Positions 1-57,990 of a stretch of DNA of 57,990 nt are shown here, piece after piece. Numbering within the stretch: the first letter of the stretch is position 1; each line of letters starts with the position of its first letter. The stretch is from Octopus sinensis (taxonomy: Eukaryota), in the NCBI RefSeq assembly GCF_006345805.1, contig NW_021834301.1, positions 1 to 57,990 of the forward strand, given 5' to 3'. The position numbers and the translations under genes were made by a program. The notes below the pieces were generated by a model that saw only the letters and a program-made list of their open reading frames with translations, was not told the origin of the DNA and did not search any database.

Positions 1-260
1 AAACTGAAAGAAGCCTGTCGTATATATATATATATATGTGCGTGTGTGCATCTTTGTGCTTTTGTGTCTGTGTTTGACCACATTACTGCTTGACAACCGG
101 TGTTGGTGTGCTTACGTCACCGTAATCTAGCGGTTCGGCATAGGAGAACGATAGATTAAGTACTAGGCTTAAGAAATAAATCCTGAGGGTGATTTATTCG
201 ACTAAAAGCCTCTGCTCTAGCATGGCCGCGGTAAAATGACTGAAACAAGTAAAGACAGAA
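1..260 (+). mobile_element. SINE family A, 3' half (window edge)
   Basis: aaactgaaagaagcctgtcg-(TA/TG)n-cttgacaaccg...cagcatggccgc...tgactgaaacaagtaaa; matches the full copies at 2352, 30652 and 41808. Confidence 0.85.
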
Positions 261-554
261 AATACACACACACATACACACACACATAAACACATGCACA
301 CACATATATACTTACATACATATAGATATATATTTATATATATATACATATATATATATAGAATAGCTAACGCGAAAATCAATTGGTTCGTTTCAGTCTC
401 TTACCTATTATCATTATTATTATTAACTTCTTATAATCATCAATAATAATGACCTTTTTGACTAGGAATACTCTAAATGTAGATATTTGTCACTACCTGT
501 CATAAATAGCCTTTTTATCTACAATATGCATTTTCGTTGAGTTTTCTATTTTAC

Positions 555-632
<78 letters not shown>

Positions 633-648
633 ATATGTATGTATGTAT

Positions 649-911
649 ATCGTGATGTACATTTGCCACCTGAATGTGGCAGACCCATAGGGGACGATGA
701 TACTGTTGTTTGTGACGCAGATGACGGATTACTTACCCAGAAACCCGGGTCCGTGTGTCTCACGTAAAGCTAGAGACGGGAACGATGATTTCCCTTCGCA
801 AATACTAATCGGACACAGACAGTGTGTCGTTGGCCAGCTGGAGGAGATGTCCTCTGGGACTAAAAACAACACTAGCATCGTCCCCTATCGGTGGCAAATG
901 TACTTCACGAT
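649..911. mobile_element. MITE-like element with ~45-bp imperfect terminal inverted repeats
   Basis: Left atcgtgatgtacatttgccacc[insert]ataggggacgatgatactgttgttt; right aaacaacactagcatcgtcccctatcggtggcaaatgtacttcacgat is its reverse complement. Confidence 0.7.
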
Positions 912-991
912 TCCGCGCTGCTACTGTTTACATCTCTCTCTCCCCCACTCTCTCCTCTCTCTCTCTCTATATATATATATACATATACATA

Positions 992-1040
<49 letters not shown>

Positions 1041-1048
1041 TATTTATA

Positions 1049-1080
<32 letters not shown>

Positions 1081-1158
1081 CATATATATATACATTATAT
1101 ACATATATATACATATATATATACATATATATACACACACACACATATATATATAATG

Positions 1159-1215
<57 letters not shown>

Positions 1216-1399
1216 TTAGGGTGTATAACTACAAACTTACAGGGAAAAATTCAATTTAGTATTAAATCAAATTTCACAATATAAATATATGATATATATA
1301 TATATATACTAGGGAAGAACCACTATTATGTAATTCAAACAATGATAGACATCAACGAAATCATAAATAAAAAATAAAATATATTATAAAACGTATAAC

Positions 1400-1640
1400 T
1401 AGATCACAAAATATATTCTACTGACGATTCGAAAATACTTATGTAAGTAAAACTACATAATCTATTAACGGTGAAACAATTGTGTGGAGTTAATCTATTT
1501 TTTCGTTATTTCTCATTTGTCCTGCTCGCTTACATTCTTGGCGTGTTGAATTAATTCTTGAGAACAATTCTTTAGTGGCGGATTCCCTTTGCGGATCTAT
1601 ATCTAGCGTTAGAGTGACCACATGGTGGACTCTCTCTTAT
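1400..1640 (+). mobile_element. Diverged Penelope-like terminal repeat with degenerate hammerhead motif
   Basis: ttcta-ctgacga...gtgaaacaattgt-gtggag, followed by sequence resembling 3270-3409 (tttgtcctgctcg...ctagcgttagagtgaccacatggtggactct). Confidence 0.5.
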
Positions 1641-1656
1641 TATTTATATATGTGGT

Positions 1657-1703
<47 letters not shown>

Positions 1704-1715
1704 ATTAATATGTGT

Positions 1716-2160
1716 GAGAGAATTAGATACTAATTTAATAGCATATCTATTCAACACCAAGTGCCCAGTGCCTCAAGAAACCTGGATTATTATAATATTT
1801 TATAGTATATTATAATATTTATAAAAAAATAAATATAAGAGAATGGTCACTATGTGGCTCATTCTAGCACTAGAAAATCCAAAAGGTTTCAACCACAAAA
1901 ATACATGTTTCCTATGAAAGTCAGAACGATTGTTAGCTCACACGAACAGGGCAAATAAAAAATAACAAAAATACAGATTATTTTGGGACAATTGTTTCGC
2001 TGTTAATGAATTAAATGTAATTTTACTTACAAAAAACCCACTTGTAGCTCCTCGGCCAAAACTATCTGGATGAAATCCACTCAATCACACGCCAGATTTT
2101 ACCATAACGATAAATACACGTGTGGTTCAATTGATTACATCCGACGTTATAATTCAAATG
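1716..2160 (-). mobile_element. Penelope-like terminal repeat, copy 1 (hammerhead motif at 1981-2061, minus strand)
   Basis: Directly repeated at 2792-3089 and inverted at 3091-3409; carries ttttgg-ccgagga-gcta...agc-gaaac-aatt-gtc-ccaaaa on the minus strand. Confidence 0.7.
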
Positions 2161-2220
2161 CCCTTACCAACAGCGCGCCAAACTTTCACGGAAACAAATA
2201 CTACATTTAGAAATAAATGT

Positions 2221-2315
2221 AGCATATGGCCTAGTGGTTAGGGCAGCGGACTCGCGGTCGTAGGATCGCGGTTTCGATTCCCAGACCGGGCGTTGTGAGT
2301 GTTTATTGAGCGAAA
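2221..2315 (+). mobile_element. SINE family C head (tRNA-Arg-like)
   Basis: tggcctagtggttagggcagcggactcgcggtcgtaggatcgcggtttcgattccc: A box, TCG anticodon-like loop, B box. Confidence 0.75.
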
Positions 2316-2351
2316 TTTAATTCCTGTTTTACTTGGAGTGGCCCTCATATA

Positions 2352-2766
2352 GGCGCAGGAGTGGCTGTGTGGTAAGTAGCTTGTTTACCAACCACATGGT
2401 TCCGGGTTCAGTCCCACTGCGTGGCATCTTGGGCAAGTGTCTTCTACTATAGCCTCGGGCCGACCAAAGCCTTGTGAGTGGATTCGGTAGACGGAAACTG
2501 AAAGAAGCCTGTCGTATATATGCATATATATATATATATATATATGCGTGTGTGTGTTTGTGTCTGTATTTGTCCCCCTAGCATTGCTTGACAACCGATG
2601 CTGGTGTGTTTATGTCCCCGTTACTTAGCAGTTCGGCAAAAGAGACCGATAGAATAAGTACTGGGCTTACAAAAGAATAAGTCCCAGGGTCGATTTGCTC
2701 GACTAAAGGCGGTGCTCCAGCATGGCCGCGGTCAAATGACTGAAACAAGTAAAAAGAGTAAAGAGT
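2352..2766 (+). mobile_element. SINE family A, full length (tRNA-derived head, internal TA/TG microsatellite)
   Basis: gtggctgtgtggtaag (A box), gggttcagtccc (B box), ttgggcaagtgtcttctactatagcctcgggccgacc, tail tgactgaaacaagtaaaaagagtaaagag; many copies in the window. Confidence 0.9.
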
Positions 2767-2791
2767 ATAATTATAATTAATTAATAAGGGT

Positions 2792-3409
2792 GAGAGAATT
2801 AGATACTAATTTAATAGCATATCTATTCAACACCAAGTGGCCCAGTGCCTCGAGAAGCCTGGATTATTATAATATTTTATAGTATATTATAATATTTTAT
2901 ACAAATATAAATATAAGAGAATGGTCACTATGTGGCTCATTCTAGCACTAGAAAATCCAAAAGGTTTCAACCACAAAAATACATGTTTCCTATGAAAGTC
3001 AGTACGATTGTTAGCTCACACGAACAGGGCAAATAAAAAATAACAAAAATACAGATTATTTTGGGACAATTGTTTCGCTATTAATGAATAATTTGAATTA
3101 TAACGTCGGATGTAATCAATTGAACCACACGTATATTTATCGTTATGGTAAAATCTGGCGTGTGATTGAGTGGATTTCATCCAGATAGTTTTGGCCGAGG
3201 AGCTACAAGTGGGTTTTTTGTAAGTAAAATTACATTTAATTCATTAATAGCGAAACAATTGTCCCAAAATAATCTGTATTTTTGTTATTTTTTATTTGCC
3301 CTGTTCGTGTGAGCTAACAATCGTACTGACTTTCATAGGAAACATGTATTTTTGTGGTTGAACCTTTTGGATTTTCTAGTGCTAGAATGAGCCACATAGT
3401 GACCATTCT
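2792..3409. mobile_element. Penelope-like inverted terminal-repeat pair (fold-back) with hammerhead motif at 3189-3269
   Basis: Arm 2918-3089 is the near-perfect reverse complement of 3239-3409. Confidence 0.75.
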
Positions 3410-3464
3410 TTATATTTTTATTATATTATATATATATCTATATATATATATATATATATATAGA

Positions 3465-3503
<39 letters not shown>

Positions 3504-3561
3504 GATATATATATATATTATATATATATATTATATATAATATATATATATAATATGTCTC

Positions 3562-5153
3562 ATGAAAAGAAGCTTGGGTAATAGAAATATAAAGTCAAAC
3601 CCTAAAGCTTTCTTTAAGTTTGCCAAAGAGACAGCCACAGTGCACCAGAGAATAGGACCTCTCTTCCAAAAAGATGGCTCTCTCACAGGAAATCCCACGA
3701 GGATAAGTGAAATACTGAACGAACAGTTCCAAAATGTGTTCACTACACCTCTAGGACACAGGCAAGTAAACAACCCAGACGAATTCTTTGCCACCTTACC
3801 TGCGACTAAAGAGGCAAAAATTGAGTACATCAACATTGAAGATGATGATATCACACTGGCCATAGATGAGATTGACACAAACTCAGCTGCTGGACCTGAT
3901 GGATTTCCAGCGATCCTTCTCAAATCGTGCAAACGAGCCCTTGAAAAACCGCTACAGCTTCTTTTTCAGAGCTTTCTTGCAAGTGGTAAGGTCCCAGTCA
4001 AATTGAAAGAGGGGGTAATATGCCCTATCCATAAGGGAGGAAGCAGAGCAGATGCTAAAAATTATAGGCCTATCTCTCTGACCTCACACATCAGCAAAGT
4101 CATGGAACGAATAGTCCGCAAGAAACTAATCATGTTCCTTGAAGAAAATGACTTGCTGACTGACACCCAGCATGGATTTCGACCAGGTAGAAGCTGCCTT
4201 ACACAGCTCCTGCAACACTATGACTGGGTGTTAAAACAGCTACTAAATGGCTCAAAATATGGATGTGATATATCTCGACTTTGCAAAAGCCATTGATAAA
4301 GTCGACCATGGTATGATCTGTCACAAACTGCGTGATCTCGGCATAGGCGGAAAACTTGGAGAGTGGCTGCACAACTTCCTAAAGAATAGAAGACAGGCAG
4401 TTGTGACCAATGGAGCCACCTCCAAGGAAACACAAATAACAAGCGGTGTTCCACAGGGCACTGTCTTGGGGCCACTGCTGTTCATAGTGGCCCTTTCAGA
4501 CATGCCCTCAGTTGCTAAGATGGCCACCCTTGCTAGCTATGCAGATGACACAAACGTCTCCCACATAATACAAAACCCTGGAAATATTGCACACCTGCAA
4601 CAGGAGTTGGATACAATATACAGGTGGGCTGAGGACAACAACATGCAGTTTAATGCAGGGAAGTTCCAGGCCCTGCGCTGCCGGCACACAAAGGTAAACG
4701 ACATGCAGACTGGATACACTGGTCCGAGAAGAATTGCAATCTCTGAGTCAAAATCAGTGCGTGACTTGGGCATTGACATGAGCAATGATGCATCTTTCCA
4801 AGTGCATATTACTAATCTGGTGAACAAAATGCAGACGGCTAGCTTGATGGATTCTCCGAACTTTCAGAACAAGAGAGGAGACACTGATGGTCAATTGGAA
4901 AACTTTCGTCCTCAGCTGCTTGGACTACTGCTCCCAACTATGGTCACCACACAATATAAAACTAACAGCAGAACTCGAAGCAATTCAAAGAAGCTACACA
5001 AAGAAGATCGTCTCAATGCAACATATCAGCTACTGGGAAAGACTGAATGTATTAAACCTCTTCTCCCTAGGGCGAAGGCGGGAGAGATATGCGGTGATAT
5101 ACATCTGGAAAATCCTGGAGGGTCTTGTCCCAAACTTTGGCATTCAAAGTTAC
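3562..5153 (+). pseudogene. Non-LTR retrotransposon (CR1/Jockey group) ORF2 reverse-transcriptase fragment, frameshifted
   Basis: AGPDG, NYRPISLTS, QHGFRPGRSC, YLDFAKA, GVPQGTVLGPLLF, YADD, VRDLG and LDYCSQLWSP spread over three frames; truncated at both ends. Confidence 0.95.
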
Positions 5154-5157
5154 CCCA

Positions 5158-5749
5158 TAAGTTTCCATAGAACAAAGTTGACAACCATCCCTACTATTTC
5201 TATAAGGTTGAGCCCTTCTAACTATATCCCGTTTAAGGTTGAATTCTATATTATTTGTTTTTAGTTCCCAAATTTTGCTAGATAGTGTTGTGCAACCTGC
5301 CTTATGTTTGAGCCTAAAAGAGGAAAAATGATTGTTAAGACGTCTTTTAAGATCCACCGAACATCCGAAATAAAGAAAGCTATTGCTAGAAGTTATTATC
5401 GTGCATTTATAAATTATGTTTCGGACCGAACAACGACCAGATACCGGGCATTTTGATCTAATCCTACAATTACAACTGGGGGGATAGTGTCCGGTACTGG
5501 AATTATTTAAGGACAGTTCACTTACATTACTATTATTTAAATTATTATTAGTATTAGTATTACTTTCATTATTAGTAATCACGTTGTTATGCAAATTAGG
5601 GTTACTAGTTATTAATCCATCCTCACTATCATCACCTACCATACTTTTATCTATACTACCTATATTATTGGTATTGTTATTATCACTATTTACATCAATG
5701 TTGTTATTATTATTATTATTATTATTATTAATAATTATTATTATTATTA

Positions 5750-5791
<42 letters not shown>

Positions 5792-6267
5792 CTATCATTA
5801 TTATTTTATTATTTTTTTAGTGAGTGAGAGAGCAGTGCATGCCATCAAAGTGACACTGGGGTAAAATATACGAAGCCCAATTACCCTCATGACTACCCGT
5901 CTGATAAGGGTACACCAGGCACATGCATCACAACCATATGTGCGCGACATGGTGATCTCATATCAGATAAACGCACATGACCTTGCAGGTGGGGCCCAGT
6001 TAGAATTTTCTTCAGGTTGAGTAGCCCATCCCGCTCAAACGGTCCCTGAATAAGGGTTGTTTAAGGATGTTGAAAGAACCACCCATGTTTCCAGAGGTGA
6101 ATTATTCAAACCCCAAAGAATCCCTCTCAACACATGGCTATGATGCTCCCCCACTACTTCTGCTCGTGATCAGAGATGCACATATCGTCAGCCACCAAGG
6201 GACATGCTCACATTATTAATATTATTTTTATTATTACCATTATTATTATTTTTATTATTATTATTAA

Positions 6268-6333
<66 letters not shown>

Positions 6334-8145
6334 TGTTAATGCTATTATTACAATTATTATTACTATCATTGTTGTTACTATTCATTCTACTCCTAGCTAA
6401 CTTAATGTTTTTACTATTAAGTCTAGCTATTATGGTTGCCATGTTTGGGAGAGTGGAATATGAAATTCTTACTGATCTCCTAGAAATTATTTTATGATAT
6501 TTATGGGAGGCTGGGAAATATTTTTCCAGTATAGATTTAAATCTACTGTACACATTCGTCGAGATCGCCCTATTAAAGGGGATATTTAGCCAAATGATAT
6601 TTTCTCTTTTATATTTTTTGTTTAAGTAAGAGTGGGAAGGATTAATGTTATCAGTATTCATACGAGAATTATTATTCCTTTTAGTACTATTTTTATGCCT
6701 ATCGGGTTTATCTAGGTTAGCATTTTCATATTTATTTATGATCTGCTCACTATTTTTTATTCCTATAATTAGGTTTATACTCTAGGTTCTTTTTCTCTAT
6801 TAATTTATGTTTATGTAGGGTATGAGAGTTTATATTACTTACGTCATTTACATTCACTATATTATTTAGGAGATTTGAGCTATCCATATCAAGGAAGGTG
6901 ATTTCCTGGTCTTATCCAGCCTTGGATAATACGATATTGTAATGGTTAGAGTGAGAGTTAAATATTTCACTATTTGATGATAATCTTGAAATTCTTTGAG
7001 AGATATTTTTAACTAATGATTTTAGTATATTCGGTGGGTGATTAGATGACTTACTTACATATCTAGTGACTTCGCCCTCTTTTCTAAATGGGTAATGTAA
7101 CTTTGAATTTAGGTCTAAGGTAACGTCTAGGAAATTAACTATCTTAGTGTTAGGTTCATAAGTAATTCCTGGGTTAAAAACTTTGCTAATTTTCTTTTTT
7201 ATCCTCTCAATACTTGATTTACTGTCGCTAGGTACAACAAACAAAGCATCATCCCTATATAGACCACCTTGTAATTCTGGAATATCTCTGTTTATGCATT
7301 TTAATAAGTATGCTCCCACCAGATTCGTTATCTCCGCCGAGTCACTAGAGCCCATGGGTATATCAAAATTATTAGGGGTATCCGCCCTAGTCCATAATTT
7401 CCCTTCAAATTCGATGATAGTTTTTCTAGCTAATAGGATGATGTCAATTTCCTCCCTAGATATGAGAGAGCGGTTCTTAGCAAAAATAAGCGATTTATTA
7501 AGTAGAATGGGGGATATACTGGAATAGTAATTGTTAATATCAAATTGGATAAACGAAATTCTATTAGTATTATCTAGAGATTTAAACCAATCTATCACCT
7601 CATCTGTATTAATCCATAGACTCAAGGGGGGATTAGGAATTATACGGGGTAGAATCTTGTCCAAAATAGATTTGCTAAGTCGGCCAATGTCTGACTTAGT
7701 TGGACATATGAGTCTTTCCGAGGGGTTTTCGGAGAATTTTTTCTTATGGTCCTTAAGATTAATCCTGGGTTCACATGGTTTTAGAGGCTCCGTTCTATCG
7801 GTCAGATCGTAATTCACCATAACTTTTTTGATTTCTAAATTAATCTCTCTCAGATTTTTCTTAGTTGTTACTTTATACCTTAAGTTTAGTTCCTTTCTAA
7901 TGAGTTTGCTGTAAGTTGAATGATCCATTCTGTAAAGGTTTCCAGTTTTGTCGGCTGGGACTAGGATGCCCTGTTTATCTTGAATAGATTTAATGAAATC
8001 CTTTAGATGTCTAAGGTGTGGATTGTGTCTTAGTGGATGTTCCTTGAATTTTATATTTGCGATAAGGTCCAGTAGATCCTTTTCAAATCTTTCAAGCAAT
8101 GGATTCGGAGGTGGGCTCTTCCTACTTCTAAAAATCTTTATAAGG
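5158..8145 (-). mobile_element. Penelope-like element (RT, linker, GIY-YIG endonuclease), inactive and interrupted
   Basis: RT 6912-8145 (PADKTGN, FDINNYY, PMGS, GLYRDD, FLDVTLDL, SNHPP); IIWLNIPFN...RISYSTLPN block; endonuclease CNC..CP..G.C..IIYKC..YFG..LKRR..NH..CQLC; nonsense at 6912-6914. Confidence 0.93.
5821..6210 (-). mobile_element. (AAT)n-associated non-coding retroposon, 5'-truncated copy inside the PLE linker
   Basis: Reverse complement of ~26449-26840; flanked on both sides by (ATT)n. Confidence 0.8.
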
Positions 8146-8335
8146 CTCCACGAGGCTCCAGCAGGAGTGTGGTGGTGATCCCTGCTGTACTCTTTCGCCA
8201 CAACTTTCTCTCACTCTTTCTTCTGTTTGCCCTGCTCGTTTAGCCAGCGGGGTGGCGTTATTTGAAGGCTAAAACAATGCAAAGCAACATCTGATAGCCT
8301 GGTCGATCACGGTGATCACGATGATATATATATAT
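8145..8335 (+). mobile_element. SINE family C, 3' part
   Basis: gctccacgaggctcc...gatccctgctgtactcttt...ggtcgatcacggtgatcacg-(TA)n; matches the 16623 and 49149 copies. Confidence 0.8.
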
Positions 8336-8439
8336 ATGGGTAACCTTGTACTTCCTCTACGACACCTGTATCAGTCTCACTATAACCTTTTCATCATCAC
8401 CTCCTCCAATCCCTCCTCCCCTCTTGAAAGTTTTGTCTT

Positions 8440-8745
8440 GCAAGTACTTGGTGACCCTGTCAGTACAGGTGCCACTTAAGAGCACCCAGTCCATACTGTA
8501 AAGTGCATCTAGCTGTAAAAACCTTGCCAAAACTGACCTCGTCTGTGCTTGTGCCACGTAAAACGCACTAGGTTCACTCAGCTGAGTGGTTGGTGTTCGG
8601 AAGGGCATCCAGCTGTAAAAATCCTGCCAAAACAGTCACAGAAGTCTGGTGCAGGCTTCGGCTTAGGTTGCTCTTGTGGTACCGCCCCCCCCCCCCATGC
8701 TAGCATGGAACACGGACGTTAATTAATGATTATGATGATGATGAT
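8440..8745 (+). mobile_element. RTE-related SINE body and tail ending in (GAT)n
   Basis: gtggttggtgttcggaagggcatccagctgtaaaa, internal duplication, tail catgctagcatggaacacggacgtt...gatgatgat; related minus copy at ~56145-56250. Confidence 0.6.
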
Positions 8746-9045
8746 AAAGATATATAATAAAACAAGTCCGATTAAGATATCTTATCAATTGCCTTTGTAA
8801 TAAATTTTTTAAATTGTAAAAACACTTTATGGACACCCTGTGTATATAAATATATAATTTGAGGGAATATTATTCCTAACTTATTCTACCAAATATATAC
8901 GTTTTATTTATTATTTTGCACATTACTTAATCATCGGTATATTATTTTTTATTTTATATTTAATATTTCTATTATATGTAATTTTCTAGATGGTGTAATT
9001 TAATTTTTCATTTTGAATTGATAAAAGTTGTTTTTTTCTAATCTC

Positions 9046-9110
<65 letters not shown>

Positions 9111-9196
9111 ATTTATATATATATATATAGTATATATATAATATATATATATATATATTATATATATTTATATGGGTTTGTGTGTATGTATGTATC

Positions 9197-9228
<32 letters not shown>

Positions 9229-9229
9229 A

Positions 9230-9284
<55 letters not shown>

Positions 9285-9626
9285 TATATTGATACATACA
9301 TTCACACACAAATATATGCATATATATATGTGTGTGTGTGCTTTGCATATGTAAAAGCATGTAAATCAATGCATACACATACGCATATATATACATACAC
9401 ATGCATACACGTACAGACATATTCACAAACATAATCCTTCCTTATCTTCGTAGCTTCTTAACTAAATTAACAGGAATTGCTTTGGTGGCAAGGAAATATC
9501 TCTGCCACCCGTGGGCGCCGTTTAGCATTAGTTTGGGCTCATTGTTCTACATCCATCTTTTTAAGTAAAGTGCATACATATGTGTGTGTGTGTGTATGTA
9601 TATATATATGTGTGTGTGTGTGTGTG

Positions 9627-9672
<46 letters not shown>

Positions 9673-9673
9673 T

Positions 9674-9724
<51 letters not shown>

Positions 9725-9930
9725 ACCGCGTGTGTATCGTTGGCGATTTTTCTTCCTCCGTCTTCCCTCCCTTGGATCTTTCCTTTTCCTATGTTTCTGA
9801 CGAAGAGCTCCGCTCGAAACATTAAATCCTCCTTCTTTATTTCCTTTCCTGAGCGTCCATAACACTATACTTGTTCCACGTCCTCGCATTGTTGTGTTTT
9901 CTCTTTGTGCTTTCATGTTTGGATTAACTT
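9725..9930 (+). mobile_element. Penelope-type terminal fragment with minimal hammerhead motif (9793-9826)
   Basis: gttt-ctgacga-a-gagc-tcc-gctc-gaaac-attaaat. Confidence 0.6.
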
Positions 9931-9935
9931 TATAT

Positions 9936-9991
<56 letters not shown>

Positions 9992-10021
9992 GTGTATGTA
10001 TGTATATATACATATATTTAA

Positions 10022-10055
<34 letters not shown>

Positions 10056-10149
10056 TTCCTGTGCATCCCTTTACGCGCGCACGCATGCATTTACATAGAC
10101 ACATACAAACACACAACAAACACACACACGCACGCACACACACACAAAC

Positions 10150-10499
10150 ATTCATGCATATATACATACATACATACAATACATACATACATACGTACAT
10201 ACATACATATATACATACATACATACATGCATCCATACATACATATATATATACATACATACATATATGCATACATATATACATACATGCATGCATGCAT
10301 ACATACATACATACATACATACATACGTACGTACATACATACATACATATATACATACATACATATATGCATACATATATACATATATGCATGCATGCAT
10401 GAATACATACATACATACATACATATATACATACATATATACATACATACATATATGCATACATATATACATACATGCATGCATGCATACATACATACA

Positions 10500-10533
<34 letters not shown>

Positions 10534-10645
10534 CATACATACATATATACATACATATATACATACATATACACATACATACATACATACATACATACAA
10601 ACATACATACATACATGCATACATACATACATACATACATACATA
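10150..10645. repeat. (TACA)n compound microsatellite
   Basis: Direct reading of tacatacataca with tgca/tata interruptions. Confidence 0.95.
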
Positions 10646-10973
10646 CACGGTATACATCTTTCACAACCGCCTCATCATGGCAATTTTTGCGATTTATTTA
10701 CATATTTTATATCACAAATTAAAGTCCGACACAACGATTTCACTGAAGCAAACAGGTTCGTGTGACAGAAATGGAAAGTTTCTATCAGATATAAATCCAA
10801 CACTGTTTAAGTAGACGTGACGATGTCTTCAAATTGTTAAACTAAGTCCCACTGATATCAATATTGTCGTTGGGTGGTCGGCCATTTTGGAAAGAAATGA
10901 ATATCTTTATATATCTATGCTATGAGCGTTTCTTCGACAGTGATAACTTTATCTATACGTGCAAGTGAGTGTG

Positions 10974-11011
<38 letters not shown>

Positions 11012-11654
11012 TACATATATATCTGTGCGTGTGATGTATGTATATGTATCCATATATATATATATACACACACACAGATACACACACACACACACATATA
11101 TATGTATGTATGTATATATACGTATGTATATGTGTATATATGTATGTACGTTTGATTTTATAAGTAATCACACACGTATCTATAAAGTTCTTTATAAGAT
11201 TGTGCACACACGAGCTCGCACGTGTGTGTGTGTGTGTGTGTGTAAGAAGATACAAAGAACAAATGACTACCACAAGAATGAATGTAGATTTTGAAGTGTA
11301 TGGAATGCGTGTGTGTGTGTGTGTGACAGAGTGTGTGAGAGAGAAACCGGGGTGGAGAGACAGAGATAGCAAGGCGAGAGAGGAAGAAAGAGGGAACAGA
11401 GAGAATGAGTGAGAGAGATTTGAGATTTATGTCATATATATATGTATATATATACATACATGCACACATACATGTATACGGAGAGAGAGAGAGAGAGAGG
11501 GGGGAGTGGTGGAGAATATGGGAGATAAAGAGAATAAGGCAGAGAGAGAAAGCAAGACAAAGAGCGGAGGGGGGAAGAGAGGAGGAGTATATGACTAGCA
11601 GTAAATTTCATCTCCAAAATTAGATTAAAGACTTATTTTGTACATTTACATTCA

Positions 11655-11759
11655 ACATCATCATCATCTTCATCATCATCATTCTTGCAAATATTATTAT
11701 TATTATTGTTGTTGTTGTTATTGTTGTTGCTGTTGTTGTTGTTGTTGTGGTTGTTGTTG

Positions 11760-11793
<34 letters not shown>

Positions 11794-12160
11794 CATTATT
11801 ATTATTATTATTATTATTATTTTATTAGTTTTATTCGTATTCGTTTATTTAATACTGTCCTGGTTGTCGCTGCTGTGTTGCTGCTGATGCTGTTGTTGTT
11901 GTTGTTGCTGTTATTTTCTTCGTTGTTTTTGTTGTTGTTGTTGTTGTTGTTTCTTGTTTCTTGTTGTTGTTCCCGAGATCGGAAGTTGGCAAATCTAAAA
12001 TAGTTAATTTTAAGTAAATAATGATGTTTCAATTTGTACACAATAGAGACAACAACAACAATAACAACAACAACAACAGCAGCAGCAACAACAGCAACAC
12101 AAAAAAACCCAATCCGCTTCCCATCCATCACCGTAACAACATGAACAACCCTCTTTCTTA

Positions 12161-12206
<46 letters not shown>

Positions 12207-12500
12207 ATCGAATGTTAACGAACGAGAGCAAAACCGTGACCACCACCACCACCACCAACATCAACAACAACAACAACAATAACAACAGCAACAACGGCAG
12301 TTAACAGCGATAAGAGCGACAACTTCCTTTCCAGCATATTTTCATCATGGCTGCCGTTTTCACCGGGGGTCCTCCCCGCTGACTTGCCGCGTCCCTGCAG
12401 CAGCAACAACAACAGCAGCAGGAACATCAACGACTGGAAACATGTTCAACAACAACAACAGCAACAACAACGACAATAACAATAACAACAGCACCAACAA
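11655..12500. repeat. Mixed trinucleotide microsatellites (CAT, TTG, TTA, CAA, CAG) and (TTTC)n
   Basis: Direct reading. Confidence 0.9.
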
Positions 12501-12660
12501 ACACTTCTGCCTCTCTTTCGTTGCCGCCGCTTTTTACAACCGTCAACGCCGCCGCCGCTTTTTACATCTCCTCTAAATGACGTCGACAAACGCTAGCATT
12601 AAGTTCAACATCGCTCCGACTAAACTACGCCATTTACGCTACATTCTCTGTCTAATATAT

Positions 12661-12698
<38 letters not shown>

Positions 12699-12733
12699 TG
12701 TGTGTGTGTGGGTGTGTATACATATGTATGCAT

Positions 12734-12795
<62 letters not shown>

Positions 12796-12879
12796 ATATA
12801 AATATATATGTATATTTATAGATCTATATGTACATATATATATATATATGCACACAGAGATGTATACATATATATGTAT

Positions 12880-12880
12880 G

Positions 12881-12936
<56 letters not shown>

Positions 12937-12980
12937 AGATAGATAGATAGATAGTAGATAGATAGATAGATGGATAGATA
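12880..12980. repeat. (TAGA)n microsatellite
   Basis: Direct reading; another at 36100-36182. Confidence 0.95.
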
Positions 12981-13099
12981 AACAGGTAGGTTGGTTAAGG
13001 AGGGAGGGAGGTAGATAGGTAGGTAGGTGGGTGTGTGGGTGTTTGGTCAGGTGGTTGGGTGGATGGATGGATGGATAGATAAACAGTTTAACTCTATCA

Positions 13100-13600
13100 T
13101 TGTTACCCTGCTTGTTCCCCCAAACCTATTTGCATGATTATATGGATGTATGTTCTTTTTCCTCCCTTTTCACCTCACACTCTCACCCACTGTCACCCCA
13201 CACTCCACCCTTGCCTCCCATACAATGCAATCAAGCATCACCTACCCATCACTCCACTTCTACCCCTATACTTTCACCATTTACAAACCCCACATCCCAC
13301 ACTAAAACAGCCTCAGACACTCCTCCCCCTTATCCCCATCTCAATACACAGATATATTCCTGCACTTGCACACACACACCCACCTCCTTCACCCCACGCC
13401 TTAGAACCACCGTAACGTCTACCCCCCCCCCCCCCCAATCGCCGCCTTTTTTCCCTCAAACCATTTTTCCTTTTGAGTCTATTTTACTTTTCTTCTGTAC
13501 GCCTGCCTCTGATGAAGGACAAATGTCCGAAACAGCAAAGCTATTCCTCTTCCTTTAAGTGTTAAACTATTGCATTTGATGCAACTTGCTCCTTTTTTTT
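13100..13600 (+). mobile_element. C-rich Penelope-type 3' region with hammerhead core at 13509-13533
   Basis: ctgatga-a-ggac-aaat-gtcc-gaaac after a pyrimidine-rich tract. Confidence 0.45.
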
Positions 13601-13624
13601 GTATGCATAGCTTTCATAATATGC

Positions 13625-13690
13625 ACATGTATGTATGTATGTATGTATGCATGTATGTATGTATGTATGTATGTATGTATGTATGTATGC

Positions 13691-13723
<33 letters not shown>

Positions 13724-13750
13724 TGTATGTATGTATGTATGTATGTATGC

Positions 13751-13783
<33 letters not shown>

Positions 13784-13980
13784 TGTATGTATGTATGTAT
13801 GTATGTATGTATGTATGCATTGTGTATGTATGTATGATGTATGTATGTATGTATGTATGTATGTATGTATGTATATGCATGTATGTATTATTGTATTGTA
13901 TGTATGTATGTATGTATGTATGCATGCATGTATGTATGTATGTATTGTATGTATGTATGTATGTATGTATGTATTGTATG

Positions 13981-14012
<32 letters not shown>

Positions 14013-14117
14013 CATGCATGCATGCATGCATGCATGTATGTATGTATGTATGTATGTATGTATGCATGCATGTATGTATGTATGTATGTATGTATGTATG
14101 TATGTATGTATGTATGC

Positions 14118-14150
<33 letters not shown>

Positions 14151-14648
14151 TGTATGTATGTATGTATGTATGCATGCATGTATGTATGTATGTATTGTAT
14201 GTATGTATGTATGTATGTATGCATGCATGTATGTATTGTATGTATGTATGTATGTATGTATGCATGTATGTATGTATTGTATGTATGTATGTATGTATGC
14301 ATGCATGTATGTATGTATGTATTGTATGTATGTATGTATGTATGTATGTATGTATGTATGTATGTATGCATGCATGTATGTATGTATGTATTGTATGTAT
14401 GTATGTATGTATGTATCTATGTATGTATTGTATTGTATGTATGTATGTATGTATGTATGTATGTATGCATGCATGCATGCATGTATGTATGTATGTATCT
14501 ATGTATGTATGTATGTATGTATGCATGCATGCATGCATGTATGTATGTATGTATGTATGTATGTATGTATGTATGTATGTATTGTATTGTATGTATGTAT
14601 GTATGTATGTATGTATGTATGTATGCATGCATGTATGTATGTATGTAT
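13625..14648. repeat. ~1-kb (TATG)n array
   Basis: Direct reading. Confidence 0.97.
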
Positions 14649-14649
14649 C

Positions 14650-15820
14650 TGCGAGATGGTATCAAAAAGTTGCAGGACCAGTAAATTTTAATTCAAAAAT
14701 AGCTTATTTAACTACGTTTTAACACTATCTCCTTCGAAAGACTCACTTTGCGTTGCAACACACCAGTTCCGGCGCTTCCAATTAGGGATTCCGACCTGGA
14801 AGTTATTTTTCCGTAAGTGAGTCGAGAACCTTCCGCAATTCGTTCTTTATCTCGAAAGCGGTGTGAAAACGGCGATCTTTGAGCTGCCTTTTCATCTTGG
14901 AGAGGAGGTAGAAGTCCGCAGGGGCTAAATAGATGGATGCGGAAGCGTTACCACATATCCGGTCGTTTTCGCCGAATGTCCTCCCTTAAACGCTTCAAAA
15001 CGTCGCAGCAGAAGTCTCAATCGACAGTCTAGTCCTGAGGGACGAATTCTCGATGCACAATACCACGGATATCAAAAGAAAAAAAAAACATTGAGCATAT
15101 CCTTACGGTCGTGGAGATGAAGGGCTCTTCCACTGTGACGACTGCTGCTTCGTGTCGGGGTCGTACTCGTAAACCCAACTCCCGTCACCGGTGATGATCC
15201 TAGACATGAAAGATGGGTCATTAGTGGGGACGCTGACGGAGATCTTGACAGACTTCGATGTTCTTTCTGCCCAGTGGTCAGCAGATGGAAGACAATCTTG
15301 ACAGAAACACGCGACATGTTCAATTCAGACGTTAGAATTGCCAGCACGGACCCATAACGACAGGCCAACAACATCAGCAATGTCATTGATTGTCCTCCGA
15401 CGATCCTCGTGCCCAAGCAGATGAATTTCTCCACATTTCCCGTAGCAGAACTTCCAGATCGCGCATCATCTTCCAGGGATGTTCCTCCGCTTTTGAAACA
15501 CCCGTGCCACTTGAAACATTGCGTACGACCCATTGCCTCAGTGCCGTAAGCTTGTCGAAGCATCCTCAACGTCTCTATAGCAGACCTCCCAAGTTTAACG
15601 CAAAATTTCACTCTGGTTCTTTGTTCCAACTTGCTGTCCAGCATACACGGGATCAGAAAAAAACACAAATTTCACACCTTACAGAGTAAACACAGCGGTA
15701 TCTCTCGGCACAATGTCTCATGAAATGTCACTGCTAGCTGTCACTGCACACGCAACCGTGTGCTGCCATCTGTTGGTGCACCACAGAACCAGCCCGGGAA
15801 GTTTTTGATGCCACCTTGCA
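14650..15820 (-). mobile_element. Mariner-family DNA transposon, both TIRs present, degenerate transposase
   Basis: TIRs tgcgagatggtatcaaaaagtt / aagtttttgatgccaccttgca-TA; EQRTRVKFCVKLG..ETLRMLRQAYG..FKSG.TSLEDD.RSG; IITGDGSWVYEYDPDTKQQSSQWK; internal deletion. Confidence 0.9.
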
Positions 15821-16433
15821 TATGTACGTGTTTGTGTCGGTGTTTTTCCCACACCACCGCTTAACAACTGGTGTAGGGGTATTTTTCTCTCCGTAACTGA
15901 GTGCATCGGCAAAAGAGGCTTGGCCGAACACCGGTCACGTGGGGAGAGATAGAGGTTGAGGTAGAGGCAGGGACACAGTGAAGTGAAAAGAGGAAGGAAA
16001 GTGAGCATGAAGAGAATGCAAGGAAATGTGAGAGAGGGGGAACGAAAGAACGAGAGGGGGGGTGAACGAAGTAAGCGCGAAAGGGCTGATAGAAAGAAAG
16101 GAAGAAAGAAGTAAAGAATAATAGAAAGAATAGAGTCTTACAAGATTTAGATAAATATATACCTGGGGGCGATTTCTTCGACTGAAAGGCGGTGCTCCAG
16201 CATGGCCGTCGTCAAATAAGTGAAACAAGTAAATGAATATAAGAATGTATGTACGAGTCGACGTTATAAAATAGTTTTAAAAGAGAACGACGCGTTAAAG
16301 GGACGTAATTTTAATGAGATTTTCAAGGGAGGCAACTTTATATTTAAGGGGAGTAATTTTTGCAAATAAAATGTATCTTGTTTCAAAATTTGATTGATTT
16401 ATACATACATACGTACATACATACATACATACA

Positions 16434-16465
<32 letters not shown>

Positions 16466-16539
16466 CATACATACGTATATACATACATACATACATACAT
16501 ACATACGTACATACATACATACATAAATACATACATACA

Positions 16540-16575
<36 letters not shown>

Positions 16576-16580
16576 TATGG

Positions 16581-16622
<42 letters not shown>

Positions 16623-16624
<2 letters not shown>

Positions 16625-17152
16625 GACTCGCGGTTGGAGGATCGCGGTTTCGATTCCCAGATCGGGCGTTGTGAGTGTTTATTGAGCGAAAACACCTAAA
16701 AGCTCCACGATGCTCCGGTAGGATGTAGTGGTGATCCCTGCAGTACTCTTTCACCACAACTTTCTCTCACTCTTTCTTCTGTTGGCCTGCTCACTTGGTC
16801 AGCGGGTTGGCGTCATTGAGGCTAAAACAATGCGAAGCGCATTGTGACCAGCGACGTGTAGCAACATCTGATGGCCTGGTCGGTCACGTGATCGTGATAT
16901 ATATATATATATATATACATAAATGCATCCGTGAATATATACATTCACACACATGTATTCATAAAGCAAAACATACAAATCTGCACACATACATACATAC
17001 ATACATACATACATACATACATGCATACATACATACATACATACATACATACATACATGCATACATACATACATACATACATACATACATACATACATAC
17101 ATACATACATACATACATGCATACATACATAATACATACATACATACATACA

Positions 17153-17188
<36 letters not shown>

Positions 17189-17845
17189 TGGTATATATAT
17201 ATATATATATTATATATATATATATATATAATATATCGGACTCGCGGTTGGAGGATCGCGGTTTCGATTCCCAGATCGGGCGTTGTGAGTGTTTATTGAG
17301 CGAAAACACCTAAAAGCTCCACGATGCTCCGGTAGGATGTAGTGGTGATCCCTGCAGTACTCTTTCACCACAACTTTCTCTCACTCTTTCTTCTGTTGGC
17401 CTGCTCACTTGGTCAGCGGGTTGGCGTCATTGAGGCTAAAACAATGCGAAGCGCATTGTGACCAGCGACGTGTAGCAACATCTGATGGCCTGGTCGTCAC
17501 GTGATCGTGATATATATATATATATATATACATAAATGCATCCGTGAATATATACATTCACCACATGTATTCATAAGCAAAACATACAAATCTGCACACA
17601 TACATACATACATACATACATACATACATACATGCATACATACATACATACATACATACATACATACATGCATACATACATACATACATACATACATACA
17701 TACATACATACATACATACATGCATACATACATACATACATACATACATACATACATACATACATACATACATGCATACATACATACATACATACATACA
17801 TACATACATACATACATACATACATGCATACATACAAAAGTACCC
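16623..17845 (+). repeat. Tandem duplication (~614-bp unit) of a SINE family C copy plus (TA)n/(TACA)n
   Basis: Units start cggactcgcggttggagg at 16623 and 17237 and are nearly identical outside the microsatellites. Confidence 0.9.
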
Positions 17846-17944
17846 TGTTCATGATGTTGGAATTCCCATGAAGGAGCCTTGAATCTAAGTTAGAATCTGA
17901 CTCTTTGTCTATTAGCAAGAAATCTTGAAATAAAACTAAACAAT

Positions 17945-18002
<58 letters not shown>

Positions 18003-18139
18003 CGCAGACACACACACACACACACACACCACACACACACAAACACACCTACACACACACACAAACATACACACACACGCACGCACGCACACACACATTA
18101 ATTCATTCATTCATTTAGCAAAGTTACGAGCCTGGAATT

Positions 18140-18700
18140 GTTAAAATTTTCCCTCCACCCTCCACTCCAACCTCCTCATTCGGATCCTTTCTCAACGATA
18201 TCACTACAACAAGATTCACGAGGCTGGAAATCCTTCCATTCTGAATCGAGTTGCAAAAGACAGTTTGTCAAGATTATCAGCCTTTCGTAGAACTCCACAT
18301 CGCTCATTCGATCGTCTCTCAAACCATCGCAGTAAGCAGTAAAGTCAGCTCCATCTAGGGCACGCCACCTATACCGAACATTTGAGTAAACAATAACTGA
18401 AAAGCTACGCATATTTGCTTGGAATCGAGTTGCACGGCTCTATTCCAGATACGTTAAAACCCCTTTTGTGTCTTTGCACAAGGATATTCGGGCCCATCGA
18501 ACCGCTTGCGTTCGAACATGCATTAGAGCCAGCGCCCTCGCTCTGACAACGCAAGCTTCGTGCTTCGCGTTGGAGAGCTGATCAACAACCGATCTCGTCG
18601 CTGGCACTTTGGTTTCGATATCCTTCCTAAGCATATCTTCAAGGCTCTTAAAAATCTCCCTGTTATCAGCCAGCTCGCCCTGAGTGGCGAGCTGGCTGAT
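18140..18700 (-). pseudogene. Degenerate L1/Tx1-like ORF2 linker fragment
   Basis: DQLSNAKHEACVVRARA..AVRWAR resembles the VR(S/A)R linker between APE and RT; many lesions. Confidence 0.4.
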
Positions 18701-18788
18701 TGGTTAGAGCGCTAGATCAAGTGCTTTGTAATATTCGGTTTGACAGTAAGTATCCTCAGTTCAAATCTCGTCAAAGTCACTCTCCATT

Positions 18789-18827
18789 GGCGCAGAAAGT
18801 GGCTGTGTGGTAAGTAGCCAGCTTACC
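18789..18827 (+). mobile_element. SINE family A, 5' stub (remainder at 21116-21515)
   Basis: ggcgcagaaagtggctgtgtggtaagtagccagcttacc. Confidence 0.8.
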
Positions 18828-21115
18828 AGTCTCGTCGTTAGATGTGCTTTTTGGCGGTGAGTCAAACGTCTTGTTGAACTTTGGATTAATTTTTTTTCTT
18901 GGAATTGTTGAATGTTTATCGTTGAACATTTTCGAGCTGTTGAACATTGTTGAACTTTGAAAATTTGAAAACTCTTGTGCTTTTTCCCGGTGACGGGAGA
19001 AAGAAATTGTTCGTGTAAAGCCATTTTTTCAGTTGTGAATGGTTGAAATATTGAACTTGTTAAAGCCGTTTTAGGCTTTATTGTCGTGCCCCTCCCCTAG
19101 CGGGGGTGAGATTTGAACTGTTGTCCTCGTTGTGAGGGAAAAAAATATTATAAGCTTCCCGTTTTTGGGGATAATCAATTTATTATTGTGTGGAAAATTT
19201 AATTTTAGACATTGTAGGCTCTATTGCGGCACCCGCCCCTAGCGGGGGTGAGATTTGAACTGTTGTCATCGTTGTGAGGGAAAAAAAGTTAAAAATTATG
19301 GGTTTCCCGTTTTCTGGGATTAAATTGTGTATAAATTTATTTCGAACGAATATGTCGGTCGAAATAATTTCAGAGAAAAATTCATTGGAACAGCCAGTTA
19401 AGAAATTTTCAGCAGTTACCGCGGTGGCTACTGAAAACGTCGAACGACCAAAGGAAAAGCTCTCCGAGGTCTTTGAAAAAATGAAAGAAGAACGGGGTTA
19501 TATAAAAATATTACCCTCAACTAGTGTTGAAAAATTGAAAAGAAGGAAAGTTGTTTTCAAAACATATTGTCCTTCAACAAAGAAATTTAAGCACTTTGAG
19601 CAGTACAAAATTGAAAAATTTCTGGCTCCCATATGGGAAGACATAAAGTATATAGCGAGGGGCCGTACTTATGGCACAGCAGAGGCCAGATTTGAAACAG
19701 TAAAAGCCCAAGAGCACTCAGTGAGTCCCTTGAAAACGAAGGAGTCGGTACTTCTGCCAACCTACATGGGGAAACGAACTGCTCGAGTAAGAGTGACAGA
19801 AGTGCCGCCTGAAGCTGATGTAAGGGAGGTGATGGCGGCCCTGTTGCATAACAGGAGGGACAAAATCGCCTTCCTTCAGATCACACGCTCTGCCCCACAA
19901 AACTGGCTCGAGCAGAGCATTTCTGCCATTATTTAGGGTACTCAGGAAGATATCAAAATGCTTCCAGAGAGGGTGAGGATATCACACTCAGAATACAAGT
20001 AGAGGGAAAAAAGCCAACGTGTTATGAATGTGGCAAAAAAGGCTACATCCGTAAAGACTGTGAACAATGGAAAAGAAAAGTGACGCAGGCAGCAGGCCCC
20101 TCAATTGCAAAAAAGACCTTAAACCCACATACGCATTAGCCTCCACAGAAACAAAAATTCCCACTTCTCCAACTGTGGTGCCTGCCCCCAAACACGACAC
20201 CCAAACACCCCAGACCATGCTTACACCAGTCCCGATAACGTCAAGAACACCACCACCCCCTATAAAGTGGCACCAGAACATGTAACTCCTCCGGACGACA
20301 CCATGGAAGTGGTTGAGGGGGTGTTCACAGCAGTTCGGAAACGAACACATACACCTTCCCCATCCACATCCCCCACAAAAGAAAACGAAAAAGGAAGCAC
20401 CACACCACAAAAAAGGGAAAAAACGGAGGATGACGAAGAGAAAACCCGGGTAAAATATGACACCAGAGACAAATACATTGAGAACCTTGTAAAAGATCAC
20501 CAGGCTGTTTGAAGAGCACAAGGACTTAAGAAAAAGATGTGCCTGGATAGGGGAAGGGCTTTACGGGCAACTGGAGGACAGGCATCCAAAGACCATCAGG
20601 AGTATCCCGGAACTTCCAGGATATTTGAAGGAGGAGGAGGAAAGGGCTGCCTCATGTATTGTGAGGTCAGCCCCAACATCACCAGTGAAGGATAAGTAGA
20701 ACCCTTGTATTTTTTTCTTGTTTTGGCTGCACTTAATCTTGGGTGTTTGAATGTGCGTGGTCTGAGCTCGAAGTGGAAGCAAGTTTGTTTCCTCGACGAC
20801 CTCAGATCACACGATATGCATGTGATGGTTGCTACAGAGACCAACCTGGACAGTCTACAAGCCTTCTCGCCCCTCCTGTAGGACTATGAGAAAAACATGT
20901 CTCCTAGCCAGGCCAGAGGGAGAGGGGGTGTAGCAGTACTGGTCCGGAAAGGATTGGCTCTGCGGACAAGTACAGTCTATGTAGACCCTGGAGGTGGGCT
21001 GGTCGTCCTTGATGTGACATACAGTAGTAAGGCCTTCAGGTTGATCGGAATCTATGATTGTCTGTCCTTGTTCGTCCCCTCTTTGTAATGCCTTCATGGC
21101 AAATTTTATGAAATA
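18828..21115 (+). mobile_element. L1/Tx1-like LINE, internally deleted (5'UTR, ORF1, APE N-terminus, 3' tail)
   Basis: ORF1 from ~19351 with knuckle CYECGKKGYIRKDC (~20009-20050) and a Pro/Thr-rich tail; APE LGCLNVRGL..VATET..GGVAVLVRK..FRLIGIY (~20730-21055); flanking 16-bp duplication. Confidence 0.85.
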
Positions 21116-21256
21116 AAGTAGCTTGCTTACCAGCCACATGGTCATGGGTTCAGTCCCACTGCGTGGCACCTTGGGCAAGTGTCTTCTACTATAGTCTCGG
21201 GCCGACCAAAGACTTGTGAGTGGATTTGGTAGACGGAAACTGGAAGAAGCCCGTCG

Positions 21257-21316
<60 letters not shown>

Positions 21317-21515
21317 TGTTTGTCCCCCCCAACATCGCTTGACAACCGATGGTGGTGTATTTACGTCCCCGTAACTTAGCGGTTCGCCAAAAGAGCCAGA
21401 TAGAATAAGAACTAGGTTTATAAAGAATAAGTCCTGGGATCGATTTGTTCGACTAAAGGCGGTGCTCCAGCATGGCCACAGTCAAATGACTGAAACAAGT
21501 AAAAGAATAAAAGAA
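21116..21515 (+). mobile_element. SINE family A, remainder after LINE insertion
   Basis: aagtagcttgcttaccagccacatgg...gggttcagtccc...tgactgaaacaagtaaaagaataaaag. Confidence 0.9.
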
Positions 21516-23399
21516 TATTCTATAATTCTCGATCAGGATTTACTTACTAAATTGACACGAATCCAATAACTTTTGGGGGGGGGGGGTAATTACTACTGAT
21601 TATTGTCGATTGCCCCCACAACACCCCCAACAACACCCGCCGCCTTCCACTAATCAAATTCTTTAATCCGGTCTCTCTAAACTTGGCAAGATGGGAGAGA
21701 CGCGTTCAGCCTCCGGTGACTGGCATCTCTGTCATTGCAGCCTCTCAGAATCGTCTGTAAGTCAATAAACGGGGAGAACATAAGTTGTCCACAATTCAAA
21801 GTCGGCAGCTATACAAACGACACAAATTCCTGGTCTATACAACCGGCGAATTTGAGTTGTGAAAAAAACTCTGCTACTCCTATCTACGGAATTCTCTATC
21901 AAGGAAATATCTGAATAACCTGATGTTATTTGTTCATGTCCCCGTTCGCGCATTCGAGAAATCTATTCAGTACCTATCAGCCAGCTGGAAACAGTTGAGT
22001 ATGTTTGCGAGGTTTTTATACCTCACTCTCCTATCAACAAGGGTATCTTTTTTCTTCAGAAATGTAAATAAACCCAATCTGTTTCTTAAACGAATATATA
22101 ATATGTAATGTGTGTATCTGTGCAACAGAGAGGGAAATTAAAACTGCATGTGTTGTGAACTTAGAATATGTGTTTATTAATAAAAGTTTAATAACGATAA
22201 TCTTTTATTCATACGAACGTAACTGATATGAAATATATCATAAATAACAGTGACAAACTGAGTAGACACCGCAGGAAATTGTTGTTGACAAACTACAGCA
22301 GAAATTGTATTCACCTCAATAGACGTCATTGATTGGTTGAAATTGCCGAAATTCAAGAAATTTAACAAGAAATATCTTACAAACTACAGAATTTTCTCAA
22401 GAAAGCCAAGAGAACAAGATGTTTTATGTAACACATTCTACCAGTATACGAAGTTTAAAAGTGTTTACTTACAAAGAAATTATTTCAAAAATCTGCCGGT
22501 CAAAGTGAAAAGATCCAGAAGTTTCAAACAAAACCTCCAGGCGCCTCAAGAATTTTGGTTGCTCTTTCTAGTCGGAGCACAGAAAATGACTAGTCTAAAG
22601 GCACCGGCTTCGCTACTGTTCAAGTCTGGGACCATCAACTCACGGTCTGAGTCCAGGAAGATCGGACCTATCTTGAGACCCATGTCTTTCCAACACAGCA
22701 TCGTCACCCTGTCAGTATTATTTATTTGTCAACTGATGAAATATTTGTAAAGGCAGGATTTGAACTCAGAACGTAAAAACGTGGAAGAAATATTACGAGG
22801 CATTTTGTGCAGGGCTTCCGTCACTAATGCCTGTGTGTGTGTGTGTGCGTGCGTGTGAGTATGCATGTGTGTTTGTGTTTGTCCCTCTCACCGTTTGATA
22901 GCTAGGGTTGGTTTGTTTACGTCCCCGTGAATAAACGATTTGGCTAAACAGACCGATAGAATAAAGGGCCAAACTTCGAAAGAATAACTAATGGGATCGA
23001 ACTGTTCCAATGAACCCTTTAAGGCAGTGTTCCAGCATGGCCGCAGTTCAGTGACCAGAACAGAAAATAAATTAAAGATATTTACTTTTTAACCTTCTTC
23101 ATGCTGCAGTTTCATTGCTTGGAAGTGCATCCCCAGCTTCAGTATTCCGAGACCCTCCTGGGACTAATGACTGGGTGATTTAGACGGTGTCACCTGTTAC
23201 TATAGAGTACTGGCCCTTTCACAAGAATTATTAGATCTGGGTATTAACCTGATCAGTTATTTCTTGAAGTCCGGTGACCAAACACTGGTACCTAAGCCAA
23301 ATAAAGAAAAGCATTTACCACCTCTGTTCGACCTTTCAAACATGGATTCTGCATTAAACTGACCACTCTGGTCATCTCCCCATTCTACTTCCTATCTAA

Positions 23400-23860
23400 C
23401 AAGGGTCTGTATTGAGTCAGACAACGAATATTTTAACTGGACCTTCGGTTTAGTGACAAACATCGTCATAATCTTGTCATTAAAGCTGGTTAATTTTTAC
23501 TTGTCTCGTTTAACCTCAAGTCCCAAAAGGAACTGTATCTAATCCATTTATTTGCTGTATTTCCCATCCATCCAGAGTCTGGATAGAGTCAGACTCCAAA
23601 TAATTTAAACGGACTCTCAGTTCAAAGTCAAAAATCACCATTAAACTTGTCAACGAAGGTGGTTAACTTTTATTGTCCTGATTAATCTTAATCCAAAATA
23701 GAAGCGGATTAAATCTATTTCCTTGTCCTATTCCAATTTAATTTAGAGTCTGGATGGAATCATATTCGAATAGATTAACCTGACTCCCGGTTCAGTGACA
23801 GTGTCATAGACTTCTCGTTGACGGGGGTTAATTTTAACTGATCCGGGTTAATGTTGGCTC
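23400..23860. repeat. Diverged ~171-bp tandem repeat (about 2.7 units)
   Basis: gggtctgtattgagtcagac (23403), gagtctggatagagtcagac (23575), gagtctggatggaatcatat (23746); ggttaa(t/c)ttt recurs with the same period. Confidence 0.65.
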
Positions 23861-24937
23861 AGCTAATCACACAAGCAATACTAAGTTCACAGGCTTAGAC
23901 AAAACCACAACCGTTACATTCAAAGAATGCAGCTCAGAATTATGTTGTCCAAAACAAACTTTCTAACTTCATACTTCTTTGATCTGTGGCATCAAATTTT
24001 GCAGATTTACAATCATATATTACACCCTAACAGAGAAAGAAAAAAACCTTTTTATCATAACTAACAAACAGCACATTTTTCCTTTCTTTTTTTTCCCATT
24101 ATCAACAATTTTAAGGAAGAAATATATCAATATTCATCCCTGTTAGCTTCCTGTGCATATTCTATGTACTGTTGTAGTGCACCAGAGCACTGCACACGAT
24201 AAGTTCGTTATATTCATTATAGAACAGATTGTTTCATACTATAACATTCACAGACAGGTTTCACATTCAAAACTCAAGAACTAAAACTTGCTATAAAGAT
24301 GAGCAAACTGTGGGCCACGGGGTACTATCAGAATGCTGCCCGCCTGGTCGTGAGACATGTCTTAAGCGAACCGCTTCTCGAAAAAGATCGCCTTTTAGAG
24401 ACCGAAATACTTTTCAAGGGAGGCAATTTTTAAAAAAATACTGAAGCAAGGGGAATAACTCTTAAATTCGCTTTCCAAGGGAATTAATTATTGCAATTAA
24501 TTATTATTACCCGTTCCAGTATACTTCGAAAGAAACACAGGTTCGAATCTGCCCGAAGCATATTTCAGCCGATGATAGCTTTGTGTTTATAGTCACATCA
24601 CTGCTTAGCGCTGCCACCCGATAATTTGTTTCCAGTGATCCCCCGATTAACGCTATCGGTGATTCTGCGATGACCGGAATATTATAAGAGAGACGATTTC
24701 TCTCCTCAGCTCGCGACGCAGCCGGCGCTCAGCCATGTTGCCCGCAGCACCATCATCATCGCAATCGTCTCAGCTGCCGTAAGCAGCGCCAGAGCCACCA
24801 CCACCACCACCACCACCACCACCACCACCACTGCACCGTCGTTGCTCTCGTGAACTCCTGGCTGATAAATAATTCTTTCAAATTTTGACCCCAAATCAGA
24901 CCATCCTGCTGTTAGCACAAGGCCCTAAATATATTGG

Positions 24938-25544
24938 AGGGAGAGAAGGAGGGGAATTAAGGAGGAGGAGGAGGAGGAGGAGGAGGAGGAGGAGGAGGGG
25001 GAGAAGGAGGGGAGGGGGAGAAGGAGGAGGAGGAAGAGGAAGAAGAAGAGGAGGAGGAGAAGGAAGAAGAAGAGGAAAGAGGAGGAGGAGGAGGAGAAGG
25101 AAGAAGAGGAAAGAGGAGGAGGAGGAAGAGCAAGAAGAAGAAGAAGAGGAGAAGGAGGAGGAGGAGGAAGAAGAAGAAGAAGGGGAGGTGGAGGAGGAGG
25201 AGGTGGAGGAGGAAGAAAAGAAGAAGGGGAGGGGGAGGAGGAAGAAGAAGAAGAAGAAGAAGAAGAAGAGGAGAAGGAGGATGAAGAAGAAGAAGAAGAA
25301 GAAGAGGAGAAGGAGGATGAAGAAGAAGAAGAAGAAGAAGAGGAGAAGGAGGATGAAGAAGAAGAAGAAGAAGAGGAGAAGGAGGATGAAGAAGAAGAAG
25401 AAGAGGAGAAGGAGGAGGAGGAAGAAGAAGAAGAAGAAGAAGAAGAAGTGGAAGAAGAGGAAGAAGAAGTGGAGGAAGAGGAAGAAGAAGTGGAGGAAGA
25501 GGAGGAAGAAGTGGAGGAAGAGGAGGAAGAGGAGGAGGAGGAAG

Positions 25545-25575
<31 letters not shown>

Positions 25576-25609
25576 GGAAGAAGAGGAGGAAGAGGAGGAA
25601 GAGGAGGAA

Positions 25610-25641
<32 letters not shown>

Positions 25642-25818
25642 GGAGGAAGAAGAAGAAGAAGAAGAAGAAGAAGAAGAAGAAAGAAGAAGAGAAGAAGAAG
25701 TGGAAGAAGAGGAAGAAGAGGAAGAAGAAGTGGAGGAAGAAGAAGAAGAAGAAGTGGAAGAAGAGGAAGAAGAAGTGGAGGAAGAAGAGGAAGAGGAGGA
25801 AGAGGACGACGACGACGA
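24938..25818. repeat. ~880-bp (GAA/GAG)n polypurine tract
   Basis: Direct reading; almost exclusively G and A. Confidence 0.97.
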
Positions 25819-26199
25819 CCTCATCGGCCCCATGGCTCAACTGCGATAACTATATTATCAACCCTGAAAGAGTGAAAGACAAGTTGAACCCCGGCAAAAT
25901 CTAAAATCAGAAAGAAAAAAAAATAAACAAGGAAAAAAAATAACGCTAAACATTGTGTCCGGCGCGCAACCGATTCGTCGCCTTAATAAAAAAAGTAATA
26001 ATCCTTTTTATTATCGACAGAAGGCCCGAAATTCTTGGGGACGGGTTTAGTCGATTATATCGATCCAAGTACTTGACTGGTACTTTATTTTAAGGAACTG
26101 AAAGGATGAAAGCTAAAACTGATCTCCGCGAAAATTGAACTCAAGATGTAAAGAAGAAATGACGCTAAGCACTTTGTCCAGCGTGCCAACGAGTCAGCC

Positions 26200-26287
<88 letters not shown>

Positions 26288-26840
26288 GCCCTGATGCAGT
26301 ACCAGGCAGTGGCTCTCATGGCTTCTGATCTTAACTGATTGGAAGTGTTATCATGTACGTTGTTTTGTCTTGGTATAAAAGATGGGCTACAGCAAATATT
26401 CTGCTCAATACCACAAATTTGCTTGTCAGTTGTTTGACCTTAACCAGTTGAGCATGTCCCTTAGTGGCTGACAATACGTGCATCTCTGATCACGAGCAGA
26501 AGTAGTGGGGGAGCATCATGGCCATGTGTTGAGAGGGATTCTTTGGAGTTTGAATAATTCACCTCTGGAAACATAGGTGTTTCGTTCAACATCCTAAAGC
26601 ACCCTTATTCAGGGACCTTTTGAGCAGGATGGGCTACTCAACCTGAAGAAAATTCTAACTGGGCCCCACCTGCAGGTCATGTGCTGTTTATTTTGATATG
26701 AGATTACCATGTCGCGCACATATGGTTGTGATGCATGTGCCTGGTGTACCTTTATCAGACGGGTAGTCATGATGGGTATATTGGGCTTCGTATATTTTAC
26801 CCCAGTGTCACTTTGATGGCATGCACTGCTCTCTCACTCA
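26288..26840 (+). mobile_element. (AAT)n-associated non-coding retroposon, longest copy (~550 bp)
   Basis: gccctgatgcagtaccagg...ggcatgcactgctctctcactca, embedded in (AAT)n; copies at 5821 and 37508. Confidence 0.85.
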
Positions 26841-26870
26841 ATAATAATAATAATAATAATAATAATGATG

Positions 26871-26918
<48 letters not shown>

Positions 26919-26921
<3 letters not shown>

Positions 26922-27230
26922 TCCCCAAGTGCTCCGAATTGAAAGTAGAAATGGCAAGACTGTATGGAACGTGAGAAGGTAATGTGAAAGTGATACCAGT
27001 GGTGATCGGAGTGTTGGGTTCAATCCCATGAAACTTCAAGACTTCTTAAGGCCACTGGAAATCCCATGCACGATTAATGTCTTGCAAAAAGCAGCCTTAT
27101 TGGGGACAGAACACATCTTAAGGAAAGTATTATCTGTCTGAGGTCTTTGTTGTGACTTAACAGATGAATAAAGACTCTGGTGCATTTTTTTTTTACCTAC
27201 ACTGTGTTACGAAGGAATAATAACAATAAT
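26919..27230 (+). pseudogene. Dong/R4-like non-LTR element 3' end (restriction-like endonuclease C-terminus)
   Basis: KIPKCSELKVEMARLY..VKVIPVVIGVLG..LQKAALLGTEHILRKVLSV-stop (27141), short 3'UTR, (AAT)n on both sides. Confidence 0.8.
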
Positions 27231-27234
27231 AATG

Positions 27235-27410
27235 TTTTCAAAGTTTGCCACAATGGCAGCTGTATTTTGTGGGGGGAGGGGGCCAATCGATTACATCGAC
27301 CCCAGTGCGTAACTGGTACTTATTTTACCGACCCCGGAAAGATGAAAGGCAAAGTCGACCTCAGCAGAATTTGAACTCAGAACATAAAGACAGACGAAAT
27401 GCCGCTGAAT
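27235..27410 (-). mobile_element. SINE family B (Nin/Deu-like domain), partial
   Basis: actggtacttattttaccgaccccggaaagatgaaaggcaaagtcgacc; further partial minus copies at ~25850-26200 and ~37970-38090. Confidence 0.75.
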
Positions 27411-27619
27411 AATAATCGTTTCAAACTTTTTGACAGCAGACACGTAATTTTAGGGGTACCATCCACCCCTTATCGAGGGAGTTGAAAGACAAAGCTTGAC
27501 ATCGGCTGGATTTGAACCGCGGTCGATACCGTTATCGTCACATTTTACCACGAACACAATATATATATATCCCAAATATCATTATACCCCGCTACCATGA
27601 CCACCACAATCGACGCAGC

Positions 27620-27802
27620 CATCATGTTCCGCCACCCACGTCGTCACCATCACCGTAATCGTCTTCGTCCTCGTAACCACCACCACCACCACCATCGTCC
27701 TGCACCTTCCCCCCTTCGTGCTCGTCGTTATAACAACAATCTAACATCATCATCATTGTCATCATCAACACCAACACCACCACCACCACCATCATCATCA
27801 TT

Positions 27803-27834
<32 letters not shown>

Positions 27835-27906
27835 TGTCATCATCAACATCACCACTACCATCATCATCATTATCATCACCGCTGCCGCCGCCATCGCCAC
27901 CACCAC

Positions 27907-27941
<35 letters not shown>

Positions 27942-28345
27942 CCGCCGCCGCCATCACCACCACCATCACCACTACCACCATTATCATCATCATCACTACC
28001 ACCACTACCACAACCACCACCACCACCATCATCATCATTATCACCATCATCATCACCATCATCATCACCACCACTACCACCATCATCATCATCACCATCA
28101 CCATCATTACTATCATTACCGTCGTCGTCGTCGTCGTCACCATCACCGCCATTTCCTTCACGACCACCACCACCGACACTTCCACCACCACATTCATCAA
28201 CATCATCACCACTTCCACCCTCTTTACCTTCATCAAATCCACTATGACCCCCCCCCACCACCACCATCGCGACCATCAGTATTATTACCACCACCATCAC
28301 CACCACGACCTTTACCATCATCACCACCACCAGCATCGTCATTAT
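27620..28345. repeat. (CAT/CAC)n compound microsatellite
   Basis: Direct reading; similar tracts at 38090-38855 and 48165-48420. Confidence 0.95.
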
Positions 28346-28715
28346 CGCAACCATTCGATATTCAATCAATACCTCACCAATACATACCTCGTATCGATCA
28401 AATTAATGGGAAATATCAAAGTTGCAACGCTATTTCTACCTGTCTAAAGATTTCCACGGTTTTATTTCTCCGCACTCACCCCCCTTCCTCCCCCCACCTC
28501 TTCCACCCTCTCTCTCTCTATATATACATACTCATACACCTATGTGTGTTTATATGTATGTATGTACGTACGTATGCATGTATGTATGAATGCATGTGTA
28601 TATGAATGTATGTGTGTATGTGTGTGAGTGTATGTCCACGCCCGTGTGTCCGTCCGTATCTCTATGTAACTATCCCTATATCTCTGTATGTTTATGTGTG
28701 TATGTATGTGCCTGG

Positions 28716-28748
<33 letters not shown>

Positions 28749-28861
28749 ATATTGGAGGGTTTGGAGATGATGTACAGGTATTATATATTAGAAGAAATGA
28801 GGTAATCAGAAGATCGGATGGTTTATATTTACAGATATTTATTTGTATTTTTCTTTTTTAT

Positions 28862-29190
28862 CCCCGTCTGTCTTGATAGACAATGGGTTGCGCCAAGGTG
28901 GGGCCTACTTTGATGATGTGCAGCGTCTGCTGTGACTGAACAGTCCAATTCTAGAGTGGCAGTCCTTGGTACAGTTGCTGCACACGAACATCGATGGGTA
29001 CGTGTGGGGTGTTGCTGCAGTTGTCCTCCTCCTGTCCCGCCTGTCCAACCACAGCTGTGCTCTCCTCTCCTCAGCCATGGAAACGCCCTTCCTCACCGTC
29101 CGACGCCAGGCAGAGCGGTCAGCAGCTGTTTCCTCCCACGTGTCCACACAGATGTTGGCAGTCCTCAGGTCGCGCTTGCACACGTCCCTG
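28862..29190 (-). pseudogene. RTE-clade LINE 3' end
   Basis: CKRDL..WEETAADRSAWRRTV..FVCSNCTKDCHSRIGLFSHSRRC-stop, then a short 3'UTR. Confidence 0.85.
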
Positions 29191-29914
29191 TATATATCAT
29201 ATCACTTAGATCATTAGCGCTTTCTCCCATTCTAGTGGGGTTTTCAAATCAAACTAAGTTATATAAAAAATGTAATATACAAATAAATATCTGTAAATAT
29301 AAACCATCCGATCTTCTGATTACCTCATTTCTTCTAAACCGAAGAGATAGTGTTGTGGATTTCCACTTCGGCATCTGAAACTCAGAGTTTTATCTTGACT
29401 ATCGAGTAACATGTAATTGTATAGATAAATTTCTTTCTTTCTTCTGTTATCTTACCGTTTTACATATATATATATATATATATATATATACTTATACAGA
29501 GCAAATAATTCACGAGAAAAATTAATTTGCGAAGATATCATTGTCTCTGTTATTATCTCGTGTAACAATTTAAAAATGATAATAACAGAATCAATGATAT
29601 AAGCGATTGCAGGTCCAGAAAGGCATTGAATAGCTGAAGGATTAGAATTAGTCAAATGACCTACTAAGTACGTCTCACTGCTACATATATACATATAGCT
29701 AGATAGACAGACAGACAGACATGTATGTAGGTATGTATATGTGTGTATGTATGTAAGCATCTATGTATGCGTGTATATATGCAAACACATATTGACATAC
29801 ATATTGACACGTACTTACATCCATTCATACACAAGCACAAACGCACACACATAAATACATACATGCTTACAAAGATGTATGTGTGTGCGATGGGCTGGGG
29901 GTGCGCGCGCATGC

Positions 29915-30085
29915 GCTTTTACTCTTTTACTTGTTTCAGTCATTTTGACTGTGGCCATGCTGGAGCACCGCCTTTAGTCGAGCAAATCGAACCCCATGAC
30001 TTATTCTTTGTAAGCCTAGTACTTATTCCATCGGTCTCTTTTGCCGAACCGCTAAGTCACGGGGGACGTAAACACACCAGCATTG
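29915..30085 (-). mobile_element. SINE family A, 3' part
   Basis: ttttactcttttacttgtttcagtcattttgactgtggccatgctggagcaccgcc. Confidence 0.85.
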
Positions 30086-30174
30086 GTGAAATTACACTTG
30101 TACTCGTCCTCTGCTAATACTAATCTATATTTCTGAGATGAGGAATTATGTACATTATTTACAATGGAATGAGA

Positions 30175-30316
30175 TGTTACCACAACGTTTCGGCTGGTGT
30201 ACTCTCCAGCCTCCATCAGGTGTTCTGGTGGAATTTCGAATCCAACCCTTTATTTAACTAATGGGGTACTCTGTTCTCATCCCTAAGGTATTCCTTTTTT
30301 TTAATGCTGACGTTAT
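30175..30316 (-). mobile_element. Penelope-type terminal repeat with hammerhead motif (30181-30222)
   Basis: Minus strand cac-ctgatgg-a-ggctgg-agagtaca-ccagcc-gaaacgtt-gtg; inverted partner at 31114-31249. Confidence 0.7.
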
Positions 30317-30511
30317 TATTTCTGTTATTTTTTCAGGGACTTGGGAAATAATCTACTACAATAATACTCTTGTGTTTTTCTCTGTCACAACATATGAATG
30401 AGAATGTAAGGGGTGATAGATGACTAAGGAAAGAACGGGTGATGGCAAACTGGTGGATGGTAAACAGTCAACGCCGAAAAGAAAATCAAACGGCGTTTCA
30501 ACTCTGTGTGC

Positions 30512-30567
<56 letters not shown>

Positions 30568-30651
30568 ACAAGGGAAGTTTGTGAATGTATGTGAACATTG
30601 ACAAGTGTATTAGTTTGATTTACCATCCATATTTATATACAAGATACCACA

Positions 30652-31067
30652 TAGGCGTAGGAGTTGCTGTGTGGTAAGTAGTTTGCTTACCAGCCACATG
30701 GTTCCAGGTTCAGTCCCACTGCGTAGCACCTTAGGCAAGTGTCTTCTTCTATAGCCTCGGGCCGACCAAAGCCTTGTGAGTGGATTTGGTAGACGGAAAC
30801 TGTAAGAAGACCGTCGTATATATGTATATATATATGTGTGTGTGTGTGTGTGTCTTTGTGTGTGTCTTTGTATGTCCCCCCAACATCGCTTGACAACCGA
30901 TGATGGTGTGTTTGTGTCCCCGTAACTTAGCGGTTCGGCAAAAGGGACTGATAGAATAAATACTAGGCTTACAAAGAATAAGTCTTGGGGTCGATTTGCT
31001 CGACTAAAGGCGGTGCTCCAGCACGGGCACAGTCACATCACTGAAACAAGTAAAAGAGTAAAAGAGT
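30652..31067 (+). mobile_element. SINE family A, full length
   Basis: Same head, core and tail as 2352-2766. Confidence 0.9.
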
Positions 31068-31113
31068 TAGCCGTCATTTTTGACAGCACGAGGCCAGCTA
31101 GTATCTAAAGAAA

Positions 31114-31295
31114 CAACATCAGCAAAAAAAGAATATCTTAGGGATGAGAATAGTGTACCCCATTAATTTAATAAAGGGCTGGGTTCGAAATTCCACCAGG
31201 ACACGTGATGAAGGCCGGAGATTGCACCAGCCGAAACGTTGTGGTAACAACAAACAAGATGAGGACACCTATCCGTCCGTCGTAAATAATGTCCT
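31114..31295 (+). mobile_element. Penelope-type terminal repeat with hammerhead motif (31202-31243)
   Basis: cac-gtgatga-a-ggccgg-agattgca-ccagcc-gaaacgtt-gtg. Confidence 0.7.
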
Positions 31296-32226
31296 TTGCT
31301 GTGCCAATAACCAGGAGATGTAAATCTAACGCCAAGGCACGGTATCTAGCATTGGTCCCCTACTCACTTAAGGGCTCTTGACCAAAGTAATGTCAGGAAG
31401 AGCAATTCATTGAAAACCACACTTGTTGATTGACCGAACGATTAATCAAACCACCGATTAGTTAATTGGTTAACTAGTTAACCAATACTAAAATAAGGAA
31501 ATGAAAATGGAACCAAAGCGTGTGTTTATTACTGGTATGATGACCCTCCCAAGATACAGCAAAATCTGTCTCAATATATGAGCTTACATCAAGACTCCTG
31601 CAAACCAAATACACGAAGCACAAAATCCATGCTTTAGCATGGGGTCCCTAAATACGTGAGGCTCTCGGCCAACTGACCAGAGCTGTATACACTTTAAGAC
31701 GGTCTTGTGTGGCCTTCACCCATGGGATATTACATTCTGAATGCATGAAGGCGCGTAGACTAGTGGTTAGAGTGTTGTGTTCACGATTACAAGATTGTCG
31801 TAGCGATTCCCGGAGGCGAAATTTTTTTCCAACGAGAGTTCCGGACCCCAGTAATGAACTCATTTGCATACAGCCAATCATAGCTCACCTTGAAAATCCA
31901 CACACCGTGTACTACTACAGCACAACCAGTCAGGCATAGAATGGTGCGTGTCACTCTGTGAGTACAGCATAGCAGGTCTCACATAAGCACCACATTCCCC
32001 GCTCCATCACCCTCATAGATCAATTGATCTCGATATGGAGCTAACATTAGGTGCCTATGCTCAGACTGAGATTAGTGATACAACATGAACCCTTGATATA
32101 TACAAAGAGGGCGCAAAACGGCACAACGCCATATTGATTACGATGTTTCAAGATCAACACCAACATTTTGAATTAGGAATGTACAAAATCAGTCAAAAAA
32201 ATTACGAAACTACAGTCATTTACATA

Positions 32227-32585
<359 letters not shown>

Positions 32586-32589
32586 CCAC

Positions 32590-32627
<38 letters not shown>

Positions 32628-32630
32628 ATA

Positions 32631-32706
<76 letters not shown>

Positions 32707-33226
32707 GTGTGTTGTGTGTGTGTGTGTATATATATGTATATATACTATATATACAATATTATATTCTTCATATTTTTTTTATTTTTCCTAATTGTTAATT
32801 AGCCATTCCAGTCATTGGACGAAGGTGATCCACTTCACCTTCCAACGGTGCTCTTTGCAGCCCATGGGAAACCGTCCCGCACCTCCGTCTCGCTGTCGTC
32901 AATGAAAGCAAACAGAATCGGTGTTTGACTTTCAAATCTCTCTTTCAAGGTTATTTTCGTTGGCGAACGTGAAAAGACGAGAACAGACGGGAAGAGGCGA
33001 CGGTGACGATGAACAGAAAGGAATTCTACGATAACTTGCAAATGTCTTTTATAGGAACGGCACCCGAAGGCCTAGGTCATCGACACCGACGGTGCAATAC
33101 GGGTGTACGTGTGCGTGTGTATGTGTGTGTGCGTGTATGTGTGCGCGTGTGCGCATGCATGTATGTATATTTATAATATATATATATATTTACATTTATG
33201 TATAGGTAGATATATGAATATGTGTG

Positions 33227-33274
<48 letters not shown>

Positions 33275-33424
33275 ATATATATAATATTATATATATATTA
33301 TATATATATATATGACAATTTATAGATAATTCCTCTATTTTACATAATATCGAGGTCGCATTCATTCTTTTGTGGTCATATTATTAATACACACACACAC
33401 ACAACACACACACACACACACACA

Positions 33425-33527
<103 letters not shown>

Positions 33528-33683
33528 TATGTGTCAGCCGAAATTGCGAAGATGATCTGGCTCTTGACTGATGACTGAGGGCTTCGAATGTCCCGTCCTG
33601 TGGTTCTTGTGTCGTCTCCTTGGTGTTTCACGTTCTTGTCCCAGTTTGTATATATTTTTTACTTTTTACATATATATACATAC

Positions 33684-33790
<107 letters not shown>

Positions 33791-34037
33791 TATATACACA
33801 CACACATATATATTTATCACTTTATGCACACATGTATCACTCTCTGTCTCCCTGTAAACATATAAGTGTGTGTGTGTATGAGTATATATAATATATATGT
33901 GTATATATATATAATATATATATTATATATATATTATATATATAATATATATATACACATATATAATACATACATTAGTACATAATACATTCACACACAT
34001 GTATATATATATATATGTATGTATGCATGTTTTATAC

Positions 34038-34089
<52 letters not shown>

Positions 34090-34090
<1 letters not shown>

Positions 34091-34265
34091 GGGAAGCTTT
34101 ATGAAAATAAACAAAAGACGAAGGCAGGTGGAGTACAAACAAACAAATGTATTAGTATGGCGCTCAGGAATATAAATAAAACAAGTCTTTTACGTTTCGA
34201 GCCTACGCTCTTCGACAGATAGTTACACAGAAAAAAAAACAAGGAGAGAAAAAAGGAGTGAAAAA
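34090..34265 (-). mobile_element. Penelope-type terminal fragment with hammerhead-like motif (34191-34218)
   Basis: Minus strand ctgtcga-a-gagc-gtag-gctc-gaaacgta; same architecture as 9797. Confidence 0.55.
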
Positions 34266-34343
34266 AATGAGAGTACATACATATACACACACACATACTC
34301 ACACAAACACAAACTAACATACACACACATATACACACACAGG

Positions 34344-34556
34344 CGAACGGGTACTGAAAAATTCCTGGCTTTAAGGGTTTCGCGAATGCCCTGGTTGGAG
34401 ACCGAAACTTCGGAGCTCTTTTCCAGGCGTCTGAAAAACTGAAGGACCGCTGCAATAAGTGTGGGAACGGGAGAGGCGAATGTGCTGGATAAAATCACAA
34501 TTAACTGGTCCTCCAGTATTATCTTTTATCCAAAGCCAGGAACTTTTCAACACCCT

Positions 34557-34560
<4 letters not shown>
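34344..34560 (+). mobile_element. Mariner-derived MITE (~215 bp)
   Basis: TIRs gggtactgaaaaattcctggcttt / aaagccaggaacttttcaacaccc; internal FQASEKLKDRCNKC..RGE..stop resembles the mariner transposase C-terminus. Confidence 0.75.
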
Positions 34561-34587
<27 letters not shown>

Positions 34588-34843
34588 TCATATTACATAC
34601 ATGTACGTGTTTGTATTATGTGCGTACATATGTGTAATTATCTACGAGTGTGTAAATAGAGTGAATTTATTAAGAACTGTCACGATGTCTCGATAACTCA
34701 ATAATAACTACGTGGCTGTCTGTTAATGTGTGTGTGTGTGTCTGTGTATGTCTGTGTGTGTCTGTGTGAGTGTAAATAAGCGCGTTAGGGTTTGAGTTAA
34801 ATATTTGTATAAATGCAAATGTTTCCAATGTCATCCACGCTAT

Positions 34844-34919
<76 letters not shown>

Positions 34920-36129
34920 TCATACACATGCGGGTATGTGTGTGTGTACGTATGTAAGTATATATGTATATATACATATATATATATACATACATATGTA
35001 TGTATGTATATATAAACAGACTTTCTATAATTGCTTTGATGTCGCAGTTTCTCACATTCTTTAAAGGTTGTTCACCCTTTTCGAAGAATCGTATCTTTTA
35101 ATGCCTTTGAATCGTTGCAGTTTTTTTTCTTCCGTCTCTTTATGTTGTGAGTTCAAATCCAGTAAGATTTACTGATGCTTTTCATCCTTTTGAGATCGAT
35201 AAAATAAGGTACTAATCAATTTCTAGAAGTCACTGGTTCGATTCTCAGACCAGGCGGCGTGTTGCGTTCCTCGGGGAAACACTTCATGTAACGTTACCCA
35301 ACCACTCTGTGGAGGGTGGCAGCATGTCAAAGAATAGACCCAACGGTTCTGCCGTGTGTCGTAAAAGGCGACTAAAATCGAGTGAGATAGAATTTGCACC
35401 CCGACCTCGTACGACGCTCGCCAGTAACGACTACGCAGCCAGACCCATGGATTACGCGTTCGGTTGTCTATGGATGCTCTCCGCAAATGCAGGACAACTG
35501 GGCTGCTTTCATGTTTCAGAACATTGCTCTTGTAAAGCCTATTTGGAAGGGACAGTTGTCCTGGGCAGCAATAACAAACCACCCACTTTCAGTTTGAGAC
35601 CAGAGCATGGCAACCACGGATGAGTTCAGGTTCGATCTACACCAGGTCATTCGCCTCGCAGGGGCTATTGCACCCATTTCTCTCTAATATTTTGGAAGTT
35701 TTCGTTTGTTTTGCCTGGTCAGTTGGGGACGCATTTTGTTCGCGTACCGGTTTGTCTTGTTGCATTTCTCGAAGGTGTATTTTCACGTTTTTTTCATTAC
35801 TGAGTGCAACTTTTTGGTATCTTCACCTTTCAGAACCAGCTTTACCACCCAGTCCACATATCCTATATACATAGGCAGAAAATCCTATGGTTGTAATAGT
35901 CAATGAGAGTTGAGATTGTATTAACCTCCGTCCGCCTTCTTTTCTATTTGTGTAGACCACAGCTGAAACAATTTCTAAAACTAATAGATAACAACTTCCC
36001 ACCTTCACATAAAAACTATATATATAATAACATCTATATATACATATATATACATATATACATATAATACATATATATACATATATATACATATATACAT
36101 GTAGATAGATAGATAGATAGATGATAGAT

Positions 36130-36170
<41 letters not shown>

Positions 36171-36538
36171 CAGATAGATAGACGAAATACCTATTTCCCC
36201 ACTTTATATAGCAACCAAGATATTACTGGTATTGTCTAAAATAAGCCGCATGCATACTTCGTTGTTGTGTTCGTGTTTTTGTTGTAAAAATGCCTCGAAA
36301 AATAAAAGAAATTATCTGGATGTGGAGGATATTTCACCTTTATACGGCATACCGATTAAATGGCAACGAACGGAGAAAATATTCTGAAAAATACGCATTT
36401 GAAATATAATTATCAAACGCAAAGTAATTAATCTCATCTCAAGCTCATACGGATGATATCTGTCGATGAGAAATCTAAAACATATAATAATATTACTTAG
36501 CATAGTTTGGGTACTAATTTTTAATTGAATATCTTAAG

Positions 36539-36715
36539 TATTGGGTTGTCCGGAAAGTTCGTGCCGATTTATAGCAGTTTACCTTTCAACTTATTTTAGA
36601 ACATGGCTGAGTCCATAAAACAGGATTTGGCTACACCTCCATTTAGAGCACAGTTTAAGCTATCTTTTCGTGGAAGAAGGTTTATGTTCCTATAACCTGT
36701 GTTAATTCTGTAACT
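36539..36715 (+). mobile_element. Mariner-like left end
   Basis: TA-ttgggttgtccggaaagttcgtgccgattt TIR-like start; no partner TIR seen. Confidence 0.5.
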
Positions 36716-37014
36716 AAGCTAAATTAATATGATAAAAGTTATCAGTTAGCGTTAGCTTCCGCTAATTTTTTTATCGGTTTAGCGGTTTAGCATTTGCGAA
36801 GCTAACTTTTTTAGTTAGTGGATTAACGATTACCGAAGCTATCTTTTGGCTCAACTGTACCCATCACTGTTTATGCATATACATATGTGTGCGCGTGTGA
36901 GTGATGTCATTGTGTGTGGTTTCATCAGTGAATGAAAACAAAGAAGACAAAGGCACAGAAAGAGACAGACAGACAGACAAATAGAGAGAGAGAGAGAGAG
37001 AGATTAAAGAATAC

Positions 37015-37507
37015 AGACCAGATATTGTTGTCAACTACCAGGAAATGAAGTTCTGAAGTTCTTCCTGTCAAAGCAGCTGTTCCAATATACGATCATTTCT
37101 CCGTAGTTGTCAGAGATCACCAAGAAAAAATTATTTCTAATCGATGTATCAATACCAACAGATGACAACGTTTCTCTAAAAGAAACGGAGAAACTTTCAA
37201 AATACAAAGATCTGGAAATAAAGGTAACTCAAATTGGAGTCTAAAAGCAGAAACAATTCCTATCACATTAGGCGCATTAGGTATGATAAAAATAATATTC
37301 AGACAAATACATAACAAAAACACCAGGACTTACAAACACATATAACATACAGAAAATAGCACTATTGGACACCGCACACAATCTACGCAAAACGCTTTCA
37401 ATACAGGGAAAATAAGAGCGCCACAACAAACCACAGCACATACCCAAGGAACACAGAGCTGCATGCGGTAGTGCAGTGAAAGCACGTGATAAAAAAATAA
37501 GACTACT
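37015..37507 (+). pseudogene. Dong/R4-like 3' end (PD..D-type endonuclease) plus 3'UTR
   Basis: RPDIVV..IDVSIPTDDNVSLKETEKLSKYKDLEI..TIPITLGALG..IQKIALLDTAHNLRKTLS, stop at 37415; ~80-bp insertion flanked by gttgtca. Confidence 0.85.
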
Positions 37508-37912
37508 GCCCTGATGCAGTACTAGGCTTCTCATCTTAACTGATTGGAAGTGTCATCATGTACATTGTTTTGTCTTGGTATAAAAGATGGAATACAGCAA
37601 ATATTCTGCTCAATACCACAGATTTGCTTGTCAGTTGTTTGACCTTAAGCAGTTGAGCATGTCCCTTAGTGGCTGATAATATGTGCATCTCTGATCACAA
37701 GCAGAGGTAGCGGGGGAGTATCATAGCCATTTGTTGAGAGGGATTCTTTGGGTTTTGAATAATTCACCTTTGGAAACATGGAAACATGTTCAACATGCTT
37801 AAACAATCCTTATTCAAGGACCTTTTGAGTGGGATGGGTTACTCGACCTGAATAAAATTCTAACAGGACCTCACCCAGTGTCACTTTGATGGCATGCACT
37901 GCTCTCTCACCC

Positions 37913-37913
<1 letters not shown>
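37508..37913 (+). mobile_element. (AAT)n-associated retroposon, internally deleted copy
   Basis: Same 5' start and 3' end as 26288-26840, followed by (AAT)n. Confidence 0.8.
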
Positions 37914-37946
<33 letters not shown>

Positions 37947-38092
37947 TAATAATAATATAATAATAATAATAATCCTTTCTGCTAAAGGCACAAGGCTTGA
38001 AATTTGAGGGGAGGGGATAAGTCGATTACATTGACCTCAGTGTTTCACTGGTACTTAATTTATCGACCCCCAAATGTATGAAAGGCATCATA

Positions 38093-38178
<86 letters not shown>

Positions 38179-38575
38179 TTCGAATTTTGGCGGAGTGTCA
38201 GCAGTTTTCGTGGGAGGGTTACGTCGACCACCAATGTTCAATTCGTACTTTATTTTATCGAACTCCGAAGGAATGGAGAGCAAAGTTGTTCTCGTTGAAC
38301 TTAGAATCTAAGAATCCGTGGGGGCGGGGGAGGGGGGATGCTCCTGAGCAGTTTGTCCGACTCGACATGCCAACAATTCTACCAACTAGCGACTTTCATT
38401 GCCGCTATCATCGTCGTCATCGTCGTTCTCGTCGTCGTCATCATTATCGTCATTATCGCCAGCGTCGACATCATGTTCATCGTCATCATCATTTTCATCA
38501 GAATCACCACCACTATCATCATCATCATCATTATCATTGACATCATGTTTATCATCATCATCACCACTACCACCA

Positions 38576-38608
<33 letters not shown>

Positions 38609-38743
38609 GCATCATCATCATCGTCATCATCATCATGATCGTCGTCGTCGTTGTCGTTGTCGTCATCATCATTATCATCAGTATCGTCATTATCGCCAGC
38701 ATCGACATCATGTTCATCATCATCATCATCATCATCACCACCA

Positions 38744-38775
<32 letters not shown>

Positions 38776-39117
38776 TCATCACCACCACCACCACCACCAA
38801 CACCACCATCATCATCATCATCGTCATCATCATCATCATCATCAGTATCATCGTAAAACTATATTTTCTTAAGACCAACTTAGTCCCTGTTTCCAGCAGA
38901 CAAAACACCTGCCGATCAATATATCAATTAAAATGGGTTATTCAGAGCAATACTATGGCAGATGCTGCGACAGGATAATCTCCCATATTTCACATGGCGA
39001 TTTCAGTGGACTTATTGAGGTTTAGCATATCTCCATGTGGGTAATGCTGTGCTGTTTATAATCTGCTTGGACTGTGACATGAACTGAAGCAAAATGTCTG
39101 CTTTTTATTGAAATGTT

Positions 39118-39325
39118 TTGTTTGTTCCTTCTCGAGCCATGCGTAGCTCATAAGGGCCGGTTTCCCGGTTTCCTTGGCGTATAGGTTTCCCACCTGGGAA
39201 ACCTATACAATGTTTTGCTAAGATGTTTTGCTCATAAACACACACACCGCCCGGTCTGAGATTCGAACCCGCGATCCCTCGACCGCGAGTCCGCTGCTCT
39301 AACCACTAAGCCATCTGCCTCCACG
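39118..39325 (-). mobile_element. tRNA-Arg-like SINE with body deletion
   Basis: Family C-like head (minus, 39240-39322) joined to a different tail ..ccggcccttatgagc..ctcgagaaggaacaaacaa. Confidence 0.65.
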
Positions 39326-40683
39326 TTGAAATGCTTATCCAAACATGGTGGACCTATGAGCGTGTTTGCCACAGCCTGCATAAGAAAATATATTTAACAA
39401 AAAAAACAGTAAATAAACAAAAGAGGAAAAATTACACAAAAAAGCAACAATGACAATGGTAAGGACGACAATAGCAAATACAAGACGAATAAAGGATCGT
39501 CAAAGCACAAACATACTGGACGGGTAACTGCTTAAACTATTTCTTCAAACAAAACTGAAAGGTTTCATAGAAAAAGCTAAAGAGCATGTTTATAGAAACA
39601 TTGTAGAAATGTCCGGTTTGAACCGGTTTGCACTAGATTACACTTGCCAGGCAACAATCACGGGGGAGGGTTATTTGGGGGTTAAGGGTTAGTGCAGGAA
39701 GGGCTGAGTGGAAGTGTTCTGTATAGTTTTGCGATAATGTGTGTGTCCGTGTGTCCGTGTCCAGCTGTCTTTTTTCTCCTTTCGTCTTCTCCATCTTCCT
39801 CCTCCTTCTTCCACTTCCTCATTTTCCTCCGCCTGCAACTCCAACTACTATTCCGCCTCCTTTTTCATCTTCTTTTCTTTCTTTTCTTTCTTTTTTCTTT
39901 ATCTTCTTTTTCTTCTTCATCATCATCACCACCTGCATCACGAACACCACCACCACCACCACCACAATCATCAACATCTTCTTTCGTCCACCCTCCTTTT
40001 CTTCTCCGCCCTCCTCTCCTTTCTGTCCTCCTCCTCCCCCTACTCCTCTTGTCCCACCTTCACCTTTAATAAAACTGATTATGAAAAGTTCAACAATGTG
40101 GCTGACGAGGGTTGCGGCGTAGGGTGGTGGCAAAAATTCGCTATCATCCCCCACCCAGGAATATACTCTGCATACAAAATATACGCGATATATTGAGTGA
40201 CATTAACTTCCCCACCACGACCAACACTACAAAAAACACAAAAAAAATCTCTTGCAGAAGCTCTACGCTTATCTTTGCAACAAATGTGAACGTTCGGATG
40301 AGGGGGAGGGACTGATATTTTGCTCACTGTGAGATGTTTCGTCGAGAAATTTTTCCTAATCTGCTGCCCTTCAGGTTGAAGGGTGAGGCTGGGACCATTT
40401 CTCCCACATTTACTTCTCTTTCGTCCTGTAACATCTTTTTTGAGGTGGGTCGGGGTCATATTAGCATATTTTTAGTTCAGGTGTGCCGCCGAAATTTGAA
40501 AATAACATGTGAAAAAAGGGATGCGGAGCACTGACCTATAGCAGAAAGGATTGTTAGTTACCGTTGGAGTTGTTATTGTTGTAACTGTCTCTTATTGTTG
40601 TTTTTTTTTTTTTTGTTATTATTGTAGTTGTTTTTGTTGCTTGTTTTCTAGTAAACCCCTCGAGATATTATCGTGTTTATAAA

Positions 40684-41065
40684 GGCCGCGAGTTGGCAGA
40701 AACGTTAGCACGCCGGGCGAAATACTTAGCGGTATTTCGTCTGCCGTTACGTTCTGAGTTCAAATTCTGTCGAGGTCGACTTTGCCTTTCATCCTTTCGG
40801 TATCGATTAAATAAGTACCAGTTACGCACTTGGGTCGATATAATCCGTTTGTCTCCCCTTGTTTGTTCCCTCTGTGTGTAGCCCCTTGTGGGGCAGTAAA
40901 GAAATAGGTATTACGTTCTGAGTTCAAATTCCGCCGAGGTCGATTTTGCCTTTCATTCTTTCAGAGTCGATAAATTAAGTACCAGTTACGCAATGGGGTC
41001 GATGTAATCGACTGGCCCTCCTCTCTAAAAAAATTCGGGCTTTGTGCCTAGAGTAGAAAAGATAA
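40684..41065 (+). mobile_element. SINE family B composite (tail 1 + tail 2)
   Basis: Head tggcagaaacgttagc, B box gagttcaaattc, gcctttcatcctttcgg..gat..aagtaccag; junction aaagaaata|ggtatt at 40906. Confidence 0.9.
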
Positions 41066-41209
41066 TCGTACTTATTGTTATTGTTGTTGTCGTTGCTGTC
41101 ATGAAGGTTGCGATAGCAGTTCTTTCCTAACCTTTATGCCCTACGAAAAGTGTCACCTCCCACAGAAAGTCACAGGTACAACCTCCGCGGCACCCTCTCC
41201 CACTTCACC

Positions 41210-41244
<35 letters not shown>

Positions 41245-41707
41245 CTCACCACCATCGCCTTCGTCACATTCACCAACACCACTGCAACTACTGATGCGCA
41301 TTACCGCTCCTCACCCACAAAACAGCGACCCACCGCCACCACCACCATCACCGCCACAGTCACAAACACCAGACAAGCAACTATCACCGCCATCGCCATC
41401 AGAACCACAACAACACGCCCATCGCCTTCATATTCCTGACACCACCACCACCACAACACCCACCGCCAACAACGCCACCACCAACGGTGCCACCTACAAT
41501 CAAGCAGTCACAATAGCAGACATACATAATCAGCAGAAATTGCGAGGATGATCCGGTTCTTGACTGGAGATTGGAGGCTTCGAATCACCCGTCCGTTTTT
41601 TGTGTCGTCTCTTTGAATGTTTTGCGTTCTTGTCCCATTTTGTGTTTCTATAGATATTTTTTATACATATGTGTGTGTGTGTATATGTATATGTGTGTGT
41701 TATTATA

Positions 41708-41742
<35 letters not shown>

Positions 41743-41747
41743 TATGT

Positions 41748-41779
<32 letters not shown>

Positions 41780-41807
41780 ATACACACATATATATATATG
41801 CATATAT

Positions 41808-42245
41808 GCTCTTTTACTCTTTTACTTGTTTCAGTCATTTCACTGCGGCCATGCTGGAGCACCGCCTTTAGTCGAGCAAATCGACCCAGGACTTATTCTT
41901 TGTAAGCCTGGTACTTATTCTATCGGTCTCTCTGACGAATCGCTAAGTTACGGGGACGCAAACACACCAGCATCGGATGTCAAGCGATGTTGGGGGGGAC
42001 AAACACAGACGCACAAAACATATATATATACACACACACACACACATACACACACACACACATATATATATATATACTTATATACGACCGGCTTCTTTCA
42101 GTTTCCGTCTACCAAATCCACTCACAAGTCTTTGGTCGGCCCGAAGCTATAGTAGAAGACACTTGCCCAAGGTGCCACGCAGTGGGACTGAACCTGGAAC
42201 CATATGTTGGTAAGCAAGGTACTTACCACACACAGCCACTCCTGT
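41808..42245 (-). mobile_element. SINE family A, full length
   Basis: Reverse complement of the family A sequence. Confidence 0.9.
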
Positions 42246-42285
42246 GACCTATATATATAATATAATATTATATAATAAATATATA

Positions 42286-42318
<33 letters not shown>

Positions 42319-42321
42319 ATA

Positions 42322-42365
<44 letters not shown>

Positions 42366-42486
42366 GTAGTAGTAACAGGAAAGAGAATTTCGATTATCCC
42401 CACGTGGTAGTATGCGTATTTACCTTTTTTAATTTCTTATATGTATATATATATATACATGTGTGTGTGTGTGTGTGTGTGTGTGA

Positions 42487-42695
42487 GGCGGCGAACTGGC
42501 AGAAACGTTAGCCCGCCGGGCTAATTGCTTATTTCGTCTGTCTTTATGTTCTGAGTTCAAATTCCGCCGAGGTCGACATTGCCTTTCATCCTTTCGCAGT
42601 CAATAAATTAAGTACCAGCTGCGTACTGCAGTCGATTTAATCGACTGGCCCCACTCCCGCACACTTTCGGGTCTTGTACCTAGAGTAAAAAAAGA
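42487..42695 (+). mobile_element. SINE family B monomer (tail 2)
   Basis: ggcggcgaactggcagaaacgttagc...cgggtcttgtacctagagtaaa. Confidence 0.85.
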
Positions 42696-43044
42696 GGGAA
42701 CGTGAAACTCAGAACAACAGTTTTTGTGATATTTCTGCTACTTTTCAATAAAGCGTATTACTCTACCTTTGGTATTCGAGTACTATTTTTTCCACCTTGC
42801 TTCGCATTTATGTGCTTACTCCGGTATATATGAGTGTATGTATTTAAGATACGTAAATATATATATACATACCTATACAAACACGCACATAAATGTGGAT
42901 ATGTGTCTGTAGGCATGAGTGTGCGTGTGCGCTTGAGTTCTTGCCATGTACAATCCATATATCCACATGTATAAAAGTAAATATACAGATACACATCCAC
43001 CACACAACACACATACACCACACAATACACACACACACACACAC

Positions 43045-44475
43045 ATGAAACTAGAATGTTTCATGTCTGTTGTGGTGCAAGCCATATGCCAGAAATATGT
43101 CCCGGAGCACAAGGCCAAAACAAATAGGAACAAGATTCCAAGAGACAGGAAGATCCTCATGAGACGACGGACGAAGGTTGCAAATCGACTCAACCAACAT
43201 CCCAAAAGTAGCGAAAAGTCCCGCCTAAAAACAACACTGATGGAGATCGAAAAAAGGCTGCAACAATCCTATGTGAAGGAGAAAGCAGACAAAGAAGCCT
43301 GGGTTATAAAAAAACATTAAGTCAAACCCAAACGCCTTCTTTCATTATGCGAAAGAAACAGCCTCAGTACACTGCAAGATAGGACCTCTCCTCTAAAAGG
43401 ATGGCTCCCTCACAGACAGTCCAACTAAGATCAGTGAGATGCTGAATGACCAGTTCAAAAGTGTCTTTACCACCCCGTTGGAAACACAGACAAGTGAACG
43501 AACCAGTGGACTTCTTTGCCGCCTCACCTATAACCAGCGAGGCAGTTACAATGGAATACATTGACGTTAGCGAAGAAGATATACCTCTAGCCATAGATGA
43601 AGTGGACACAAACTCAACTGCTGGTCCTGATGGTTTCCCAGCAATCCTCCTCAAACGTGTAAGCATGCCCTGGCAAAATCCTCCAGATTCTCTCCAGAGC
43701 TTTCTCTTACAATGGCAAACTGCCAAGCAAGCTGAAGCAGGGATAATATGCCCAACACATAAAGGGGGAAGTAGAGGCAGATGCCAAAAACTACTTAGCC
43801 TATCTCTCTGACTTCACACATCAGCAAAGTCATGGAAAGGATAGTCAGAAAGAAACTAATCGCATTCCTTGAGGAAAATAACTTGCTGAGTAATACCCAG
43901 CATGGTTTTCAACCAGGTAGGAGATGCCTGACCCAGCACTTACAGCATTATGACTGGGTGTTGAGGCAGTTACTCAACAAATCAAATGGGGACGTAATAT
44001 ACCTTGATTTTGCAAAAGCTTTTGACAAGGTGGATCATGGTATGATATGCCATAAACTGCATAGCTGGAAAACTTGGAGAGTGGTTACATGACTTTCTGA
44101 AAGATAGGAGTCAGGCAGTAGTGGCTAATGAAGCCACCTCTATGAACACACAAATAGTGAGCGGTGTTCAACAGGGCACTGTCTTAGGACCACTGCTTTT
44201 TATAGCGGCCCTCTCAGATATGCCTTCAAATGCCCGGATATCCACCCTTGCAAGCTATGCAGATGATACGAAAGTCTCGCAGAAAATACAGAACCCCAGC
44301 GATGTTGCACACCTGCAGCAGGAGTTGAACTCAATCTACAGAGGGGTGAGGATAATAATATGCAGTTTAATGCTGAAAAATTCCAAGCCCTGCACTAGCA
44401 GCATCCAAAACTGAATATGAAACTTACAGGGTACTCTGGCCCACAGGGAATTTCAATCCCAGAGCCTAAGTCAGT
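43045..44475 (+). pseudogene. Second CR1/Jockey-group LINE ORF2 fragment, diverged relative of 3562-5153
   Basis: AGPDGFPAILLK, QHGFQPGR, YLDFAKAFDKVDH, QGTVLGPLLF, YADD; multiple frameshifts. Confidence 0.93.
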
Positions 44476-46048
44476 ATTTATTCGCTTTTGCCGAACCTAA
44501 ATCTAAACAAACTAATACCGGCGATGAAGATAAACACAAATACATGCTCACATACTAGCGCGCTCACACACACTCACACACACACACGGGCCATTTTCGT
44601 CTACCAAATTCAATAACAAGGCATTGGTAGAACCGGAGCTATAGTAGAAGTCATTTGCCCGAGTGCTGCGAAGTGGAACTGAACCCGAAAACACGTGATT
44701 GCAGGTCCAGCTTATTAACCATACACCCATGCCGACGCCTATCAAGAATTTCCCGAATAAAAACTTATATATTATGTTTGCAGCTCTAATATTTGAATTT
44801 GCGGGTTTCATCTGGGCACTTCAGTTTCCACCCTTTATAAGAACTGATATTATTTCCATCTTTGCTTTACGTTCGAACAAACCGGTTTCTACACTTTAAA
44901 TTTTTTTTTCGAATTATCTTAGAAATAGAAGTATGTTAAGATTAAAAAGTATGCTGCTCCAATATCTAGATGTGCAAGGTTTCGTCTGGGTACTCCGGTT
45001 TCCATACTATATAAGTATGATTATATTTCCATTTGTACTTCATCATCCAACAAACAAACCGGTTTCTACGTGATATAATTTTTCATATTATTTTCAGAAT
45101 TAAAGAATTTCAACAATTAAAAATAATATATTCTGCTCAGCGATATTTCAAGTAAAATAAACTACTTTCTAATTACTTTCCAAATTCACTTAAATCCTAC
45201 ATTCTTATATAATATACTTAATTTAGATATAGCTTTACTATCGTCATTAGGAGCCTCTTAGGCGAAAGGTGTATCAGACATGGGAAAGCTAAGGACCACA
45301 TTTGATGGCATGAAAGCTACACAAGCATGAGATGCACACCAATTTCGGCAGCGGATAGTCAAGAAATCTAAAACGTTTTGGGTGGATTAAACCATGCAAA
45401 ATTTGAAGCGACTTCGCGTATATGACTAGGGGCAGCGATAGATACTTTTAAAAACATTTTTGAAGGTGGGGAAAATGTGTATTTTCTCTACTGCCAAATA
45501 TAGTTTGTATTTTTTATATCTGATATGAAAGATAACATTTCAAATGGACTCCCCCCACCCCCAATGTTGCTTTATCGAATATATTTTCATCAAGAACAAT
45601 GCCGGCATTATTTTACTTCTCAACCTGGATAATGCTATTGTGTGTGTGTGTGTGTGTGTGTGCGTGTTTGTGCATTTATATATTTGTGTATGAATATATG
45701 TATATGTAGGTATGTATATGTGTGTATGTGTGTGTATGTTATATATATTTTTATATTTATGTATAAATGTAAATATATGTGTACGTATGTGCGTATGCGT
45801 GTGTGCTTGTGTGTGTGTGTGTGTGTTTGTGTGTATGTGTGTGTGTGTGTGTTTCTGTGTTTGCAACAATCACGTCTACTGGTATGTAGACAGAACATGC
45901 AATTTTAAATGTCAACGCTACCAACCGAGTTAAGGCACCGATAACATGCGTCTGCCCACTTTTTGCTCGATGTCTCACATAAAAATGTAAGATTTATCAT
46001 GAAACATGTGTTATTTACAGTCACACAAACACACACACATCCAATTAT

Positions 46049-46081
<33 letters not shown>

Positions 46082-46117
46082 TCTTGAATAATATATATAT
46101 GTATGTATCTATATATA

Positions 46118-46228
<111 letters not shown>

Positions 46229-46418
46229 ATATATATATGTGTGTGTATATATATATATATGTATATATATATATGTGTGTGTATATATATATATGTATAT
46301 ATATATATACCATCTTGAATTAATAACCACAAACCTGGCAATTATGGTTATTCACCTCACACAGAGAAAGCGACTGACACCACACATACAGAACAGACAT
46401 ACGATACATACATACACG

Positions 46419-46456
<38 letters not shown>

Positions 46457-46474
46457 ACACACACACACACACAC

Positions 46475-46702
46475 ACCATGCAAGTGGCTGAGCATTCCAC
46501 AGACACGCTTACACTTAATGTAATTCTCAAAGCGATTCAGCGTGATACAGAATGTGTGAAGGCTTTATCATTGAATTCCAGTGAACTAGAGCAACGATGA
46601 GTAAAGTGTGTTGCTCAAGGACAGATCGTGTCGTTGGGTATCCAACTTACAACCTCACGATCACGAGCCGAATCCTTTACCCATTGAACCACGTGCCTTC
46701 AC
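46475..46702 (-). mobile_element. Old tRNA-derived SINE family D
   Basis: Reverse complement resembles 51453-51700 (gaaggcgcgtgg head, gagcaa..cacttt core); head stub also at 31747. Confidence 0.55.
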
Positions 46703-46749
46703 AAACATTTTTCTCTTTACATCGAGGGAAAGTCCAGTTAGGCTGACTG

Positions 46750-47219
46750 TCCGGGCCCCAGTTGTGAACTCATTTGCATACAGCCAATCAGAGCTCCACT
46801 ATCAAACTAATTTATGAACACATAACAAGTGATGGGCGATAAGGTCACTTGGGTAAGGAATGACCATGCTTTTTTTTCTCTTTTAATAATGCTTCTTGTT
46901 CTTGTTCCTGTTCCAACCATGGCTGCCTCTGCGTAGTTATTTGTGTTGTTGCTTACTTTGTAACGCAGTAAGGGAACAGGGTTGCTGGGCACATCACCCT
47001 CTACCCACATTTTTCCCATCCGTGTCTTTAACAAAATCCGATAATAGGTATCGATGCAAATCTAATTACTTGCCCCCAAAATAACTTGGCGATCGGTCGA
47101 CTTACAGCACCGTTCTTCGCCTTGAGTTTACTTGGTAGAGTGTGTTTGTTAACTTGACAACAAGGTCAAGGTGAGCTCTGATTGACAGTATGCAAATGAG
47201 TTCATTAGTGGGGTCCGGA
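46750..47219. mobile_element. 470-bp element with ~47-bp TIRs containing octamer and CCAAT motifs
   Basis: tccgggccccagttgtgaactcatttgcatacagccaatcagagctc ... gagctctgattgacagtatgcaaatgagttcattagtggggtccgga; solo end at 31840. Confidence 0.75.
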
Positions 47220-47234
47220 ACACTTGTGGAGAAA

Positions 47235-47420
47235 AAATTTCGCTGCCCGGGCCAGTCTGACTGCTTCTCTCCATCCCTCCCTATCTTCCATTAGTGTTTT
47301 CAGGTCTTCAACTTGGCATCCAGCATCTTCTGCAAGCCGTTGTATATATGTATTCCGTGGTCTTCCAGCCGCTGTGGTACCATGATTTGGTGTCCACAGC
47401 AACATACTACTCACGAGTTC
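47235..47420 (-). pseudogene. RTE-clade LINE C-terminal fragment
   Basis: LLWTPNHG..GRPRNTYI..EDL..MEDREGWRE. Confidence 0.8.
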
Positions 47421-47497
47421 TTCTAAAAATTTTGCTATTTTTTTCATTACTTTATTATTCGTTTCTTTAAGTAATGCAAGGAATTTGCGTTCAAAGC

Positions 47498-47893
47498 GGC
47501 GGGTGAACTGGCCGAATCGTTAGCACGCCGGGCGAAATGCTTACCTGTATTTCGTTTGCCGTTACGTTCTGAGTTCAAATTCCGCCGAGGTCGACTTTGC
47601 CTTTCATCCTTTGGGAGGTCGATGAATTAAGTACCAGTTAAGCACTGGGGTCGATGTAATCGACTTAATCCGTTTGTCTGTTCTTGTTTGTCCCCTCTGT
47701 GTTTAGTCCCTTGTGGGTAGTAAAGAAATAGGTATTTCGTCTGTCGCTACGTTGTGAGTTCAAATTCCGCCGAGATCGACTTTGCCTTTCATCCTTTCGG
47801 GGTCGATAAGTTAAGTAGCAGTTGTGTACTGGATACGATCTAATCGACTGACCCCCTGCCCCAAAATTTCGGGCCTTGTGCCTAGAGTAGAAA
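47498..47893 (+). mobile_element. SINE family B composite (tail 1 + tail 2)
   Basis: Junction aaagaaata|ggtatttcg at 47730. Confidence 0.9.
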
Positions 47894-48627
47894 TGCAAAT
47901 ATTATAAAAGTAGTTAAATGCAAAAAGAGCGTCACTTGTGCCGCACCCTGTGTAAATATATTTACATCGCTGGTGGGGAGGGAGGGGGCGGTGCGCGTGT
48001 ATTTGCGTGGTGTGTGCGTGTGCGTGTGTACGAATTCCCGCCAAGACAGCGGCAGAAACGTCAAGAACGGTGACTCGTCAAACAACAACAGCAACAATAA
48101 AATCTACAACTATCTCTTCTCTCTCTCACGCTATCTATTGTCTACTACAACTGCCTGTAACCAGCTACCACCACCACCGCCGCCGCCGCACGCCCCGCCG
48201 CCGCCGCCGCCACCACCACCACCGCCGCCACCACCACCACCACCACCACCACCACCACCACCAGCACTGCCGCCGCCACCACCACTACCATAATTACAAC
48301 CATCGCCTCCGCCGCTGCAAAAACCACCATTATCATCATTATTACCATCATCATCACCATCATCATCACCGTCACCGTCATCCTCAATCATCACCATCGT
48401 CATCATCATCATCGTCGACATAAGCCGTTGAATCGATAAAGACGGCGTCATTGTGAAACAGTCGTACGTGCATCTTACCCGTTCGTTCATGGAGGCTCTG
48501 GTAATTGCGTTGTTAAGCGGGTTGTTAAGAGGATTTCAGCGGGACGTTCTTCGGGGTGGTGACTGCGTCGATATGGGTATTTGGATGCATACATTTTTGA
48601 ACGTATAGAGGGATGGATAGACGGATG

Positions 48628-48730
<103 letters not shown>

Positions 48731-49031
48731 TCATACACCGAGTTCAACATCTCTACAAAACTTACATTAATACGCATTAATGTATGTGTGCACTGTGTGT
48801 GTGTGAGAGAGAGAGAGAGAGACCGAAAGAGAAAGAAAGAGAAAGTGTGTGTGTTTGTGTGGAGATAGACAGAGACAAAGATATATTGGGGTGTATGTAT
48901 GTATAAGAATCTTTCTCTCACTCTTTCTTCTGTTGTCCTGCTTGCTTAGCCAGCGGGGTGGCGTCATTTGAAGCGCATTGTGACCAGCGATGTGTAGCAC
49001 ATCCTGATAGCTTTCACACCCAACTTTCTCA

Positions 49032-49091
<60 letters not shown>

Positions 49092-49102
49092 TATATATAT
49101 AG

Positions 49103-49148
<46 letters not shown>

Positions 49149-49151
<3 letters not shown>

Positions 49152-49420
49152 GCGCAATGGCCCAATGGTTAGGGCAGCGGACTCGCGGTCGTAGGATCGC
49201 GGTTTCGATTCCCAGTCCGGTCGTTGTGTGTGTTTATTGAGCGAAAACACCTAAAGCTCCACGAGGCTCCGGCAGGGAGTGGTGGCGATCCCTGTTGTAC
49301 TCTTTCGTCACAACTTTCTCTCATTCTTTCTTCTGTTGTCCTGCGGGGTGACATCATTTGAAGCGCATTGTGACCAGCGATGTGTAGCAACATCTTATAG
49401 CCTGGTCGGTCATGATATAT
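49149..49420 (+). mobile_element. SINE family C, near full length (tRNA-Arg-like head)
   Basis: gaggcgcaatggcccaatggttagggcagcggactcgcggtc...ggtcggtcatg-(TA)n; partial upstream copy at 48910-49035. Confidence 0.85.
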
Positions 49421-49984
49421 ATGTATATATAAGTGTATGTACGTATGTGTGCGTGTGTGTATATGTAGATAGTTAGAGGGGGAGAGAGACTTAAAGACTT
49501 GTCACATGTCTACACGTTCAGTAGACCGTGAGTGAACCTGCTCTGTGGCGTGTAGGAGGAAATAGATCACAAGTTACTAGAATTATTACTCATTTTAGAC
49601 TGTGGGGACTGGATTAACGATATATGCTGGATTGCCGTCCTTTGCTCAAGAATTAGACGTACTGCTGAGCCGCAGAATCGAAACCATGAATATATATCCT
49701 ATGAATATATATATATATATATTATATAGATATATATATATGATATGATATATACACACACACAACGGATACTTCTGTTTTCCGTCTACCAAATCTGCTG
49801 TTAGACTTTGCTGGGCGCTAGGGGCGATTGTTAAAGATAATGGGACTGAAATTTTCCTCCTCCTCTGTTCTTTTCCTTCTGGATTTTTCTCTAGTATTTT
49901 TCTCCAGTATCCGGAAAAGAGCATATGTCCGAAATGTTATAACAATTACTCTACCTGTTTGATTCTTTGAGAGCCAACCTAAAT

Positions 49985-50445
49985 AATATTATTTTCTACT
50001 CTAGGCACAAGGCCCGAAATTTTAGGGGAGGGGGCCAGTCGATTAGATCGGCTCCAGTACAGAACTGGTACTTAATTTCTCGAGCCCGAAAGGATGAACG
50101 GTAATGTCGACCTCGGCGGAATTTGAACTCAGAACGTAACGGCAGACGAAATACCGCTAAGCATTTCGCCCGGCGTGCTAACGTTTCTGCCAGCTCGCCG
50201 CCTTAACCTAAATAATATTTATTTCTTTATTGCGTACCGAGGGCTAAACATGGAGGGGACAAACAAGAAAAAAGGGATTAAGTCGATCACATCGACCCCA
50301 ATGCGTAACTGGTACTTATTTAATCGACTCCGAGAGGATGAAAAGCGAAGTCGACGTCGGTGGAATTTGAACTCAGAACGTAGCAGTAGACGAAATACTG
50401 CTACGTATTTCTCCCGGCGTGCTAACGATTCTGCCAGATCGCCGC
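49985..50445 (-). mobile_element. Two head-to-tail SINE family B copies (tail 1 copy upstream of tail 2 copy)
   Basis: Reverse-complement heads at ~50445 and ~50203. Confidence 0.85.
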
Positions 50446-50592
50446 CCTATAGCCTAAATAACATTTATTGTGGACGCCCCTTGTACTTTTATTGTTTATT
50501 ACAATACGTGTGTGTATGTTTGTGTGTGTGTGTGTGTGTATGTGTGTGTGTTTGTGTGTGTGTGTCTGTGTGTGTGTGTGTGTGCGTGCGTG

Positions 50593-50664
<72 letters not shown>

Positions 50665-51452
50665 GTGTGCGCGTGTGTGTGTGTGTATCTGTAAATATAA
50701 TATGTGACAATTATTCGGCAGCCATGATAAAACTCCGAATTTCGAATGTCGGGGCGGAAACCCACGCCGGCATTTTTTCAGTTACCGGGCCATCGAAAAA
50801 AATGCTATGAAAATGACCGTCATATAAAGAGAAATTACTGTGTGATTGACCGTTATTAAGACAAAAGAGCTATTCCCTTACTTAGCGGTCATCCTAATAG
50901 TGTGTATGTGTGTATGTGTGTATGTGTATCTGCGCGCGCACGCGAATGTGAATACGCGCCCACATGTGGAGAGGGTGCTAGGTATGCGTATGTAACCTTT
51001 GTTGTCTTGAAGTCTCGTCTATTTTATCGGTTGCCATGTAGAGCAGTGCCTCTCAACCTATTTGACATGGCGTACCGGCAGTTTTTTTTATGAGAGGGCC
51101 AGGGACCGGTAATATTTCTTAGTAATATTAATCTATACCGGAAACAATATACATATATAATGGATATAATAAAAGTTGACAATTTCCTTTTATCTTATAT
51201 TCATTTTGTAAACAAATAATACAATATTATAATGTTTCTTTTCTTTGCTCAGAAATGAGCTGAGAGGAAGCTTACCCCCAAAAGCTCGGAGGTCGGACAA
51301 TGGCGGTTAAAGCCTATATTGTTTTCGTAATATATTACCGCCTAACCGTTGTGCCTTACCCCAGCTCTCAGCTAACCAGATTAGAATGTCCTTCGTTTAT
51401 TTAGGATGGAGCGCATTCCATCGATTAGACATTTCGTCCACAGCCGACCTCC

Positions 51453-51700
51453 GAAGGCGCGTGGCTAAATGATGAGAATAATCGACTCAAGATCGTAAAA
51501 TCGTCCGTTCGATACTTGGCGGCACGATCTGTCATTCAGCAAAGCACTTTATTTCACATTGTTCCAGCTCATTCAGCTAGAAAATTATTAGTACTTGCAT
51601 TTCAAAGGGCAGGCCTTATCGCATCTTCTGTGACGTTGAATTTCCCTGGGAACTACGTTAAGAATACGTATGCCTTTGGAATGCCAACGCCCTCTTCACA
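51453..51700 (+). mobile_element. Old SINE family D
   Basis: gaaggcgcgtggct...gttcgatac...agcaaagcactttatttcac. Confidence 0.55.
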
Positions 51701-52074
51701 GTGGGCTTCGTATGCCGTGGCTGATGATACGCAGTCATGCCGAAACTGCGGCATCTACAACATCGTAGGCGATGTTCAAGAGTGGTCACCTTTTGCCAGG
51801 CACGTATTCCTACAGATCGTCTCTTTGTCAGAGCTGCAATCCTGCGTCAAATGAAGACCATAACTAGGCTCCTGGCATCTACAGTGTTGTCAGGTTCTCA
51901 CACCTCACCACAGGTTCAGAGCAAAGGGTTTAAGAAACTTCCCTGTTAGCATTTTATAAAAGTGCGGAAAAACGACGAAACTTGTATCAACATCAACAAA
52001 AGTATAAGTCAGGCAAGTCAATCCCGCAGAACGCTAACTAAGCTCAAAAACTGCGAGAAACATCCAGACCAGAA

Positions 52075-52488
52075 GGCGGCGAGCTGGCAGATGTGTTAGC
52101 ACGCCGGGTGAAATGTGTAGCTGTATTTCGTCTGCCGTTACGTTCTGAGTTCAAATTCCGCCGAGGTCGACTTTACCTTTCATCCTTTCGGGGTCGATTA
52201 AATAAGTACCAGTTACGCACTGGGGTCGATGTAATCGACTTAATCCGTTTATCTGTACTTGTTTGTCCTCTCTGTGTTTAGCCCGTTGTGGGTAGTAAAG
52301 AAATAGGTATTTCGTCTGCTGTTACGTTCTGAGTTCAAATTCCACCGAGGTCGACTTTGCTTTTCATCCTTTCGGGGTCGATAAATTAAGTACCAGTTGT
52401 GCACTGGGGTCGGTCTAATCGACTTAATCCCTTTGTCTGTCCTTGTTTGTCCCCTCTGTATGTTGCCCCTTGTGGGCAACAAAGAAAT
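52075..52488 (+). mobile_element. SINE family B composite (tail 1 + tail 1)
   Basis: Junction aaagaaata|ggtatttcg at 52305. Confidence 0.9.
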
Positions 52489-53207
52489 CAGAGCCATCCA
52501 GACCGTTCAGAAAAGGAACCATATACCAAATTCCAAAAATACCTCAATTCTGAGAGCGATTTGTTCAACGAAAACCTTTCAACGCGGTGCTCCAGCATGA
52601 CCGCAGTCCAGTCACTGTACCATGTGACAGGAGATGAAACAAGGACATTTGTTTTGCCGTTTCGAGCTATTCAGACGACAGCCTCCTATTATAGACGCCA
52701 TCGTCGGCTCTTTTTGTTTTTTGTTTTATTTTTGGCGGGAGACGAGTGAAGCAGTTTTCGGTTAAAGTAACCGAGTTTTATGATTAATGCAAGTTCGATT
52801 ATGGCGTAGCATCGATTATTGCCTAACTGCCAAATCACGTTGGAGACTGATGAATGAATAAATGAACGAACTGTGGAGTTACATTATTATAACATATAGA
52901 GGAGTTGAATGGTGTAACCAGATGTGTGTGTGTGTGTGTGCTTCGGTATGTATCTTGGAGTAGTAGTAGTAGCAGCAGCAGCAGCAAATTATTCACATAT
53001 AGCATGTATATATGTATGTATATATGCATATATATATATATATATATATGCATGCATATATATATATAAATTTATTTTTCTATATATACATTCTTTTATT
53101 CTTTTACATAATTCAGCCCTAACGCTGTGGCCATCATGGAGCACCGCCATTGTATGTATGTGTATGTATGTATATATGTATATATATATATATATCTATA
53201 GATATAT

Positions 53208-53254
<47 letters not shown>

Positions 53255-53607
53255 CTATATATATGATGAATATACAGATACACACACACACACGCACGTG
53301 TGTGTGTGCGTTGTGAGTATGTCGGTAAACGTGTTTCTATTCCTGCGGTTCTCATTATTAGTAAAACATCGAGTCTAGCTTAATAATTCTCTTTTACCAC
53401 CACCAACAGCTGCAGGCGCCACGGTGTGGATTTTTCGGCTCTCAGATTAGTCACGGATGACAATGGAACAAATTCGCATTAATTACAACCTCTACCAACA
53501 TGACCACCACCGCTAACTCGTTCCACCATCACTCGCTAAGCAGCTGGGGAGCCACTTTGTGTGTGTAAATGTGTGTTGTGTGTGTGTGTGTGTGTAAATG
53601 TGTGTGT

Positions 53608-53657
<50 letters not shown>

Positions 53658-53989
53658 TGTGTGTGTACAACCTGTAACACGCTGTTTTGCCTTTTGTATT
53701 CAATCTGTAAAATTCGTTGCGATTTGTTATGGAAAATTTTGAAAACACTGCACAACAACAAAAAATTGACGTAATCGATGACGAATTTAATATGTCCTAT
53801 ATTTGTGCTAATGGCTATTATGATCAAATTTACAAAACTATTCATGATATAAGCTTGTTTGTAGGTCATTACTTTCTGTTTCTGATCGTCTGTTTTTATG
53901 TGCTTCAAATGACAGCGATGTCGTCTGCCTATGATGGCTGGGCGCTTGTTTTGTTTACATGAAAGTGAATCGTATAAATAATTACCGCG

Positions 53990-55482
53990 TCCTTGAACTT
54001 TTCCACGAAATACTTCCTCCTCTTCAACTCACTCTCCTTCGAATTTTCCAGCAAGTTCCCTCTTTTCTCCCCCTCCTTGGACTTTTCCAGGAAATTCGTC
54101 CTCCCCTTCCTCCACCTTAACTCCCCTCCTTCGAATTTTCCAGTAAGTTTCTCCCCTTCCTCCCCTCGTTGGAATTTTCTTGGAAGTTCCCCCTTTTCTC
54201 CTCCTCCTTGGAGTTTTCCAGGAAAGCCTTCCTTCCCTTACTTCCTTTCAACTCCCCCGCCTCGGAATTTTCTAGGAAGTTCCCCTTTTCTCCCCTCCTT
54301 CGACTTTTCAGGAAAGCCTTCCTTCCCTTACTTCCTTTCCCCCTCTCAGTGGAATTTTCCAGGAAGTTCCCCTTTTCCCACCCTCCTCGGCCTTTTCCAG
54401 TAAGTCCTTCCTCCCTTCCTCTCCTCAAACTTTCCCCGGAATTTGCTAGGACGTTCTCCGTTTTCTCGCCCCTCCTTGGAATTTTCCAGAAAGTACCTCT
54501 TTTCTCTCCTTTCCTGGATTTTTAAGAAGTCCTTCCTCCCCTTCCCCTCCTCTTCCTCCCACCCAGCTGCCCCTCTTTGGAATTTTCCAGGATGTTCCCC
54601 CTTAACTCACCCCTCCTTGGACTTTTCCAGAAAGTCCTTCCTCCTCTTCCTCTGCCAATCCCTTCTCATTGGAATTTTCAAGGAAGGTCCCCCTTTTCAC
54701 CCCCGACTTGGACTTTTCCAGGAAGTTTTTCTTCCCTCCGCTTCCTCCCCCTCAACTCCCCCCTTGGAGTTTTCCAGGAAGTACCACTTTTCTCCCCTTC
54801 GACTTTTACAGGAAGTCCCTCCTCCCCTCCATTCCCCTTCTTTCTCCTCAACTCGCCCCTCTTGGAATTCCAGGAATTTTCCAGGAAGTTCCCTATTTTT
54901 TCGCCCCCCCCCGAAGTTTCCAGGAAGTCCTTCCTCCTCAACTCTCTTGAAATTTTCCAGGAAGTTCCCGTTTTCTCCCCTTCTTGGACTTTTCCAGAAA
55001 GTCCTTCGTTCCCTTCTTCCTCTTCAGCTCAACATCCTTGGAATTTTGCAGAAAGTTGCTCCTTTTTCCATCTCCTTGGACTCTTCAAGGAAGTCCTTCC
55101 TCCCATCAACTCACCCGCCTATTTTCCAGGAAGTTCTCCCTTTTCTTGCAGCTTCTTGGACATTTCCGGGAAGTTCCCCTTCCTTGGACTTTTCCAGGAA
55201 GTACTTCCTCCCTTTTATCCCTATCATCCCCTTGCTCCCCATCAACTCATCCTCCTTGAAATTTTCCAGGAATTTCACACTTTTCTCGCCCATCCTTGAA
55301 CTTTTCCAGGATGTCCTTCGTCCTCTTCCTCCCCCTCAACTCCCTTTCCTTGGAAATTTCCATGAAGTTCCCCTTCCCTCGCCCTCCGACTTTTCCAGGA
55401 AGTCCTTCCTCCCCTTCCTCTCCTTTCTCTCGTCAACTTCTCCACCTTGGAATTTTCCAGGAAGTTCCTCTTTTTTCACCTA
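53990..55482. repeat. 1.5-kb pyrimidine-rich minisatellite with alternating ~30-45-bp subunits
   Basis: Recurring ccttggaattttccaggaagttccccttttctccc and ccttggacttttccaggaagtccttcctcccc. Confidence 0.92.
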
Positions 55483-55764
55483 GTCTTCCGCTCAGGGGGA
55501 GAATGTTGGTCTGCTTGCCTAACCAGCGGGGTGGCATCATTTGAAAGTTAAAACGATACAAAGCGTACTGTGACCAGCGATGTATAACACCATCAGATAG
55601 TCTGTTCGATCACGTGATGTGTGTGTGTGTGAGAGAGAGTGTGTGTGTGTGTGTGTGAGTGTGTGTGTGTGTGTGGTCTGTGTGTATCTCATCTATGATT
55701 TACTAACACTAACTTATGATTTTGTCTGTCTGTCTCTCAGTCCGTCGGCACAGCCTCTGATAAC

Positions 55765-55925
55765 TCACAGATGGTGATTCGACGATTTCTCCTCACAGCT
55801 ACACGCACATTTGCGATGTTTTTCTCAGTTCTTCTGGTTGCGGGTCTCCCAGAACGTTCGTCAATATCGGCATTTTTTCGGCCATCTTGGAAACTCGTGT
55901 ACTCGGGTTCGAATCATACACTCCG
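55765..55925 (-). pseudogene. Mariner transposase fragment, paralogue of 57720-57885
   Basis: gatggtgattcgacgattt...ggtctcccagaacgttcgtcaatatc shared between the two. Confidence 0.8.
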
Positions 55926-57257
55926 TCTGCCTTATCTCTCTGTTAGTTTCTCTCTCTATCACTCCCTATCAATGCACATTTAATTATTGGTTTGACATAC
56001 TTATCCAGCGGCATAGCTAGAGGGTGTGCTTCCCGGGGCAGAACCTGAATTTTCCTCACCTTCTCTCGGGGTCTCCAAGCTTATAAGAGCATGGACCGCA
56101 AGCTTATAATAGCCCTAGTACCGCATCGTTTTACGATATCTGCTTTGACAGGGTTTCTATGGCCGGACGCTCTTCCTAACGCCAACCACTCCACAGCGTG
56201 TAGTGGGTGCTTTTTTGTGACACCAGTACTAGTGAGGTCACCATGCAGCTTACTTATAATTGCAGACCCAAAAGAGCTGTCACCCGGGGCGGGACACTCC
56301 TTCATCCCCAGTAACTATGCTACTTCACTTGTCTAATCTGTAAGTAACCCACAATAACTTACCTATTTCTCCTTCCCTTTCTGTTCTCTCCTCCACTCTC
56401 TCTGTCATCTTTCTCAACACTTATTTATTCAACACACTGTTATTTAATCTTGATCCATAACTATAACCTCATTAAAACTTAACATTTCAGTCTTATAAAA
56501 CGCTAATCACACTTTCTTACCGCCGTTAAACAAAGCACGTAAAATGCCATATTGTTCGTTCACAAAGCGCTCGTTCTGTATATCACAAGAATGCTTCAAA
56601 ATCATTGTTCTTTCAATATTCATCCAGCCTATTTTAGAATTGGCCGATTGTCTTTCGCTCGACAGCCAACCCGCTGTGATCGATATAAATTTCTATAGAG
56701 TTTTCTTTCTCTTCGAAAAGGTTTACTATCTTTCTGGCGTGTTGGTGTCGCTCTCAAAAACAATTTTTATAAATGGCCGCTTGTTCATTTACGATTGGTC
56801 GAAGTTCAATCTATTATAACCATCTATATGATGAAATTGACTTTTCCTGTTATTAATCTGACATGCGCTATCATATCGCATCATATCTCTTCCTCTTCCT
56901 CCCCCATTCTCCTTCTATTCCTCATTCTCTCTCCGTCCCTGTTTGTGGAGCATTGAAGACAAATCAATCACTTCATATCTAATTTTGGAAAAAAATCTTT
57001 CAAAGTGGCAACGAATAGAACGGCTGGCTTTGCTTCGCACATTTTCTGCTGGAATCTCATCCTAGATGAAGACGAGCACGCTTGTATGTATGTGAGCTGT
57101 GTGCGTGTGTGAATACGCATGCGTGTATATGTATGAATGCATTATGCAATAAAAGGTGCAAATCTTTGGCGGATGTCAAGAGTCATATAAGAGCCTCACG
57201 TTGCATTACCATTAACTCATTTCAATGATTCTTTTTTGCAATGGTTTTGCTCGGAAT

Positions 57258-57885
57258 TGATCTGATCAATAAGTAACCGGGCTATTGCCATAGTAACGAA
57301 ACCAAAGCACGCAGAGTGAAGCCACTGGACACAAATTGACCTCGAATTCTGCTGTGCATGCGCACAAGTTTTATAGTTCTAGCTCACTTCCGCTGTTTAC
57401 AGCAGTGCTGGGAAGGGAGGTGTGTAGCGTGTGGTCATCACATTGGCCATGACAGAGAAAGTTGAGCAGAGAATCTGCATCAAATTTTGCCAAAAGCTTG
57501 ATGATACCTGCTCAGAGACCTACGCAAAGTTTTCAAAATGTTTTCATCGTCCTCGACACAATCAAGGAGATCTTGTGCAACTGAAACCCGGGTGTCTTTT
57601 TGGTCAGCTGAGAACAGTTTTAGCACAAACTTGGTAAGCACGCGTCTCATACCCAAATCGTCAGGGATAATGGAGTGAACTGAACCGTAAATAATCTGCA
57701 CATCTTCTGATAACCCACGGATGGTGATTCGACGATTTCCCCTCACAGCTGCACGCACATCTGCGATGTTTTTCTCATTTCTTCTGGTTGCGGGTCTCCC
57801 AGAACGTTCGTCAATATCGACATTTTTTCGGCCATCTTAGAATCGTCTGAACTACTCGTACTCTTGTGTTGCGGTTCATACACTC
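57258..57885. mobile_element. Mariner element with internally inverted transposase
   Basis: Plus strand MTEKVEQRICIKFCQKL..SETYAK (57449-57528); minus strand DERSGRP..VRGNRRITIR..VHSII..LGMRRV..KFV. Confidence 0.85.
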
Positions 57886-57990
57886 GAAATGCTTAGCAGT
57901 ACTTCGTGTACCGTTACGTTCTGAGTTCAAATTCCGCCAAGCTCGACTTTGCCGTTCATCCTTTCGAGGTCGATAAATAAAGTACCAGTT
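57886..57990 (+). mobile_element. SINE family B, partial (window edge)
   Basis: gaaatgcttagc..gagttcaaattcc..tcctttcgaggtcgataaataaagtaccag. Confidence 0.8.

What the first reader, a model, noticed from the sequence alone, without database searches (positions are those of the whole stretch)
21056..21115. LINE 3' tail shared with the Nin/Deu-domain SINE family B (candidate LINE-SINE partnership)
Seen: the insert ends ttgtctgtccttgttcgtcccctct..tgcc-ttcat-ggca..gaaata; SINE B tail 1 at 52433-52488 is ttgtctgtccttgtttgtcccctct..tgccc-cttgt-gggca..gaaat (one mismatch in the first block, similar stem-loop). Known: SINEs borrow 3' tails from partner LINEs, mostly CR1/L2/RTE; L1/Tx1 tail sharing is less commonly reported. 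Inference: this LINE mobilises tail-1 SINE B.
Basis: partly seen in the sequence, partly recalled or inferred. Interest (0 to 1): 0.75.

Follow-up and report, generated by a model that had tools for sequence, protein, structure and literature searches.

The report
SINE tail borrowed from Tx1-like LINEs
A broken jumping gene (LINE) in this likely octopus genome ends in a 60-base tail that is the true end of its family and resembles the tail of a very abundant short repeat (SINE), which likely borrows the copying enzyme of this group of LINEs, though probably from a sister family, because this family nearly always lands at one spot in a different repeat that the SINE almost never uses.

Summary
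The match is real: 24/25 bases plus a similar hairpin and end. 21056-21115 is not a SINE scrap. It is the genuine 3' end of a ~5.5-kb two-ORF L1/Tx1-type LINE: 22 of 39 genomic relatives reach this tail and none shares another ending. The window copy lost 3.24 kb at a 4-base microhomology and keeps an 18-bp target duplication. The tail architecture (pyrimidine/GT block, covarying hairpin, A-rich end) belongs to a radiation of Tx1-like families. SINE B tail 1 has the first block of this family but the hairpin and end of sister families. This family is strictly site-specific: 47 of 49 ends sit at one site in the head of another SINE (A). SINE B tail 1 reaches that site 21 times against 88,011 tail matches. 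A sister-tail ORF1-only element lands at the same SINE B junction that SINE B uses. So a Tx1-derived SINE tail is well supported, 'this LINE mobilises it' is not, and the true partner was not found. The Nin/Deu label is unsupported. The scan noted the same system in other windows of this genome.

The parts
18789..18829 (+). 5' part of the target SINE (SINE A) head, ending in the left copy of the target-site duplication (18812-18829)
   Evidence: matches intact SINE A copies at 2349-2390 and 30650-30693; left and right copies printed
18830..21115 (+). internally deleted copy of a Tx1-like LINE, inserted as one unit
   Evidence: 18-bp duplication 18812-18829 / 21116-21133, 16 of 18 identical; colinear with genomic relatives
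19064..19320 (+). tandemly repeated unit (period about 143 bp) in the LINE 5' UTR
   Evidence: self-match 19069-19172 / 19212-19320, 82%; repeated in relatives
19352..20695 (+). broken ORF1, with a CCHC zinc-knuckle remnant at 20020-20061
   Evidence: translation; open ORF1 of relatives hits PF00098; the window piece 19259-19933 alone has no Pfam hit
20696..21056 (+). first ~120 codons of ORF2 (apurinic-type endonuclease), one in-frame stop
   Evidence: 39 relatives match up to this point and diverge at 21056; their ORF2 hits PF03372, PF00078, PF13966; the window piece 20696-20878 alone has no Pfam hit
21053..21057 (+). internal deletion junction (3.24 kb lost) at a 4-base microhomology
   Evidence: comparison with L052, L037, L050
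21058..21082 (+). tail block 1, shared with SINE B tail 1 (24/25)
21089..21101 (+). predicted tail hairpin (4-bp stem, 5-base loop)
21116..21510 (+). right copy of the duplication (21116-21133) and the rest of the target SINE A
   Evidence: 92% to intact SINE A copies over 21116-21260; the end near 21510 was read by eye
52075..52488 (+). SINE B dimer: head + body + tail 1 (to 52305), then body + tail 1 (52306-52488); flanked by a likely 15-bp duplication (52056-52070 / 52490-52504, 13 of 15)
   Evidence: sequence read by eye; self-match of the 184-bp unit
52433..52488 (+).

Best explanation
21056-21115 is the genuine 3' end of a site-specific Tx1-like LINE, and SINE B tail 1 is likely a tail captured from the same LINE radiation, so SINE B is likely copied by the reverse transcriptase of a Tx1-like LINE that likely recognises the tail hairpin, most likely a sister lineage and not the window's family. 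Shown: tail identity, shared tail architecture across families, the fixed landing site of the window family in SINE A, and different landing habits of SINE B. Inferred: target-primed reverse transcription (from the duplications and domain content), RNA-tail recognition (from hairpin covariation) and the identity of the partner. The best lead is the lineage whose ORF1-only satellites end at the same junction in the SINE B head as SINE B does (L361-type; ORF2-bearing relatives L100, L161, L136, L371). An unsampled or extinct lineage carrying both tail halves is about as possible.
For: Tail on relatives: 21 of 39 co-oriented, 16 of them 3.0-3.3 kb past the junction, plus 1 inverted. The other 17 break off at scattered points with no shared alternative end. 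Two open ORFs in L374, 488 aa with zf-CCHC and 1137 aa with endonuclease-RT-zf-RVT. Many lineages with one tail plan. Stem covariation: mean Watson-Crick stem 3.64 bp in 25 distinct tails against 2.59 +/- 0.16 with swapped 3' arms (0 of 1000) and 2.16 +/- 0.20 shuffled (0 of 300). SINE B copies have 8-20 bp duplications (17 of 44 with a head; 0 of 192 mismatched controls), similar in size to the LINE's. Window family: 47 of 49 at one site. SINE B at that site: 21 against 88,011 tail ends. Hairpin-plus-end score against 30 SINE tails: 11-16 for the window family, 39-51 for sister groups. Sister-tail elements at the SINE B head junction: 41 of the first 100 listed by 7-base flank (hand count, many in tandem arrays); 7 of 13 chosen loci run on into the SINE B head. 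SINE B itself is at that junction in 8 of 143.
Against: No LINE with both halves of the SINE tail was found: 0 in 30, 28 and 30 loci of three targeted pattern searches and 0 in 100 LINE loci. Block 1 is matched best by the window family and its nearest relatives (39-46 against 31 or less). The sister group with the identical hairpin and end (L104 type) does not show the SINE's flank bias (0 of 20). The elements sharing the SINE B junction lack ORF2 (11 of 13 show ORF1 only), and the one ORF2 copy checked there (L371) does not continue into SINE B. RNAalifold found no consensus structure on the sequence alignment, and single-tail folding z-scores are weak (-3.4 to +0.5). The covariation control does not remove relatedness, and its window was chosen after seeing the folds. 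No mobilisation was tested.
Confidence: 0.66

Rival explanations
1. The window's own family mobilises SINE B. The enzyme cuts loosely and the landing site is set by a few bases of flanking sequence carried on the RNA's 3' end, so LINE RNA is steered to SINE A and SINE B RNA elsewhere.
For: Block 1 is identical in the young subfamily. The SINE's flank follows its tail variant: among non-tandem copies one variant starts G-G in 21 of 45 and A-G in 3 of 45, the other G-G in 0 of 22 and A-G in 13 of 22. In 2 of 17 duplications the right copy has the variant's preferred start where the left copy differs (L037, L293). All 21 SINE B ends at the LINE's site fall at one offset, roughly tenfold above a uniform estimate from 96,663 target sites (my arithmetic). 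Ages overlap: older LINE subfamily 88-92% pairwise, SINE tails 90%.
Against: The window family's hairpin and terminus have diverged from the SINE's, whereas sister groups keep them. The small excess at the LINE's site is about what the SINE's own short flank bias predicts (rough estimate), and a site 4 bases upstream has more (32). Tx1 target choice is attributed mainly to the endonuclease (PMC4494074, passages).
Confidence: 0.17
2. The tail was captured once from an ancestral Tx1-like LINE, and SINE B is copied by several families of the radiation in turn, with no single partner.
For: The SINE tail is intermediate between two clades. The tail plan is shared by all lineages. SINE B has several flank classes. 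Multiple partners per SINE superfamily are reported in bivalves (PMC11481361, passages).
Against: The strictly targeted families leave almost no SINE B copies at their sites (window family). SINE B at the other families' targets was not counted.
Confidence: 0.14
3. The resemblance is low-complexity convergence or a SINE scrap, with no LINE-SINE relationship.
For: Block 1 is rich in T, C and G and only 25-30 bases long.
Against: The tail is on 22 of 39 relatives with LINE 3' UTR upstream. The score exceeds all 2000 shuffles. One duplication flanks the whole insert. The last ~29 bases of the SINE are identical to a sister LINE group.
Confidence: 0.03

Closest known systems
Stringent SINE/LINE pairs with L1-clade tails: maize ZmSINE2/ZmSINE3 with LINE1-1_ZM, Chlamydomonas SINEX-3_CR with L1-1_CR (PMC3472496, part 1 of 3 read; PMC3747384, passages and tables read)
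   Same: About 50 bases of shared 3' end, and a hairpin with variable stem and compensatory changes, in an L1-group LINE.
   Different: Animal genome; target-specific Tx1-like LINEs; no poly(A) or poly(T) end seen at the junctions; tail plan shared across a whole radiation; exact partner unresolved.
SINEU with Tx1-Mar in crocodilians (PMC4494074, passages and section 16 read)
   Same: A SINE attributed to Tx1 machinery; Tx1 families aimed at fixed sites inside another repeat; different families serving different SINE subsets.
   Different: There the link rests on shared targets and heads, with poly(A) ends and no LINE match reported for the SINEU-1 3' half. Here the tail is shared but the window family's target is not. 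The target is a SINE head, not a DNA transposon.
Target-specific Tx1 families Tx1L, Keno, Kibi, Koshi (as described in PMC4494074, passages)
   Same: Two ORFs, apurinic-type endonuclease, fixed site in a multicopy sequence, target duplication; sister lineages here sit in microsatellites and at a U1-like end.
   Different: The window family's target is the head of an abundant SINE; clade placement against named Tx1 sequences was not possible.
HAL1-type ORF1-only non-autonomous LINEs (PMC5786205, passage)
   Same: The window copy has 5' end, ORF1 and tail without RT; 1.75-kb ORF1-only sister elements exist.
   Different: The window copy's junction is unique among 40 best hits and its ORF1 is broken, so it is a one-off deletion, not such a family.

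Membership tests
Tx1 clade (L1 group) | ORF2 with apurinic-type endonuclease, RT and C-terminal zinc finger | tested here: met
   PF03372, PF00078, PF13966 on L374, L058, L069
Tx1 clade (L1 group) | ORF1 with CCHC knuckle (feature recalled, not from a call) | tested here: met
   PF00098 on L068 and L374
Tx1 clade (L1 group) | Sequence-specific insertion with target duplication | tested here: met
   47 of 49 ends at one site; 21 of 21; 18-bp duplication in the window
Tx1 clade (L1 group) | RT phylogeny groups with named Tx1 elements | tested here: inconclusive
   No named Tx1 among homologues. A sister ORF2 is closer to human L1 ORF2p (E=5e-69) than to R2 (E=4e-23). This places it in the L1 group only; the tree has no outside reference.
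Stringent SINE/LINE pair (window family with SINE B) | Shared 3' sequence, verified on full-length LINEs | tested here: met
Stringent SINE/LINE pair (window family with SINE B) | Conserved 3' stem-loop with compensatory changes | tested here: inconclusive
   Arm-swap and shuffle controls passed; RNAalifold gave no consensus; weak z-scores
Stringent SINE/LINE pair (window family with SINE B) | This LINE has the closest tail in the genome | tested here: not met
   Scores 45-50 against 61-65 for L104/L115/L116 types
Stringent SINE/LINE pair (window family with SINE B) | Same insertion signature | tested here: not met
   21 against 88,011 versus 47 of 49
Stringent SINE/LINE pair (window family with SINE B) | Trans-mobilisation depends on the tail | not testable with these tools
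   needs a retrotransposition or TPRT assay
Nin/Deu-domain SINEs (SINE B) | Central Nin/Deu domain | tested here: not met
   By eye only: the SINE B body (window 52306-52432) shows no extended likeness to the Lottia, Littorina or Nucella Nin sequences in supplement 4 of PMC4758252, nor to the Vhc sequences. Vertebrate Deu consensus not seen; no alignment run.
Nin/Deu-domain SINEs (SINE B) | tRNA-derived head | tested here: inconclusive
   No Rfam hit on 47400-47900, no ARAGORN gene in the window; the A-box-like look of both SINE heads is recalled, not tested
SINEU/Tx1-Mar type partnership | SINE and LINE share a target | tested here: inconclusive
   Not met for the window family; met for ORF1-only sister-tail elements at one SINE B junction; not shown for an ORF2-bearing copy

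The most novel reading that the evidence does not exclude
This genome holds a radiation of Tx1-like LINEs that read a structured, non-poly(A) RNA tail, an animal L1-group case of stringent recognition. Their landing sites are written partly in the RNA: transcripts run a few bases into the last target and prime at matching DNA. One SINE with a captured tail then aims at different sites by tail variant, and LINE families specialise on the heads of the SINEs that parasitise them.
Probability: 0.3. Interest if true: 0.8.

Novelty: new variant of a known kind. Interest (0 to 1): 0.55.

Why it matters
In a survey of 58 SINE/LINE pairs only three had L1-clade tails, all in plants or algae (PMC3472496, PMC3747384). 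The papers read on mollusc SINEs name CR1, CR1-Zenon, L2 and Nimb partners, not Tx1 (PMC11481361, PMC4824008, passages). A Tx1-type tail on a SINE with tens of thousands of copies in an animal would support the idea that L1-group LINEs began with stringent tail recognition. The set of families with differing tails and targets, some with open ORFs, makes it testable which part (endonuclease, hairpin or RNA extension) picks template and site. For annotation: tail similarity alone names the wrong partner here.

Tried and rejected
SINE scrap: rejected. Window copy as a non-autonomous family: rejected, junction unique among 40 hits. Searches for a LINE bearing the whole SINE tail: all 30 loci were SINE or truncated SINE; 28 of 65 matches examined gave SINEs plus two window-family copies; 30 of 228 gave SINEs only. 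These filters would miss a family whose upstream bases fail them. Search for a LINE inserted at the SINE B tandem junction: 72 matches, 30 loci checked, none shown to be a LINE at that site. L104-type group as partner: hairpin identical but flanks differ. L116 group: block 1 identical but hairpin differs and it has its own fixed flank. RNAalifold: no structure; the pair count on that alignment was not obtained. Rfam and ARAGORN gave nothing for the SINE heads. Homologue searches gave no named Tx1. The partner of tail 2 and CR1/L2/RTE tails were not examined. Literature searches found no report of this pair; Repbase, Dfam and Ohshima and Okada 1994 were not available, and file 1 of two supplements could not be searched.

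Full report
OBSERVATION. Window 21058-21082 matches 52433-52457 at 24 of 25 bases. The two tails align at 44 of 62 columns, with a local score above all 2000 dinucleotide shuffles (54 against 22.0 +/- 4.3). The likeness starts at the block: LINE 3' UTR upstream of it does not align with the SINE body.

THE INSERT. 18830-21115 lies inside the head of another SINE (here SINE A), flanked by an 18-bp duplication (18812-18829 / 21116-21133, 16 of 18). It holds a 5' UTR with a ~143-bp repeat, a broken ORF1 with a zinc-knuckle remnant and the start of an endonuclease domain. A genome search with 20700-21125 had 1174 candidates, of which 40 were scored. All 39 other hits stop at or just before the base equivalent to 21056, so the junction is private to this copy. 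It is a 3.24-kb deletion at a 4-base microhomology.

IS THE TAIL THE LINE'S END? I fetched all 39. 21 carry the tail in line, 16 of them 3.0-3.3 kb past the junction and 5 after their own internal deletions. One more has it on an inverted piece (L043). The other 17 break off at scattered points from 376 to 3590 of 3649 bases, each into different sequence; L057, a more distant copy, has a weak tail match. None shares an alternative ending. Relatives encode zf-CCHC in ORF1 and endonuclease, RT and zf-RVT in ORF2; L374 has both frames open (488 and 1137 aa). A sister ORF2 is nearer human L1 ORF2p than R2. The only named close homologue is from Argonauta hians (63%), so the genome is likely an octopod's. 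'Tx1-like' rests on domain content and target specificity; no named Tx1 was available for a tree.

THE FAMILY IS SITE-SPECIFIC. All 21 tails are followed by the same point in SINE A. An independent pattern search found 49 ends of the older subfamily, 47 at that point within two mismatches. On the 5' side 11 of 15 inspected copies have the SINE A head, one follows another LINE tail and three show neither. A young subfamily is 97-99% identical pairwise, the window's subfamily 88-92%.

THE TAIL BELONGS TO A RADIATION. Searches with PF13966 (150 of 24,040 candidates scored), P0002 and an L116 peptide gave 100 further loci that I examined. A tree of 86 ORF2 segments shows about nine supported lineages (no outgroup, loci under 200 aligned residues left out). 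They share one plan: pyrimidine/GT block, hairpin, A-rich end. Several have their own fixed flanks: two microsatellites, a U1-like end (identity recalled) and others. All 27 aligned tails have a stem of 3 bp or more at the same place, with differing letters. The mean Watson-Crick stem in 25 distinct tails is 3.64 bp, against 2.59 when 3' arms are swapped (0 of 1000 reach it) and 2.16 shuffled (0 of 300). Against this, RNAalifold found no consensus on the sequence alignment, where the hairpins are out of register. Single folds are weak, and the control ignores relatedness.

WHO CARRIES SINE B? Scored against 30 unselected SINE tails, block 1 is best matched by the window family and the related L116 type (39-46; others 31 or less). 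The hairpin and end are best matched by the L104 type (43-51) and L136/L161 type (39-45); the window family scores 11-16. Overall the window copy scores 45 and the best sisters 61-65. No sampled LINE has both halves, and three pattern searches built to find one returned SINEs.

Insertion habits argue against the window family. The SINE tail end occurs 88,011 times exactly; about half are internal to dimers and arrays (68 of 143; the window dimer seems flanked by one 15-bp duplication, by eye). Only 21 sit at the LINE's site (17 continue as SINE A) and 32 sit four bases upstream, with 96,663 intact sites available. That is perhaps tenfold above uniform chance, about what the SINE's short flank bias would give (my rough arithmetic), and three orders of magnitude below the LINE's rate. 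SINE B copies do have 8-20 bp duplications (17 of 44; 0 of 192 controls), and their flank follows the tail variant.

One sister tail shares a junction with SINE B. 41 of the first 100 listed ends (124 in all, many in tandem arrays; hand count) show the 7-base flank of the SINE B head junction. Of 13 loci that I picked mostly for such flanks, 7 run on into the SINE B head, and 11 hold ORF1 without ORF2. SINE B itself sits at that junction in 8 of 143. ORF2-bearing relatives with this hairpin exist (L100, L136, L161, L371), but none was shown at that exact junction. The L104 type, whose last ~29 bases equal the SINE's, lacks the SINE's flank bias (0 of 20).

MECHANISM. Shown: tail identity, shared plan, fixed target, differing SINE habits. 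Inferred from established non-LTR biology: ORF2 nicks the target and copies RNA from its 3' end, leaving the duplications; the conserved hairpin is likely the handle. SINE B likely gained the tail by template switching from an ancestor or relative of these families and is likely copied by a sister lineage (0.66). The variant-linked flanks leave open that RNA read-through helps choose the site, in which case the window enzyme cannot be excluded (0.17).

SINE B'S NAME. Its body does not resemble, by eye, the mollusc Nin or Vhc sequences printed in supplement 4 of PMC4758252. Rfam and ARAGORN do not recognise its head. The Nin/Deu label should be dropped until aligned against SINEBase or Dfam.

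WHAT IS KNOWN. PMC3472496 (part 1 of 3) and PMC3747384 (passages, tables): three of 58 SINE/LINE pairs have L1-clade tails, in maize/sorghum and Chlamydomonas, with a covarying hairpin in the grass case. PMC4494074 (passages, section 16): SINEU is tied to Tx1-Mar by shared targets. PMC11481361, PMC4824008, PMC4758252, PMC5804259, PMC5786205 (passages) describe mollusc SINE domains and partners; Tx1 does not occur in the first two. PMC13282606 (part 1 of 3, passages) lists 13 recently active L1-Tx1 families in Octopus vulgaris without tails or targets in the text seen. Seven searches found no description of this pair; Repbase entries and unseen supplements could hold one. Earlier notes of this scan describe the same system from other windows.

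VERDICT. Observation confirmed, interpretation partly supported: a Tx1-type tail on an abundant animal SINE, but probably not this family's passenger. New variant of a known kind; interest 0.55.

Noticed in passing
window 18789-21133; The LINE family is strictly site-specific for the head of SINE A; L057 sits directly behind another copy's tail at the regenerated site.
   Followed up: yes
L361-L373; G000 C5:14113400-14122213, C2:193350637-193362806: 1.75-kb ORF1-only elements with a sister-lineage tail form head-to-tail arrays that end in the SINE B head.
   Followed up: partly
L120:2180-2270: A LINE tail joined to what looks like the 5' end of U1 snRNA (identity recalled, not tested).
   Followed up: no
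L130-L149, L121-L126, L150-L167, L311-L324: Sister lineages have their own fixed flanks: a trinucleotide repeat, a tetranucleotide repeat and three unidentified sequences.
   Followed up: partly
window 47502-47900, 40682-41060, 49990-50220, 42486-42690: SINE B also has a second tail type; dimers with tail 1 inside and tail 2 at the end are common. Its partner was not sought.
   Followed up: no
143 SINE B ends: One base next to the hairpin predicts the first bases of the flank, and in two duplications the right copy has the preferred start while the left does not.
   Followed up: partly
L031:1060-1290: A SINE B inserted after the LINE, duplicating about 25 bases that span the SINE A / LINE junction.
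   Followed up: no
G000 C26:18220664-18223583 (L248-L250); C3430:1634-2204: Satellites made from SINE B pieces (periods about 87 and 67 bp).
   Followed up: no
L295:757-826: A tRNA-gene-like sequence next to a SINE B array (by eye).
   Followed up: no
window 3541-5264, 43446-44414; 6188-8210; 15072-15671, 57480-57836: Remnants of other elements by translation: RT-like LINE pieces, a Penelope-like RT and mariner-like transposase fragments (family names recalled).
   Followed up: no
window 1875-2159 / 3091-3375: 285-bp inverted repeat, 97% complementary, 931 bases apart, with a SINE A between the arms; MITE-like.
   Followed up: no
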